From the NCBI GenBank assembly GCA_963677595.1, contig OY782041.1, positions 768,001-832,000 of the forward strand: a stretch of 64,000 nucleotides of DNA, written 5' to 3'. A model generated the notes under the pieces. It was not told the DNA's origin and made no database searches. It saw nothing but the letters and a program-made list of their open reading frames with translations. The DNA is from Spirochaetia bacterium. GTDB taxonomy: Bacteria > Spirochaetota > Spirochaetia > CAKZLE01. Below, piece by piece: positions 1 to 64,000 of the stretch (positions within the stretch are counted from its first letter, which is position 1; each line of letters opens with the position of its first letter). The position numbers and the translations under genes are program-made.

Positions 1-396
1 TTCCGTGCTGCGAGCGGTCTCGCGACCGGGGGAGGGCTCACCAGTGATGGTTCCTGCGGGGGAGTCATAGGCGGCGGCATGATGATCAGCCTCCTGTTCG
101 GCAGGCGGCGGGAATTCTTCGATGGTGACGATAAGAACAAGTACACGGCGTTCAGGTTGGTGAAGGAACTGCAGCAGCGCTTCCTTGATACCTACGGGTC
201 GGTGATCTGCCGTGACATCCATGAACACCTGTTCGGCAGGAGCTACGATCTCTGGGATCCCGATGAGAAGCAGCAGTTCAATGATGCCGGGGCGCATTGT
301 GACAAGTGCACCTCTGTCGTGGCCCAGGCGGCAGCCTGGAGTGTGGAGCTCATCCTCGAAGAGGAAGAACGAAGAAAGGCCAGCCAGGGAGATTGA
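1..396 (+). CDS. C_GCAxxG_C_C family putative redox-active protein (5' truncated by window edge)
   Basis: Frame +1 is open from base 1 (FRAASGLATGGGLTSDGSCGGVIGG...), followed by YGSVICRDI and a C-terminal CDKC, matching the family Cys pattern. Confidence 0.8.
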   Translation, partial: FRAASGLATGGGLTSDGSCGGVIGGGMMISLLFGRRREFFDGDDKNKYTAFRLVKELQQRFLDTYGSVICRDIHEHLFGRSYDLWDPDEKQQFNDAGAHCDKCTSVVAQAAAWSVELILEEEERRKASQGD

Positions 397-452
397 CAAA
401 CTCCAATGTTTGTTTTATGTTAATTCTAACAGATAAATTGTTAGTTTTAACA
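393..452 (+). promoter_or_regulatory. sigma70 promoter overlapped by two palindromic operator boxes
   Basis: TTGACA 393-398, 17-bp spacer, TATGTT 416-421; palindromes TGTTAattcTAACA 418-431 and TGTTAgtttTAACA 439-452; RBS GAGG before ATG 464. Confidence 0.7.
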
Positions 453-463
453 TAGAGGTAGCC

Positions 464-1237
464 ATGACCCCTGACAAGAGAAAACAGTTCATCCAGGATA
501 GGCTCTATAGGGTATCAACGATCCAAGTCTCGGACCTTGCGGAGGAGCTCTCCGTATCGGAGATGACCATCAGGAGGGACCTTTCCGAACTGGAACGCTC
601 CGGTTTCCTTCGCCGCACCCATGGAGGGGCGGTACGGGAAGTCAGCAGGAGCTATGAACCCCCGTTCGATCTCAGGCAGGCACAGAACCGGGAGGAAAAA
701 CAGGCGATCGCTGCCCTGGCTGCCTCCTGCGTCTCCGAAGGCGATACCATCGTCATCGATTCAGGTACCACTGCCCTCCACCTGGCTGAACAGCTTCTCA
801 CCTTCACCGACCTGAAGGTGATCACCCCCAGCATCCCGGTAGCGGCGGTCTTCCTCAACCACCCGACCATCCAGGTCCTCGTATCGGGTGGGACCATGCG
901 TTCCCGCGAGGGTTCGCTCATCGGGGAGTATACCCGCAGATTCTTCGAGGACCTCTATTTCGATATCTATTTCCTCTCAGCGGCAGGCATCGACCCTGCA
1001 TCAGGGATCACCGAATACATCGTGGAAGATGCCCTGATCAAGCACTCGATCCTCACCCATGCGAAGAAGACGGTCGCCATGATGGCCTCGAGCAAGTTCG
1101 AGACGACCGCCTTCGCGTCAGTCTGCCGCCTGGATGAGATCGATATGCTCATAACCGACACAAGACCCCAGGGCCCCCTTCTGGGAGCCCTGGAACAACA
1201 TAATATCATAATACAATTCCCGAACGATAAGGAGTGA
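464..1237 (+). CDS. DeoR/GlpR family transcriptional regulator
   Basis: VSEMTIRRDLSELE...RTHGGA HTH; IDSGTT sugar-binding domain. Confidence 0.95.
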   Translation: MTPDKRKQFIQDRLYRVSTIQVSDLAEELSVSEMTIRRDLSELERSGFLRRTHGGAVREVSRSYEPPFDLRQAQNREEKQAIAALAASCVSEGDTIVIDSGTTALHLAEQLLTFTDLKVITPSIPVAAVFLNHPTIQVLVSGGTMRSREGSLIGEYTRRFFEDLYFDIYFLSAAGIDPASGITEYIVEDALIKHSILTHAKKTVAMMASSKFETTAFASVCRLDEIDMLITDTRPQGPLLGALEQHNIIIQFPNDKE

Positions 1238-1243
1238 TACCGT

Positions 1244-2047
1244 ATGAACTGGTTAGATGAGATCTTTGAAGTGAAGAAGCCCGTGATCGCCATGTGCCAC
1301 CTGCAGCCCCTTCCCGGCGACCCTGACTATGATCAGGAGAAGGGCATGGACCATGTGATCGAGGCTGCACGATTCGACCTTGAGGCCCTGCAGGAGGGAG
1401 GTGTGGATGGAGTCATGTTCTCCAATGAGTTCAGCCTCCCCTACCTCACGGAAGTGGAGCCGGTGACCTATACCGCGATGGCGAGGGTCATAGGTGAACT
1501 GAAGGACAAAATCAGGATCCCCTACGGGGTCAACGTCCTGTGGGACCCGAAAGCGTCGATCGACCTGGCGGTGGCGACTGATGCCCTCTTCGTCCGAGAG
1601 ATCTTCACCGGCGTCTATGCCAGTGACTTCGGTCTCTGGAACACGAACTGCGGGGCAGTGATCAGGCACAGGAACAGGATCGGCGGCAAGCATGTCAAGC
1701 TGCTCTTCAACATCGTACCCGAGGCTGCCATGTACCTCGCCCCGAGGGAGATCACCTCGATCGCCAAGTCGACCGTCTTCAACAACAACCCGGATGCGCT
1801 GTGCGTATCAGGCCTCACTGCCGGGGCTGAGACCGACTCCTCGGTACTCAAGGCCGTCAAGGATGCCGTTGGTGATACACCGGTCTTCGCGAACACCGGT
1901 GTGAGACTCTCAAACGTACGGGAACAGCTCTCGATAGCAGACGGGACCGTTACGGCGACGACCTTCAAGCGGGACGGTGAGTTCTACAACGAAGTCGACG
2001 TGAAGCGGGTCAAAGAGTTCATGGATGTCGTGAAGAGTATCCGATAA
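1244..2047 (+). CDS. sgcQ: SgcQ/BtpA family TIM-barrel protein
   Basis: KKPVIAMCHLQPLPGDP, GVDGVMFSNEFSLPY, PDALCVSGLTAG and VFANTGV are characteristic of SgcQ. Confidence 0.9.
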   Translation: MNWLDEIFEVKKPVIAMCHLQPLPGDPDYDQEKGMDHVIEAARFDLEALQEGGVDGVMFSNEFSLPYLTEVEPVTYTAMARVIGELKDKIRIPYGVNVLWDPKASIDLAVATDALFVREIFTGVYASDFGLWNTNCGAVIRHRNRIGGKHVKLLFNIVPEAAMYLAPREITSIAKSTVFNNNPDALCVSGLTAGAETDSSVLKAVKDAVGDTPVFANTGVRLSNVREQLSIADGTVTATTFKRDGEFYNEVDVKRVKEFMDVVKSIR

Positions 2048-2058
2048 CGGAGGAGTAT

Positions 2059-3126
2059 ATGGATAAACGCTGGAACAGGCTTGCGGAGATCCTGGTCAAC
2101 TATTCAACGAAGGTACGACCCGGCGAACGGGTCATGATCGCGATGATCGAGCCGGAGACCTACCCCCTTGCACAGGCAGTATACGAAGAGGTGATCAAGG
2201 CCGGCGGGTACCCGCAGATCCAGCTGCTCTCCGAGCGGCTGCGTCGCCTGACGCTCCTGTACGGGTCGGCAGAACAGGTCTCCTGGGTACCGGAGATGGA
2301 GAGCTGGGGTATGGCGTGGGCCGATGTCTACATCGGGCTCAGGGGTGCCCACAACCTCCACGAGCTGGACGGTATCCCCTCTGAGAAGATCTCGGCCAGC
2401 CAGAGCGCGATGGGGAAGGTCTCGGCCATGCGCTGGGAGAAGACCCGCTGGGTCCTGGTTCGGGTTCCCAACGAGTCATTCGCACAGCAGGCCCATACCA
2501 ACCTCGAGGAGCTCGAGGATATGTTCTTCGACTCCTGCTTCCTCGACTGGGAGGAGGAGAAGCGCAAGTGGGACCTCTGGGCCTGGAAGCTCGAGCAGGG
2601 TTCCCGGATCCGCATCACCGGCAGGGGGACCGACCTCTCCTTCTCGGTGAAGGGGAGGAAATGGGTCCCCTTCGCCGGTACCCAGAACATGCCCGACGGG
2701 GAGATCGCCACGGCACCGATCGTCGATACCGTGGACGGGATCATCTCCTTCGAGCACCCGGGAGTCCTCGGGGGCAGGCTGGTGGAGAGGATCAGGATCG
2801 CCTGGGAAGACGGGAAGCTCGTCGAGGCAATCTCGGAATCCGAACAGGAATTCTTCCAGTCGATCATCACGAAGGATGCAGGCGCCTCCCGGATCGGCGA
2901 GTTCGCCATCGGGACCAATATGCGCATGGACAGGTTCTGCAATGACATCCTCTTCGACGAGAAGATCGGGGGGACCATCCATATCGCACTGGGCAGGGCA
3001 TACCCTGAATGCGGGGGGCTGAACACCTCCTCCATCCACTGGGATATCATCAAGGATTTGAAGGACGGCGGGATCGTCTACCTCGATGACGAGCCGATCC
3101 TCAAAGACGGCATGATCCTGCTCTAA
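2059..3126 (+). CDS. M29 family (AmpS/AmpT-like) aminopeptidase
   Basis: NMPDGEI, IGEFAIG, LFDEKIGGTIHIALG and SSIHWD metal-ligand motifs intact. Confidence 0.9.
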   Translation: MDKRWNRLAEILVNYSTKVRPGERVMIAMIEPETYPLAQAVYEEVIKAGGYPQIQLLSERLRRLTLLYGSAEQVSWVPEMESWGMAWADVYIGLRGAHNLHELDGIPSEKISASQSAMGKVSAMRWEKTRWVLVRVPNESFAQQAHTNLEELEDMFFDSCFLDWEEEKRKWDLWAWKLEQGSRIRITGRGTDLSFSVKGRKWVPFAGTQNMPDGEIATAPIVDTVDGIISFEHPGVLGGRLVERIRIAWEDGKLVEAISESEQEFFQSIITKDAGASRIGEFAIGTNMRMDRFCNDILFDEKIGGTIHIALGRAYPECGGLNTSSIHWDIIKDLKDGGIVYLDDEPILKDGMILL

Positions 3127-3139
3127 AGGGAGGCTGCAC

Positions 3140-4600
3140 ATGAGACCCTGTTTTCTCGGAATCGACATAGGCACCGGCTCCTCAAAGGGGGTCCTGACCG
3201 ATGAGCACGGGACCATCCTGGCCCAGGATTCTCTTCCCCATACCGTCTCCTCCCCCCATCCCGGCTGGTTCGAGCAGGATGCCGATGCCGTATGGTGGCA
3301 TGATTTCGTCAGCCTGAGCAGGTCCCTCACGTCACAGGTACCGGCCGGGTATGCCGTCATGGCGGTCTCCTGCAGCGCTATCGCTCCCTGCGTGCTTCCC
3401 GTCGAAAAGGACGGTACACCCTTACGAGCCGGTATCCTCTACGGGATCGACACGAGGGCGGCAGCCGAGATCGAGGAGCTGACCTCCGAGATTGGGAAGG
3501 ACGCTATATTCTCCATGACCGGGCAGCAGCTCTCTTCCCAATCGTGCTGCCCCAAGATCCGCTGGATCGAGAAGCATGAGCCCCATATCTTCGAGAGGAC
3601 TGCTAAGTTCCTGACAGCCACGGGCTATGTGAACTACCGCCTGACGGGGAACTACTGCGTTGACATGTATGACGCGATCGGCTATGCCCCCCTCTTCGAC
3701 CTTGCCGGCCGCAGATGGGATGACAGCTATGAGCAGGCTGTATGCGACCTCTCGCTGCTCCCGGAGATCCTCTGGACGACAGAACCCTGCGGGAGGGTAA
3801 CCCCTGCAGCAGCTGAGGCGACGGGCCTGCCCCCGGGTATACCGGTCTTCTCAGGTGCCGCCGATGCAGCCGCAGAGGCTGTGGCCGCGGGGGTTTCGGC
3901 TCCCGGGGACATGATGATGATGTACGGCAGCAGCAACTTCTTCATCATGAGGACTGCAGCCCTCCTCCCGGCTCCCTCCTTCTGGGCTTCCAACTTCCTC
4001 TCTCCCGGGGAGTTCGTCCTCACGGGGGGGATGACGACTGTGGGATCGCTGTTCAACTGGTTCACGGAAACGTTTCCCGGCAAGACCATGCCGGAGTGGG
4101 AAGAGCTGGCATCTGCCTCCCCGCCCGGGGCGAGGGGGATCATCACCCTTCCCTACTTCGCGGGAGAGAGGACCCCGCTCTTCGATCCGGATGCGAAAGG
4201 GGTGTTCTTCGGCCTCACGCTGCAGTCTGGTGCAGGTGACCTCTTCCGTTCCTGCCTCGAGGCAGTGGGGTTCGGGATACGCCACAACCTGGAGGTCCTC
4301 TCACAGGAGGGCCAGGATGCCCGGCGGATCATCGCCATCGGCGGGGGGATCAACAGCACCAACCTGATGCAGGCTGTCTGCGACATCACGGGAGTGACCC
4401 AGGCCATACCCGACTGCACGCTTGGCGCCTGTTACGGCAGCGCCTATATCGCAGCCGTGGGCAGCGGGATGGTGGGCAGGGATGCCAGGTGGACCGGGAT
4501 CGAACGTGAATACACCCCGGAGCCTGCGAACCGATCGCTCTATGATGAAGCCTACGGCAAGTACCGCTCCCTCTACGAATCAACGAAGCACATCCGCTAA
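3140..4600 (+). CDS. FGGY family carbohydrate kinase (xylulokinase-like)
   Basis: LGIDIGTGSSK, PGWFEQD, LPYFAGERTP, IGGG. Confidence 0.92.
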   Translation: MRPCFLGIDIGTGSSKGVLTDEHGTILAQDSLPHTVSSPHPGWFEQDADAVWWHDFVSLSRSLTSQVPAGYAVMAVSCSAIAPCVLPVEKDGTPLRAGILYGIDTRAAAEIEELTSEIGKDAIFSMTGQQLSSQSCCPKIRWIEKHEPHIFERTAKFLTATGYVNYRLTGNYCVDMYDAIGYAPLFDLAGRRWDDSYEQAVCDLSLLPEILWTTEPCGRVTPAAAEATGLPPGIPVFSGAADAAAEAVAAGVSAPGDMMMMYGSSNFFIMRTAALLPAPSFWASNFLSPGEFVLTGGMTTVGSLFNWFTETFPGKTMPEWEELASASPPGARGIITLPYFAGERTPLFDPDAKGVFFGLTLQSGAGDLFRSCLEAVGFGIRHNLEVLSQEGQDARRIIAIGGGINSTNLMQAVCDITGVTQAIPDCTLGACYGSAYIAAVGSGMVGRDARWTGIEREYTPEPANRSLYDEAYGKYRSLYESTKHIR

Positions 4601-4608
4601 ACCAAGAA

Positions 4609-4636
4609 CAGGGCAGAACCGTTAGGTCCTGCCCTG
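4609..4636. terminator. Hairpin between convergent operons
   Basis: CAGGGCAG-A-ACC gtta GGT-C-CTGCCCTG. Confidence 0.6.
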
Positions 4637-4662
4637 ATGAGGAGGAGTGTGCTTATAGTCTG

Positions 4663-5172
4663 TCAGCCTTCGACTGACAGGTAACAATCATAATCGTCTG
4701 CGAGGTCCACCATGAAGAAATCCTCTTCAGGCGTCGTTGATTGGAAGACGACGAAGGTCCTGGTGACCTCCTCTTTCGTCAGCGGGGCATGGTGCCATAC
4801 CCCCTTCCCGAGCGTGACGGCACTCTGCCTGGGGACCTTGAAGGCCCTGGCAGCTTCGATGTCAGGCTTCTTCGGGTCAGCAGGGTCTGAGAGGGCGACG
4901 ACGATGTAGATATCATCGGTGGGGATGAGGGTCTCCTCGCTCTCGGTATGCTGCTCAAGGTTGAACTCATCAAGGCCGTTCTTTCCGTAGGTCTCAACGA
5001 TCGATATAGAGGTCTTCCCCTCATAGCTCATCTCGCTGAGACGGTTCCAGAACTGGAGCTCGTCATTCGAGGCATCCGCCTCCCGGGAGTATACACTGAT
5101 AACCTGACCGAAGGGGGCGAAGCCCTCAGGATCGATCGTCTCACATCTCAATACACGTTCTTCCATGATCAT
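4663..5172 (-). CDS. Ureidoglycolate lyase (AllA)-like cupin
   Basis: FAPFGQVI, LEQHTESEE and GVWHHAP motifs. Confidence 0.8.
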   Translation of the reverse strand: MIMEERVLRCETIDPEGFAPFGQVISVYSREADASNDELQFWNRLSEMSYEGKTSISIVETYGKNGLDEFNLEQHTESEETLIPTDDIYIVVALSDPADPKKPDIEAARAFKVPRQSAVTLGKGVWHHAPLTKEEVTRTFVVFQSTTPEEDFFMVDLADDYDCYLSVEG

Positions 5173-5810
5173 ACCTCCCGGTTCACGTAATCGGATATGA
5201 CACCCACGACCAGTCTCCCGATCGTTGCGCCCGGGTCCTGGATCGTGCGGGACTTCTCCTGGTAGTAGGCAGCCCTGCCGTGCTGAGCCACCATATCAAG
5301 GGTAGCCTCGAGCCCCTTCTGGGCTGCCTCGTCAGCTGCACGCATCACTGCGGGGAGGGCATCCCCGGCGCCGGCTGCTGCCTGGGCCGCCTCGGCCGCA
5401 GGATAGAGGGCATCGATGATGGTCTTCTCTCCGGGCTTGGCCTTGCCGCGGTCCATGATCCCTTCAACGAAGGCTGTGAGGAAGGCTGCTGCATCCTGGG
5501 CAGCGAACACTGTCGTCCCTTTCAGCGCCTTACCGCCGCGCATGAACCCCGTTGCCATGAGCGTACCCATGGTCGAGGGGGCAGCCTTGGCCATAGCCAT
5601 CCCGGCCTTCATGCAGAGGGTCCCGATGTCCTCATCGCCAAAGGCGGCGGCGAACTCATCCGCGGCAGTGAAGACTGCCGCCATGGTGAGCCCGAGGTCC
5701 CCGTCACCCATCGCGGAATCAAGCTCTATGAGATGGTCCCTGTTCTCGAGTGCCATCTGCTTCAGCTCACTGAAGAGCCCCTTGAAATCCTGTATGGTAC
5801 ACTGTTCCAT
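5169..5810 (-). CDS. dhaL: Dihydroxyacetone kinase subunit L
   Basis: LDSAMGDGDLG, GKAKPGEKTIIDAL, HGRAAY, DPGA. Confidence 0.92.
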   Translation of the reverse strand: MEQCTIQDFKGLFSELKQMALENRDHLIELDSAMGDGDLGLTMAAVFTAADEFAAAFGDEDIGTLCMKAGMAMAKAAPSTMGTLMATGFMRGGKALKGTTVFAAQDAAAFLTAFVEGIMDRGKAKPGEKTIIDALYPAAEAAQAAAGAGDALPAVMRAADEAAQKGLEATLDMVAQHGRAAYYQEKSRTIQDPGATIGRLVVGVISDYVNREV

Positions 5811-5821
5811 GCTATGCGCTC

Positions 5822-6826
5822 CTACAGCTCACGCTGCTCGAAGAACGGGGTGTAGGCTGGTTTTGCCAGATACCCCTTCAGCTCATCATCAAGCTTCAGG
5901 AGGGAGATCGAGGCCCCTGCCATCTCCATGGAGGTAGCGAACTCCCCGGCATAGACATGGAAGACTGAGATACCCTTTGCCTCAAGGATTTCCGCGACCT
6001 TGCGGTACATGATGTAGAGCTCCTCCTTGGGGGTCGCGCCGAGCCCGTTCATGAGGACTGCCACCTCATCACCCGATCCATACGGGAGGTCCTCGATGAG
6101 GGCATCCATCATGGTCTGAACCACTTCATCAGCAGGCTTGAGCGTCGACCGCTCGATGCCCGGCTCGCCATGGATCCCCATGCCGATCTCCATCTCATCC
6201 TCGCCGATGGTGAAGGAGGGTTTCCCCACCTCAGGCACGATGCAGGGGGAGAGTGCGACACCCATGGTCCTGACGTTTGCGCAGACCTTCTCGGCGACTC
6301 GCTTCACCTCATCAAGGGAAGCCATCGAATCAGCACAGGCACCGGCTATCTTATAGACGAAGAAGATACCGGCGACACCACGCCGCTTATGTTCCTCGCC
6401 CTTCTTCGAGGAGGCTACATCCTCCCCGGCGACGACCTGTTCCACCCTGATGTCTTCCATGTCAGCCATCTCTGCCGCCATGTCGAAGTTCATGATGTCC
6501 CCGCCGTAGTTCCCGTAGATATAGAGGACCCCGGCCCCGGAATCGATCTCCTTCGTCACCTCGAGCATCTGGTCGGCACTCGGTGACTGGAAGACACCCC
6601 CGACCGAGCAGCCGTCGAGCATACCTTCCCCGACATAGCCGAGGAAGAGCGGAAGGTGACCCGAGCCTCCTCCGGTCGCGATCCCTACCTTGCCGGGTCT
6701 CTTCTTCTTCGAGACCAGGCACCGGTAATCATCATTGGTGATGGTCACCTCAGTCGGATGAGCGGCAAGGATACCCTTGATCATATCATCTACGAACTGT
6801 TCCGGTGTGTTCAGAAACTTCTTCAT
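5822..6826 (-). CDS. dhaK: Dihydroxyacetone kinase subunit K
   Basis: GGGSGHLP, NYGGDIMNF, RRGVAG, GMGIHGEPG. Confidence 0.95.
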   Translation of the reverse strand: MKKFLNTPEQFVDDMIKGILAAHPTEVTITNDDYRCLVSKKKRPGKVGIATGGGSGHLPLFLGYVGEGMLDGCSVGGVFQSPSADQMLEVTKEIDSGAGVLYIYGNYGGDIMNFDMAAEMADMEDIRVEQVVAGEDVASSKKGEEHKRRGVAGIFFVYKIAGACADSMASLDEVKRVAEKVCANVRTMGVALSPCIVPEVGKPSFTIGEDEMEIGMGIHGEPGIERSTLKPADEVVQTMMDALIEDLPYGSGDEVAVLMNGLGATPKEELYIMYRKVAEILEAKGISVFHVYAGEFATSMEMAGASISLLKLDDELKGYLAKPAYTPFFEQREL

Positions 6827-7866
6827 GCTGCGCTGCCTCCTTTCGAGGCTTTTTCCTTGTTCATCGCCTCGATCTTTTTCTTAGCACTATTCTTATTGAT
6901 CAGGTAATTCAACACCATGACGAGCAGCAGGGCGAATCCCCACATGAACTTCTTGAAGAAGGGGCTGAATGCGAGGATGTTCAGGCCGCTCTGTGTTATC
7001 TGCAGGATGAATATGCCCATGACGACCCCGGGAATGTTCCCGAACCCGCCGTCGGGGTCTACCCCGCCGAGGACCACGACCAGGATAGCCTGCAGGACAT
7101 AGGCAGTACCGTAGCCTGGACGCATGGAGTTCGCCCTCGAGATCATGATGATCGATGCCAGTCCGGCCAGCATGGCAGTCAGGATGTAGGTCTTGATCAG
7201 GACCTTCGTGTTATCGACCCCGGAGAACCGTGAGACGACCGGGGAAGAGCCGATCATGAACATGCTGAAGCCCTGCTGTGTCCTCCTGAGCAGCACACTC
7301 ACGAAGAAGGCAGCCGCGATGAACAGCAGGAATGAGATCGGGATCCCGAGGACGTTCCCGTTCCCGATCACCATGAAGGATTCCGGGAACCCGCTGACGC
7401 TGTGTCCCTCTGTGAGGACGATGGCGAGCCCCATGAAGAGTCCCTGCGTCCCGAGGGTCGCGAGGATCGGCGGTACGCCGAGGAATGCGATCAGCGATCC
7501 GTTGACCAGGCCTGAGATGACCGAGACCGCCAGGATGGCAAGGACTGCCAGGATGATGGCAAGGCCGGCATTGGTCCCGTTATCGACTGCAGCCGAGAGG
7601 ATCTTCGCGGCCACGACGCCGGTGAAGTTGGCTACTGCCACGACAGAGAGGTCGATCCCGCCCGTGATCATTGCCAGCATCATAGCCAGGGCAAGGAACC
7701 CGAACTCGGGGAACTGTGAGGCCATGGACTGGATGTTCATGCCGGTCAGGAACTTACTGGGCATGGCGATGGACATGATCAGGACGACGACCAGCAGGAT
7801 CATGAAGAGAGTCCTGTTCTTCGGGTTCTTGAACCCGGGTATGATGCTCAATTTTCCAATACCCAT
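6823..7866 (-). CDS. Sugar ABC transporter permease (RbsC family)
   Basis: ITGGIDLSV, PPILATLG; start taken at ATG 7866 after GGAGG. Confidence 0.92.
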   Translation of the reverse strand: MGIGKLSIIPGFKNPKNRTLFMILLVVVLIMSIAMPSKFLTGMNIQSMASQFPEFGFLALAMMLAMITGGIDLSVVAVANFTGVVAAKILSAAVDNGTNAGLAIILAVLAILAVSVISGLVNGSLIAFLGVPPILATLGTQGLFMGLAIVLTEGHSVSGFPESFMVIGNGNVLGIPISFLLFIAAAFFVSVLLRRTQQGFSMFMIGSSPVVSRFSGVDNTKVLIKTYILTAMLAGLASIIMISRANSMRPGYGTAYVLQAILVVVLGGVDPDGGFGNIPGVVMGIFILQITQSGLNILAFSPFFKKFMWGFALLLVMVLNYLINKNSAKKKIEAMNKEKASKGGSAA

Positions 7867-7867
7867 A

Positions 7868-8878
7868 CTACACACCTCCCAGGGATGGATTGCGCTTCTG
7901 CTGCAGTTTGTTCTGTGCATAGGTGATACTCACACCGAGGATGATGATTACCCCGATGAAGAACTGCTGCCAGAAGGACGAGAGGCCAAGCAGGATGAGG
8001 TTCTTCTCGAGGATGGTGATCAGCGCGACACCGAGCATGGTCCCGGTCAGGGTACCAGTACCCCCGCTGATCCTCGCACCGCCGAGAACGACAGCCGCGA
8101 TGACGCTCAGCTCTGTACCTACCAGGTAGTTCGGGTTGCTGTAGCGGATCAGCGAGAGGTGCAGGACCCCCATGATCCCGGCCAGCATGCCGACGTAGCA
8201 GTAGACGAAGAACTGGATCTTCGTGGCGTTATAGCCGGTCCGCTGGGCAGCTTCCCGGTTCCCGCCGATCGCATAGATACCACGACCGATCATCGTGTAC
8301 TTCAGGATGAACCAGGTCACCAGCACGATGATCACGAGGATGAGGAAGAAGATGGAGAGGCCGTAGGCTGACCCGTCTGGTCTCGTGATCGTGATGATGT
8401 TGATCTTCCCGAAGTCCTTGATGCACTGCGGGAGGTCGCCGACGTTGACGGCCTTGGTCCCCACGACCTCAAGCAGGAGCCCGTGGAAAACGCTGCTCGT
8501 CCCGAGCGTGGTGATGAGGGTCGGGAGCTTGAAGATCGAGATGAACACGGCATTCACGGCCCCGAGCGCGATCCCGAGCCCGATCGAGATGAGGAATGCG
8601 ACGATGATGTTGTCCACTCCCGATGCGATCAGGACATTGACCGATATATACTGGCCGACGATGGCGATCGCCGTGCTGGAAACATCGATACCGCCGGAGA
8701 GCAGGACCAGAAAGACCCCGATCGCCAGGATGGCAGTACCTGAACTGCTCCGCAGCAGGTCGAACATGTTCTCGAGTGTAAGGAAGACCGGGTTGATCAT
8801 GGTGATGACGAATGCGAAGATCACAACGATCAGGAACACATAGGTCTCGGTATGTTTGAAGAGTCGTCGTATGTTCAT
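7868..8878 (-). CDS. Sugar ABC transporter permease (RbsC family)
   Basis: LSGGIDVS, GRGIYAIGGNREAA, IAAVVLGG. Confidence 0.92.
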   Translation of the reverse strand: MNIRRLFKHTETYVFLIVVIFAFVITMINPVFLTLENMFDLLRSSSGTAILAIGVFLVLLSGGIDVSSTAIAIVGQYISVNVLIASGVDNIIVAFLISIGLGIALGAVNAVFISIFKLPTLITTLGTSSVFHGLLLEVVGTKAVNVGDLPQCIKDFGKINIITITRPDGSAYGLSIFFLILVIIVLVTWFILKYTMIGRGIYAIGGNREAAQRTGYNATKIQFFVYCYVGMLAGIMGVLHLSLIRYSNPNYLVGTELSVIAAVVLGGARISGGTGTLTGTMLGVALITILEKNLILLGLSSFWQQFFIGVIIILGVSITYAQNKLQQKRNPSLGGV

Positions 8879-10395
8879 GCTTCAGCTCCTACTGCTGTCT
8901 CCCCTGTCACGATCGCGTAGAGTTCATCAGCATTGGTAGTGGTGGAATCCTCGATCTCGCGGATGATCCTCCCGCCCGACATCAGGAGGACGCGGTTGCA
9001 GTTGTCGAGGATCTCCTGGATCTCGTCCGAGATCATGATGATCCCCATGCCCTCCCGGGCAAGGTCCCTGATGATGTCATGGATCGTATGCTTCGACCCG
9101 ATATCGATGCCGATCGTCGGTCCGTCGAGAATGAAGACCTTCGGGTCGATCGCAAGCCATTTGGCAAGGACGACCCGCTGCTGGTTGCCTCCCGAGAGGC
9201 TGTTCGCAGGGTTGGCGCCGGTCGGGGTCTTGATCTGGAGCTTCTTGATCCAGTCATCCCCGGACTGCGTCCTCTGCGAGGTATTGAGCAGCCCCACCTT
9301 CCCGAGGAAGCGCTTGAGGATCGTGATGACGATGTTGTCGCTGATCGACTGCTCGACGAAGAGGCCCTGGTTGAGCCGGTCCTCAGGGAGGAGCGCGATC
9401 CCATGAGCCATGGCATCACGGGGACTGGTTATCGTCACCTCGGTACCGTTCATGGACATGGTGCCGGTATCGGGTTTGTTCAGCCCGAAGATCGCCTGGA
9501 CGACCTCGGTCCTGCCCGAGCCGATGAGGCCCGTGATCCCGAGGATCTCCCCCGGCTGCAGGTCGAAGCTGATATCGCTGAACTGCCCCTCCCTGCTGAA
9601 ATCCTTCACGGAGAGCAGGGGGGAAGACTGCTTCATCTTCTCATCATAGATATACGGCCGGAACTCGAGCTTCTTCCCCGTCATGATATAGACCAGCTTG
9701 TCATGGTCGAGTTCAGAGGTCGGGTATACCCCGACGAGCTTCCCATCCCGTATGATAGTGATGTTCTCCGAGATCTCGAAGACCTCGCTGAGCTTATGGC
9801 TCACGAACAGGGTCGCGATCCCCTTGGCCTTCAGCTTATGGATGATCGAGAAGAGATGGTCGACCTCTTCCTTCGTAATGGCCGAGGTAGCCTCATCCAT
9901 GATGATCAGCCGTGCGTTCTGGGTCATCGCCCTCGAGATCGCCACGATCTGCTTCTTTGCCATGGAGAGGTTCTCAACCCGCTCATCAAGCGGCAGGTCC
10001 TCGCCGATCTCGGCAAGGGCAGCCCGTGCGGTCTCGTGTATCTGCTTCCAGCTCACCGTCTGCTTATTACTCTCAAGCATCTGGTTCACCGCGATGTTCT
10101 CTGCTACGGTGAGGTTCGGGAACAGCGAGAGGTCCTGGTAGATGATCTGGACCCCTGCACGGATCGACTCGATCGCCTGTGACCCATGCAGCTGACGACC
10201 ATCGATCTCGATGGTACCTGAATCAGCAGTATGGACACCGCCTATGATCTTGATCAGTGTTGACTTCCCCGACCCGTTCTCCCCGATAAGGCAGTGGATC
10301 TCACCTTTGGAAATCTGCAGACTCACATCATCAAGGGCCTTCACACCGACGAAGGACTTGCTGACATGCTCTGCCTTAAGAAATATATCTGACAT
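8875..10395 (-). CDS. Sugar ABC transporter ATP-binding protein (RbsA/MglA type, two NBDs)
   Basis: GENGSGKST, LSGGNQQRV; ATG 10395 preceded by AGGAG. Confidence 0.95.
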   Translation of the reverse strand: MSDIFLKAEHVSKSFVGVKALDDVSLQISKGEIHCLIGENGSGKSTLIKIIGGVHTADSGTIEIDGRQLHGSQAIESIRAGVQIIYQDLSLFPNLTVAENIAVNQMLESNKQTVSWKQIHETARAALAEIGEDLPLDERVENLSMAKKQIVAISRAMTQNARLIIMDEATSAITKEEVDHLFSIIHKLKAKGIATLFVSHKLSEVFEISENITIIRDGKLVGVYPTSELDHDKLVYIMTGKKLEFRPYIYDEKMKQSSPLLSVKDFSREGQFSDISFDLQPGEILGITGLIGSGRTEVVQAIFGLNKPDTGTMSMNGTEVTITSPRDAMAHGIALLPEDRLNQGLFVEQSISDNIVITILKRFLGKVGLLNTSQRTQSGDDWIKKLQIKTPTGANPANSLSGGNQQRVVLAKWLAIDPKVFILDGPTIGIDIGSKHTIHDIIRDLAREGMGIIMISDEIQEILDNCNRVLLMSGGRIIREIEDSTTTNADELYAIVTGETAVGAEA

Positions 10396-10437
10396 ACTCA
10401 CTCCTAGTCTCGTACAAACTCATACCATATTACAGAA

Positions 10438-10464
10438 GAGGAGACCCAGGTACTGGATCTCCTC
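10438..10464 (-). terminator. Intercistronic stem-loop after the solute-binding protein gene
   Basis: GAGGAGATCCAG-tac-CTGGGTCTCCTC on the minus strand; position typical of an mRNA-stabilising hairpin. Confidence 0.55.
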
Positions 10465-10482
10465 ATCCTTCTATTTCATGGA

Positions 10483-11523
10483 TTAGAGCATATAGCTTCC
10501 ATCAGAGTTGGTCCAGTCGCTCAGGTTATCCTTGTTGACATCGACCCATGCCTGTCCGTAGACGACCGGCACACCATCAGCATTCTTCTTGATGATAATA
10601 CTCTCGTATCCAGGAACACCAAGGTCGATCCCTTCCTTGATCTCCTCGCCCTTGAGCATCATGTATGCGAGTTTCGCAGTTGCGTAACCGGCATCAGCAG
10701 GTACCCAGAAGTGGATTGACTTGGCAGCACCGCTCTTGAGGTAGTCGCCTGCGACTGACGGCAGACAGGTACCGAATGCGGCGACCTTACCGATCAGGCC
10801 CTTCTCCTCGATCGCTGCAGCAGCACCAGGAACGGTACTCATGGCAGAACCCATGACAGCCTTCAGGTCAGGAGTCTTCTTGAGCAGTTCAAGGGTCCTC
10901 TCGTAGGCGATCTGCTGGTTCTCCTGGTCCTCTTCCCGGTTGGCGGGCTTCACGAGGTTGGGGTACTTCTCAGCCATCTGAGCCATCTCACCATCGACCC
11001 ACTGGTTGTGTGTCGGTGAGGTCAGGAAGCCTACGAAGGGCTGCCAGATGCCTTTCTCGCCCATCCAGGCTGCCATGACATCCATCATATGGCGTCCATA
11101 CGCTTCGTTATCGAATGCCTCGAGGTCATAACTTACCTGTTTCTGGTTAGAAGCCTCGTGGGTGAAGGTCAGGATACCAGCCTCGTTGGCTTTCTTGAAT
11201 ACCGGTACGAGTGACTCAGGATCGTTCGGAACGACAAGGATCGCATCCACGCCCTTGGCGATCAGGTCATTGATGATAGCGACCTGTGCAGCAGGGTCTG
11301 CGGTATCAGCACCGACCTGGTATGCATGCACATCATCATACTCTTCATTGAACTTCTCGATTCCCAGTCTCATGTTGTCGAACCATGCGACTCCTTCAAG
11401 CTTGACTACCATAGCGATCTCGAACACATCACTATCTGCGGCAGCTTCTTTCTGTCCTCCAGCAAAGATGATCCCGGTGGATGCAACCACTAAGATCAGC
11501 ATCAGTAACACTAGTCTCTTCAC
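10483..11523 (-). CDS. Sugar ABC transporter solute-binding protein (LsrB/rhamnose-binding-like)
   Basis: GTG start after AGGAGG; signal peptide ...IFAGGQKE; VVKLEGVAWF, KGVDAILVVPND, FWVPADAG. Confidence 0.88.
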   Translation of the reverse strand: MKRLVLLMLILVVASTGIIFAGGQKEAAADSDVFEIAMVVKLEGVAWFDNMRLGIEKFNEEYDDVHAYQVGADTADPAAQVAIINDLIAKGVDAILVVPNDPESLVPVFKKANEAGILTFTHEASNQKQVSYDLEAFDNEAYGRHMMDVMAAWMGEKGIWQPFVGFLTSPTHNQWVDGEMAQMAEKYPNLVKPANREEDQENQQIAYERTLELLKKTPDLKAVMGSAMSTVPGAAAAIEEKGLIGKVAAFGTCLPSVAGDYLKSGAAKSIHFWVPADAGYATAKLAYMMLKGEEIKEGIDLGVPGYESIIIKKNADGVPVVYGQAWVDVNKDNLSDWTNSDGSYML

Positions 11524-11863
11524 AAACAGCCTCCTAAAAAATGTTGAAAAAGAAATGTCGAGCAGTCCTGCACAGCCGTCAGGCACCTCCTTCCGGTCGG
11601 GCAGTCCTCCTTACCTCCTAAGTATCTCCCGTGAAACCAGATTTGTCAAATGTTAATTTCAAATATTTAGATTTACATTTGTTAATCCAATCACGATACT
11701 TCCTGATACCATACAGGTCCTCAGATACTCCATCATAGAACCGTTAAAATCCCAAGTCAAGAAAATTTTATATAAATTTTCAACTATTTTTATATAAACT
11801 TTTTTCTTGTTTTACCTATAATTTTAGTTTACACTATGGCCTAGGATACGAATTGGGGAAGAT

Positions 11864-12925
11864 ATGAAGATTACAATCAAAGATATAGCACAACAGGCAG
11901 AGGTCTCCGTCTCTGCCGTCTCACTTGCCCTCAACGACAAGCCGGGGGTGAGCCGGGAGACGAAGGAGAGGATACTCGCGATCGCCCAGGAGATGGGGTA
12001 CGAGTTCACCGCTCGGGACACGTCAGGAGCTGAGGCCGTAGTACGACTTCTGAAGATCCAGCGCCACGGCCATACGATCAACGCAAGCCACAATATCTTC
12101 ATAGATGACTATATCGACGGGATCAACTCGATCGCATCACGATCGGGGATCACCCTGGAGATCGCGACCTACCATACCGACACATCTATCGAAGAGATCG
12201 CTGAGATCATGGGCAGGAACACCCAGACGAAGGGGTACCTGATCCTGGGTACCGAACTGAGCGCCTCTGATGTCACGACCCTGATCGAGACCGGCAAGGA
12301 TATCGTCTTCATGGACACCTTCATCGACTACATCCCCGCCGACTTCGTTGATATGAACAATACCGATGCCGTCTACAAGATCGTCACCTACCTAGTCGGC
12401 CACGGGCATACCGAGATAGGCCTGATCACCAGCAGCGTCCCGACGAGGAACTTCTACCTCCGTGAGCAGGCCTTCTACCAGGTGATCGAGCACCTCAGGC
12501 TCCCCTATATGGACCAGTACATCGTGGATGTAGATTCCACCTTCAACGGGGCCTATGAGGATATGAAGCGGTACCTTGAGGGGACCCCCACCCTGCCGTC
12601 AGCCTACTTCGTCATCAACGACATCGTGGCACTCGGCTGCATGAAGGCCCTCCAGGAAGCAGGCTATGCCATACCCGACGACATCTCGCTCATTGCCTTC
12701 GACAACCTGCCGATGGCCACGATGGTCTTCCCTGCCCTCACGAGCATCGATGTCTCCAAACGGAAGATCGGACAGAATGCCCTGACGATACTCCTCTCCA
12801 AGTCAGAGCACAATGAGAGCGCCCCGCCCATCAAGATGCTCATTGGGGGAGAGCTCGTCGAACGGGACAGCGTAAGGACCCTTGAAAAAGCAAAGCAAAT
12901 GACCCCCTCGGAATGTTCGTTTTAA
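11864..12925 (+). CDS. LacI family transcriptional regulator
   Basis: TIKDIAQQAEVSVSAVSLALN HTH; IPDDISLIAFDN. Confidence 0.95.
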   Translation: MKITIKDIAQQAEVSVSAVSLALNDKPGVSRETKERILAIAQEMGYEFTARDTSGAEAVVRLLKIQRHGHTINASHNIFIDDYIDGINSIASRSGITLEIATYHTDTSIEEIAEIMGRNTQTKGYLILGTELSASDVTTLIETGKDIVFMDTFIDYIPADFVDMNNTDAVYKIVTYLVGHGHTEIGLITSSVPTRNFYLREQAFYQVIEHLRLPYMDQYIVDVDSTFNGAYEDMKRYLEGTPTLPSAYFVINDIVALGCMKALQEAGYAIPDDISLIAFDNLPMATMVFPALTSIDVSKRKIGQNALTILLSKSEHNESAPPIKMLIGGELVERDSVRTLEKAKQMTPSECSF

Positions 12926-12945
12926 CCCCAAATAATCCAGCAAAC

Positions 12946-12976
12946 TGCTCCAGCCATTGAACACTTGGCAGGAGCA
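12946..12976 (+). terminator. Hairpin downstream of lacI-family gene
   Basis: TGCTCC-AGCCA...TGGC-AGGAGCA. Confidence 0.45.
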
Positions 12977-13164
12977 AGACTATTATTTAAATTGTAATCA
13001 TTATAATCTACTTTACATTTATGTACTAATCATTATAGAATACTCAGGATTAGGCATATGCATAGCATGATGTACCTGTCCCGTGATTCGGTAAATTCAA
13101 AAAGTCATACAGCATACACACACTACATTCATGCGGAAGCAGGATGTAAGTAAGGGGGATAAGC

Positions 13165-15513
13165 ATGGCTAGCGACAATCGGGAATCACGAATGTTGGAC
13201 TTTGCGAGGACCTTCTCCGAGATGGACAGGGAGCAGATTTTCCACTTTGCCGGTATCCTCTTCAACATCTCGGAGAAGATCGGGTTCGAGAACAACGTGA
13301 ACAGGATACTCGAGACTGCCGGGAAGTACCTCAATGTGAGCAGGGCCTACATCTTCGAGGATGACCTGACGCACAACTTCACCAGCAACACCTTCGAGTG
13401 GTGTAATGAGGGGATAGAGCCGCAGATCAATGAGCTTCAGCAGATCCCGTATGAGATCATCGCCTACTGGCCAGAGACCCTGAAGAATCAGAACATGATC
13501 TTTACCCACGATATCCACAGCCTCCCCGATGCTGTGGTGGAGATCCTAGAACCCCAGAGTATCCGCTCCATAGCGGTATACCCCCTGAGGGTAGATGATG
13601 ACCACCAGCTCATCGGATTCATCGGCTTCGATGAATGCACGAGGCAGAGGGTCTGGACGAATAGCGAGCTCACCTACCTCGCTATCACAGCCCGGATCCT
13701 CTCATTGCTCTACGACCAGATCAGGCAGGAGGTTCGACTCAACCAGCTCTTCGATGACCACCCCTATGCCCAGATCTTCTGCAGGGAAGAGGACCTCGGG
13801 ATCGTTGATGCCAACCAGGCATTCCTTGATCTGTGCGGGTACAGCAAGGAGGAGGTCCTGGGTCTCTCCGGCTGGGATTTCGGGCTCTTCGATTCCGGCA
13901 CGAACAAGGACGAACTCCTCACGTACCTGAAGGGGCATGAAACGTTCAGGATCTTCGAGAGCAGGTTCTACTCGAAGGACGGGACCATGTTTACCGGCCT
14001 CTTCGCGGGGCAGATGATCGAGCTCTCCGGGGTCAGGTCCTGGCTCATCGTCATTACCGATATCTCCAAGCGCAAGAAACTCATCGCCGATATCGAGGAG
14101 CAGAAGAACCGCTTCGAACAGATCATCGACGCGACCGGTGTCGGCACCTGGGAGTGGGAGGTCAAGACCGGGAAGGTGACGTTCAATGAGGAATGGGCCA
14201 ACATGCTCGGCTATACCCTCGAGGAGCTTCACCCAATCTCGATAGAGACATGGTTCAGCCTCATGTATCCTGAAGACAGGCCTGAGAGCGACAGGCTGCT
14301 TCAGGAACACTTCAGAAAAGTCACCCCCTGGTATGAATGCGACATCCGCATGATTCACAAGGACGGAAACCTGGTCTGGATCAACGACAGGGGAAAGGTC
14401 ACACAGTGGGATGAAGAAGGGAACCCTGTCAGGATGTTTGGCACCCATACGGACATCACCGTCAGGAAGCAAGAGGAACTCGACCTTGAGGACTCGTTCA
14501 ACTCCCTCATGGAAGGAGCCAAGAACAAGTCCGAGTTCCTCTCCCAGGTCACCCATGAGTTCAAGACCCCGCTGAACATCATCCACAGTCTCAGCAGCCT
14601 CCTGCTCGACATGGAACTGACCGAGACGCAGAAGAACTACCTGCGGAAAATCGAGAAGTCCGCGAATGAGCTCTACGGGTCAGTCTCGAACCTCTTCGAC
14701 CACACAAGGATCGAGGCAGGAAGATTCATCACAAGCTCATCCGACCTCTCCTTCACAGACCTCTTCTCCGAGATAGCTGATTCATTCAGCTTCACCAGTG
14801 AGGATACAGGACTCCCGCTTCTGAGCGAGATCGATCCAGGGCTGCCCGAGTGGATCCATTCAGACGGGACCATCCTGAAACACATCATCACGAACCTCAT
14901 CGGTTTCGCCTTCAAGAATGCGAGAAAGGGAACGGTCCACCTGATCGCGAAGAAGTCAGCCTCCGGAGACCGGCTGCTGCTGACGATACTGTTCAGGGGA
15001 GGAAGGGAGAATCAGGCACTCATACAGTCTCTGGTCAGTGAGGATCCCCTTACCTATGAGGCAGGATTGAGCATGCTCACCACGAAGGAGCTGGTGAACG
15101 TGCTCGGTGGAAGGCTCACCGGGGAACAGATCGGAGCAGAGACGACCCGTCTCACCGTCGATTTCCCCCTGGTGTCGGGACGCAAGGAGAATACCAGGAC
15201 GACCGGGACACCTCCTCTTCCTGACCAGGGAATCACTCTTGCAGGCCCAGCCGGCACCCCGAAACAACCCAGCAGCGAGGAACTCCTCAGCATGGTGACC
15301 GACCTCACGGACTTCAAGGAGACCATCGCCCTCAATGACCCTGCGGCAGCCTCGCGAACCTTCAACAGGCTGCTTGAACAGGAATACTTCAGGGACCTTC
15401 TCGGACAGATTACCAGGGATGAGATCACGCACTGCATCAGGAGCTATCGTTTCGCGGAACTGCAGGACCTGGTCTCAGAGCTGATTGACGGGTTCAGGGG
15501 GGTGCAGAGATGA
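13165..15513 (+). CDS. GAF-PAS-PAS-HisKA sensor protein with degenerate HATPase domain
   Basis: GAF (TFEWCNEG...IGFIGFDEC), PAS domains, H-box THEFKTPLN; N, G1 and G2 boxes degenerate. Confidence 0.85.
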   Translation: MASDNRESRMLDFARTFSEMDREQIFHFAGILFNISEKIGFENNVNRILETAGKYLNVSRAYIFEDDLTHNFTSNTFEWCNEGIEPQINELQQIPYEIIAYWPETLKNQNMIFTHDIHSLPDAVVEILEPQSIRSIAVYPLRVDDDHQLIGFIGFDECTRQRVWTNSELTYLAITARILSLLYDQIRQEVRLNQLFDDHPYAQIFCREEDLGIVDANQAFLDLCGYSKEEVLGLSGWDFGLFDSGTNKDELLTYLKGHETFRIFESRFYSKDGTMFTGLFAGQMIELSGVRSWLIVITDISKRKKLIADIEEQKNRFEQIIDATGVGTWEWEVKTGKVTFNEEWANMLGYTLEELHPISIETWFSLMYPEDRPESDRLLQEHFRKVTPWYECDIRMIHKDGNLVWINDRGKVTQWDEEGNPVRMFGTHTDITVRKQEELDLEDSFNSLMEGAKNKSEFLSQVTHEFKTPLNIIHSLSSLLLDMELTETQKNYLRKIEKSANELYGSVSNLFDHTRIEAGRFITSSSDLSFTDLFSEIADSFSFTSEDTGLPLLSEIDPGLPEWIHSDGTILKHIITNLIGFAFKNARKGTVHLIAKKSASGDRLLLTILFRGGRENQALIQSLVSEDPLTYEAGLSMLTTKELVNVLGGRLTGEQIGAETTRLTVDFPLVSGRKENTRTTGTPPLPDQGITLAGPAGTPKQPSSEELLSMVTDLTDFKETIALNDPAAASRTFNRLLEQEYFRDLLGQITRDEITHCIRSYRFAELQDLVSELIDGFRGVQR

Positions 15514-16622
15514 CAGGGAACAAGACCATCCTCATCGTGGATGACGTCATAGAGAACATCGACATCCTGATCGGCATCCTTGAGGGGAGCTACCGGATCC
15601 GGGTCGCGACCTCAGGGAAGGAAGCCCTTTCCCAGGTACGGAAAGAGCAGCCTGACCTCATCCTCCTCGACTTCATGCTTCCTGACATGAGCGGGTACGA
15701 TGTCTGCAGGGAGATCAAGGCGAACGAGGAGACTACTGCGATCCCGGTCATCCTCACATCTTCATATACGAACATCCAGAACGAGGAGCTCGGCCTGCGT
15801 GTCGGAGCTATCGATTTCATCTATGAGCCCTTCGTCTCTGACCTTGTCCGGATTCGGGTGCAGAACCACCTGCAGATCTATGATAAGCACCGCGAACTCG
15901 AGGATGAGGTCTCTCGAAGGACCAGGAAAATCCAGCAGGTCCAGGATGCCATGATCGCTTCCTTCGCGTTCATGACCGAAGCCAGGGACCAGGAGACGGG
16001 TGACCATATCTTCCGTACCCAGCAATACTTCGAGATCCTCGCAGAAGAGGTCTACTCCTGCAGGCCGGGCCTATTCAGCTTCGAGTCCATCAAACCCATG
16101 GCCCTTTCGAGCTCCCTCCACGACATCGGGAAGATCGGGATCCCGGACCAGATTCTGCTCAAGCGGGGACCGCTCTCACCCGAGGAGTTCGAGATCATGA
16201 AAGGACACCCGAGGATCGGCGGGGAGATTCTGAGGAAGACCAGTGAATACCTCGGGGGCAAGGAGAACGACTTCCTCCTCTTCGGCAAGGAGATCTCTTC
16301 CTGCCACCATGAACGGTGGGATGGGACGGGGTACCCCAACGGGTTGAAGGGAGAGAGAATCCCCATTTCGGCACGGATCATGTCCATTATCGACGTCTAT
16401 GACGCCCTGCGTTCCGAACGGCCATACAAGAGGGCCTTCTCCCATGAGAAATCGATCTCAATCATCTTTGAGGGTGACGGGAGGGTACAACCTGAACATT
16501 TCGATCCCCTCATCCTTGAGGCTTTCTCCAACCTTGAACCGGTTATGGAGAGGATCTCCTCCGCTGCCCATCCAAGCCAGTATAGCAAGGACAGCGAGAA
16601 AGTCTTCAATGTGAACATCTGA
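15510..16622 (+). CDS. REC-HD-GYP response regulator (RpfG-like cyclic-dinucleotide phosphodiesterase)
   Basis: ILIVDD...LLDFMLPD; HDIGKIGIPD, HHERWDGTGYP, DVYDALRSERPYK; ATGA overlap with the kinase gene. Confidence 0.92.
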   Translation: MTGNKTILIVDDVIENIDILIGILEGSYRIRVATSGKEALSQVRKEQPDLILLDFMLPDMSGYDVCREIKANEETTAIPVILTSSYTNIQNEELGLRVGAIDFIYEPFVSDLVRIRVQNHLQIYDKHRELEDEVSRRTRKIQQVQDAMIASFAFMTEARDQETGDHIFRTQQYFEILAEEVYSCRPGLFSFESIKPMALSSSLHDIGKIGIPDQILLKRGPLSPEEFEIMKGHPRIGGEILRKTSEYLGGKENDFLLFGKEISSCHHERWDGTGYPNGLKGERIPISARIMSIIDVYDALRSERPYKRAFSHEKSISIIFEGDGRVQPEHFDPLILEAFSNLEPVMERISSAAHPSQYSKDSEKVFNVNI

Positions 16623-16684
16623 CCTACTATACCCATTCATGCCAACCAATGAGTTTCATCTGCTATAGGGGTATGCAAGGGCAC

Positions 16685-16775
16685 AAAAAAAACCCCTCAG
16701 GGAAAAGGAGGTTAAAAACCCTGAGGGGAACATCAAAAGGAGGTCGATGAAAAAAGTCTTATGCTCTTTCATAAC
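16685..16775 (-). ncRNA. Candidate small RNA with two anti-SD (ACCUCCUUUU) loops
   Basis: Perfect 10-bp GC stem 16693-16702/16719-16728 plus U8 tail on the minus strand; AAAAGGAGGT at 16703-16712 and 16735-16744; upstream TGTAAC-N14-CGTTG. Confidence 0.55.
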
Positions 16776-16780
16776 AATAA

Positions 16781-16805
16781 CAACGTCCTGCCACAAAAGG
16801 TTACA
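16781..16805 (-). promoter_or_regulatory. ECF-sigma-type promoter TGTAAC-N14-CGTTG
   Basis: Same motif recurs upstream of the OMP-like genes at 61947-61970 and 62880-62904. Confidence 0.55.
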
Positions 16806-16873
16806 AAAAAACTTTTTCAACAACTATATAAATAAGTTATCTTTGCCGGATAACTGATTTAACTTTGTTTCGC

Positions 16874-17437
16874 CTATAACATAGTCATAACCGAAAAATA
16901 AATCAAGTACCTGCAACACATTTTCACACTTTTTTTATCGAATGAAAACTGCTGCTTCAAACACTATACATAGCGTAAGATTCTTCTTCCTACGCTATAT
17001 GGTCAATTCTTCATGGAAAAGGGCTGTCTGGTATTCTCCAGGACATCCCTCCAGAGGCTCCCCTCGATCTTGACCCTGTTGCGTTCTGCAACAGCTACCC
17101 GGATCGGGATATGCACGAACTTGTTGTTCAGGAGGCTGATCAGGGTCCTCGTCTTTCCCGCCATGGCAGCGTGGACCGCATGGGCCCCGAGCCGTGAGCA
17201 GTAGATGGAATCGTTCGGGTTGGCAGGGGCACTTCGGATGATGTAGCTCGGGTCGATGTACTTGATGTTGACCTCGATCTCCTCATCATCGAAATACTGC
17301 GCGATCCTCTCCTTGAGGTACTCCCCGATGTTCACCAGCTTCTTGTTTCCTGAGGCATCGGTCTCCTTCGTCTCCTCGAGCAGGTTCTGTCCTGCTCCCT
17401 CAGCGACGAGGATGACGGCATGGTCCCGGTCGAGGAT
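16874..17437. repeat. 564-bp direct repeat, left copy (target-site duplication)
   Basis: Appears identical to 19596-20159 (offset 2722); abuts the IS left inverted repeat. Confidence 0.92.
17003..17437 (-). pseudogene. Duplicated 3' fragment of pfk
   Basis: Encodes the same C-terminus (...[13 protein letters not shown]) as the intact pfk; an in-frame stop lies immediately inside the IS end. Confidence 0.9.
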
Positions 17438-19595
17438 CCGGTCTTTTTACCAGAATTAGCGAGTATGCCCATTTTCCCCATTTCAGCCCTGTCTAGGGCT
17501 ATTTTTTTGGCCATTACGAATTTTTAAAGAAATATTACTGTGCTACGTTGTACCACGTTGCGCCACGCTACCAAATGTGTTACACTATATTACACAGGAG
17601 GTAGCCCATGTATGTCTCCGTTATCCCAGAACACGCAACCGGCAAGCATCTGATGCAGTACGTCACAAGTACCCGCAAAGGGAAAAAGACTAAGAAAACC
17701 ACGGAGGAAACCATCGGCTATGTCGAGGACTTCCTTGATCGCTATGATGACCCGGTCGCTCACTTCAAAGCAGAGGCCAAGCGGATCACAGCAGAGCGGA
17801 AAGCTCAGCAGAAGACTATAGGGGTTGAACTCCAACCCGATGCACGGCTTCCCTTCGATCCGGATACCCACAGCTTCTCCCGTGAATTCAACATCGGCCA
17901 TGCGGCGATCAGTCAGGTATTCCACACCCTTGACCTCCACACCTTCTTTGATCGGCGCCGGATAAAGCTTGATGTGCAGTTCAATCTGACCGCTGTCATG
18001 AAACTCCTCATCTATGAGCGTATTCTGGCTCCTGCCTCCAAACGCGCTACCTGGAAGTCTCGAAGGCGATACTTTGACAAGATGGACTTCAATCTCAATG
18101 CGGTATACCAGACCCTTTCTCACATCAACCCCTGGACTGATGACCTGATCGCTCACCTGCATGCGAAGATGGTAGAACTCTATGACCGGGATACCACCCT
18201 CATGTACTATGATGTGACCAACTACTACTTTGAGATCGACGAAGCTGATGATTTTCGCATAAGGGGAATCTGCAAGGAGCACCGTCCGTTACCGATCGTG
18301 CAGATGGGGCTGTTCATGGATGAACAGGGCTTCCCGGTGTCCTTTGACTTGTTTCCCGGTAATGTCAATGACTGCCTGACCTTTGAAGCAATGAGCGAGC
18401 ATGCCAGAACCCTGTTTGAGGCCAAGCATCTGATCTTCGTAGCTGACAAGGCCATGCTCACGGGGAACAACATCGCAGATGTGATCCTCCATCATAACGG
18501 GTATGTCTTCAGCAAGTCGGTACGGGGCGGGACGAAAAAACTCAAGCAGGCGGTCAGGGATCCTCATGGCTATCTGCGGTTTGCGGAAGACGGGAAGCTC
18601 ATTGCGCCTGGTGACAACGAGACGGCAGTCTGGTCCAAGTACAAGATCCTTGATGAGCAGAAACCCACCTATGTGACGAACACGGACGGCAAGCGGGTAG
18701 CCTCCTCAGGTGTTGGCCACTACCAGATCATCTATTGGTCACGTGCGTATGACAAACGAGCCAAAGCGCAGCGGCTGGAAGCGGTAGAGCATGCGCTTGA
18801 TGCATCATCACGGCAGAGTAAGGAAGTCATCGACAGTAACTACGGGAAGAACAAGTATCTGATGACCATGGTCTATGATCCCCAGACCAAGAAGTATACC
18901 GACAACTATAAGGCCAAGACGGAGTTTGATGCTGCCAAGCTTGAAGAAGATGAGTCGTTTGACGGATTCTATGTCATTGAGACCAATGTGACGGGGCTCA
19001 GACCGTTTGTCGATGCCAGGGGACATGAGACCGGTGAACTCGAGCCTGCGTTTGCCACACCTCACCGCTGGCTCAAAGAAGAGGGCATGCTGCAGCTCAA
19101 CCGGCCGATTGGCCCTCTGGATATTATTACGATGTACCATGGGCTGTGGAAGATCGAACAGTCCTTCAGGGTCACCAAGAGTGAGTTGGATGCCCGTCCG
19201 GTCTTTCTGTCTTTAGAGGATCGAATTCATTCCCACTTCCTTACCTGCTTCATCGCTCTGCTCATCCTGCGTATCCTGGAGCATGAACTCGATCATGAAT
19301 TCTCAACAGAGCAGATAGGGACTTCCCTGAATCAGGCGAATGTCGCAGAGATCACTGGGGCAACGTACATGACTTTGCAGTACGATGAAGTCCAAAAGGC
19401 TTTGAAGGAAAAGATGGGAATCCCGTTCGGCATGAATGTATACTCGAGAGCTGCGATCAAGAAGATGATCGCTGAGACGAAAAAAAACCGGAAACGGTAG
19501 GGACGTACTACAAGTTTTTTTAGCCAGGTGCTGACCTATTGTGTTGTATTGCAATAGGTTAGCGCCGTCATTTCCTAAATTGGTAAAAACACAGG
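17438..19595 (+). mobile_element. IS1634-family insertion sequence (2158 bp)
   Basis: Imperfect terminal IRs CCGGTCTTTTTACCAGAATTAG / rc CCTGTGTTTTTACCAATTTAGG; single DDE transposase; internal terminator-like hairpin AGCCCT-gtct-AGGGCT-A-T7 at 17485-17508. Confidence 0.9.
17608..19500 (+). CDS. IS1634 family transposase
   Basis: YYDVTNYYFE, GICKEHRPLPIVQMGL, FVADKAM, YHGLWKIEQSFRVTKSELDARPVF. Confidence 0.93.
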   Translation: MYVSVIPEHATGKHLMQYVTSTRKGKKTKKTTEETIGYVEDFLDRYDDPVAHFKAEAKRITAERKAQQKTIGVELQPDARLPFDPDTHSFSREFNIGHAAISQVFHTLDLHTFFDRRRIKLDVQFNLTAVMKLLIYERILAPASKRATWKSRRRYFDKMDFNLNAVYQTLSHINPWTDDLIAHLHAKMVELYDRDTTLMYYDVTNYYFEIDEADDFRIRGICKEHRPLPIVQMGLFMDEQGFPVSFDLFPGNVNDCLTFEAMSEHARTLFEAKHLIFVADKAMLTGNNIADVILHHNGYVFSKSVRGGTKKLKQAVRDPHGYLRFAEDGKLIAPGDNETAVWSKYKILDEQKPTYVTNTDGKRVASSGVGHYQIIYWSRAYDKRAKAQRLEAVEHALDASSRQSKEVIDSNYGKNKYLMTMVYDPQTKKYTDNYKAKTEFDAAKLEEDESFDGFYVIETNVTGLRPFVDARGHETGELEPAFATPHRWLKEEGMLQLNRPIGPLDIITMYHGLWKIEQSFRVTKSELDARPVFLSLEDRIHSHFLTCFIALLILRILEHELDHEFSTEQIGTSLNQANVAEITGATYMTLQYDEVQKALKEKMGIPFGMNVYSRAAIKKMIAETKKNRKR

Positions 19596-20159
19596 CTATA
19601 ACATAGTCATAACCGAAAAATAAATCAAGTACCTGCAACACATTTTCACACTTTTTTTATCGAATGAAAACTGCTGCTTCAAACACTATACATAGCGTAA
19701 GATTCTTCTTCCTACGCTATATGGTCAATTCTTCATGGAAAAGGGCTGTCTGGTATTCTCCAGGACATCCCTCCAGAGGCTCCCCTCGATCTTGACCCTG
19801 TTGCGTTCTGCAACAGCTACCCGGATCGGGATATGCACGAACTTGTTGTTCAGGAGGCTGATCAGGGTCCTCGTCTTTCCCGCCATGGCAGCGTGGACCG
19901 CATGGGCCCCGAGCCGTGAGCAGTAGATGGAATCGTTCGGGTTGGCAGGGGCACTTCGGATGATGTAGCTCGGGTCGATGTACTTGATGTTGACCTCGAT
20001 CTCCTCATCATCGAAATACTGCGCGATCCTCTCCTTGAGGTACTCCCCGATGTTCACCAGCTTCTTGTTTCCTGAGGCATCGGTCTCCTTCGTCTCCTCG
20101 AGCAGGTTCTGTCCTGCTCCCTCAGCGACGAGGATGACGGCATGGTCCCGGTCGAGGAT
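19596..20159. repeat. 564-bp direct repeat, right copy
   Basis: Matches 16874-17437; contains the 3' end of intact pfk and its downstream ATAGCGTA/TACGCTAT hairpin. Confidence 0.92.
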
Positions 20160-21053
20160 CCGCTTCTTCAGGTGTTCGAGCAGGCCGTTCGGCCCATTGA
20201 GGTCGAAGGGGTTCTCGGGGATGAGGCAGAAGTTGACATCACTCATCGCCAGGGCGGTATGGGCTGCGATGAACCCGGACTCACGCCCCATGACCTTCAC
20301 GAGTCCGATGCCGTTGATCGCGTCGGTCGCCTCGATGTGGGCTCCCCGTACCGACTGCACGGCAGTGCTCACGGCAGTATCGAACCCGAACGAGCTCTGG
20401 ATGAAGGAGAGGTCGTTATCGATGGTCTTCGGGATCCCCACGATGGCGATCCTCAATCCACGCTTCTCGATCTCCTCACCTACCTCGTCAGCTCCGCGCA
20501 GGGTCCCGTCGCCGCCGATGGTGATCAGGATGTTCACGTTCATCCGTTCGAGGGAATCAACGATCTCCTCGACCCGGTCACCGCTCCCGCGAGCTGAACC
20601 GAGGATCGTCCCGCCCTTCATCTGGATGTCATCGACGACATCCGGGTCGAGGGCAACAGGTTCATAGGGGCTGTCGGGCATGAGTCCGCGGTACCCGTAC
20701 TGGATGCCGCTGATCCTCCTGACCCCGTAGCGGTACCAGAGGCACCTAACGACTGCCCTGATGACGTTGTTGAGCCCCGGGCAGATCCCGCCGCAGGTGA
20801 CTACCGCCGCATGGACATGGGCGGGGTTGAAGTAGATCCTGTCACGGGGACCGGCAACCTCGATCAGGTCCTCATTGCCGATCTCGGGGATCCCGTCGTC
20901 TCCCGCATGGGCGTCGATATTGAAGAGGATCCGCTCGGAATCCTGTACGTAGTTGGCGATACTGTCACCCTTGATGTTTGACATCTCGATCGGTGACTTA
21001 ATCTTAGCCGGCCCGAGGGTCCGTATCGTGAAATCATAATGATTCTTTGTCAT
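19725..21053 (-). CDS. pfkA: 6-phosphofructokinase, clade X (probably ATP-dependent)
   Basis: VTCGGICPGLN, GGTILGSARG, IGGDGT, PKTIDND, MGRESG; start taken at ATG 21053. Confidence 0.92.
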   Translation of the reverse strand: MTKNHYDFTIRTLGPAKIKSPIEMSNIKGDSIANYVQDSERILFNIDAHAGDDGIPEIGNEDLIEVAGPRDRIYFNPAHVHAAVVTCGGICPGLNNVIRAVVRCLWYRYGVRRISGIQYGYRGLMPDSPYEPVALDPDVVDDIQMKGGTILGSARGSGDRVEEIVDSLERMNVNILITIGGDGTLRGADEVGEEIEKRGLRIAIVGIPKTIDNDLSFIQSSFGFDTAVSTAVQSVRGAHIEATDAINGIGLVKVMGRESGFIAAHTALAMSDVNFCLIPENPFDLNGPNGLLEHLKKRILDRDHAVILVAEGAGQNLLEETKETDASGNKKLVNIGEYLKERIAQYFDDEEIEVNIKYIDPSYIIRSAPANPNDSIYCSRLGAHAVHAAMAGKTRTLISLLNNKFVHIPIRVAVAERNRVKIEGSLWRDVLENTRQPFSMKN

Positions 21054-21405
21054 GTGCAAGTTCCTCATTTAATGCTCCCTCGAACTCAGTGAATCGTTCG
21101 TTGGCATACTGCTTGACATCCTGCTGAAACTCATCATACAGGGTGATTAGCCGCTTCCCCAAAGGAGTCAGGACGGCACCTTCCCGGGCCTCCCCTCCTC
21201 TTCTTCTCTCAAGCACCTGACAGTCGAGTTCCTGCTCCAGGTTCTTCAGCATGCTGAATGCCTTGGAGTAGGAGATCCCGAGGCCTGCAGCGGCACTGCG
21301 GATTGATCCCTCGAGGGAGATCTCCTGCAGGAGCCACAGGACCCCGATCCCCATGAACTTCTCATGGGTCCCGCCGGTCAGGTAGATCTTGAGTTTCAGT
21401 TCCAT
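21034..21405 (-). CDS. Stand-alone ModE-like winged-helix regulator
   Basis: LLQEISLEGSIRSAAAGLGISYSKA...RRRGG...GAVLT; no TOBE/molybdate-binding domain. Confidence 0.85.
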   Translation of the reverse strand: MELKLKIYLTGGTHEKFMGIGVLWLLQEISLEGSIRSAAAGLGISYSKAFSMLKNLEQELDCQVLERRRGGEAREGAVLTPLGKRLITLYDEFQQDVKQYANERFTEFEGALNEELAHDKESL

Positions 21406-22685
21406 AGTTCTCCGGCAGCATCGAACAGGGTCTTGTAGAGGTCTTCTACATCATCGACATCAACACTGGAGAAGGCTATCCTCAGGTACTTCCCCGCTAT
21501 GGAGATCGCACCGATGCCGTAGGTTTCCAACAGGTGGAGTCGCAGGGCTTCGGCATCACCCTTGCAGGTGAAGGTCATGAAGTAACCGGAGTTGAACGGG
21601 AGCGGGACGAGAGTATCGTTATCGCTGTACTCAGCGAGGACTTCCCGTACCTTGAGGTAGCGTGCCTTCAGAACCTTGAACGCCTCGGCTTTCTCCGATT
21701 CATAGGTCGGGCTCTGCAGAGCTTTGAGCAGCAGCGACTGTGCAGGCCGGCTGCAGTTCGACACGGAGGACCGGATCGCACCCATGGTCTTCTTTACCAG
21801 GGCATCGTACTGCGCCTCGGTGAACCCCTTGCAGCCGTACGTCAGGAAACCAACACGGAACCCCCAGACGAAATCCTCCTTGGTGGACCCATCGACCTTC
21901 ACGGCCAGGATGTTCTCGTGCAGGTCCGCGATATAGGCGAACAGTGACTGTTTTGCGGTCTCTTCCTCATAGAAGAGGCCGAAGTATGCATCATCGGTGA
22001 TCACGAGGATCTTCTTCCCGAGATCCGCCTGCCGCTTGAGGATGGCCACGATGGCCTCAGCCTCGGCAGTCGACGGGGAGTACCCGGTAGGGTTGTTCGG
22101 GAAGTTGAGGATGAGGGCGGCTTTATCGCCGGGGGTCCCCTCGATGCTCTTCTCGAGCCCCTCGAGGTTGATCATGCCGTTCTCGGCGAAGAACGCGAAC
22201 GGGACGATGGTCGATTCCCTCCGTTCCTCGAAGATCAGGCGGTAGTTGCCCCAGAACATATCGGGGATGATGATCGTATCGCCCTCGTCGAGGAAGAGGT
22301 CTGCAGCCATGAGGATCCCATGGGTGAGGCCGCTGGTGACCAGCGGGTTGGAGATCGCGACCCCGTCAAGCAGCGGGTTCTTCTTCACCATCTCCTGCTT
22401 CCAGGCAGCCCGCAGTTTCGCGTCCCCTGGAGTCGGGGCGTAGGTGAAGATATCACCGGCATCCAATCCCGGGATAGATTCATGTATGGAGCTCAGGTAC
22501 ATGGGAGACGGTCCCTGTGTTGCCATACCTACGGTAGCATTGTATCGCGTAGCCTTCTGCTTCGCTTCTGCGGACTGGGCGACGATCCCCTTGGGGAAGT
22601 ACATCCGCTTTCCCAGGTCTGACAGCAGGGTCTGTGCGGCAGTACCCTCAAGGACCTGGTTCAACTCAACGGCGATTGAATTCAT
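21396..22685 (-). CDS. PLP-dependent aminotransferase class I/II
   Basis: NFPNNPTGYSP, DDAYFGL, DGSTKEDFVWGFRVG; ATG 22685 after GGAGG. Confidence 0.9.
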   Translation of the reverse strand: MNSIAVELNQVLEGTAAQTLLSDLGKRMYFPKGIVAQSAEAKQKATRYNATVGMATQGPSPMYLSSIHESIPGLDAGDIFTYAPTPGDAKLRAAWKQEMVKKNPLLDGVAISNPLVTSGLTHGILMAADLFLDEGDTIIIPDMFWGNYRLIFEERRESTIVPFAFFAENGMINLEGLEKSIEGTPGDKAALILNFPNNPTGYSPSTAEAEAIVAILKRQADLGKKILVITDDAYFGLFYEEETAKQSLFAYIADLHENILAVKVDGSTKEDFVWGFRVGFLTYGCKGFTEAQYDALVKKTMGAIRSSVSNCSRPAQSLLLKALQSPTYESEKAEAFKVLKARYLKVREVLAEYSDNDTLVPLPFNSGYFMTFTCKGDAEALRLHLLETYGIGAISIAGKYLRIAFSSVDVDDVEDLYKTLFDAAGELWN

Positions 22686-22776
22686 ACTCGACCTCCTGGT
22701 CATTTTCTTCGGTTCTGTGCCTGATAGTATCGTAAGATCGAAACTATGTGAATATCTTATGATAGGTTATGAACAA

Positions 22777-24786
22777 CTATCGGCCTGACAATAGGATAAA
22801 TTCAGCTTCTTCCACGATCTCCACACCAAGTTTCTCAGCCTTGCTGAGTTTACTCCCTGCACCGGTACCGGCAAGCAGGTGGGTGGTCTTCCCGGTGACT
22901 GAGCTCACGACCCGGCCGCCGAGCTCCTTGATCAGCTCCTCGGCCAAAGAACGGGGCTTGAATTGGTCGAAACTGCCTGTCACGCACCAGACCTGGCCGG
23001 CAAAGACCATCAGTCCTTCAGCAGGCTGCTCCTTTGCGGCAGCCTCGAAGGAGAGGCCTGCCTCCCTGAGACGGGAGACCCGCTCCCGCAGCCCGGGGTC
23101 CGAGAACTCCCGGATGAGGCTCTCCGCGATCTTCTGTCCGATCCCCTTGATCGCGATGAACGGCTCACTCTCCCCGGCATCGACGAGCTCGAGCAGCAGG
23201 TCCATGGAGCTGATCCCGGCATCGATGAGGAGCTCCGCCATCCGCTTCCCCAGGTCGGGCACCCCGAGCGACCGGAGGACGACGGCATACTCCCGCTCCC
23301 GGCTCTTCTCGATGCTCTCCCGGATCTGCGCGACCTTCTTCTCCCCGAATCCCGGCTCTCCCTTGAGCCGGTCGTAATCGACCTGGTAGATATCGGGGAT
23401 GTCCTTCACCATCCCGAGGCTGATCAGGGTCGTGATCGTCTCCCTGCCGAGTCCCTCGATATCCATCTGGTCCCTCCCGACGAAGAAGACCAGCCGGCCG
23501 TATACCTGGTCAGGGCACTCCAGGTTGGGGCAGAAGTGGTGGGCCCCCTCCCTGACGAGGGCAGTACCGCAACTCGGGCAGGTCCCGGGCAGCTTCCAAA
23601 TACCGTTACCCTCGCTGTTCTTCTCCAGGACCTCCTCCACCGCAGGGATGACATCTCCCCGCTTCGAGACAGCGACCGAGTCCCCGATCGCGAGTTCGAG
23701 CATGTCGATATAATCCTGGTTATGGAGCGTCACGTTCGAGACGGTCGACCCGCCCACGAGGACCGGCCTGACCCTGGCCACGGGGGTCACCCTGCCCGTC
23801 CTGCCGATCTGGACGTCGATCGATTCCACGACCGTCGCCGAGGTAGGGGCCTCGAACTTGAAGGCCGTAGCCCAGCGCGGGTGGTGTTCGGTATAGCCGA
23901 GCTCCTCCCTGAGGGGGAGTTCATTCACCTTGATGACCAGCCCGTCGATCTCGTAGTCCAGGGCATCCCGTTCGGCGGTCCTCTCTAATATCCTCTCCCG
24001 CAGCTCTTCTTCGCTGCTGCAGAGTGTCGTATGCGGGTTGAGTCTGAACCCCAGGGCTTTCAGCTTTTCGAGCAGCTCGAGGTGCGTCCTCACCTCCGAG
24101 AAGAACCCCTCATACATGAAGGCATCAAGGGGAACCTTTGCAACCTCGCTGCTCCTGATCCGCCGGATCGTGCCTGCGGCCAGGTTCCTCGGGTTCGCAT
24201 ACGCGGTCTCCTGGTCCTTGTTGAGTTGTTCGAATGCGGCCTTCGGGAGGTAGATCTCGCCCCGTACCGCTATGTCGAGCGGTTCAGGCAGCCGCAGGGG
24301 TATGCTCCTGATCGTACGGACATTGGCCGTGACATCGTTGCCCACAGCGCCGTTCCCGCGGGTCACGGCCCGCGCGAGCAGCCCCTGCTCATAATAGAGA
24401 ACGATGGAGATGCCGTCGATCTTCTCCTCGAGGACGAATGAGACCGGCTCGTCGGTCCTGCCTTTGAGCCGCTCCATCCAGGAGAGCACCTCTTCCGGGG
24501 AGTAGGCTTTGTCCAGACTGAGGACCGGGATGGTATGGGCGACCTCGGGGAGGTCCGATGAGAGGTCCGACCCGACCCGGAGTGTCGGGGAGTCCTCCCG
24601 CCTGTACTGGGGATACTCACCCTCGAGACGGAGCAGGGTATCGAACTTGAGGTCATACTCACTGTCGCTCGCAGGCGAGGTGCCGCTGATGTAATAGGCC
24701 TGCTGGAGCTCATCGAGCTCTGATGACAGCCGGTCTATCTGCTGCCTGATCTTCTCTTCATCTCTCATGCTGTGAACATCCCCCAT
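22777..24786 (-). CDS. ligA: NAD-dependent DNA ligase
   Basis: EKIDG, TRGNG, VRGEIY, NPRNLAAG, Zn finger and BRCT domain; true start may be 24768. Confidence 0.97.
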   Translation of the reverse strand: MGDVHSMRDEEKIRQQIDRLSSELDELQQAYYISGTSPASDSEYDLKFDTLLRLEGEYPQYRREDSPTLRVGSDLSSDLPEVAHTIPVLSLDKAYSPEEVLSWMERLKGRTDEPVSFVLEEKIDGISIVLYYEQGLLARAVTRGNGAVGNDVTANVRTIRSIPLRLPEPLDIAVRGEIYLPKAAFEQLNKDQETAYANPRNLAAGTIRRIRSSEVAKVPLDAFMYEGFFSEVRTHLELLEKLKALGFRLNPHTTLCSSEEELRERILERTAERDALDYEIDGLVIKVNELPLREELGYTEHHPRWATAFKFEAPTSATVVESIDVQIGRTGRVTPVARVRPVLVGGSTVSNVTLHNQDYIDMLELAIGDSVAVSKRGDVIPAVEEVLEKNSEGNGIWKLPGTCPSCGTALVREGAHHFCPNLECPDQVYGRLVFFVGRDQMDIEGLGRETITTLISLGMVKDIPDIYQVDYDRLKGEPGFGEKKVAQIRESIEKSREREYAVVLRSLGVPDLGKRMAELLIDAGISSMDLLLELVDAGESEPFIAIKGIGQKIAESLIREFSDPGLRERVSRLREAGLSFEAAAKEQPAEGLMVFAGQVWCVTGSFDQFKPRSLAEELIKELGGRVVSSVTGKTTHLLAGTGAGSKLSKAEKLGVEIVEEAEFILLSGR

Positions 24787-24851
24787 AAACGCTGTGTTGC
24801 CGCCCTTTCAATATTGCAGGTACAGCAACTACATGATACTTTTAACATAGC

Positions 24852-26849
24852 ATGAATACAAGCATCACCTTCAACAAAGATATGAGTATCCATACCATCA
24901 GGCATCCCGACATGATCTTCGGGCAACTCGTCAGGTCATCGATCCCCAGGGGGACGGTCACCTCCATCACGCTCCCCAACCTCTCGAAGGACTTCATCGT
25001 GATCTCCGCACAGGATATACCGGGATCGAACAGTGTCCGGGTACTCGACGAGACGATACCGCTGCTCTCAGGAGACCATATCATCTACCGTGACCAGCCG
25101 ATCCTCGCGATCTTCGGTCCTGACCAGGAATCGGTCCATCAGGCCGTCTCGAACGTGGTGATTAGCTATGCTACCGGGGACCAGCCGTTGGAGGCTGACC
25201 AGTCCCCTGCCCATGAGGTGACCATGCACTGGGGAGACTGCGCGACCCTGCTGGAACAGGCTTCCTCGATCGAGGAGCATACCTACCTGACCGGGAACGA
25301 GGAGCGCACCCCCGCGACCCCCATCGGGGTGATCGCCGTCAGTGAGGGGGAAGAGCTCACGGTCTGGGCCACGACCCAGTGGCCGTTCCACATCAGGAAC
25401 ACCATCTCGGAGGCCTGCGGGCTCTCCAAGAGACGGGTCTCGGTCTACCAGAACCCCTACGACCATACATCAGCAGGACTGCTGGTCTGGCCTTCCGTGC
25501 TGGCCGCACTCGCATCGATCGCATCCATGAAGAGCGGGAAGCCTGCGAAGCTCCTCTCCCGCGACCCGATCCATCGTCCCGAGCTCATCATCACCAGGAA
25601 GACAGCCCTCGATGACGATATGCTCCCTGTTGCCGAGAAGGTGGACCTCCAGGTTCACCTCGGGGTCATCCCCCTCTTCGCAGACGAGATCCTTGCCCAG
25701 ATCATCACCGGGGCAGTCCCTATGTACCATCTCGAGGCGTGTGAGATCACGGCACGCATCGTGACCTCCCCTGCCGCCCCGCGACACTACTACTTCGGGT
25801 TCGGCTTCCCGCTCGGGCTCTTCTCCACGGCAGCCCATGCTGCCCATATAGCACGAAGGAGCATGGTGAACCCGGCAAACTGGCTCATGAAGGCAGTGAA
25901 GAACTCCCACGCAAGACCACGCCACCTCGTCCACCTGAGGACCGCACTCATCAAGGAGCTCATCGATCAGACGATAACCCGCTCAGATTTCTCCAGGAAG
26001 TTCGCCGTGTATGAGATGCAGAGGAGCCGCAACCGGATGATCTCCACCTTCACCGGCTATACCAGGGGTATGGGGATCGCTGCCGGCTCCGGGGTGAACG
26101 GGTTCTCCAACACCAGCATGAACGAGTACAACTTCTCCGTCGAGGTCACCCTCGACGTGAACGATGCCGTCAGGGTCCGCACCTCCATCATCCACTCCAA
26201 GGCACGGGAGATCTGGAGGGAGGCTATCAGGAGCCAGCTCGGGGTCGATCCTGAGGACATCGAGTTCAGTACCGGCTCCACTGCCGGGATGCTCGATTCC
26301 GGCCCGGACATCCTCGACCGGGACCTCACCGTGATCCCGATGCTCCTCAACCGGTGCTGCGAGTCGATCAAGAACCAGCGGTTCAAGGAGCCGCTGCCCA
26401 TCACGGTGAAGCGGTCCGTCAAGCGGACGAACAGGGCAGCGACCGATGAGGGCATGAAAGCCCAGTTCTCCCATGCGACCTGGGGAGCCATGGTGTTTGA
26501 ACTGACGATAGACCCGGTCTCGCTCAACCCGGAACCGATCGGGATCTGGATCACGGTCAGCTGCGGCAGGATCTATGACCGTGCCGCCCTGAAGAAGAAG
26601 ATCCAGTCGGCGATCCTCAGGGAGCTCGGGTCCATCATAGGGGGCGAAGCGAGGACCGGGCTGCAGCCGGCGATCGATATCCAGTTCCATGCAGATGAGG
26701 AGAGCGATACAGCAGACCCGACGCCGAACATCATCGGGCTGCTCTATGCTGCCTATACCTCAGCCCTTTCCCAGGCCCTGAACGAACCGGTCACCTCCAT
26801 CCCCGCAGGTGCCGGGGAGGTACTTGAATTCCTTGGAGGGAACTTGTGA
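24852..26849 (+). CDS. Xanthine dehydrogenase/CoxL-like large subunit with degenerate Moco-binding motifs
   Basis: PDMIFGQLVRS, AQDIPG and WATTQWP fit the fold; GGGFG, RGFG, GQG and GE motifs not recognisable. Confidence 0.75.
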   Translation: MNTSITFNKDMSIHTIRHPDMIFGQLVRSSIPRGTVTSITLPNLSKDFIVISAQDIPGSNSVRVLDETIPLLSGDHIIYRDQPILAIFGPDQESVHQAVSNVVISYATGDQPLEADQSPAHEVTMHWGDCATLLEQASSIEEHTYLTGNEERTPATPIGVIAVSEGEELTVWATTQWPFHIRNTISEACGLSKRRVSVYQNPYDHTSAGLLVWPSVLAALASIASMKSGKPAKLLSRDPIHRPELIITRKTALDDDMLPVAEKVDLQVHLGVIPLFADEILAQIITGAVPMYHLEACEITARIVTSPAAPRHYYFGFGFPLGLFSTAAHAAHIARRSMVNPANWLMKAVKNSHARPRHLVHLRTALIKELIDQTITRSDFSRKFAVYEMQRSRNRMISTFTGYTRGMGIAAGSGVNGFSNTSMNEYNFSVEVTLDVNDAVRVRTSIIHSKAREIWREAIRSQLGVDPEDIEFSTGSTAGMLDSGPDILDRDLTVIPMLLNRCCESIKNQRFKEPLPITVKRSVKRTNRAATDEGMKAQFSHATWGAMVFELTIDPVSLNPEPIGIWITVSCGRIYDRAALKKKIQSAILRELGSIIGGEARTGLQPAIDIQFHADEESDTADPTPNIIGLLYAAYTSALSQALNEPVTSIPAGAGEVLEFLGGNL

Positions 26850-27331
26850 AGATATCATGCATGCTGAACAGCAAACCGGTCTCGTTCAACACCTATTCCG
26901 ACAAGCCGCTGAACCTGCTGCTTACCGAGGAGGCCGATATTCCCTCGCTGCAGGTCGGCTGCGGCACCGGGAGGTGCGGGAACTGCATCATCCTCCTGGA
27001 TGAGAAACCGGTCCTCTCCTGCCTTGTGCCGGCATTCTCCGTGGCAGGGAGGAGGATCGTGACCTTCGAGGGGTTCACGAAGAGCCGCTACCATACCGAC
27101 ATCAGGCGGGCATACCGCCAAGTCGGGGCAGCCCCCTGCGACCACTGCTATGCGGCGAAGACCCTGCTCATCCACTCGATCATCAGCGACAACATGGACC
27201 CGGACCCAAAAGATATCATCCAGGAGATGGATATGAACTCCTGCAGCTGCGTGACCCACGAGGAGCTTGTCGCCATCGTCGGTGCAGCCGCAGGGTTCAG
27301 GAGGAGGAAGCGCCGTGTACGAAGGAGTTAG
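26846..27331 (+). CDS. CoxS-like 2x[2Fe-2S] subunit
   Basis: GCGTGRCGNC...SCL and CDHC...CSC cysteine sets. Confidence 0.88.
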   Translation: MKISCMLNSKPVSFNTYSDKPLNLLLTEEADIPSLQVGCGTGRCGNCIILLDEKPVLSCLVPAFSVAGRRIVTFEGFTKSRYHTDIRRAYRQVGAAPCDHCYAAKTLLIHSIISDNMDPDPKDIIQEMDMNSCSCVTHEELVAIVGAAAGFRRRKRRVRRS

Positions 27332-28199
27332 GGCACCGGCAGTCTTCAACCCGGAGACGATCTTCGAGGCTCTCGATATCTACCAGCGGTACCCGCGTTC
27401 CATCCTCTGGGCCGGCGGGACCACCCTGATGAGCCAGCTGAGAGAGTACCCAAGCCATGACAACAAGGATATCCTCTATCTCGGGGGAGTCAGCGAACTC
27501 AGCCGCATCACCAGGACCGAGCGCTATATCGAGACCGGGCCGATGGTCTCGATCCAGCGGCTCCTCAATGTAGGCCAGCACATCCTGCACCCGGTGCTTG
27601 CCGATGCCTGCCGACGGCTCGGGCCGTCGATCATCAGGAACCAGGCTACCATAGGCGGGAACCTCTGCCACCCGAACCTCCGGCTCAACCTGGCGACCGC
27701 CCTCATGATCCTGGAGACCCAGGTGGAGATCAAGGATTCCAGGTCGACGAAATCATCGACGAGGTGGGTCCCCATCCACCGTCTCTACAAGCGTGACGGT
27801 TCGCTCGGCCTGCTCCACGGGGAGATCATCACCCGTATACGGGTCTTCTTCGAGGAGGCGAACTTCCAGCGGTTCCGGGTGATCGGCGATCCCTTCTGCA
27901 GCCCCAAGCTTGCCGTTATCTTCGCCGTCTTCGCCAAGTACGAGAAATCGACCATCTCGGAGTTCCGGTTCTCCCTCTCGCTCCCGGCGATCGATATCTT
28001 CAGGAGCAAGGATATCGAAGCGTCCATCACCAGCAGGGACCTCCCGCTCTCATCAAAGGAGATCGCCTTGATCTCGGGGCAGCTCAGGGAACTGCTCCAG
28101 GGGTACTCCTCCAAGATCACGAAGGTCCAGGTCGAGCGTTCGGGACGGGTCCTGGAGCAGACGCTCCAGAACCTCAACACCCGGGTCTTCGCGAACTGA
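27315..28199 (+). CDS. CoxM-like FAD-binding subunit
   Basis: WAGGTTL, IRNQATIGGNL; GTG 27315 after GGAGG. Confidence 0.88.
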   Translation: MYEGVRAPAVFNPETIFEALDIYQRYPRSILWAGGTTLMSQLREYPSHDNKDILYLGGVSELSRITRTERYIETGPMVSIQRLLNVGQHILHPVLADACRRLGPSIIRNQATIGGNLCHPNLRLNLATALMILETQVEIKDSRSTKSSTRWVPIHRLYKRDGSLGLLHGEIITRIRVFFEEANFQRFRVIGDPFCSPKLAVIFAVFAKYEKSTISEFRFSLSLPAIDIFRSKDIEASITSRDLPLSSKEIALISGQLRELLQGYSSKITKVQVERSGRVLEQTLQNLNTRVFAN

Positions 28200-28268
28200 A
28201 CTCTTTACAGAGACAGATGGAGCTTGGTATAGTGAGGGGATCGAAAACCATAAGAATCTGAGGTTCCC

Positions 28269-31200
28269 ATGACTGAATTCGTACACCTGCACAACCACTC
28301 CGACTTCTCACTCCTCGACGGTGCGGCCCCCGTGGGCCGGATGGCTGCACGAGCCAAAGAACTGGGGATGTCAGCAATCGCGCTGACCGACCATGGGAGC
28401 ATGTTCGGGGCCCTGAGATTCTACCAGGCCTGCAAGAGCCAGGAGATCAAGCCGATCATCGGCTGTGAGTTCTATGTCGCCCCGAGTTCCCGCCACATCA
28501 AGTCGGGTACCGAGTCGGGGAACAAGTACTACCACATGGTGCTGCTGGCCATGGACGGAACAGGCTACAAGAACCTCATGTACCTCGATTCCGTTGCCTA
28601 TACCGAAGGGTTCTACTATAAACCGAGGATCGATGACGCCCTGTTGGAAGAACACCATGAAGGCCTCATCTGCCTCTCAGCCTGCCTTGCCGGGGAGATC
28701 GCCGTACACCTGTCGAACAACCAGCTCGAGACCGCCGAAGAGCGGGCTCTCTATTACCGTGACCTCTTCGGGAAGGAGAACTACTACCTGGAGCTCCAGG
28801 ACCATGGGATCCCCGAGCAGAAGACGGTGAACACCCGGATGGTCGCCCTCTCACAGAAGACGGGCATCCCCCTGGTCGCCACGAACGACCTCCACTACAT
28901 CGAGGCCGAGGATGCCAATGCCCAGGATATCCTGATCTGCATCGGTACGAACCGGAAGAAGCACGAATCCGGGCGGATGCGGTTCGAGACCGACCAGTTC
29001 TACCTCAAGTCAGGCGACGAGATGGCTGAGCTCTTCAAGTTCGCCCCCGAGGCTATAGCCAACACGGTGAAGATCGCCGAGCGGTGCAACCTGGAGATCG
29101 AATTCCCCGGCCCGCTGCTTCCTGATTTCGCGATCCCGGAGGAGTTCGACAACCCGGATGAGTATTTGCGGCATATCACCTACGAGGGGCTTGCCGAACG
29201 GTACCAGGAGATCACCGACGAGATACGCGAACGGGCTGAGTTCGAGCTTGGCATCATCATCGGGATGGGGTTCACCGGCTACTTCCTCATCGTCTGGGAC
29301 TTCATCCACTGGGCGAAGGAACATGATATCCCGGTCGGGCCGGGACGAGGGTCCGGGGCCGGCTCGATCGTCGCCTATGCCATGACCATCACCGATATCG
29401 ACCCGCTGAAGTACCAGCTCCTCTTCGAGCGGTTCCTCAACCCGGAACGGGTCTCGATGCCCGACTTCGATATCGACTTCTGCTTCGAAAGAAGGTCGGA
29501 AGTCATCGACTATGTCACCCGGAAGTACGGTACCGACCGGGTCGCGCAGATCATCACCTTCGGGACCCTCAAGGCGAAGGCGGTCATCAAGGACGTGGCG
29601 AGGGTCCTCGACATCCCCTTCTCCGAGACCAACGAGATCAGCAAGCTGATCCCCGCAGACCCGAAGATGACGATCGAGAAAGCCATGAAGGAGGAGCCGA
29701 AGCTCAAGGAGCTCGAGCAGAAGGGCGGGATCTATGCTGAGCTCTTCGACGTCAGCCGGAGGCTCGAGGGGCTGAACCGACACTGCTCCACCCATGCGGC
29801 TGGTATCGTCATCGGGAAGGATATCCTGACCGAGTATGTACCGCTCTACCGAGACTCCAAGACCGGGGGTATCTCCACCCAGTACACGATGGACCTGCTC
29901 GAGGAGTGCGGGCTGGTCAAGATGGACTTCCTCGGGCTGAAGACCCTGACCCTGATCAAGAACACCGTGGACCTCGTGAAGAAACGCGGTATCGATATCG
30001 ACATCAGCACCATCCCCGAGGACGATGAGAAGACCTATCACATGCTCTGGGACGGGCAGAGTTCCTGTATCTTCCAGTTCGAGTCTTCCGGCATGCAGGG
30101 GATCCTGCGTGATGCGAAGCCGAACTCGATCGAGGACCTCATCGCCTTGAACGCCCTCTACCGTCCGGGCCCGATGGCCAACATCCCGAAGTATGTCGCC
30201 AGTAAGAACGGTGTCGAACCGATCGTCTATCCCCATCCTGACCTTGAGGAGTCCCTGAAGCAGACCTACGGGGTCATCGTCTACCAGGAGCAGGTCATGC
30301 AGGTAGCACAGACCATCGGAGGCTTCACACTCGGCAAGGCCGATATCATGCGGCGTGCCATGGGGAAGAAGAAGGTCAAGGTCATGATGGAGATGAAGCA
30401 GGAGTTCATCGAGGGTGCCGTCTCCCGCGGCTACAAGGAGGACTTCGCCAACTACATCTTCGAGATGCTCGAGCCCTTCGCCGGCTACGGCTTCAACAAG
30501 TCCCATGCGGCAGCCTACTCGGTCGTCGCCTACCAGACGGCCTACCTCAAGGCCAACTACCCGGTGGAGTTCATGGCAGCCAACCTGACCAATGAGATCA
30601 ACTCTCCGGACAAGCTCACGACCTACATCAACGAGACCAAGAGCATGGGGATCGAGATCCTCCCGCCTGACATCAATCTCTCCGAGCAGCGGTTCAACGT
30701 CGCCGACGGGATGGTCATCTACGGGCTCAACGGGATCAAGAACGTGGGGACCGCAGCCGTCGATGCCATCATACGTGAACGGGAGGAGTCCGGGCCCTAC
30801 ACCTCCTTCATGGACTACCTCAACCGGGTCGACCTGAAGGTGGTCAACAAGAAGGTCCTGGAATCCCTCATCCAGTGCGGGGCCTTCGACAACCTTGGGG
30901 ATACCCGTTCGACCCTGCTGAGGAACCTCGAGGAGGTCACGGAGTACGTCTCAAAGCGGAAGGCTGCCGAACAGTTCGGGCAGGCCTCCCTCTTCGACAT
31001 CCAGGAAGAGGAGGAGCTCGGGAACTTCCAGATGCAGCAGGCTGAGGAGTTCTCCCTGGCTGAGAAGCTGCAGTTGGAGAAACAGCTGCTCGGCTTCTAC
31101 TTCTCCGGCCATCCCATGGATGAGTACCGCGACATCTGGAACCGGACCGTCCGGGTCGACCTCTCCAAGCCTGAGCACCTGATGGACAAGCAGGCCTGTA

Positions 31201-31691
31201 ACCTCGTGGGGATGGTGAACAGCGTCAGGTCCATCATCACCGCGAAGGGAGAACCGATGGCCTTCTGCCAGATCGAGGACTTCAACGGGAAGATCGAGCT
31301 CATCCTCTTCCCCAAGACCTGGGCCAAGTACCGCCACCTGATGGTCGTCGATGCGATCATCGGCTTCACCGGGAAGATCGATACGGCGAAGGGAGAGCCG
31401 AAGTTCCTCGTAGATACCGTCGTGGAACCGAACGAGCTCAAGCAGAGCGGGGTCTCCCAGGTACATGTGAAGATCGGCCGGGAGGTGTGCACCGACTCCA
31501 ACCTCAACTCCCTGCGGGACCTCTTCCTCGAATACCTCGGCAGCTGCTCCCTCATGCTCCACATCTATGACAGCACCTTCGAGAAGGAGCAGGTCGTGAA
31601 GGCTTCAGGACAATTAAATGTTGCTTTTTCCGATGATTTTATCGATACTTTAAAGAGGAACCCGCTTATATCAGATGTCTGGTATGTCTGA
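28269..31691 (+). CDS. dnaE: DNA polymerase III subunit alpha
   Basis: PHP HLHNHSDFSLLDG, GPGRGSGAGS, PDFDIDF, GYGFNKSH; no intein seen. Confidence 0.98.
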   Translation: MTEFVHLHNHSDFSLLDGAAPVGRMAARAKELGMSAIALTDHGSMFGALRFYQACKSQEIKPIIGCEFYVAPSSRHIKSGTESGNKYYHMVLLAMDGTGYKNLMYLDSVAYTEGFYYKPRIDDALLEEHHEGLICLSACLAGEIAVHLSNNQLETAEERALYYRDLFGKENYYLELQDHGIPEQKTVNTRMVALSQKTGIPLVATNDLHYIEAEDANAQDILICIGTNRKKHESGRMRFETDQFYLKSGDEMAELFKFAPEAIANTVKIAERCNLEIEFPGPLLPDFAIPEEFDNPDEYLRHITYEGLAERYQEITDEIRERAEFELGIIIGMGFTGYFLIVWDFIHWAKEHDIPVGPGRGSGAGSIVAYAMTITDIDPLKYQLLFERFLNPERVSMPDFDIDFCFERRSEVIDYVTRKYGTDRVAQIITFGTLKAKAVIKDVARVLDIPFSETNEISKLIPADPKMTIEKAMKEEPKLKELEQKGGIYAELFDVSRRLEGLNRHCSTHAAGIVIGKDILTEYVPLYRDSKTGGISTQYTMDLLEECGLVKMDFLGLKTLTLIKNTVDLVKKRGIDIDISTIPEDDEKTYHMLWDGQSSCIFQFESSGMQGILRDAKPNSIEDLIALNALYRPGPMANIPKYVASKNGVEPIVYPHPDLEESLKQTYGVIVYQEQVMQVAQTIGGFTLGKADIMRRAMGKKKVKVMMEMKQEFIEGAVSRGYKEDFANYIFEMLEPFAGYGFNKSHAAAYSVVAYQTAYLKANYPVEFMAANLTNEINSPDKLTTYINETKSMGIEILPPDINLSEQRFNVADGMVIYGLNGIKNVGTAAVDAIIREREESGPYTSFMDYLNRVDLKVVNKKVLESLIQCGAFDNLGDTRSTLLRNLEEVTEYVSKRKAAEQFGQASLFDIQEEEELGNFQMQQAEEFSLAEKLQLEKQLLGFYFSGHPMDEYRDIWNRTVRVDLSKPEHLMDKQACNLVGMVNSVRSIITAKGEPMAFCQIEDFNGKIELILFPKTWAKYRHLMVVDAIIGFTGKIDTAKGEPKFLVDTVVEPNELKQSGVSQVHVKIGREVCTDSNLNSLRDLFLEYLGSCSLMLHIYDSTFEKEQVVKASGQLNVAFSDDFIDTLKRNPLISDVWYV

Positions 31692-31731
31692 TTGAGGTTC
31701 CCGTGGTATACTACCAGGAACAGGAGTACAT

Positions 31732-32325
31732 ATGCAAACTGCGGCAGGGCTGCTCGGCGGCCTCTTATCACTCTACTCGCTGGCGATCGTCATCAGGATC
31801 GTCCTCTCATGGGGCGGCATGGGCGAACTCAGGTTCGGCTCATTCTACCGGATCCTCAAGCAGGTCACCGACCCCTACCTGAACCTCTTCAGGAACATCC
31901 CGGGACTCCAGAGGGGAAACCTCGACTTCTCGCCGATCATCGCCATGATCATCATCGGGATCGTCAACAACGTCCTCTCCATCTTCGCAGCCCAGGGAAA
32001 GATCACCTTCGGGATCATCCTCGCGCTGATCTCCAATGCCGCATGGTCTGTGATCTCGTTCTTCCTCTTCCTCTTCATCATCATCGCCGTGTTCAGGGTA
32101 TTCCTCGAGTACCGCCCCACGGCGAACTCGATCCAGTATATCGCCATCCTCGACAATCTCCTCCGGGGCCCGGTTGACCGGATCCACCGGCTCATCTTCG
32201 GCGGGAAGGAGACTGCGACCAAGACACTCCTCCTCACGACGGCAGGGACCTTCATCCTCCTCAGGATCGTGCTGAAGGTAGGGTTCAATTGGCTCGCTGA
32301 CCTGCTCGTCGGGCTGCCGTTCTAG
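31732..32325 (+). CDS. yggT: YggT family membrane protein (two repeats)
   Basis: IRIVLSW...VTDPYLNLFR...LDFSPIIA. Confidence 0.85.
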   Translation: MQTAAGLLGGLLSLYSLAIVIRIVLSWGGMGELRFGSFYRILKQVTDPYLNLFRNIPGLQRGNLDFSPIIAMIIIGIVNNVLSIFAAQGKITFGIILALISNAAWSVISFFLFLFIIIAVFRVFLEYRPTANSIQYIAILDNLLRGPVDRIHRLIFGGKETATKTLLLTTAGTFILLRIVLKVGFNWLADLLVGLPF

Positions 32326-32337
32326 GGATGGAGGCTG

Positions 32338-34431
32338 ATGTTCCTCGGGGAAGTTCGGACATCGATACGTGAACTCAAGGGGGTGGGACCCTCCCGGGCG
32401 AAAGCCTATGCGTCTTTGGGGATCTACACCTTCCAACACCTGCTCTCCCATATGCCGAGGGGCTATGAGGACAGGCAAAGACCCATCCCCCTCTCCGAGG
32501 CGGCAAAGCACAAGTCGGCATACGTCATAGCCGAGGTCATCGCCCATGACACCATCGGGTCAGGGTACAAAAAGACACTGAAGGTCATCATCTCAGACGG
32601 CACTACCAACGCATCCCTCCTCTGTTTCGGCAGGAACTTCCTCGACTCCCTCCTCGCCGTGGGGAGGAGTTTCCACATCTTCGGCAGCTTCAGCTTCCAC
32701 TACGGGGAGATCCAGTGCAGTGCCTTCGAGGTGGAACCCTTCTACGAGGGTTCAGTACCGAAGAAGTTCGGCTCGATCCTCCCGGTCTACCCCCTGGCCT
32801 CAGGTCTGTCGCAGAACACCATCCGCAGGGACGTGAAGAACCTCCTGCTGCAGACAGCCTCATACCTTGACGACCTCATCCCCGAAGGACTGCAGTCTAC
32901 CCATGGCCTCCTGCACTACGGAGAAGCCCTGCAGCAGCTCCACTTCCCCGACACCCCGCAGGCGATCACCAGGGCACGCAAGACGCTCGCCTACTGCGAA
33001 CTCTTCTACCTGCAGGCGACCCTGGTCAGGAAACAGCTCGCCCGCAAGCATGAGATCCAGGAAGCCCGGGGAGCCACTGCAATCCCGCTGCCGGGGCTGG
33101 ACGACCAGAGATCCCTTGCACAGCGGCTCATCGGGTCCCTGCCCTTCCCATTGACAGCGGACCAGGTCACGGTCCTCCATGAGATCATCGCGGACCTCGA
33201 TCGCCCCTACCCCATGAACCGGCTCATCCAGGGTGATGTCGGCTCAGGGAAGACCCTGACAGGCTTCATATCGATGCTCCCAATCATCGAGACGGGCGGC
33301 CAGACGGCCTTCATGGCACCGACCGAGCTGCTCGCAAAACAGCATGCTGAGTCTGCAGCCCGCTTCCTCGAACCCCTCGGGGTACGGATCGCCCTCCTGA
33401 CAGGCTCGGTACCTGCGAAGCAGCGCCTTCCCCTGCTCGAGGCACTCAAGGCAGGGGAACTCGACTGCATCATCGGGACCCATGCCCTCTTCTCCAGCGA
33501 TGTCGAGTTCCATGACCTCCAGTATGTCATCATCGATGAGCAGCAGCGGTTCGGCGTGGCACAGCGGATCTCCCTGACCCAGAAAGGACGGGCCCCCCAC
33601 CAGCTGCTGATGACCGCCACCCCAATCCCCCGGACCATGGCCCTCACCCTCTTCGGCGACCTCGACATCTCGACGATCAGGACGATGCCGCCGGGACGGC
33701 TCCCGGTGGTCACCCACCTTGCGGCAGAGAAGAGCAGGCAGCGGGTCTATGACGCGGTACGGGTGGAGATGGAGCGGGGGCACCAGGCCTACTTCGTCTA
33801 CCCGAAGATAGAGGCGACCGAGAACTCGGAACTCCGTGACGTCCAGACGATGTATACCTTCCTCGAGAAGCAGTATCCAGGCCTCGCAGGCGGACTCATC
33901 CACTCGAGGGTCAGCGAGGATGAGAAGGAATCGATCATGCACCGGTTCCGTACCGGGGAGATCGACTACCTCGTCTCCACGAGCGTCGTGGAGGTCGGGG
34001 TCGATGTACCGAATGCGACCTGCATGATCATCGAGCATGCCGAACGGTTCGGCCTATCCGCCCTCCACCAGCTGCGCGGCCGGGTCGGCCGCGGCACCGA
34101 GCAGGCCTATGCCTTCCTCGTCTTCTCAGACGACCTCCAGGAGGATGGGAAGAAGCGCCTCAAGGTGATGAAGGAGTCCCATGACGGCTTCTACATCGCC
34201 GAGCAGGACCTCATCATCCGGGGTCCCGGCGAGATCACCGGCGGACGGCAGTCCGGCTACCTCGGGCTGGTCTTCAGCGACCTGGTCGGGGATCTTGAGA
34301 TCATGAAGCAGGCAAGGATCGATGCGGAGCGGATCCTCCATGCAGATGGGTCACTCCTGAGCGGGGACCATGCGGTGATCAGGGAGGTCTTCAGGAAGGC
34401 ACCGCCCTTCGATGACCTGCTCGTCGAGTAG
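32338..34431 (+). CDS. recG: ATP-dependent DNA helicase RecG
   Basis: QGDVGSGKT, DEQQRFGV, MTATPIPRT, LHQLRGRVGRG, RGPGE. Confidence 0.97.
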   Translation: MFLGEVRTSIRELKGVGPSRAKAYASLGIYTFQHLLSHMPRGYEDRQRPIPLSEAAKHKSAYVIAEVIAHDTIGSGYKKTLKVIISDGTTNASLLCFGRNFLDSLLAVGRSFHIFGSFSFHYGEIQCSAFEVEPFYEGSVPKKFGSILPVYPLASGLSQNTIRRDVKNLLLQTASYLDDLIPEGLQSTHGLLHYGEALQQLHFPDTPQAITRARKTLAYCELFYLQATLVRKQLARKHEIQEARGATAIPLPGLDDQRSLAQRLIGSLPFPLTADQVTVLHEIIADLDRPYPMNRLIQGDVGSGKTLTGFISMLPIIETGGQTAFMAPTELLAKQHAESAARFLEPLGVRIALLTGSVPAKQRLPLLEALKAGELDCIIGTHALFSSDVEFHDLQYVIIDEQQRFGVAQRISLTQKGRAPHQLLMTATPIPRTMALTLFGDLDISTIRTMPPGRLPVVTHLAAEKSRQRVYDAVRVEMERGHQAYFVYPKIEATENSELRDVQTMYTFLEKQYPGLAGGLIHSRVSEDEKESIMHRFRTGEIDYLVSTSVVEVGVDVPNATCMIIEHAERFGLSALHQLRGRVGRGTEQAYAFLVFSDDLQEDGKKRLKVMKESHDGFYIAEQDLIIRGPGEITGGRQSGYLGLVFSDLVGDLEIMKQARIDAERILHADGSLLSGDHAVIREVFRKAPPFDDLLVE

Positions 34432-34491
34432 CCGATTGCATAAATCCCATGAGAAGCATATCATAGGCGATACGGACAAGGAGTACTACTG

Positions 34492-35025
34492 ATGCGAATC
34501 ACAGGCGGCAAATACCGCGGACGGACGGTCACCTGCCCGCCGGGGGTCATCCGGCCGGCCATGGACAGGATGAGGGAATCCCTCTTCTCGATACTCGGCC
34601 CCATGGAGGGGCTCTCGTTCCTCGATCTCTTCTCAGGATCGGGTCTTGTCGGGATCGAGGCGGCTTCCCGGGGCTGCGAACCGGTGCACTGCGTGGAGAT
34701 GGACGGGAAGAAGCGCAGGGTCATCAAGCAGAACCTGAGCATGGTAGAGTCTGACATCCGGCTCTATATGATGTCGGTGCAGAAGTTCACCCACCTTGCC
34801 CCCATGAGCTATGATATCGTCTATGCTGACCCGCCCTTCCCCATGAAGGGAAAGGATACCGTCTCGCAGATGGTCATCGATGCGAAACTGGTGAAGCCCG
34901 ATGGGCTCTATATCATCCACTACCCCTACGAGGATGCCCTTCCCGACGAACTCGGGGAGTTCAGCTGCTACGACGAGCGGAAATACGGACGATCACACCT
35001 GAGGTTCTACCGAAAGGAGAGCTGA
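34492..35025 (+). CDS. rsmD: 16S rRNA m2G966 methyltransferase
   Basis: MRITGGKYRGR, DLFSGSG, EAASRG, DPPF. Confidence 0.93.
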   Translation: MRITGGKYRGRTVTCPPGVIRPAMDRMRESLFSILGPMEGLSFLDLFSGSGLVGIEAASRGCEPVHCVEMDGKKRRVIKQNLSMVESDIRLYMMSVQKFTHLAPMSYDIVYADPPFPMKGKDTVSQMVIDAKLVKPDGLYIIHYPYEDALPDELGEFSCYDERKYGRSHLRFYRKES

Positions 35026-35123
35026 AGAACCTCTACATCCTCCCTGTAAAACAGAAGGCTGCCCCAAATGCCCATCCGGCACATGCAGCAGCCTCTCTAT
35101 CATGATCACATCAGCTGTACAGC

Positions 35124-36920
35124 TTATTCATCATCCTCATCATCATCGAAGAGGAAGACGTCGATCGACAGTTCCTCGAGCTGTTCCTCAGTCACGGTCC
35201 CGGGAGCCTCGGTCATGAGGTCCGTCGCCTTCTGGGTCTTCGGGAAGGCGATGACATCCCTGATGGAGTCGGTCCCGAGCAGGAGCATCATGATCCTGTC
35301 CAGCCCGAGGGCGAGTCCGCCGTGAGGGGGAGCACCGTACTGCAGGGCATCGAGGAGGAAGCCGAACTTCTCAGCTGCCTCTTCATCCTCGATCCCGAGG
35401 ATGGAGAAGATCTTGTTCTGGGTCTCATGGTCATGGATCCTGATCGAACCGCCGCCGATCTCGCTGCCGTTGAGCACCAGGTCATAGGCATCGGAGTCGA
35501 TCGACAGGATGTCCTCGACTGAGCCGTCGAGCTTGTGGAGGTCTTCAGGCTTCGGCGAGGTGAAGGGGTGATGGACCGGTGTCGGGTTCCCGTCGTCATC
35601 GGACTCGAAGAGCGGGAAGTCCACGACCCAGGTGAACGCGTACTGGTCATCACTGATCAGGTTCAGCCGCTTGGCGAAATGGCCGCGCAGGGCTGCAAGG
35701 CAGTTGCAGACGATCTTCTCGGTATCCGCGAGGAAGATGATGACATCCCCGGTCTGGGCGTCCATCGCCTTATAGAGGTTGGAAGCCTCCTCTTCCGAGA
35801 AGAACTTGATGATCGGGGACTGGGGTCCTGACTCATTCATCCTGATCCATGCGACACCCTTCCCCCGATAGGGTTTGACGAAGGGGGTCATGGCATCCAG
35901 GTCCTTCCGGGTCAGCTGGTCGCTGTAGCCCTTGAGGTTGATCGCCCTGACCACACCGCCGGCTTCGATCGCATTTCTGAAGACACCGAACCCGGTATTC
36001 CTCAGTACATCCGTGATATCGGTGATCTCAAGGCCGAACCTGAGATCCGGGGCATCAGAGCCGTACTTGAGCATCGCTTCCTTATAGGTGATGTGCGGGA
36101 TCGGCGTCGTGATATCGACGCCCTTGAGGTCTTTCATCAGCTTCGCGAAGAGGCCTTCGAGCAGGCTCATGACATCATCGCTGGTGACGAACGACATCTC
36201 GAGGTCCACCTGGGTGAACTCGGGCTGACGGTCGGCACGGAGGTCCTCATCCCTGAAGCATTTGGCGATCTGGAAGTAGCGGTCGAAGCCCGATACCATG
36301 AGCGACTGCTTATAGAGCTGCGGGCTCTGCGGGAGTGCGTAGAACTTTCCGGGGTTCACCCGGCTCGGTACGAGGTAGTCCCGTGCCCCCTCAGGCGTGG
36401 AACGACCGAGGATCGGGGTCTCCACCTCGATGAACTCATGCTCGTAAAGGTAGGAACGGATCAGGGCCGCAGCCTTGCTCCTGAAGATCATCTTCTGCTG
36501 CAAAGCAGGGTTCCTCAGGTCGAGGTACCGGTACTTGAGCCTGGTCTCCGCATGGACACTTGTCGTGTGGAGCAAGTCGAAGGGAGGGGTCTTGGACTTG
36601 TTCAGGAGCTCGAAATCGGAGACATAGACGTCGATGTCCCCGGTGGCATGGTTCGGGTTCTCCATCCCTTCCGGTCTCCTGCGCACGACTCCTTCGATCC
36701 CGATCACATACTGGTTCCTCAGGGTATGGGCTACCTTGTGGGCCTCCTCAGAATGTTCAGGGTCGAAGACGATCTGGGTGATCCCCCATCGGTCGAACAG
36801 GTCGATGAAGGTGACGCCGCCATGGTCACGGTAGCTGCCTACCCAGCCGTTGAGCACAACACTCTGGCCGACATCGTTCGCTGTTAGCTCCCCACAGGTG
36901 TGTGTCCTATTCAATCTCAT
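35124..36920 (-). CDS. aspS: Aspartate-tRNA ligase (probably non-discriminating)
   Basis: RTHTCGEL, RDHGG, GARDYLVPSR, FRDEDLRADRQPEF, GAPPHGG. Confidence 0.97.
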   Translation of the reverse strand: MRLNRTHTCGELTANDVGQSVVLNGWVGSYRDHGGVTFIDLFDRWGITQIVFDPEHSEEAHKVAHTLRNQYVIGIEGVVRRRPEGMENPNHATGDIDVYVSDFELLNKSKTPPFDLLHTTSVHAETRLKYRYLDLRNPALQQKMIFRSKAAALIRSYLYEHEFIEVETPILGRSTPEGARDYLVPSRVNPGKFYALPQSPQLYKQSLMVSGFDRYFQIAKCFRDEDLRADRQPEFTQVDLEMSFVTSDDVMSLLEGLFAKLMKDLKGVDITTPIPHITYKEAMLKYGSDAPDLRFGLEITDITDVLRNTGFGVFRNAIEAGGVVRAINLKGYSDQLTRKDLDAMTPFVKPYRGKGVAWIRMNESGPQSPIIKFFSEEEASNLYKAMDAQTGDVIIFLADTEKIVCNCLAALRGHFAKRLNLISDDQYAFTWVVDFPLFESDDDGNPTPVHHPFTSPKPEDLHKLDGSVEDILSIDSDAYDLVLNGSEIGGGSIRIHDHETQNKIFSILGIEDEEAAEKFGFLLDALQYGAPPHGGLALGLDRIMMLLLGTDSIRDVIAFPKTQKATDLMTEAPGTVTEEQLEELSIDVFLFDDDEDDE

Positions 36921-36949
36921 ATGTTATTCTCCTTCATACCTTCTGACAT

Positions 36950-38374
36950 CTACAGTTCGAGCAGCCGCATCAGCAGGGATCTCACCGCTGCCGGGTCCGC
37001 GGAGCCCTTCGTCTCCTTCATGACCTTCCCCATCAGGAAGCCGACAGCCTTCTGGTTCCCCCCCCTGATATCCTCGACTGCCGCAGGTTCTGCGGCAAGG
37101 ACATTCCTGACCAGCTCCTCGAGCCCGGACTCATCGGTCCCGGCATCGAGTCCCAGTTCAGAGATGAGCGTCTCAGGGTCCTTGTCCTCTTCGAGCATCT
37201 TCTCAAGTATCTGTTTTGCGATATTGGCATGGATAGTACCATCAGCCAGCAGTTTCATCAAGTCACAGAATCGCCCGGGCGTCAGATACGTCCTGGAAAT
37301 CGGCAGGTTCTGCCGGCTCAATGCCTTGGCAAGCTCCCCTTTCATCCATTTAGCGCTCTCGAGGCGATCCGCACCCAGGGCGGCGACTGCCTCGTAGTAG
37401 TCAGCACGGTCCTTCTCAGCCGTGAGGAAGACCACCATGTCATCCGGGAGGCCATACTCAGCCGCCATACGGGCCTTCCGCACCAGCGGGAGCTCTACCA
37501 TGGCATCCGAGACATCCTTCAGGAAGGCTGGATCAGGGATGAACGGCGGGATGTCAGGTTCCGGGAAGTACCGGTAGTCATGAGCGGCCTCCTTGGTCCT
37601 CATCGACTGGGTCTTCTTCTTGTCCGCATCCCACAGCCTCGTCTCCTGGATGATCGTCACTCCGGTCTTCTTCGCACGTGCCTGGCGTTTTTCCTCGTAC
37701 CGCATGGCCATCTTCACGTTCCGTGAGGAGTTGAGGTTCTTGATCTCGACCTTGGTCCCGAGCCCCTTGCCGGGTCGGTTGATCGAGATGTTCGCATCGC
37801 AGCGAAGAGAACCCTCTTCCATGTTCCCATCACAGACACCGAGGTACCTGACCATCTGCCTGAAGGCCTGGAGGAACTCCTCCGCCTCCTCCCCGCTGGA
37901 GAGGTCCGGCTCGGTCACGATCTCGAGCAGGGAGGTCCCTGCCCGGTTGTAGTCGATCAGGGATCGTCCGCCCGAGTGGATCATCTTACCGGCATCCTCC
38001 TCGAGGTGGATGTCGTGGATCCTCACGCGCTTCATCTTCCCCCCGCTCTCGAACTCGAAGTACCCATTGATCCCGACCGGTTCCTGGAACTGCGAGATCT
38101 GGTAGTTCTTGGACATGTCAGGGTAGAAGTAGTTCTTCCGCTCGAAGAAGGTCTTCTCCGACAGCCTGCAGTTCAGGGCCTCCCCTACCATGTACGAGAA
38201 CTTCAGCGCCTCACGGTTCACCGTGGGCAGGACCCCGGGATAGCCGAGGCATACAGGACACACATGGCTATTCGGTGCTGCCCCGTACTCGAAGCGGCAG
38301 TCACAGAATGCCTTGGTCTTCGTCAGTAGGTGGATATGGACCTCAAGGCCTATGAAGGTATCAAACGCTGCCAT
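36950..38374 (-). CDS. gatB: Asp/Glu-tRNA amidotransferase subunit B
   Basis: IGLEVHIHL, RKNYFYPD, HLEEDAGK, EGSLRCDANIS. Confidence 0.97.
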   Translation of the reverse strand: MAAFDTFIGLEVHIHLLTKTKAFCDCRFEYGAAPNSHVCPVCLGYPGVLPTVNREALKFSYMVGEALNCRLSEKTFFERKNYFYPDMSKNYQISQFQEPVGINGYFEFESGGKMKRVRIHDIHLEEDAGKMIHSGGRSLIDYNRAGTSLLEIVTEPDLSSGEEAEEFLQAFRQMVRYLGVCDGNMEEGSLRCDANISINRPGKGLGTKVEIKNLNSSRNVKMAMRYEEKRQARAKKTGVTIIQETRLWDADKKKTQSMRTKEAAHDYRYFPEPDIPPFIPDPAFLKDVSDAMVELPLVRKARMAAEYGLPDDMVVFLTAEKDRADYYEAVAALGADRLESAKWMKGELAKALSRQNLPISRTYLTPGRFCDLMKLLADGTIHANIAKQILEKMLEEDKDPETLISELGLDAGTDESGLEELVRNVLAAEPAAVEDIRGGNQKAVGFLMGKVMKETKGSADPAAVRSLLMRLLEL

Positions 38375-39771
38375 TATCTCACCTCCCCTGTGAGCTGGAG
38401 GGCCCCGGGTGCCTTCTGCGGTGTATGTACCGTCCTGAATGCCCGTGCCGCACTGAAGAGGTCACGCTCACAGAACTCGGGAGCCATGAACTGGACACCG
38501 ACGGGGAGTCCGTCCTTCACCCCGGTGGGAACACTCAGGGCAGGAAGGCCTGCCAGGTTTGCCGTGATCGTATAGCGGTCGGCCAGCTTCTGCTGGAACG
38601 CCGTCAGGCTCTCCCCTGACGAGGGGAACGCCTGGGTCGGGAAGACCGGCATCATGAGGAGATCCACCTCCTGGTACATGGCTGCCAGCTCCTGTTTGAT
38701 CAGGGTCCTGATCTTCTGGGCCCGGACGTAGTATTGGTCCTGGAAGCCCGATCGCAGGACGTAGGTCCCGAGCAGGATCCTCGTCTTGACCTCAGGCCCG
38801 AAGCCCTGCTCACGGGTCTCCCGGGTCATGGCCTCGACGTCAGCCTGTTCGGCTGCACGATGGCCGTACCTGATCCCGGTATACCGGGCAAGGTTGGCTG
38901 ATGCTTCAGCCGCCGCGATGGTGTAGTAGACCGGCACCACATACTTTAATGAATCGAGGGAGACCGGCACGGTCTTCCACCCGAGGGATTCGCAGGCTGA
39001 GACTGCCTCATCATAGGCATCCGCAACTGCCGGGTCCAGGCCATCCCGTTCCGAGAGGTACCCGATCGTCATGGAGTCCCCGTTGACGGGGGTGATCTCC
39101 CCTTCCGGGTCCCGTGAGGTCTGGTCCATGGGGTCTGAACCCTTCATGGTATCGAAGACCCTCTCCATGATATCTATATCCTCGGCGAGGACGCCGATGC
39201 ACTCGAGTGATGATGCATATGCCACGAGTCCGTAGCGTGAGACCGCACCATAGGTCGGTTTCAGGCCGTAGACCCCGCAGAAGTTCGCCGGCTGGCGTAC
39301 CGAACCGCCGGTATCGCTGCCCAGGGCGAAGGGCACCATGCCCGCAGCCACTGCAGCTGCCGAACCGCCGCTCGAACCGCCGGGTACCCGCCTCTCATCC
39401 CAGGGATTGACGGTCCGCTTCAATGCGGAGTTCATGGTGTCAGACCCCATCCCGAACTCATCGAGGTTCACCTTGCCTACCGGGATGGCACCTGCTGCAA
39501 GCAGCCGGGACACTGCCGTGGCTGAATAGGGAGAGTTGAAGGTCTCGAGGATCTTCGAGCCGCAGGTCAGGTTGAACCCCTCCACCGCGATATTATCCTT
39601 GACCGCGAACGGGATCCCATTCAGTGGGGAGCCCTGGTTGTCGGCAGCCAAGGCCTGTCCCTTCCCGGGGTCCAGCTCGAGGAAGGCCCCGACCTGCTCA
39701 TCCTTGGCAGCTATCTGTTCGGTGTAGCCGGCTGATGAGAGCAGGCTGTTCCATTGCTTATCTGTCGCCAT
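38374..39771 (-). CDS. gatA: Asp/Glu-tRNA amidotransferase subunit A
   Basis: AVKDNI, PGGSSGGSAA, SDTGGSVRQPA; start taken at ATG 39771. Confidence 0.95.
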   Translation of the reverse strand: MATDKQWNSLLSSAGYTEQIAAKDEQVGAFLELDPGKGQALAADNQGSPLNGIPFAVKDNIAVEGFNLTCGSKILETFNSPYSATAVSRLLAAGAIPVGKVNLDEFGMGSDTMNSALKRTVNPWDERRVPGGSSGGSAAAVAAGMVPFALGSDTGGSVRQPANFCGVYGLKPTYGAVSRYGLVAYASSLECIGVLAEDIDIMERVFDTMKGSDPMDQTSRDPEGEITPVNGDSMTIGYLSERDGLDPAVADAYDEAVSACESLGWKTVPVSLDSLKYVVPVYYTIAAAEASANLARYTGIRYGHRAAEQADVEAMTRETREQGFGPEVKTRILLGTYVLRSGFQDQYYVRAQKIRTLIKQELAAMYQEVDLLMMPVFPTQAFPSSGESLTAFQQKLADRYTITANLAGLPALSVPTGVKDGLPVGVQFMAPEFCERDLFSAARAFRTVHTPQKAPGALQLTGEVR

Positions 39772-39781
39772 TCCCCGCCCC

Positions 39782-40066
39782 CTACAGCACGTTCGGGATG
39801 ATGAAGTGCTCATCATCGTGTTCGGGACCTCGCGAGAGCAGGTCCTCGGGGGCGATCACGGGAGTCTCCCGTGCGATATCTTCCCTTACCGACTGCCGTG
39901 CCGTGAAGGCATGGGTAGTGGGGGACAGTCCTTCCACATCGACCTCCCCCATCAGGGAGAAGTAGTCGAGCATGGTAGTCACTGCCTCGGTCAGGGTCTC
40001 TACCTCATCCTCATGCAGATGGAGCATGGCAAGAGAGGCTGTTGTCTCCAGTTCTTTTCTATCCAT
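39782..40066 (-). CDS. gatC: Asp/Glu-tRNA amidotransferase subunit C
   Basis: Size, position, C-terminal FIIPNVL. Confidence 0.9.
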   Translation of the reverse strand: MDRKELETTASLAMLHLHEDEVETLTEAVTTMLDYFSLMGEVDVEGLSPTTHAFTARQSVREDIARETPVIAPEDLLSRGPEHDDEHFIIPNVL

Positions 40067-40144
40067 TGAATTCCGCTTTATTATATTTTGTGCATAAATA
40101 TACTCGAAATGGGCAGAAAGGTACAGTGGTCGCGGTGCAACACA

Positions 40145-40762
40145 TCAATCTTTCAGGAGCAGGTACCGGCTCCAGAGGTGCTCCCTGCCGAGCGAGTCGG
40201 CATCATGTTCGATCCCGATGGTCGTGAACCCGGCAGAGGTAAAGACCCCCTGCCATCGGGTATCATCAGAGGCACTGTAGAACCGCCCCGATGCATCGAC
40301 CTCGCTTCCAGAATCTACAGGGCCCCGTATGGATATACAGGCCTTCCCTCCTGAAACAAGCACCCGGTGGATCTCCCGGCATACTGCCGCGGCATCGGCT
40401 TCAGGGAGGTGCATGAGGAAGGCGACCGATATGACTGCCTTGAACTGTAGGTCAGGATATGGCAGTACACACGGCAGCTTCAGGCAGGTCAGCCTGCCTG
40501 AGAGTTCGGGATGCAGGCGTTCAGCTTCAGCGATCATCGCCGCCGACCCGTCGACCCCGAAGACGTCGAGTCCCATGCCGAGCAGGAAGGCGGCATCCCT
40601 GCCGGTCCCGCAGCCGACATCGAGGACGGCATCGCCTTCCTTCACGTACTGAAGGACCGATGAGAGGAATCGCCGGCTGTCTGCCTGTTCGTACTGCCGG
40701 GCACTCTCCCGGGCATGCGTCTGGTAATATGCCAATGTGGAGTCGATCAGCCCCCTGCCCAT
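40145..40762 (-). CDS. Class I SAM-dependent methyltransferase
   Basis: VLDVGCGTGRD; ATG 40762 after AGGAGG. Confidence 0.88.
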   Translation of the reverse strand: MGRGLIDSTLAYYQTHARESARQYEQADSRRFLSSVLQYVKEGDAVLDVGCGTGRDAAFLLGMGLDVFGVDGSAAMIAEAERLHPELSGRLTCLKLPCVLPYPDLQFKAVISVAFLMHLPEADAAAVCREIHRVLVSGGKACISIRGPVDSGSEVDASGRFYSASDDTRWQGVFTSAGFTTIGIEHDADSLGREHLWSRYLLLKD

Positions 40763-40878
40763 AGCCCCTCCTGTTCTGTTACAGTATGTAAAGATATATC
40801 TTTTCGAAGGCTTCCATCCCATGGTATACTGCAGGGTGCAGAAGGACAACCGTACATGACGGTGAGGAGATCATTCCC

Positions 40879-41805
40879 ATGAACTATATTCTTATCCTGT
40901 TCGGCCTTGCAGCCCTCTACTACCTCGGTTCGGTCGTCATCGGCCTGGTCATGACGAGGAAGTTCATCTTCTCGAAGAACAAGTCCCCGGAATACACCTA
41001 TGCGAAGTGTAAGGAGTTCGGGGACTACACCGATGAGGAGTTCGCCTCCTACCGTCTCGAGGATTTCAGCCTCACCTCAGAATACGGCTATACACTCCGG
41101 GGAGTTTGCTCCCCCGGGAGTGACCCCACGAAGACGGTGGTCTTCGTCCACGGGCATACCTGGACCTGGCACGGCCAGGTGAAGTACTTCCCCCTCTACC
41201 GGGCACGGGGCTACAACATCGTGGCATACAACCACCGGAACCACGGGGACAGCGGAGGGGAGAACTGCACAGCAGGCTATTTCGAGAAATACGACCTGAA
41301 GAAGGTCACCGAATGGGCACGGGAGCGGTTCCCGGAAACGAGGATCCTCGGGCTCATGGGAGAGTCCCTCGGTGCTGCGACGACCTGCCAGGCCCTCCCG
41401 CTGGTAGAGGGCCTCTCCTTCGCCCACGTTGACTGCCCCTATGAGGATATGCTCGGCCTCTACGACTACCTCCTGTCCATCCGGCATATACCCCGGGCCA
41501 TGAGGAATCTTGCGGAGAGGTTCAGCATCTCCTATACGAAGAGGAAGGCAGGGTTCGACCCCCATGAGGTGTCTCCCGGCAGGTCAATCATGGAACGTGA
41601 TGTCCCCATGCTCTTCATCCACGGTGATGCTGATACCTATGTCCCGACGAGGATGTCAGTCTCGATGTATGAGCGGAGAAAGGAGTATGCAGATACCACC
41701 CTCGTCCTGATCCACGGGGCGAAACATGCCCAGTCCATCAGGGTCGATAGGGAGACCTATGTAGGTGCAGTGGAAACGTTCCTGGAGCGGGTGGAGCAGC
41801 GGTAA
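40879..41805 (+). CDS. Membrane-anchored alpha/beta hydrolase
   Basis: N-terminal TM, FVHGH, GESLG nucleophile, FIHGDAD, GAKHA. Confidence 0.9.
   Translation: MNYILILFGLAALYYLGSVVIGLVMTRKFIFSKNKSPEYTYAKCKEFGDYTDEEFASYRLEDFSLTSEYGYTLRGVCSPGSDPTKTVVFVHGHTWTWHGQVKYFPLYRARGYNIVAYNHRNHGDSGGENCTAGYFEKYDLKKVTEWARERFPETRILGLMGESLGAATTCQALPLVEGLSFAHVDCPYEDMLGLYDYLLSIRHIPRAMRNLAERFSISYTKRKAGFDPHEVSPGRSIMERDVPMLFIHGDADTYVPTRMSVSMYERRKEYADTTLVLIHGAKHAQSIRVDRETYVGAVETFLERVEQR
41755..41797. repeat. 43-bp direct repeat, left copy (att-like)
   Basis: ACCTATGTAGGTGCAGTGGAAACGTTCCTGGAGCGGGTGGAGC; one mismatch to 44317-44359. Confidence 0.9.
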
Positions 41806-41824
41806 TCATATATCTACCGCCAGG

Positions 41825-42451
41825 TCATTGATCTCCTTTTCCGGCGCTGTTCAAAAGAAGTAATTCTTTAATTACCTCATAAATCCAGACACGTACCCGT
41901 TGAACATCCCTTAGGATCCTCTCAGGTGAAGTACATTCCATATGCTTGGACATTACCTTGATGGTATCTGGAGTTATATGATCCTTTCCCAGTGCCTTTA
42001 TGGCCTGGACAAGCAATCGGCTCTCTCGGTAGGTAAAACCTGCTTCTTTCATAGCAGTATGCTTGAATTCCAGGATACGGGTGCCAATGGCATATCTGCG
42101 ACTTGGCCCGTCAGAAATATATCGGTACCTGGCAGGAACTTGTGTTGAAAGCCCCAGATAATTCAACGCAGTGATACCGGAAGGCTGAATGCGCCAGTTG
42201 AATTTCCGGGCATACGCATATGCGACCTGTTCCATATCAGGACTGAGGTCTTGTTGGAGCATCTCACTGTAGCGGGGATAATGATAGATCCCCTGGGAAA
42301 TCCGGTGAATAGTTCCTTTCTTTGACAGATCAGAAAGAGCTTTACGGATCTCCACATCAGAGAACGATGGGATAAAATCGATCTTCGAAAAGACCCAACC
42401 CCTACCTCGACTGTAAATTCTAGCAAGTATTTTATCTGAAATAGATTGCAT
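41825..42451 (-). CDS. DUF6088/AbiEi-like antitoxin (wHTH)
   Basis: IRKALSDLSKKGTIHRISQGIY, ALNYLGLSTQVP, YISDGPSR; AT-richer than the host. Confidence 0.82.
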   Translation of the reverse strand: MQSISDKILARIYSRGRGWVFSKIDFIPSFSDVEIRKALSDLSKKGTIHRISQGIYHYPRYSEMLQQDLSPDMEQVAYAYARKFNWRIQPSGITALNYLGLSTQVPARYRYISDGPSRRYAIGTRILEFKHTAMKEAGFTYRESRLLVQAIKALGKDHITPDTIKVMSKHMECTSPERILRDVQRVRVWIYEVIKELLLLNSAGKGDQ

Positions 42452-42464
42452 ATATATATTCTAC

Positions 42465-44256
42465 CTATAGTTCCCACTCCATTTTCGTACCACACAAGAT
42501 GGAGGCCCCCGATATGTGATGCTGGAACCCAATTTCGGTTCAGTATCCCTTATCTCCTTTTAAATGGCTTGTTCTCACTGAAATACCCACTATAAATCTG
42601 ATAAATCAGACACAATGCTGACCATCTTCTTGTCACAGGAGGAGGAATGTGGTACTATTGTGGTACGAATACAGAAGTACCACAAGGAGTATGCAGTGGC
42701 ACACTACATCAGATACCAGAACAAGGCAGATAAGACCTATGCGCAGATTATTGATGCGGTCAGGGTGGACGGCAAGAAGGAAAACCACTATATCGCCAGC
42801 CTCGGTACGGTAATCGATAAAGAGCAAGGGGTCTTCAGATCAAAAGAGCGAGGGATCTACACCTATACCCTGGAGGACGGATACGGTGAAGCTCCTCGAG
42901 AGATTGAGATGCTCCATGAAGGCATGAAGCGGGAGCGGCTTATCCTTGATTTCGGTGACAGTTATATGCTGGATCACTATCTGAGGAATTCCAGTCCGTT
43001 CTTTGATCTGTTCTCTGCTATCCTGCCACAACAGCGTGACAGTCTGTTTGCGCTTCTGTTCTTCAGGCTCCTCACTGATAAAAAGGCCTATATGTATGCA
43101 CAGTCCTGGCATGAAGGGAATTATGCAAGCATTCTCTATCCAAACGCACGACTCCAGAGTCAGCGGATCAGTGATTTCCTCACCGCACTTGGTGATGAAG
43201 AGGTGGGCCGGGGCTTTTTCTCTTCCTATCTGAACCAGCTGTATCCGGATCATACCGGCACGGGGATTCTCATTGACAGTACCGGGCTGCATAATGCGGT
43301 GGATATGCCGTTGACCGCACTGAGCAACCATAATGGAGACATCAACTTTGAGACACGGTTGATCTATGTGATTGACCGGTTCAACGGCATGCCGCTGTAC
43401 CTGCGCTATTGCCCCGGGAATGTAGTCGATGTAACCACATTGTGCACCACGGTAGAGGAGTTACGGCAGTTAGGAGTACGGACAGACTTTGCGATCGTAG
43501 ATGCCGGATACTATAGTGAAGATAACGTTGATGCGCTTTATGCAGCTGATATAGCTTTTGTCTCCCGAGTGGGCCCCAACAGGAAGCTGTGCAAGACGCT
43601 TATCGAAACGCATGCCCCAAGTATCCGACAGGCACAGTATATGGTGCCGTTTGGTAATCGAATCGTGTATATGAGGCGATTCTCCGTTGATTTGCATGGA
43701 CATCCCGGCTATGCCTATTTGGGCGTTGACATGGACAGTCGCAATTTGCAGGAGAAGAAGGTGTCCCTGCAGGCGCTCAATGACAGGCTCCCATTTGATG
43801 AGATAGACAAGAAGATGGGGAAGTTAGGCTCCTTTGTCCTCGTATCCTCTCAGAAGATGGAGTGCCAGGATATGCTGCCCCTGTATTATACGAGAACACA
43901 GGTGGAGCAGGTATTTGATATCGCCAAGAATAATGCTGATGTGGTTCCGCTCAGGATTCATGGAGAACAGACCCTTCGAGGTCATCTGCTGCTCACATTT
44001 CTCGCAACGGTACTGTTTCAGCAACTTCAGAAAGACCTGGTACTGCATACGCAGAAAAAGGACAAACTGAACCCTGAAGGCAGTTTCTTCGTACTGAGAA
44101 ACCAGAAGTGTAAAGTATATGATCGACTGGTGATTCCACAAGAACCGACAAAGAAGATGAATGACATCTATAGACTTCTAAAGGTTCCTACCCCAACTTC
44201 CATCCCCTATACGCGGTTGTAAGTCCTGTGGTACGAAAAGGGGGTGGGAACTATAG
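42465..44256 (+). mobile_element. IS element (IS1634/IS4-like DDE), 1792 bp
   Basis: 30-bp IRs 42465-42494 and 44227-44256 (2 mismatches); 6-bp TSD TTCTAC at 42459-42464 and 44257-44262. Confidence 0.92.
42696..44222 (+). CDS. DDE transposase
   Basis: LIDSTG, PGNVVDV, IVDAGYYS, YYTRTQVEQVF; GTG 42696 after AAGGAG. Confidence 0.9.
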   Translation: MAHYIRYQNKADKTYAQIIDAVRVDGKKENHYIASLGTVIDKEQGVFRSKERGIYTYTLEDGYGEAPREIEMLHEGMKRERLILDFGDSYMLDHYLRNSSPFFDLFSAILPQQRDSLFALLFFRLLTDKKAYMYAQSWHEGNYASILYPNARLQSQRISDFLTALGDEEVGRGFFSSYLNQLYPDHTGTGILIDSTGLHNAVDMPLTALSNHNGDINFETRLIYVIDRFNGMPLYLRYCPGNVVDVTTLCTTVEELRQLGVRTDFAIVDAGYYSEDNVDALYAADIAFVSRVGPNRKLCKTLIETHAPSIRQAQYMVPFGNRIVYMRRFSVDLHGHPGYAYLGVDMDSRNLQEKKVSLQALNDRLPFDEIDKKMGKLGSFVLVSSQKMECQDMLPLYYTRTQVEQVFDIAKNNADVVPLRIHGEQTLRGHLLLTFLATVLFQQLQKDLVLHTQKKDKLNPEGSFFVLRNQKCKVYDRLVIPQEPTKKMNDIYRLLKVPTPTSIPYTRL

Positions 44257-44316
44257 TTCTACTATTATTCTTCACAAAATAATAATATTTTTTATGAAGA
44301 AATCTAGAAGTGTATC

Positions 44317-44359
44317 ACCTATGTAGGTGCAGTGGAAACATTCCTGGAGCGGGTGGAGC
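44317..44359. repeat. 43-bp direct repeat, right copy
   Basis: Duplicates the hydrolase 3' end and abuts the TetR stop codon at 44360. Confidence 0.9.
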
Positions 44360-44941
44360 CTATGTCTTGAGCAGGCCGTGCATGATGATCTCCAGGGCCT
44401 GGTTGAACATCCTGATCCCGTCGACCTCATCACCCCCGATGAGCGTGGACTTCAGGAGCATGATGTAGATGGTATAGAAGAAATCTGCAGTGACCCTGGT
44501 GTCGAAATCCCGGAAGACCCCTTCGTTCTTCCCCTCATCGATGAGCTTCATGATGGTATCCCTTGACTGCAGGTTAATATCCCGGTACCGCTCATCACGC
44601 AGCACCTGGGTGAGGATGATCGGGTCCTTCAGGATGATCTGCTTAAGCTCCTCGTCCTCGTTGAGGTAATGGAATGCGTTCGTCGACATCTTCATGAACC
44701 GTTCCCGCAGGTCACCGATCCCGTCGAGGGAGTCCGTGACACGCTCATACCACTGGGCCATCGCCTCCATGACCACCTGGTCGTAGAGGTCCTTCTTGCT
44801 CTTCACATAGAAGTAGAGGTTGCTCTTCGTCATAGAGAGTTCGCTCGAGATATCCTCGACGGTGGTCTTCTTGTACCCATACTTGGCAAATACCGTCTTT
44901 GCTGTCCTGAGAATAAGAGCTTTCTTCTTTTTGGATTCCAT
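44360..44941 (-). CDS. TetR/AcrR family regulator
   Basis: FAKYGYKKTTVEDISSELSMTKSNLYFYVKSKKDL. Confidence 0.93.
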   Translation of the reverse strand: MESKKKKALILRTAKTVFAKYGYKKTTVEDISSELSMTKSNLYFYVKSKKDLYDQVVMEAMAQWYERVTDSLDGIGDLRERFMKMSTNAFHYLNEDEELKQIILKDPIILTQVLRDERYRDINLQSRDTIMKLIDEGKNEGVFRDFDTRVTADFFYTIYIMLLKSTLIGGDEVDGIRMFNQALEIIMHGLLKT

Positions 44942-45024
44942 ACGTACGCCACCCCTGAATTTTTAACCGGTAAGTTCAGTTATTTCTCTATTATACTAGG
45001 GATAAACCATAAGTCAATGTATTT

Positions 45025-46431
45025 TTAGCTAGTATGTCCAGATAATAGTGATTGTATCGTATGATATTGGGTAGATAATTCAGTATAGGCAGTATAGAGC
45101 TCCAACCTGCTCTCCAGGAGGGTGAGCCTGGCCAGGATCAGGTCGGTCTCCATCCCTATCCCGTTGGCATACTGCTGCTCCCTGAAGGAGATGGACTCCT
45201 CATTGACAGCGATCCGGTTCTTCGCATGCTCTATACGCTGCTGGGCATACTCGAGCTTCGATGCTGCCTGCCGGAAGGTGTAGAGGATCTCCCGCTCGGC
45301 ACTCACCCGGGAGTTCACCGCCTGTTCGACCGAGAGGGATGCCGCATCCCGCTCGATCAGCATCGTGCCGCCGTCCCAGATCGTGGTGCTGATCGCCACG
45401 GTCGCATTGAGCGAGGCATCATCCTGCCGGTACCAGTCTGTCTCGATGAAGGGAAACCGTGAACCTGCATAGCTCAGATCGAACCGCAGTGCCAGGTCAG
45501 GCTTCCAGTAGATCGTGTTCTTTCGGATCCGCTCTGCCGTCTCCTGCAGGCTGATGTAGGAATCGAGCAGCTCTATCCCCACCTGCTGTTCGAGGATAGC
45601 CTCAGGGGCCATTGCCTTCAAGGCTGCCGTATCATAGGCGAGCATCCCAGCGGTATCAGGCCGGTGGTCTGACATCTCAGGCGTGAAGTCCGGGATACCC
45701 AGCAGTCTCCCGATCTCGCTGCAGAGGGCATCGATCTCCACCGAGAGGCTGTCCCGGCCGAGCTCGACCTCATGGAGACGGATCTCCGCAGAGAGGACCT
45801 CATCTTTCAGGATGAAGCCGTAGGTGAAGTTCTGCTCTGAGATCTCGACCAGCCTGGCTACCTGCACAGCCTGCTGGTCGATGATCTCCTTGATCCGCTG
45901 CAGGTACCAGAGGCTGTCCAGCATCACCTCAAGCGTGGTCTTCAGGGTATTGTGTTCTGACTGGAGGGTGAGCTGCCCGATCTCGACCCCGTTCTCCGCC
46001 ATCCGGATCGAGTCGGAGATCTTCCCCCAGGTGAAGATCGGCTGGGTGATCGAGAGGTTGAACTGGTAGTAGGTGGGTTCCTGCCCCCCGTAGAGCTCTA
46101 TGGGACCTCCCGCCGACGAGGGTTCCATCCCTGCGGGCCAGTCGATACCGGCCAAAAGGTCATCGGGATAGACCACGATCGCCTCCATGGGACTGGTCAT
46201 GTAGGTCCCCGTGATATCGCCGGTGATCGACGGGAACCTGGCAGCCCGGGCACGGGCAAGGTCGAACGAGCGTTCCGAGATCGCGAGGCGATGCTCCTCA
46301 AGGCTGCTGTTCCCGCTCTCGAGCAGGTCGAGCATCTCATCGAGCGTATAGGCAGCGACCGATGACGTACCGGCAAGGAGCAGGCTCACCAGGAGGAGCA
46401 GGAGGCGGTCAGAGAATCTCGATCTCTGCAT
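45025..46431 (-). CDS. TolC family outer membrane channel
   Basis: Signal peptide, ARFPSI, LSITQPIFTWG, helical repeats; follows RND genes. Confidence 0.85.
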   Translation of the reverse strand: MQRSRFSDRLLLLLVSLLLAGTSSVAAYTLDEMLDLLESGNSSLEEHRLAISERSFDLARARAARFPSITGDITGTYMTSPMEAIVVYPDDLLAGIDWPAGMEPSSAGGPIELYGGQEPTYYQFNLSITQPIFTWGKISDSIRMAENGVEIGQLTLQSEHNTLKTTLEVMLDSLWYLQRIKEIIDQQAVQVARLVEISEQNFTYGFILKDEVLSAEIRLHEVELGRDSLSVEIDALCSEIGRLLGIPDFTPEMSDHRPDTAGMLAYDTAALKAMAPEAILEQQVGIELLDSYISLQETAERIRKNTIYWKPDLALRFDLSYAGSRFPFIETDWYRQDDASLNATVAISTTIWDGGTMLIERDAASLSVEQAVNSRVSAEREILYTFRQAASKLEYAQQRIEHAKNRIAVNEESISFREQQYANGIGMETDLILARLTLLESRLELYTAYTELSTQYHTIQSLLSGHTS

Positions 46432-48112
46432 AGTTTCCCCCGTCTATATCGGCATAAAGGACCATGGGTATCGCCTGGTCCCAGAGATCATCCCTGTCTG
46501 AGTCGATCATGAGATAGACCGAGAGGGCTGATCGCCTCCCGGTATAGGTCTCATCCGTCCAGGAGATCCCGGTGAAGGCGAAATAGCCATCGCCCTCAGT
46601 CCCCGGCCTGGTCGTGTCGAACATGTAGGCATCGTCGATGGAGTCGGCAGCAGGCTGGACATCGGTAAGGTAGAGCCCGGCGGCGACCCCGTTGTATCCC
46701 TCGTCATAGGTGTCGGTTCGGTCGAGCAGATCATTGTCTACCGAGGATGAACTCGGGTAGGAATCCGAGAAGAGGTACCCCGTGAACTGCTGGTCGTCAA
46801 ACCGAGTCTTCCGTCCTGTGAACTCATAGGTGACATCGACATCATCGGTGATCGTCTTCCCGTAGAAGCTCTCAGCATCATCCCCGTACGGGACCGGTTC
46901 CCATGCCGCGTCTGCCGCATCATATGCCTCTTCGAGGAGCATATTATCCTGTTCGATGACGATGCGGATCGGGGCTGTCCCCTTGTTGTCAGAGACCGAG
47001 GGCTTCCGGTCAAAGGAGATGCTCACGGAATACTCTCCTTCAGCATCGGTCGTCCCGCTGTAGGAGACTCCCGTCGGCCACACCACTGAAGCCGCATCGA
47101 TCGCACCGCCTGCGGTATACGACCACTCCTCGGCGAGGTAGATCCTCACATCGGCATCGACAACACCGCTGTTGGTACTGAGATCACTCAAGCTGACCGT
47201 CACCACCGTCTCATTCTGTTCCTGCGCCATGACGATGTCATTGACCGAGAACGGCACCCCGTCGGTAAGCTCCACCTGGCAGTAGGGATCATCCTCCCCG
47301 TCACCGTCGGCATCCCAGCCGCTGTCTATGATATCGCTGTCGGCATGGTGCTCGGTTACATAGCGGGAGTGGGTATAGACGATCCTGGCAATGGTGGTTC
47401 CCTCGTTCTGTGCATGGGACGGCTTCTGCGGATAGGTCACGGTCAGGTCATACTCCCCGTCATCCCCGGTCACTACCCTCCCCGTCGGGTCTTCCGGCCA
47501 GGTGACCGTACTCTCATCTATGCTGCCTCCCACATACTCCCAATCCTCTGCCACATAGACTGCGGCATTCACGTTGGCAAGGGGGGCCGCGGTATCGTCA
47601 TAGACGGTACCCATGACCCTGGTGGAATTGGTACGACGCTCCACCAGGATGTCGGGAACCGTATTGTCCGTATCGGAGAGGACGAAGATATGGTCGGGAT
47701 CCGTGTTCTTCTGCAGACCGTATCCCTCATGGTAGATGAGGAAGAAGACCTCCTCCCGGTCCGCGGTCTTCCCGAAATCGGGATTGAACGATTTCCAGGT
47801 GAAGCCGCTAAAGGTATAGGTCCCGTCGGTATCGGTGTACTCGATCATGAAGTAGGAAGGGGTACTCCGCTCCTCGGGAAGGGGCCCATCCTCATCGCCG
47901 CCTGCGAACCAGGCGGTATAGTCACTGTCCCTGGCATCCTCCGTGCTATAGAGGTAGATATGGGCACCGTCAAGCGCCCCATCGTCCCCTGCCTGCGCAT
48001 ACTCATCTGCGTCATAGACGCTCCCGCTTATATAGGCACTGAAGACCGAAGAACAACCGGTAAAGGCAAGTGCGGCCAGGATGGCCAGGATGATCAGACG
48101 TCCGTATCTCAT
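46409..48112 (-). CDS. Acidic multi-domain lipoprotein of unknown function
   Basis: Lipobox LAFTG-C; Asp/Glu-rich; internal repeats; overlaps both the RND and TolC genes. Confidence 0.8.
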   Translation of the reverse strand: MRYGRLIILAILAALAFTGCSSVFSAYISGSVYDADEYAQAGDDGALDGAHIYLYSTEDARDSDYTAWFAGGDEDGPLPEERSTPSYFMIEYTDTDGTYTFSGFTWKSFNPDFGKTADREEVFFLIYHEGYGLQKNTDPDHIFVLSDTDNTVPDILVERRTNSTRVMGTVYDDTAAPLANVNAAVYVAEDWEYVGGSIDESTVTWPEDPTGRVVTGDDGEYDLTVTYPQKPSHAQNEGTTIARIVYTHSRYVTEHHADSDIIDSGWDADGDGEDDPYCQVELTDGVPFSVNDIVMAQEQNETVVTVSLSDLSTNSGVVDADVRIYLAEEWSYTAGGAIDAASVVWPTGVSYSGTTDAEGEYSVSISFDRKPSVSDNKGTAPIRIVIEQDNMLLEEAYDAADAAWEPVPYGDDAESFYGKTITDDVDVTYEFTGRKTRFDDQQFTGYLFSDSYPSSSSVDNDLLDRTDTYDEGYNGVAAGLYLTDVQPAADSIDDAYMFDTTRPGTEGDGYFAFTGISWTDETYTGRRSALSVYLMIDSDRDDLWDQAIPMVLYADIDGGNYAEIEIL

Positions 48113-51100
48113 GCTTCTCTTCTCCTTTCGATGACGCCGTAGAGCGCCGGGATGATGATCAGGGTGATCATCGTCGAGGTCAGCAGCCCACCCGCGATCG
48201 CCTGCCCGAGCGGGGCGTAGATCTCTGAGCCCCCTCCGCTGCTCATTGCCATGGGCAGTACCCCGAACAGGGTTGTGAGGGTGGTCATCAGGACCGGGCG
48301 GAGCCGGGCTGCCGCCCCGTTCACGATCCGCTCATGCAGGTCCTCCTCTTCCCCCTGGTTCATCCGGTCGATCAGCACGATCGCATTGTTCACGACGATA
48401 CCGGCCAGGGCGATGATCCCGAGGAAGGCGATCAGCGAGAGATCGGACCCGAACAGCAGCAGGCCGATGATAACCCCGATGAAACAGAAGGGGATGCTCG
48501 CCAGGATGATGAGCGGCTGAACGAACCGTTCGAACTGGATGACCATCACCATATAGACGAGGAAGACCGCGATCAGCAGGACGAGGAGAAGCGTGGCGAG
48601 AGAGTCACTGAGCAGTGAGGAGCTCCCCGCGATCTCCCACGAGATCGAGGGATCGAGGATCCCGGTTGCGAAGGTCTCCTCTATGCGCGCCCTGATGTCT
48701 GTCGTGTCCTCGACGATCGAGTACCCGGTGATCACGATCGCCTTCGCCCGGTTCTTATGGTTGATTGTCGAGAGCGAGGTATCCAACCGAGTGTCTGAGA
48801 AGGAGCCGAAGGAGATCGGGTCGCCGCTGTATGAGGGTATCGAGACCTGTTCCAGGGTCGTCATGGTGATCGGCTCCGTAGCAAGGGACGATTTGAGCAT
48901 GATCGGGTATTCCCGGTCCCTGCTGTCCGTGAAGGTCCCCACCTCGATGCCGTTGAAGAGGATCCTGGAGGTGAAGGCAGCCTCCTGGGCAGAGATCCCG
49001 AGTCGCCCCATGTGGTCAAGGGCAAGGTCGGTGATCAGTGACTCCTGGTCCTTCTGGATGTTGATCACCGCCTTGTTTATCTGGGGATCGGCAATCAGCT
49101 CATCCCGGACTCTCTCAGCTGCAGCGGAGAGCTTATCCATGTCATTCCCGTAGAGCTCCACCTGGAACCCGCTTCCCCCGGAAGCAATGGAGAGCAGCTT
49201 GTCGAACCCGCCGTTCTCCACGACCGCATCGACATCGGGAACCGTCTCAGGGATCCTCTCCTGCAGGGTGCGTATGATCTCGAGGATGCCGCGATCCCGC
49301 TCTTCCGAATCGGTGAGGATCACCTTCGCATAGGCCTGGTTCGGGGTCGAGTGGGACCGGGAGAACTCACTACTGAAGCCCGTGAAGAAGGTCACGTACG
49401 CGATCTCAGGCACCTCCCGTTCGAGCAGGTCCTGGACCTGCTCTACCTTCGCATGGGTCTGCTCGAGCCCGTACCCCTGGGGGAACGTGAGGTAGATATA
49501 GAAGTCGCCCGTATCGGTCGAGGGGATGAACACCATCCCAAGGGAAGACATCGCGGCAACGCTGACGATGAGGATCACGACGGCTGTCAGGATGATGAAG
49601 AACTTGTGCCTGATCGCCCAGGAGATGAGGGACCGGTACCCTGCCTCCACTGCCTGCATGGGATTGAAGCGGCGTTTCGGCAGGGCTGAGGTATCAAGCA
49701 GCGGCTCGATATGGAGATGGGTCGCGAGGAAGGGGACGACGACCAGAGCCACGAGCAGGGATGCCCCCAAGGCGAAGATGATGGTCAGCGAGATATCGGT
49801 CAGCATGATCCCGATGATACCCGTCAGGGTGATCAGCGGGATGAATACCGCGATCGTGGTGGCCCCGGACGCGAAGACGGCAGCACCCACCTCATTCGAC
49901 CCCAGCTCCGCGGCATGGATGACCTCCATCCCAGCATGTTCATGCCGGAAGATGTTCTCCAGGATGACGATGGAGCTGTCTACCACCATCCCCAGGGCAA
50001 CGATCAGGCCGGAAAGGCTCAGGATGTTCATCGTCTGACCGGCGAACCGCATCCCTATGAAGGTGAAGACGATACTCAAGGGGATCGATATACCGATGAT
50101 GAGCGTAGCCCTGATGTTCCCGATGAACAGGAGGATCACCAGGACTGCCATCGCGGCGCCGATGATCCCGGAACGGACTGTCGTGCTGAGGGAGTCCTGG
50201 ATCATGGTGCTGTCATTCTGGATCTCCTTGAACTCGATGACCCCGCTGTACTGGCGTTCATAGAGTCTCAGGATCTCCCCTATCTCCCCGATGATATCGA
50301 TGGTGTTCCCGTCAGACCGCTTCGTCACGTCGACGACGATGGCTCTCTGCCCGTTCACCTCGATCATAAGCTCCTCGGGAGGATACTTCAGGTCGATCTC
50401 CGCGACATCGGAGAGATAGATATAGGCCCCGTTCTGGTAGCCGATGATCGTGTCACGAAGCTCCTCGAGCGTCGTGTAGGTCCCCTCCACATTCAGGAAG
50501 ATCCGAGAGTCTCGGTAGGTAGGAGTCCCGGCAGGCATCGATACGTTCGATGCCCCGAGCACCTGGTAGACCTCCATCACCGATATCCCGAGCTGCTTCA
50601 GGACATCGGTATCGAGGACGATGCTCACCTCCTGCTCCCGTCCCCCGTAGGCATTGACCTGGCCGGTCCCCGTGACCCTGCTGATCGAGGGGATGATCTC
50701 ATCGGACACCAGGCGGTAGAGCATGTCCGGGTCTCGGTCGCTGATGACGGCAAAGGAGTAGATACTGAGCATCCCCGAACCGCCGACGAAGGCATAGGGG
50801 GTTCCCGACACCCCGTCAGGGAGGCTGCCGCTGACCCGTTCCAGGTTCGCCCGTACATCAGGGAGGACCTCATAGGGGTCGACATCCCCGGCGAACTCGA
50901 GGGTCACCATGCTCACCGAGTTCTGGCTCTGTGAGGAGATGGTCTTGATACCCTGCAGGGTGGTCATGGAGTCCTCGATGATCCCGGTGACCCCTTCGAC
51001 CGTGCTGGCATCGACACCGGGGTACTGGGTCACGACCATGATCGTGGGGATGGAGACATCCGGGATGAACTCCTGGTTCAGGGAGGTGAGCGCGAGGATC

Positions 51101-51174
51101 CCGAAGACGAGCACGGCAAGGCCGACGATGACGATGATCGCGGGATGGTGGATGGCGAACGATGAGAGCTTCAT
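48109..51174 (-). CDS. RND efflux permease (AcrB/AcrD/AcrF family)
   Basis: 1021 aa; YPGVDA, GMVVDSSIVILENI, RLRPVLMTT. Confidence 0.95.
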   Translation of the reverse strand: MKLSSFAIHHPAIIVIVGLAVLVFGILALTSLNQEFIPDVSIPTIMVVTQYPGVDASTVEGVTGIIEDSMTTLQGIKTISSQSQNSVSMVTLEFAGDVDPYEVLPDVRANLERVSGSLPDGVSGTPYAFVGGSGMLSIYSFAVISDRDPDMLYRLVSDEIIPSISRVTGTGQVNAYGGREQEVSIVLDTDVLKQLGISVMEVYQVLGASNVSMPAGTPTYRDSRIFLNVEGTYTTLEELRDTIIGYQNGAYIYLSDVAEIDLKYPPEELMIEVNGQRAIVVDVTKRSDGNTIDIIGEIGEILRLYERQYSGVIEFKEIQNDSTMIQDSLSTTVRSGIIGAAMAVLVILLFIGNIRATLIIGISIPLSIVFTFIGMRFAGQTMNILSLSGLIVALGMVVDSSIVILENIFRHEHAGMEVIHAAELGSNEVGAAVFASGATTIAVFIPLITLTGIIGIMLTDISLTIIFALGASLLVALVVVPFLATHLHIEPLLDTSALPKRRFNPMQAVEAGYRSLISWAIRHKFFIILTAVVILIVSVAAMSSLGMVFIPSTDTGDFYIYLTFPQGYGLEQTHAKVEQVQDLLEREVPEIAYVTFFTGFSSEFSRSHSTPNQAYAKVILTDSEERDRGILEIIRTLQERIPETVPDVDAVVENGGFDKLLSIASGGSGFQVELYGNDMDKLSAAAERVRDELIADPQINKAVINIQKDQESLITDLALDHMGRLGISAQEAAFTSRILFNGIEVGTFTDSRDREYPIMLKSSLATEPITMTTLEQVSIPSYSGDPISFGSFSDTRLDTSLSTINHKNRAKAIVITGYSIVEDTTDIRARIEETFATGILDPSISWEIAGSSSLLSDSLATLLLVLLIAVFLVYMVMVIQFERFVQPLIILASIPFCFIGVIIGLLLFGSDLSLIAFLGIIALAGIVVNNAIVLIDRMNQGEEEDLHERIVNGAAARLRPVLMTTLTTLFGVLPMAMSSGGGSEIYAPLGQAIAGGLLTSTMITLIIIPALYGVIERRREA

Positions 51175-51178
51175 AGGG

Positions 51179-52249
51179 CTACTCCCGCTCCTCCGTCATA
51201 CTGACGTGCTGCCCTTCCTTGAGGAAGTGCTGGCCGTCTATGATGAAGAGGTAGTCCCTCATCTCCGCGGGGATGACGAAGGACACATCATCAGAGGCTT
51301 CAGGGGAGATCCTCCGCTGGTGGGCCGTGCTGGTCTTCTCATCCACGTACCAGAGGGTCCCCTCACTCGCGAAGGTCGCATAGGGCAGCACATAGACCCC
51401 CGTGATCTCCTCCAGGACACAGTCCGCATCGAGGTACATACCGGGGGTGATCCCGTCAGGCTGGTCGAGCGAACAGGTCACCTCGAAGGTCTTCGTTGCG
51501 GGATCGATGAGCGGGGCGACCCGGACTACCCTCCCGCTGAGGACCCGCTGCGGGAGGTCGGGCCGGTGCAGGCTGATCTCGACAGCCGTGCCGGGGGAGG
51601 TGAACTCATCATAGTGGATCTCCGGGATGCTGATCTTCACCAGGAGCTTCTGCAGGTCCGAGACGGTGACGATCGGCACCTGCGGCCCGACGAGGGACCC
51701 CTCGGAGGCTTGTCGGATCAGCACGGTACCTGATACCGGTGCCATGATCTCCGTATAGGAGAGCTGGAGCTGTGCGAGTTCATACTGGGAGAGATAGGCC
51801 TCATACTGGGCCTTGGTCTGGTCATAGGTCTGCTTGGTCGCAGCCCCGGTGGCGAAGAGGCTCTCGACCCGCTTGAAGCTCGACTCGGCAGAGATATAGG
51901 CAGCTTCTGCCTGGTCGACCTGGAGTTGGTAGGAGGTCGTGTCGATCTTCCCGATGAGCTCTCCTTTATCGATGGTGTCTCCCTCCTCGACGAGGAGTTC
52001 ATCAAGCCTCCCGCCCACCTGGGGCAGCACGGTCACCATGCTCTCCGGCTCAACCACACCGCCGCTGGATACGACCCTGCGGATCGAGGAGAGTTCAGGC
52101 CGTATCGTCTCGACCACCGGGTCCGGGATCACCGCCTCAGGCTCCTCCTCCACGGTGCGGTTGTTCCAGTACCAGACACCGATGAGTATGATGAGACCCA
52201 ATATGATATATTTAAGCAAGCCCGTAAAGAACCGTTTCACACGCAGCAT
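51179..52249 (-). CDS. RND membrane fusion protein
   Basis: N-terminal TM, VEEGDTI, IMAPVSG, IDPATKTF; ATG 52249 after GGAGG. Confidence 0.93.
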   Translation of the reverse strand: MLRVKRFFTGLLKYIILGLIILIGVWYWNNRTVEEEPEAVIPDPVVETIRPELSSIRRVVSSGGVVEPESMVTVLPQVGGRLDELLVEEGDTIDKGELIGKIDTTSYQLQVDQAEAAYISAESSFKRVESLFATGAATKQTYDQTKAQYEAYLSQYELAQLQLSYTEIMAPVSGTVLIRQASEGSLVGPQVPIVTVSDLQKLLVKISIPEIHYDEFTSPGTAVEISLHRPDLPQRVLSGRVVRVAPLIDPATKTFEVTCSLDQPDGITPGMYLDADCVLEEITGVYVLPYATFASEGTLWYVDEKTSTAHQRRISPEASDDVSFVIPAEMRDYLFIIDGQHFLKEGQHVSMTEERE

Positions 52250-52311
52250 ACCTCCGCCTGTTCTCATCTTATCGTCAGGGAAGCTCTCCTGTCAGATACC
52301 ATCTGTAAGGA

Positions 52312-52337
52312 TCACAGGTGACGATTGTCACCTGTGA
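52312..52337. promoter_or_regulatory. Perfect palindrome, probable response-regulator site
   Basis: TCACAGGTGAC-gatt-GTCACCTGTGA between the divergent RND operon and TCS. Confidence 0.6.
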
Positions 52338-52390
52338 AGTATGCTGCCTGTCATATAGGAAACCGGCAGGTCGTATGGTATAGTGTCATT

Positions 52391-53641
52391 ATGAAACCGA
52401 GAGGTGTGGTGCCATACGAACCGGGACTCATTATGATCTTCAGGCTGTTCTGTGCAGCGGTTGCATTCATCCTCTTCATCTTCGCGGCCTTCCCGCCATC
52501 CTTCTACACCGTCTTCCTCCGGACCCGGGTTTGGCTCGGGATGGGCTCCGCCTACGCAGTCGTTGCGGCCTACCTGATGATCCCGAGGGTACGGGCCTGG
52601 ACAGGCCGCTACTTCCTCCAGCCGCCGATCATCGCGACGATCATCATCCCGATCTTCAGCCTCAGCTGGCAGCCTCCCTTCTACCTAGATGACCTGGTCA
52701 GTCTGAGCATGACGACTTCCTACAGCCTCTCCATCCTCCTGCTCTTCCCCTTGATCATCACCGCATGGCAATACAACTTCAGGATGGTCATCATCCTCTT
52801 CGGGGTACTCGGGGCCATGGACCCCCTCATCTACCTGATCTCCCTCGGTCCCCAGGACAGCAGGGTCATCGCCTATCTCTACTTCTCCCTGATCAGGATC
52901 GTCGCCTTCGTGGCTATCGGCTTCATCATCACGGAGCTGATGAAGAACCAGCGGAAGCGCCAGAGTCAATTGATCGAGATGAACAACCGCCTGAAGCTCC
53001 AGGCAGACGTGGCACTCGAGCTCTCCGCGGCACGGGAGCGCAACAAGCTCTCCCATGAGCTGCACGATGTACTGGCACATACCCTCTCGAGCCTTGCTGT
53101 CCAGCTGGAGGCAGTGAAAGCCTCCTGGGAGACCGGCGGGGAAAAGGTCGAGACACTCCTCGACAAGGCGCTGGATAATACCAGAAGAGGGCTGAAGGAG
53201 ACCCGGACGGTGGTGAAGAACCTGCGGTCCGAGCCTCTTGTCGACGTTGGGTTCAACGATGCGGTGAGGCTCCTCACCCGGGACGCGGAACGGAGGGGGG
53301 ACTTCACCGTCCAGCTGGATCTCGAGGAGAGCATTGACGACTGGGAGTATGAGACGATCCACGGGATCTACCGGATCATCCAGGAGGCTCTGCAGAACAC
53401 GATCAAGCATGCCGAGGCGGACCTTGTGGAGATCAGCCTCACGGAACCTGAAGCGGGTATGACTGAGATCCGTATCTCCGATGACGGGAAGGGGTTCACC
53501 ACCCCGAAGCTCGCTGACGAGTACCATTTCGGGATCAATATCATGAAGGAGCGGGCCCGCTCCATCGGTGCTGAGTTCAGCATAAGTTCAGCTGAGGACT
53601 CCGGTACTCAGATCCATCTCAAGTTCAGGAGAAGCCAATGA
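52391..53641 (+). CDS. Membrane sensor histidine kinase (HisKA_3)
   Basis: About 6 TMs, ERNKLSHELHDVLAH, QEALQNTIKHA, DDGKG. Confidence 0.93.
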   Translation: MKPRGVVPYEPGLIMIFRLFCAAVAFILFIFAAFPPSFYTVFLRTRVWLGMGSAYAVVAAYLMIPRVRAWTGRYFLQPPIIATIIIPIFSLSWQPPFYLDDLVSLSMTTSYSLSILLLFPLIITAWQYNFRMVIILFGVLGAMDPLIYLISLGPQDSRVIAYLYFSLIRIVAFVAIGFIITELMKNQRKRQSQLIEMNNRLKLQADVALELSAARERNKLSHELHDVLAHTLSSLAVQLEAVKASWETGGEKVETLLDKALDNTRRGLKETRTVVKNLRSEPLVDVGFNDAVRLLTRDAERRGDFTVQLDLEESIDDWEYETIHGIYRIIQEALQNTIKHAEADLVEISLTEPEAGMTEIRISDDGKGFTTPKLADEYHFGINIMKERARSIGAEFSISSAEDSGTQIHLKFRRSQ

Positions 53642-54297
53642 TCAGGATCTGCATCTGTGATGACCAGGATATCGTGCGGGAAGGACTGCAGACCATCCTC
53701 GACACCGCCAGGAACATCGAGGTAGCCTTCACGGCTTCAGACGGACAGGACCTGATCGACAGGCTCGAAGCCAGCACCGGCTCCCTGCCGGAATTGATCC
53801 TCATGGATCTGAAGATGCCGATGAAGAACGGGATACAGGCGACGAAGGAGGTCCTCCATACCTGGCCTGAGATAAAGGTCCTGATCCTCACCACCTATGC
53901 CGATGACGAGTGGGTCATCGACTCCATCAAGGCCGGTGCCTCGGGCTACCTGCTCAAGGATACCCCCAAGGCAAAGCTCATCGACGCGATCAGCGGAACG
54001 GTAGCAGGCAACACCTATGTCGATCCCTCCATAGCGGGAAAACTCCTGCCGCTCATACAGCACCAGCCTGTCTCAATGAAAGTCCCCTCCCATGACCTCA
54101 CGGACCGGGAACGGAAGATCCTGTTATACATCGCGAAGGGATTGTCCAATACCGAGATCGGGGAACGGCTCTTCCTCTCGGCAGGGACGGTACGGAACTA
54201 TGTCAGTGCGATCTTCACGAAACTCGAGGTCTCCGACCGCACCGAGGCTGCCATCGCAGGCCTGCGGGAGAGCATCTTCACCCTTGATGAGATATAG
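53638..54297 (+). CDS. NarL/LuxR family response regulator
   Basis: DDQDIVREG, LMDLKMP, GYLLKD, LTDRE...GLSNTEI. Confidence 0.95.
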   Translation: MIRICICDDQDIVREGLQTILDTARNIEVAFTASDGQDLIDRLEASTGSLPELILMDLKMPMKNGIQATKEVLHTWPEIKVLILTTYADDEWVIDSIKAGASGYLLKDTPKAKLIDAISGTVAGNTYVDPSIAGKLLPLIQHQPVSMKVPSHDLTDRERKILLYIAKGLSNTEIGERLFLSAGTVRNYVSAIFTKLEVSDRTEAAIAGLRESIFTLDEI

Positions 54298-54336
54298 AGA
54301 TCTCCGAGATCTAAGGAGTCTACTGATTCCCGGGAT

Positions 54337-55374
54337 CTACTGATCCCATGGATCCCACGGGTAGGCTGCAGCGGCTGCAGCGATCTGGTCATCAGTCACC
54401 TCATGAGTGATCGCAAGATCCCCGGGATACTTCACCAGTGAGAGGAACCGCTCACCCGTCAGGGAGCGGAGCAGGTCCCCGTCGATCCCATCTGAAATGA
54501 GTCTCCTCACAAGGTGCAGGTAGCCGGAGAATCCCGGGATCCCTGAGGCTCCCGCAGCCTTGTCTGCGAGGGTATGTGGAGCGTGGTCGCTCTCGATCCA
54601 GTCGATCCTCCCGGAGAGGAGCATCTCATAGATCCGTTCCTGGGCTGCAATATCCCTGAGGGGCGGGTTCATCTTCAGGAGGTTCCCCCTCTGGTCAGCA
54701 GCTTCGCTGTTGAGCAGGGCATGGTGCGGTGTGATACCGCAGCTGATGGTACAGGTGACCCCTTTCTCCCGCATCTCCTCTATGTACTCGACCGTGTCAG
54801 GGTGGCTCACATGGCAGACATGGAGGATGCCGGAGAACCCTGCGTCTTGAGCGAAGGATACCTGGTCCTTCACCGATGCAAGTTCCGCTGCTGCAGGACG
54901 TGCCAGACTGTGGCTCTCCGGATGGGAGGGATCCCAGAGCTCGGGATGCAGTTCCGACTCCTTCTCGCAGTGGACTGCGAGAATACCCCGGTACCCGTAC
55001 CCGGCAAGCTGCCGATAGATCTCCCGCTGGGCTTCTGTATCGAGGATCCCCATGTTGCCGGTCGAGTGGCCGGCGAACAGCTTGAATCCGATCACCGTCG
55101 GGAAGAGCTGCTCATAGAGCTCGAGCATGGCCTGCCGCTGGGCATAGTCATTGGTCAGTCCCGCATAGAGCCCATAGATGAAGTTATCAGGCAGGACCTT
55201 CCGGGCATCGGCGATCCTGCGCAGGACAGTCTCCCCGCTTGTCAGCGGGGGAGCGGTGTTTGGCATCTCGAAGAGTCCCGTAAGACCTGATCTGAGGGCT
55301 GTCTCCATACCGTTCCGGAGAGTCTCTTTGTCCGACTGTTCCCAGTCACGAAGGTGTACATGGGGATCTATCAT
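54337..55374 (-). CDS. pyrC: Dihydroorotase
   Basis: IDPHVHLRD, EMPNT, KMNPPLR, SDHAPH; in pyr operon. Confidence 0.93.
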   Translation of the reverse strand: MIDPHVHLRDWEQSDKETLRNGMETALRSGLTGLFEMPNTAPPLTSGETVLRRIADARKVLPDNFIYGLYAGLTNDYAQRQAMLELYEQLFPTVIGFKLFAGHSTGNMGILDTEAQREIYRQLAGYGYRGILAVHCEKESELHPELWDPSHPESHSLARPAAAELASVKDQVSFAQDAGFSGILHVCHVSHPDTVEYIEEMREKGVTCTISCGITPHHALLNSEAADQRGNLLKMNPPLRDIAAQERIYEMLLSGRIDWIESDHAPHTLADKAAGASGIPGFSGYLHLVRRLISDGIDGDLLRSLTGERFLSLVKYPGDLAITHEVTDDQIAAAAAAYPWDPWDQ

Positions 55375-57086
55375 AGGAGCTCCGGTGCATGGGTCTTGAG
55401 GAAATCGAGCCGTACGAAGGTCCCGTACTGACAGGTCAGCCGGTCACCGCAGGCACACTCCCCGCACATGCCGATACCGCAGAGACTCGGGCGTTCCATC
55501 GAAAGGAAGATCCGCTCATCGGGGATCCCTCGCCTGCTCATGAGCTCTGAGGCCCTGCTCATGAAGACCTCCGGGCCTATGGTATAGAAGGCACAGTCTT
55601 CCCCTGTCTCAAGCTCCTCTTCCATGACGGAGATGACCCTTCCGGGGATGCCGTTGTCATAGACGGGGATGAACTTCCCATACATTTGCAGTTCATCCTC
55701 GAGGAGGGCTTTAGGAGTCTCCCCCTCATTACCGGATGCCCCATAGTAGCAGGTGATGGCTGTTCCCTCCCCTGCAAGTCTCTTCACCAGTGAGGGGACT
55801 ACCGCGATGCCGGTTCCCCCTGCGAGGATCACCGCCTCTTTCGTGCCGGCAGTCTCGACCGGTTCCCCGTAGACTCCCCGGACATAGATCGTATCCCCCG
55901 CCGTGATATCCATCATGGCATGGGTGAATTCACCCCGGTCCTTGATGATGAAGGTCAGGGGGCTGCTCTCCGCGATCGAGAAGGGTTTCTCCCCGACTCC
56001 CGGCAGCCAGATGAAGGCGAACTGCCCCGGACCACACTCCAGCTTCCCGTCAGTGTAGAACACCTTCACTCCCGGGCTGTGTTCGACCACCTCGGTCACG
56101 GTGCAGGGAGTGAACTTCATCTGCTCATGGTCGTAGAGATATGCACCAGCGGTGTTAGATCCTGAGACGGCATCCTCAAGCAGTGCCGAGGTATAGGCTG
56201 CCCAGTCCCGCTGGTGGACCCTGCCGAAGGCGCTGCCGATACCGATGGTATCGGCACCTGCCTGCTTCATGGCCCTGATATCTTCGGCTGAGGAGACTCC
56301 GCCCATCCCGATGATGGGATACTCCTCACCGATAGCGTCACGAATCTGTGCGATGACTTGGACGGCACGTTCACGTACCCAGTCGCCGCTCATGCCGCCC
56401 TTGCCGCCGATCTTGTTGTTCAGGATCGGGGCCCCGGAGTGCTCCTCTACGTAGAGTTCGGGCCCCACGGTATTGATCGCCGCGATGCCGTCGGCACCTG
56501 CATCGATCAGTGCCTTGGCGATCCCCCCGATATCTTCCACGTTGGGGGTGAGTTTCGGGATGATCAGCGCATCGAACCCATCGCCCACGGCTTCACGGAT
56601 ACGCCTCATGTACTCGGTCGCGATGTTCACATCACAACCGATGCTCGAGCCGAATCCGGCCGAAGCATGCGGACAGGAGAAGTTGAGCTCGATCAGATCG
56701 GCGACCGGCTCGAATGCCTTCACCAGGCTGATGAAATCCTCCGGAGTGGATGCCGAGACTGACACATTGAGCAGGGCCCTGAGGTCGATGCGTTCCCGCA
56801 ATTCCTCCAGCTCCCTGACAGCGATGGCCATCCCGGGGTTACGTAAGCCCACGGAGTTGCCGAAGTTACCCCTCGACGGCTCGGTGATGATCGGTTCCCG
56901 ATTACCCGGGTTCGGCACCACCTGGTAACTCTTGGTGGTGATCAGCCCGATCGCGGGCAGCTCCCGGTCGATATACTCGACCAATTTTGTCTTGGTCGAT
57001 GCGACCCCTGAGACGGTCCCCAGGATATAGGAATCCCTGGTATGGTTGCCTGCAAGCAGGTTCTTCACGTACTCCTTACTATTCAA
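55371..57086 (-). CDS. Fused dihydroorotate dehydrogenase PyrD - electron transfer subunit PyrK
   Basis: N-terminal TKS, GNREP, NSVGLRNPG, NFSCPH, KLTPN; C-terminal PGQF, KPFS, AGGTGIA, CGIGMCGEC. Confidence 0.88.
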   Translation of the reverse strand: MNSKEYVKNLLAGNHTRDSYILGTVSGVASTKTKLVEYIDRELPAIGLITTKSYQVVPNPGNREPIITEPSRGNFGNSVGLRNPGMAIAVRELEELRERIDLRALLNVSVSASTPEDFISLVKAFEPVADLIELNFSCPHASAGFGSSIGCDVNIATEYMRRIREAVGDGFDALIIPKLTPNVEDIGGIAKALIDAGADGIAAINTVGPELYVEEHSGAPILNNKIGGKGGMSGDWVRERAVQVIAQIRDAIGEEYPIIGMGGVSSAEDIRAMKQAGADTIGIGSAFGRVHQRDWAAYTSALLEDAVSGSNTAGAYLYDHEQMKFTPCTVTEVVEHSPGVKVFYTDGKLECGPGQFAFIWLPGVGEKPFSIAESSPLTFIIKDRGEFTHAMMDITAGDTIYVRGVYGEPVETAGTKEAVILAGGTGIAVVPSLVKRLAGEGTAITCYYGASGNEGETPKALLEDELQMYGKFIPVYDNGIPGRVISVMEEELETGEDCAFYTIGPEVFMSRASELMSRRGIPDERIFLSMERPSLCGIGMCGECACGDRLTCQYGTFVRLDFLKTHAPELL

Positions 57087-57096
57087 TCATCTCTCC

Positions 57097-57984
57097 CTAT
57101 GCAAGTGCCTCTTCGATCTCGTCATTGAGCTTCCGCAGGTTCTCGAGTACCACATCAGCCCAGTCCTCGGGTATATCCCCGCCCTTCCAGGGATGGGTGA
57201 TCCCGCTCGAGCTGTTGATCCGTGCCAGCGGCAATTCATAGCCTGCCTTCTTCAGCCTGGTCACGACCTCGGAAGCGCTCCCTCCCTGGGAACCGACGCC
57301 CGGGATGAGCAGCGGTACCGGGGAACCCGAGGATGCATAGCGGGCAGCCACCATCTCGAGCTCATCAGGGCTCGTCGCCCCGACGACCGCGCCGATCCCC
57401 TCATGGATGCGACTCCAGCCGATGATGGTGTCAGCGACCTTGAGGTAGAGGTCCTCATCACCTGAGATGAGGTTCTGCAGGTCCTTCCCCCCGGGATTCG
57501 AGGTCCTGTTCAGGATATAGATCCCCTTGCCTTCTACCATGAAGGGGGATACGGAATCGGTCCCCATGTAGGGGGATACGGTCACGGCATCTGCCTGCCA
57601 GCCGTCAAAAGCCTCGATCGCATAGTTCAGGCTCGAGCGCGCGATATCGCCGCGCTTGGAGTCGAGGATGACCGGTACCCCGGGGAAGAAGTTCTCGAGC
57701 ATCTCGATGAGGTCCGCCAGGGCTAACGACCCGGTGAAGTCCTCCTCGAGCGGCCGGTCAAGGGCGCTGTAGTACCCGATGTTCGGCTTGAAGGCCCCGG
57801 GGTAGACCCCGAGGAGGTTCATCTCCTTGAAGATCGTCCTGAAGAAGGTGTTCAGGTCTGCCCGGACGGAGTCTGTCCGTACCGGCAGGTACTCGACGAT
57901 CGGGTCGAGGCCCATGCAGACCAGGGACCTGGTATGGGCATAGCTCTCACGCAGCTGGTCGACATAACTCTGTTTCTTTTCCAT
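57097..57984 (-). CDS. pyrF: Orotidine-5'-phosphate decarboxylase
   Basis: CMGLDP, FKPN, LDSKRGDI, RTSNPG, VVGAT, PGVGSQGG. Confidence 0.95.
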   Translation of the reverse strand: MEKKQSYVDQLRESYAHTRSLVCMGLDPIVEYLPVRTDSVRADLNTFFRTIFKEMNLLGVYPGAFKPNIGYYSALDRPLEEDFTGSLALADLIEMLENFFPGVPVILDSKRGDIARSSLNYAIEAFDGWQADAVTVSPYMGTDSVSPFMVEGKGIYILNRTSNPGGKDLQNLISGDEDLYLKVADTIIGWSRIHEGIGAVVGATSPDELEMVAARYASSGSPVPLLIPGVGSQGGSASEVVTRLKKAGYELPLARINSSSGITHPWKGGDIPEDWADVVLENLRKLNDEIEEALA

Positions 57985-57988
57985 CTGT

Positions 57989-58693
57989 CTACCTCTCTAC
58001 TTTCGGGAATCCGTTGGCTTCACCCCATCCGAAGGGGTCCTGCTTCCACTGCGTCAGCAGCGCTGCAGCAGTCTTGTCGATATACCCGGTCTCCACTGCC
58101 GCCTCCACCATGATATCATAGGTGAGGATGGTGATGGGCGTACAGGCCGGATCCAGGACTGCGAAGTTATCAAGAGCAGCCTGGAGGCCGTAGGTGAAGA
58201 TCGCTAGGCAGTAGGGTACGTTCCCGTCTGATGCGGTGATCGCCTCAACCGCCTTGATGGATGATCCGCCGGTCGAGATGAGGTCCTCGATCAGGACGAC
58301 GGACTGCCCCTCATAGGTCCCGCCAACGGGGAGTCCCTCGATGGCGTTCTTGAGGCCGTGACCCTTGCTCGATGACCTGATATAGGTCAGGGGCAGCCCG
58401 AGTCGGTCTGCGAGGGTAGTCGCATGCGGTATCCCCGCGGTCGCCGTCCCTGCTACTGAATCCGGGGTGACCTCAAGGGCCTCGAGCAACTGGAAGAACC
58501 CTTCGGCTACCAGGGCACGCACCTCGGCATCCCGCAGGAGCTGTCGGTTGTCGTTGTAGATGGGCATCCGGTAGCCGGAAGCCCACTGGAAGGGTTCGGT
58601 CGTGTTCAGCCTGATCGCACCCATCGCGAATGCCTTCTGTGCCAGTGACAGACCGATGGTCTGCTGTATCTCTGTAATCCGATCAGTGTTCAT
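57989..58693 (-). CDS. pyrE: Orotate phosphoribosyltransferase
   Basis: WASG...PIYNDNR, GTATAGIPH, LIEDLISTGGSS. Confidence 0.95.
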   Translation of the reverse strand: MNTDRITEIQQTIGLSLAQKAFAMGAIRLNTTEPFQWASGYRMPIYNDNRQLLRDAEVRALVAEGFFQLLEALEVTPDSVAGTATAGIPHATTLADRLGLPLTYIRSSSKGHGLKNAIEGLPVGGTYEGQSVVLIEDLISTGGSSIKAVEAITASDGNVPYCLAIFTYGLQAALDNFAVLDPACTPITILTYDIMVEAAVETGYIDKTAAALLTQWKQDPFGWGEANGFPKVER

Positions 58694-60285
58694 TATGCCT
58701 CCCTCTCTGTCCAGATCTCTTTAAATGAGTGGTGTTTCCCACAATATTCACATACAAAATGGTCGGTCTCGGTCTTCCAGAAGAAGGCCGGTACTCCCTC
58801 GTCGTGCGACGGATGGGAGATGCAGTTCGGGTTGCTGCAGGCCAGGTCCTCGAAGTTGTAGATCTTCGGGGGCAGGTGCATCCGGTACTTCTCCTTCACC
58901 TCCCCGTTCTCGATGATGTTCAGCGTCGAGCCAGGGGCCAAGGCTGCGAGCCGCTTGAGCGAGGTGAGGTCGAACTGCTTGATCTCCGGGCGGAACATGA
59001 TCCCCTTGTAGGACTCACCGGACTGCGAGGTGGAGACCCAGTCACCGCCCTTGCCGTAGAGGCCGAGGACCCTCGTGATCGTCACCATATGGGCGCGGAT
59101 CTCGCTGGTGGTATCCCCCTTCCCGATGTGGTCGATGACCACCCCGTCTGCTATAGGATGTACTCCCTCAGAGTACTGTACTGACTTCTTTGCTGCCTTA
59201 GTCTCGACCTTCTCGATGAACTCGACCTTATCGGTTATGGTCTGCTCTTCCTGCTGCGGAATGAACTCACCGCCGATCTTCCCGCTGAAGAGCCCGAGCA
59301 GTACGATCCGCACGAGCATGCCGTTGGAAGACTGTCGCTCCCAGCCGTTGAGCGGGGTGCTGTCAAGGAATGCCGGGATCACCGGGTGCGATTTATGCCT
59401 CGGGAGCGGATGGTAGAACTTCGTCCCCTCCTTGATGCGGTCCACATGGGACTGTCGGCAGGTGATGCTCTTGCGCAGCTCATCCTGCTTCTGCAGGATC
59501 CTGTCTCCCATCCTCTCGAGCTGCGGGCGGGTGAAGTACCATTTGTCCGCGACATCATCCTGTGCGAGGTACTCATCGATCGAGGCGAAGGTCCTGACCT
59601 CGTAGCCGTGCGACTGCATGGTCTCCACATAGGATTCCGGCATCGCCAGCTCCTCCGGTGCGATCAGGTCTATCTTCACCTCCTTGAAGATCGTCATACC
59701 GTTCGCCTTGGAGTGGACCGTCCTCCCGTGGAAGAGGTCTCCCACTAAGGCGAGGTGGATCGAGTCGGTCAACCAGTCGTTATCCTCAAGGAAGGTGTAT
59801 TCATCGAGGAGCTCCTGGGTCGGGTGCTCATGCTTGCCGTCCCCGGCATTGATGAACGAGGGGCTGAAGGGCAGGTTATTTCGCTCTGCATAAGCTGCAG
59901 TCTCCTCCTGCAGCCATCGGCACACCCCCTCGAGCTTGCTCCGGATGATGAATACCCGGTTGTCATAACCGGCGAGGGTGTTGAAGGTATCGGCGTAGCT
60001 CTCTCCCTTGTTGAAGGAGGAGCTGTCCGTGCTCAGCGAGGAGAGCTTCACCCGGTGGAACTTCGCCGCATTCTTGAAAGACTCACGGGTCCTCGTGCTG
60101 TCCTCGAGGAACACTTCGTAGATCCCGAAGTCGGGATCATCGATCCGGTAATCGGCAAGAATCTCCTCATCACCGGCCGCGATCGCTTCCTTGAGCTCCC
60201 TCGTCTTCCTGAACAGATACATCCGTTCTTCATTGGACAGGTCATTGATGACAGCCAGGGTCCTTCCCTTAAACACATGCTCCAT
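58693..60285 (-). CDS. pyrBI: Bifunctional aspartate carbamoyltransferase catalytic + regulatory chain
   Basis: EDSTRT, NAGDGKHEHPTQ, HPLPR; C-terminal GVVIDHI and CSNPNCIS...CEYC; ATG 60285 after GGAGG. Confidence 0.93.
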   Translation of the reverse strand: MEHVFKGRTLAVINDLSNEERMYLFRKTRELKEAIAAGDEEILADYRIDDPDFGIYEVFLEDSTRTRESFKNAAKFHRVKLSSLSTDSSSFNKGESYADTFNTLAGYDNRVFIIRSKLEGVCRWLQEETAAYAERNNLPFSPSFINAGDGKHEHPTQELLDEYTFLEDNDWLTDSIHLALVGDLFHGRTVHSKANGMTIFKEVKIDLIAPEELAMPESYVETMQSHGYEVRTFASIDEYLAQDDVADKWYFTRPQLERMGDRILQKQDELRKSITCRQSHVDRIKEGTKFYHPLPRHKSHPVIPAFLDSTPLNGWERQSSNGMLVRIVLLGLFSGKIGGEFIPQQEEQTITDKVEFIEKVETKAAKKSVQYSEGVHPIADGVVIDHIGKGDTTSEIRAHMVTITRVLGLYGKGGDWVSTSQSGESYKGIMFRPEIKQFDLTSLKRLAALAPGSTLNIIENGEVKEKYRMHLPPKIYNFEDLACSNPNCISHPSHDEGVPAFFWKTETDHFVCEYCGKHHSFKEIWTEREA

Positions 60286-60312
60286 GGATACCTCCTCTCT
60301 TCTCATCCGGGC

Positions 60313-60415
60313 AAAAAAAATGCCGGTCCTAATAACCGACGTTTACATATCATGAACAGAAAACCATGACTGGACCACACATGTGCAGCCTGCTACGTCA
60401 TTTCGTCTCCTGATC
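60313..60415 (-). promoter_or_regulatory. pyr operon leader with terminator (attenuator-like)
   Basis: GUCGGU/ACCGGC stem plus U8 tail 27 nt upstream of the pyrBI start; alternative stems; AGGAG-ATG ACG TAG mini-ORF. Confidence 0.6.
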
Positions 60416-60530
60416 CTATTCATACTCTATCTATACCTATTATTCCTTATCTGAACCTATTGTACCAGATTTCTAGCGAATATAGCAATAACTCTTTACT
60501 TGGTCAAGAGGAAGCAGGGGCACAGACGTG

Positions 60531-60562
60531 AAAAAGGGAAGCCCGTTTTAAGGACTCCCCTT
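60531..60562 (-). terminator. Intrinsic terminator
   Basis: Imperfect GC stem followed by a T-tract, downstream of the 60584 gene. Confidence 0.55.
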
Positions 60563-60583
60563 CTCTACGTCTGCTTCTCCACC

Positions 60584-61168
60584 CTAGAAGATAGCGAACA
60601 TCGCAGAGACGCCTGCCTTGATCTCAGGGTTCGTGAATAACAGCGCCGGATCGATATCTGCGATATCGGTCAGGCTGTAGCCTGTTGCCATCAGGCCGCT
60701 GATGCCGATGGAGAAGTCTCCCAGCTCCAAGTCAGCAGTCCCCCTGAGGTTCAGTCCCCACTCCATGGGATCCGGTCCGAGGTCGGTCCCGACCTCTTCC
60801 CCGATGTTCACGGTGAAGTTCGGTCCGGCTGAAATACCAAGCCTGAGGATGTTGAACAGTGACAGCGAAAGTCCCGCATTGGCATAGACATCGAGTGCCA
60901 GCTCCTCATCGATTCCCGGGGGAGTGACCAATGCCAGTGCATTGACCTCGATGACGGACAGGTTCATCCGTATGTCAGCCCCGAAGGTGTAGCTGGATGG
61001 GTCCTTCAGCATCTCAGGATTTATTCCCATATTCTCAGCTTCCAGGTCCAGTGTGGTGTTCAGCAGTGCTGCAGGTCCCACACGAAGACCGATCAGATCA
61101 ATAGCGAATATTGATGCTGGGACAAGCATCAACAGCGCCATCATGACGATTACCAGTTTTTTAGCCAT
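60584..61168 (-). CDS. Secreted OMP-like beta-barrel protein, paralog A
   Basis: Signal peptide MAKKLV...SIFA, alternating hydrophobic strands, C-terminal AGVSAMFAIF. Confidence 0.7.
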   Translation of the reverse strand: MAKKLVIVMMALLMLVPASIFAIDLIGLRVGPAALLNTTLDLEAENMGINPEMLKDPSSYTFGADIRMNLSVIEVNALALVTPPGIDEELALDVYANAGLSLSLFNILRLGISAGPNFTVNIGEEVGTDLGPDPMEWGLNLRGTADLELGDFSIGISGLMATGYSLTDIADIDPALLFTNPEIKAGVSAMFAIF

Positions 61169-61291
61169 AATAAGCCCCCTCATTTCCAACTCTTTGGTTA
61201 CTCATAATAACGTTCCATATATATAATCCAATCTGGGCTGGGAAAGTTACACATCTTCAGAATTACGGCAGGTCAGCTTGGCCTCAGGCCG

Positions 61292-61321
61292 AAAAAAAGG
61301 CACATCCGAAGATGTGTCTTT
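61292..61321 (-). terminator. Intrinsic terminator with UUCG loop
   Basis: AAAGACACATC-TTCG-GATGTGCC-T7. Confidence 0.85.
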
Positions 61322-61341
61322 CTCTCATGCAGGTATGCTGC

Positions 61342-61887
61342 CTAGAGCTGGAAGAGTGCGGAGACACCGACGATACCGCCGATATCATTCTCGTCAACGA
61401 CTGCTTCAGGATCATCAGTATATCCCATGACATAGCTGCTGAGGATGAACGGCCCGAGGATCAGGTCAGCATTGACCTTTGCATTGTATGCCAAGATAAC
61501 ACCATCTGTAAAATCAGTCAAATAGTTCGCTCCGACTCCAGCACCAAGACCGATGATCCCGAGATCCAGGTAGAGGCCTGCATCAGCCATGCCCATTAGG
61601 ACTCCCAGGTCACTATCATAGAATGCAAGATTACTGATCTGGAACAGGCTGAAATCGAGTCTCAGTTCAGCCCCATACATCAGGTCTTCAGCGGTGATCT
61701 GTTCAGCGATCAGATCAGCATTGTCTATAATATCACCAAGGGAAACAGGTACCAGATCATTATACTCATCATATTGCATTGGCATAAGCATTGCGGTAGC
61801 ACCGATCGACAGTCCGTCCCCTGCGAAGACTGCAGCAGGGATAGCCAGCATCACAGCTATCATGATAATTACTATTCTCTTCTTCAT
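61342..61887 (-). CDS. Secreted OMP-like beta-barrel protein, paralog B
   Basis: Signal peptide MKKRIV...AVFA; C-terminal VGVSALFQL. Confidence 0.72.
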   Translation of the reverse strand: MKKRIVIIMIAVMLAIPAAVFAGDGLSIGATAMLMPMQYDEYNDLVPVSLGDIIDNADLIAEQITAEDLMYGAELRLDFSLFQISNLAFYDSDLGVLMGMADAGLYLDLGIIGLGAGVGANYLTDFTDGVILAYNAKVNADLILGPFILSSYVMGYTDDPEAVVDENDIGGIVGVSALFQL

Positions 61888-61946
61888 TTTCTTCCTCCCA
61901 AACTATTTACTCATTTTTTCTTAGTAACTTTCTCTCAAAGGTTATA

Positions 61947-61970
61947 CAACGATACAGACAAAACGTTACA
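61947..61970 (-). promoter_or_regulatory. ECF-type promoter TGTAAC-N13-CGTTG
   Basis: Motif shared with 16781-16805 and 62880-62904. Confidence 0.55.
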
Positions 61971-62130
61971 AAATTGTATGCATGATTTGATGAAAGTTAC
62001 ATTGCTCATTGATACCTATTATACATATGCTTTTGAATATAGCAAGAAAATATTCAGATGCCGAGTATTTCAGTAAGGAAATTCATGCAGTACCGATAGG
62101 AATCAGTCAAGTTCCCATCAATAACGACAA

Positions 62131-62174
62131 AGGAGCTGCTGCGGAAAGGTATGTGCCTTTCCGCAGCAGCTCCT
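62131..62174. terminator. Perfect 19-bp stem-loop downstream of paralog C
   Basis: AGGAGCTGCTGCGGAAAGG-tatgtg-CCTTTCCGCAGCAGCTCCT. Confidence 0.75.
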
Positions 62175-62198
62175 CATTCACCAGGTATGATCCCTATC

Positions 62199-62798
62199 CT
62201 ACAGCTGGAAGAGGACCGACACCCCTGCCCTACCCGTCATATTCCCCAGGTCGGGATTGTCTATAAATTTCTTAATATCCTTGGTATAGCCCATGAAGTA
62301 GGCACTGAAGACAGTCTCCCCCAAGATGATATCAGCTTCGGCTTTCACGTTATAGCCCCACCGGTAAGCCTCTACATCCTCATGATGCCCTTTGTCATTA
62401 ATAACGATCAGGTATTTCGGCCCTGCTCCGAGCCCAAGCCCGACAAGTCCGAGGTCCGCATAGAGCCCGACATTCGCAGATGCCTCGATGGAAGGCCCTA
62501 TATCCAAAGCTTCAATCACTATGTTCCCATACTGGTCATACACATCAATGATCGTCTTTGGTAGATAGATCCCGTTCACACTCGCCTGAAGAATACCGAA
62601 ATCGATCCTGGCCTCTGCTCCGAGTGTGAAGTCTTTTGGATCCGGTTTGATTGTATCGATCTTATCTATCAGTTCATTGAACGTCATCGGGGCATTATAG
62701 AGAGCCGTAGGGCCCACCCAGATGCCGTCGCCGGCGAATACCGCAAATGAAACCAGCAGCATGCATACTGCCAGTACTGTGATCCTGATCTTGTTCAT
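62199..62798 (-). CDS. Secreted OMP-like beta-barrel protein, paralog C
   Basis: Signal peptide ...AVFA-GDG; C-terminal AGVSVLFQL; aligns by eye with paralogs A and B. Confidence 0.72.
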   Translation of the reverse strand: MNKIRITVLAVCMLLVSFAVFAGDGIWVGPTALYNAPMTFNELIDKIDTIKPDPKDFTLGAEARIDFGILQASVNGIYLPKTIIDVYDQYGNIVIEALDIGPSIEASANVGLYADLGLVGLGLGAGPKYLIVINDKGHHEDVEAYRWGYNVKAEADIILGETVFSAYFMGYTKDIKKFIDNPDLGNMTGRAGVSVLFQL

Positions 62799-62879
62799 AA
62801 CTCATTCCTCCATCCGGTATGCTGCCTAAGCGACAACATACTCCCTATAAAAAATACTCATTCCCTCTTGTCCATTAGA

Positions 62880-62904
62880 CAACCGAACCGGGGTTCATGT
62901 TACA
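62880..62904 (-). promoter_or_regulatory. ECF-type promoter TGTAAC-N14-GGTTG
   Basis: Motif shared with the other two sites. Confidence 0.5.
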
Positions 62905-62944
62905 AAATAGTGTATCTTCTGTCGTCTTCCGGTATAATACAGCT

Positions 62945-64000
62945 ATGACACGAAGACTCAGTCTTATTGCAGGGATGGTGATGATCATGGGCTTCAGCCT
63001 CATCTCAACAGGATGCTATATCCTCTCACAGAGCGGCACCTACCTCTCAGACCGTATGCAGGCGCGTCCTGTAGAGAAGGTACTGGCTGATGAAGCAGTA
63101 TCAGAAGAGACGAGAGAGTTCCTCAATACTGTGGGGGATATCATCTCGTTTGCCGTCAACGACCTCGGCCTGCAGGAATCGAAGAACTACACGAAGTATA
63201 CCGAGCTCGATCGGGAGCATCTCGCCTATATTGTCTACGCCTCCGATGAACTTGCTTTCAACCAGTACATGTGGGATTACCCCTTCCTCGGAAAGCTTCC
63301 CTACCAGGGCTACTTCAGCCTGGAATCGGCACGGAAGACTGAAGGGAAGCTGCAGGAGGAAGGGTATGACACCTTCGTCAGCATCGTCGATGGCTTCAGC
63401 TCCCTCGGCTTCTTCACCGACCCGCTCTATTCATTCATGAAGGAGTATTCCCTCTACCGGCTGGCAAACCTCATCATCCATGAACAGACCCATGCCACCA
63501 TCTGGGTGAAGAAGGATGTCGCGTTCAATGAACGGCTGGCTTCCTTCGTCGGGGATACCGGGGCCAAGCTCTATATAGAGAAGCGCTTCGGGAAGTCCTC
63601 TCCTGAGTATGAGGAGATCTTCAGCAGGGAGGCGGACCGGGAACGCTTCCTATCGAAGATGGGGGAACTGAGAGGCGAGCTGGAAACGGTATACACAGAT
63701 ACCTCCCTGACTGAGGAAGCCAAACGGGAGAAAAAGGGGGATGTGATCACCCTCTTCCAAGAGGATCTCAGATCAAGGTATGATGAGGAGTTCAAGACCG
63801 ATGCATACCGCTCCATACCTGATATGACGCTGAACAACGCATACATCGGGCTCTACCATGTCTACTATGGGGATGATACGGTCTTCAAGGACCTGCTCAG
63901 CCACTTCGGCAATGACCTCGGCCGGTTCATCACGGCCCTGAAGCCGCTGGACCGGACGAAGGATGATCCCTACAAGGTCATCGGTTCGATAACCGAGGGT
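62945..64000 (+). CDS. Predicted zinc aminopeptidase lipoprotein (3' truncated by window edge)
   Basis: Not in the ORF track because it has no stop in the window; MTRRLSL...STG-C lipobox, PYQGYF, LIIHEQTHAT (HEXXH), FNERLA. Confidence 0.82.
   Translation, partial: MTRRLSLIAGMVMIMGFSLISTGCYILSQSGTYLSDRMQARPVEKVLADEAVSEETREFLNTVGDIISFAVNDLGLQESKNYTKYTELDREHLAYIVYASDELAFNQYMWDYPFLGKLPYQGYFSLESARKTEGKLQEEGYDTFVSIVDGFSSLGFFTDPLYSFMKEYSLYRLANLIIHEQTHATIWVKKDVAFNERLASFVGDTGAKLYIEKRFGKSSPEYEEIFSREADRERFLSKMGELRGELETVYTDTSLTEEAKREKKGDVITLFQEDLRSRYDEEFKTDAYRSIPDMTLNNAYIGLYHVYYGDDTVFKDLLSHFGNDLGRFITALKPLDRTKDDPYKVIGSITEG

Follow-up and report, generated by a model that had tools for sequence, protein, structure and literature searches.

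Sequence comparison points to a real and conserved small RNA (sRNA) family of the Spirochaetia that is apparently undescribed. Within the window, the whole 64,000-nt stretch of spirochaete DNA analysed here, the family member is a predicted non-coding RNA of 88 nt on the minus strand (~16772-16685). Our main reading, to which we give a probability of about 0.6, is that this sRNA pairs over ribosome-binding sites and so serves as the Hfq-independent, repressive noncoding arm of an ECF envelope-stress response. No Rfam 15 family reached its gathering score in the window or at 16 homologous loci, and we found no description of the sRNA in the open literature, with subscription journals mostly outside coverage. 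A preliminary description of this DNA had proposed a stand-alone, minus-strand sRNA gene of a spirochaete with anti-Shine-Dalgarno (anti-SD) seeds, and the comparative evidence backs that proposal.

Architecture and functional strand

The sRNA is preceded by a TGTAAC -35 element (16800..16805, minus strand) and a TGTTAT -10 element (16777..16782), with the +1 predicted near A16772 (+/-2). Its 5′ segment AUGAAAGAG (16764..16772) is predicted to pair weakly with a U-rich tract as a 5′ stem, both in the MFE structure and in folds of 60 homologues. The seed extension GACUUUUUUCAUCG (16745..16758) is complementary to AUG-AAA-AAA-GUC (Met-Lys-Lys-Val) starts and runs into the first of two copies of the 10-mer ACCUCCUUUU (16744-16735), an anti-SD motif that resembles the 16S 3′ tail of the source genome (G000); the tract UUUUUUCAUCGACCUCCUUUU spans 16755-16735. 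The second copy (16712-16703) lies in the 16-nt loop of an intrinsic terminator hairpin (16693..16728) whose perfect 10-bp stem joins 16728-16719 with 16702-16693, and a U8 tail (16692-16685) follows, the U-run being kept in homologues. The hexamer, the identical 10-mer pair and the GC terminator with its U8 tail had all been pointed out before and are all present in the sequence. The layout CCTCCT..CCTCCT..T5 is unique to this locus within the 4.3-Mb source genome, and blastn of that genome gave no paralog, leaving the sRNA as single copy.

A 111-nt minus-strand stretch folds with a z score of -3.0 relative to shuffles, of which 1 in 200 was as good. For comparison among relatives we built a covariance model from 60 members; the set was gathered by sequence pattern, so motif conservation within it is partly circular, the promoter and the tract lying outside the pattern. 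The terminator is paired in 97% of cells and shows two-sided changes at 7 of its 10 pairs. It is the one hairpin to survive from the three originally drawn: the first (UUAUG/CAUAA) is paired in 42% of cells, under the shuffled mean, and begins upstream of the predicted +1, and the second (CAUC/GAUG) is only 65% paired. Both 10-mers had likewise been placed in loops. This holds for motif 2 in the terminator loop, which has an unpaired probability of 0.85-1.0 and an opening cost of 0.03 kcal/mol. Motif 1 (mean unpaired probability 0.6-0.8, opening cost 1.2 kcal/mol) has no fixed loop and is better called a largely unpaired linker because hairpin 2 reaches only that 65%. The architecture is thus a 5′ stem, a linker with an anti-SD motif and a terminator with an anti-SD loop.

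The 5′ part is more variable. In per-sequence folds of the 60 homologues the U-rich tract usually forms part of a weak 5′ stem whose register varies, and a 5′ stem of fixed register was unsupported on the MAFFT alignment; the U and CA positions of the seed extension are 80-90% conserved among the same members. Sphaerochaetaceae keep the 3′ module and have a longer, structured 5′ domain. Sphaerochaeta members form a basal 5′ stem in which the tract position pairs as AGAAAGAG/UUUUUUCU, and Sphaerochaeta s.s. has CUA where others have CAU. Visual inspection of this longer domain in Sphaerochaeta had suggested a pseudoknot, which proved unnecessary, as RNAalifold gives a plain long hairpin.

The terminator contains U-G and G-U wobbles that are possible on the minus strand only, which fixes the functional strand. 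The preliminary description had considered the plus strand as an alternative, either as a gene for a 36-aa peptide (type I toxin-antitoxin-like) or as an RNA with CsrA-binding GGA loops. A plus-strand ORF of 36 codons with an AGGAGG does start at 16747. However, its SD-AUG spacing is too short and its equivalents in 17 loci encode 4-43 aa, are unconserved beyond the first codons and have CTG or TTG for ATG in two cases; no conserved small hydrophobic ORF of the type I toxin-antitoxin kind was found opposite the RNA in these loci. There is also no sigma70-like promoter within 16550-17050. As for a plus-strand sponge of the CsrB/RsmZ type, CsrA was not found in G000 or in three of the four relatives tested (it is present in one of five genomes overall), and promoter, wobbles and U tail all belong to the minus strand. 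We regard a functional plus strand as largely refuted.

Distribution and genomic setting

Homologues of the sRNA were found by blastn (E<=1e-5) in 19 of 40 relatives, comprising all five of the same family and 14 of 35 from other families of the class. The covariance model (E<=1e-3) matched 29 of the 40 relatives, some of these matches being near training sequences. The Rfam and covariance search that had been suggested as a check returned no Rfam match, a model that recovers most relatives and a covarying terminator. In a phylum sample searched at a model E<=0.001 with stricter filters, by which weak matches were lost, 11 of 121 genomes match, three of them outside the class. A pattern scan of named genomes gave at least 119 stretches; the 80 with titles comprise 74 from spirochaetes, two unlabelled and four under other names. 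The spirochaete matches fall in Sphaerochaetaceae, Sediminispirochaeta, Salinispira, Spirochaeta and Pleomorphochaeta. Of the four with other, non-spirochaete names, L054 and L072 look similar to spirochaete members and probably represent misbinned contigs; the remaining two (L125 and L126) lack the architecture and were rejected as members. At the family level, two anti-SD motifs are present in 20 of 24 representatives, and the UUUUCAU tract (anti-AUG) is kept in 13 and missing in 11.

Some genomes hold second or third copies (G026, G019, G035, G022, G013, G011, G039, G020, G010 and G028; loci L241-L261). These have the same CCUCCUUU-loop terminator and different 5′ parts, many with TGTTAC/TGTAAC promoters and some with sigma70-like ones; copies are in tandem in G020, and double hairpins occur in G028 and G010. 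From their sequences, the extra copies seem to form a clan of sRNA paralogs.

In the window the sRNA lies between a convergent HD-GYP response regulator gene (15510-16622, plus strand) and a duplicated 3′ piece of pfk. Among 20 BLAST loci, pfk is upstream on the same strand in 13 and pgi is convergent in 12; the neighbours differ in 3 of these 20 and in 7 of 9 additional loci, a pattern that fits a self-contained gene. The common arrangement would also suit an element that works in cis only, serving pfk as 3′ UTR and terminator and halting the convergent pgi, and RNA contigs from relatives do extend upstream beyond the predicted +1. The changing neighbours speak against such an element, as do a promoter conserved at a fixed distance and a loop sequence conserved far beyond the needs of a terminator. 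Furthermore, a separate 13-bp hairpin with a weak U tail (16968..17000, minus strand) lies just 3′ of the pfk stop codon; it may terminate pfk transcription and so keep pfk apart from the sRNA promoter. A cis role with no function in trans is thus very improbable in our judgement.

Nine public RNA runs had small word shares, and their contigs came from relatives only. Aligned with the window, homologue contigs cover just the RNA span plus loose ends. At the locus of one relative (L004), all four runs of one study cover the intergenic RNA in contigs that are blind to strand, ends and level. Three of these have no loose end and stop at the terminator; the word depth was 433 vs 4.5 on pfk in one contig, the other three being level with their flanks. 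One contig from a second study begins at the U tail. As a sign of sRNA transcription these contigs give a weak hint only. A contig from run X5 on L004 carries, near 1526, an untemplated stretch that is A-rich on the RNA strand and follows the homologue within the terminator region; possible origins are a heteropolymeric 3′ tail and an artefact of the library.

On the pfk side of the locus is a DDE transposase gene (17608-19500, plus strand) whose terminal inverted repeats (17438-17452 / 19581-19595) are imperfect. Perfect direct repeats of 567 bp (16874-17440 = 19596-20162) lie on either side of it; they duplicate the pfk 3′ end and the downstream hairpin and leave pfk intact. Long target duplications are made by elements of the IS1634/IS1549 type.

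The promoter and its probable ECF sigma factor

The sRNA promoter has the form TGTAAC-N16/17-TGTT, with a spacer of 17 nt here and of 16 nt in most relatives. An ECF-type promoter had been recognised from the start, with the -10 element misplaced as TGTAAC-N14-CGTTG. In aligned sRNA homologues the hexamer (TGTAAC in 17 of 18, TGTTAC in one) is followed after 16-17 nt by (T/G)GTT and CGTTG is not kept; both this alignment and the ECF promoters show that N14-CGTTG is specific to the strain and overlaps the true -10, TGTT. The same T-G-T-T is kept in 30 ECF-gene promoters from other genomes.

G000 has three sigma70-family genes, one of them ECF-sized. No FliA-sized sigma was found among its three sigma70 region-2 matches, which together with the lack of CsrA would fit a non-flagellated spirochaete. 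The ECF sigma gene is located directly 3′ of a cysS-like gene (locus L023, 1213-1743, minus strand), starts directly after TGTAAC-N16-TGTT without a leader and is followed by a zf-HC2 anti-sigma gene with a hydrophobic segment. This same motif precedes all 31 ECF sigma orthologues examined, that is, the gene itself and the best 30 of 37 genomes with a match (loci L023, L024-L053). At a promoter matrix score >=8, 28 of the 31 ECF loci were recovered vs 1 of 31 coding controls, that control coming from the sRNA's own ECF locus. The orthologues are mostly leaderless, with the start codon 32-33 nt past the first T of TGTAAC; since leaderless genes fix the distance from TGTAAC to the start, the sRNA +1 would be at ~16772, giving the length of 88 nt. 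The ECF-type promoter is therefore supported by a motif common to the sole ECF sigma gene of the genome and its orthologues, and this sharing would place the sRNA with ECF-dependent sRNAs. ECF sigmas are described as usually autoregulating (PMC7826278).

When an independent matrix was trained solely on the ECF-gene promoters of the 30 other genomes, the sRNA promoter came third of 8,650,672 positions in G000. The best 30 promoter-bearing genes in this genome include 13 predicted to be exported (background 9%, p 7e-7); Pfam matches for genes of the regulon are mostly absent or below cut-off. We infer the envelope label from the ECF class, the hydrophobic segment of the anti-sigma and the composition of this regulon. 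Two lipoprotein-like genes with MKKV starts adjoin one another at G000:C1 1045478-1047077 (plus strand); the first is the top duplex match to the sRNA and itself has the ECF promoter motif, and 14 nt of the second are perfectly complementary to the sRNA tract.

Farther along the window (60584-62798, minus strand) are three tandem paralogous signal-peptide proteins of 181-199 aa, each with its own ECF promoter motif. Those starting at 62798 and 61887 are among the best promoter-bearing genes, and the third, at 61168, was picked up by a matrix trained on the sRNA. The paralog at 61887 (paralog B) had been put forward as a plausible target of the sRNA. It ranks 448th of 3587 genes by duplex energy and, because the same ECF promoter motif lies ahead of it, more likely belongs to the ECF-activated regulon. 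Pfam and NCBIfam hold no family for the tandem paralogs. The Atlas neighbours of paralog B include OMP beta-barrel clusters, a weak resemblance with recognition below threshold, and its AlphaFold model, made without an alignment, is uninformative (pLDDT 30).

The ECF motif precedes 20 of 24 family-level sRNA homologues and is found at 64 of the at least 119 pattern-scan loci, 1 of these by chance. A further 54 testable loci, mostly from Sphaerochaetaceae, have no ECF motif, and 49 of them carry a sigma70-like promoter vs 0 of 38 control windows, by a lax pattern that also matches 13 of 62 ECF-type sRNA loci. Within Sphaerochaetaceae a sigma70-like TTGAYW-N17-TANNNT replaces the ECF motif (L064, L065, L068, L071, L082, L091 and ~50 similar loci). 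Despite this promoter type of Sphaerochaetaceae sRNAs, the ECF gene of G016 is still behind its own ECF motif.

Predicted targets and relation to known sRNAs

We propose the following sequence of events for the ECF response. The membrane-anchored zinc-finger anti-sigma would free the ECF sigma, which would then transcribe its own leaderless mRNA, outer-membrane and lipoprotein genes and the 88-nt RNA. The open ACCUCCUUUU motifs are predicted to nucleate on Shine-Dalgarno sequences, apparently without Hfq (PF17209), which was not found in any of five genomes including G000, with control genomes positive. From the motif 1 duplex, the extension UUUUUUCAU is predicted to pair with AUG-AAA-AAA beyond an mRNA bulge of 2-4 nt and thereby to displace the sRNA's own weak 5′ stem. 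The preferred messages would be those with Met-Lys-Lys/Arg starts, which encode signal-peptide proteins, among them ABC/TRAP solute-binding proteins and lipoproteins, and blocked 30S loading would lower the export load. The sigma's leaderless mRNA would be immune to the sRNA because it has no SD. The conserved and accessible CU-rich, SD-complementary motifs place the sRNA in the C-rich anti-SD mode of action of LhrC, RsaE, AbcR and NfeR1, their conservation being partly imposed by the search pattern.

The bulge in this scheme corrects an earlier claim that the tract is the exact complement of an ideal initiation region. Such pairing implies GGAGG-3nt-AUG, a spacing that occurs in 6 of the 854 genes with a GGAGG; the modal spacing is 5-7 nt, as given by a gene caller biased towards 4-10 nt. 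Since 3 nt is too short, real targets need a bulge on the mRNA side.

Predicted targets were scored on 3587 crude gene calls of G000, using a heuristic gene caller and a heuristic export label. With the 24-nt seed, 33 of the top 100 duplexes involve exported proteins vs 14 for the anti-SD core alone and a background of 9%; 14 shuffled extensions gave a mean of 9 and a maximum of 17. The label had demanded an early K/R, and we therefore dropped this rule. Without it, 34 of 100 are exported (background 10%) with an AUC of 0.658, vs a mean of 13 (max 23) and an AUC of 0.569 (max 0.626) for 20 shuffles. Within the 815 strong-SD genes the AUC is 0.69. M(x)K[KR] starts are found in 156 of 326 exported vs 178 of 3261 other proteins. 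In the relative G006 (400 kb, 339 genes) the AUC is 0.71 vs 0.643+/-0.02 (max 0.692) for 20 shuffles, and the top-30 exported count of 9 is inside the shuffled range (mean 7.4, max 11). The signal is weak in another relative, G016 (400 kb, 355 genes), with an AUC of 0.603 vs 0.536+/-0.04 (max 0.617). The bias toward signal-peptide partners that the preliminary description had asked about is thus predicted beyond shuffles in the source genome and in G006 and is weak in G016. Net energies after accessibility costs, calculated for the top 200 only, are modest at -11 to -16 kcal/mol, and the resulting top 20 comprise 10 exported and 10 other proteins. Seven high-ranking genes picked by hand include four ABC/TRAP solute-binding proteins and one amidase. 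Leading predicted initiation regions on G000:C1 include starts at 930461-931711 (minus strand) and, on the plus strand, at 3338046, 2028979, 1700005 and 1046310.

A more specific and tentative suggestion is that, across the class, the sRNA may select exported proteins by the codons of the signal-peptide N-terminus (SD + AUG-AAA-AAA) and not by gene-specific sites, throttling export under one conserved ECF sigma whose leaderless mRNA escapes. A simpler possibility, which we consider unlikely but of real weight, is an ECF-driven anti-SD sRNA that draws its selectivity from the CCUCCUUU motifs and their flanks only. The U-tract and CAU would then be the 3′ strand of its own 5′ stem, and the targets would be broad or different strong-SD mRNAs (metabolic, transport), as for AbcR1/2 or NfeR1. 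The absence of the tract from 11 of 24 family representatives suits this possibility, as does a minimal conserved unit, across distant homologues and paralogs, that consists of the terminator and its CCUCCUUU loop. Divergent members also form 5′ stems at the tract position with unrelated sequence, as in the Sphaerochaeta pairing above, the sRNA is frequently located between pfk and pgi, and the core alone already reaches an AUC of 0.61-0.62. On the other hand, the tract sequence is 80-90% kept and yet changes register and predicted pairing partner, and it is the order of the tract and not its composition that gives the exported-protein enrichment, among SD-matched genes too. Both points speak against the simpler possibility.

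We also considered that the RNA acts via a protein or the ribosome, with CU-rich loops that titrate an RNA-binding protein, or as a sponge for G-rich RNAs. Repeated identical loop motifs recall Csr/Rsm RNAs, a likeness discussed for LhrC (PMC4132741), and some genomes have tandem or multiple copies. Against this, the motif complements the SD and resembles the 16S tail, a known mark of pairing sRNAs, the complementarity to initiation regions is non-random, and CsrA was not found in G000 or in three of four relatives. We therefore judge titration improbable, and pairing over ribosome-binding sites remains our preferred reading.

The best reading by analogy is that the sRNA would work like FoxI/FoxJ, is built like LhrC and is a member of no Rfam family. 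FoxI and FoxJ of Fusobacterium nucleatum are sigmaE-dependent sRNAs reported to repress envelope-protein mRNAs (PMC9546586, PMC11005410). As described there, they share with the spirochaete sRNA a promoter common to an autoregulated ECF gene, an Hfq-less host and a C-rich seed; repression of envelope mRNAs is shown for FoxI/FoxJ whereas that by the spirochaete sRNA is predicted. Their promoter is given as AAC...GTCWAA in contrast to TGTAAC-N16/17-TGTT, and the spirochaete sRNA differs further in its two full anti-SD 10-mers, its anti-AUG-Lys-Lys extension and its phylum, with no common Rfam match. LhrC1-5 of Listeria monocytogenes (RF00616) is described as having a 5′ stem, a single-stranded linker, a terminator loop and redundant CU-rich anti-SD motifs, together with a link to envelope stress, no requirement for Hfq and pairing that runs from the SD into the coding region via stem opening (PMC4132741). 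LhrC is also the best-scoring Rfam model for the spirochaete sRNA, with 20.2 of 110 bits, followed by suhB (mmgR/suhB, RF00519) with 19.6 of 41. The gathering threshold was reached for neither of these nor for RseX, and the sRNA is not an LhrC member since it scores 20 bits against the required 110 (E 1.1). The reported LhrC control by the two-component system LisRK and its three UCCC motifs (PMC4132741) differ from the ECF promoter and two ACCUCCUUUU motifs found here.

Enterobacterial MicA, RybB and MicL offer a similar design, with a sigmaE/ECF noncoding arm described as repressing exported proteins (OMPs, Lpp) (PMC11005410). These are reported to be Hfq-dependent (PMC9546586), in contrast to the sRNA of G000, where no Hfq was found, and Rfam similarity to them is likewise absent. 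The anti-SD motifs of AbcR1/2 and NfeR1 of Sinorhizobium meliloti are described as repressing many transporter mRNAs, including those of periplasmic solute-binding proteins, a class also among our top predictions, and AbcR2 depends on an alternative sigma (PMC8844928). The regulators given there are LsrB and RpoH1; these sRNAs are alphaproteobacterial and share no Rfam match with ours. The seeds of MicA, RybB and MicL are at the 5′ end and are not anti-SD loops.

If our main reading is true, the design of an ECF sigma plus a repressive sRNA, found in Proteobacteria and Fusobacteriota, reaches a third distant phylum and does so without Hfq. A promoter consensus and a first regulon are obtained for a conserved ECF sigma of the Spirochaetia, and the Sphaerochaetaceae, which appear to have switched to a sigma70-type promoter, provide a natural experiment in sRNA rewiring. 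The suggestion that the sRNA selects exported proteins via Met-Lys-Lys signal-peptide codons is a testable claim and, if true, would give the noncoding arm of the spirochaete envelope response a generic, code-based targeting rule.
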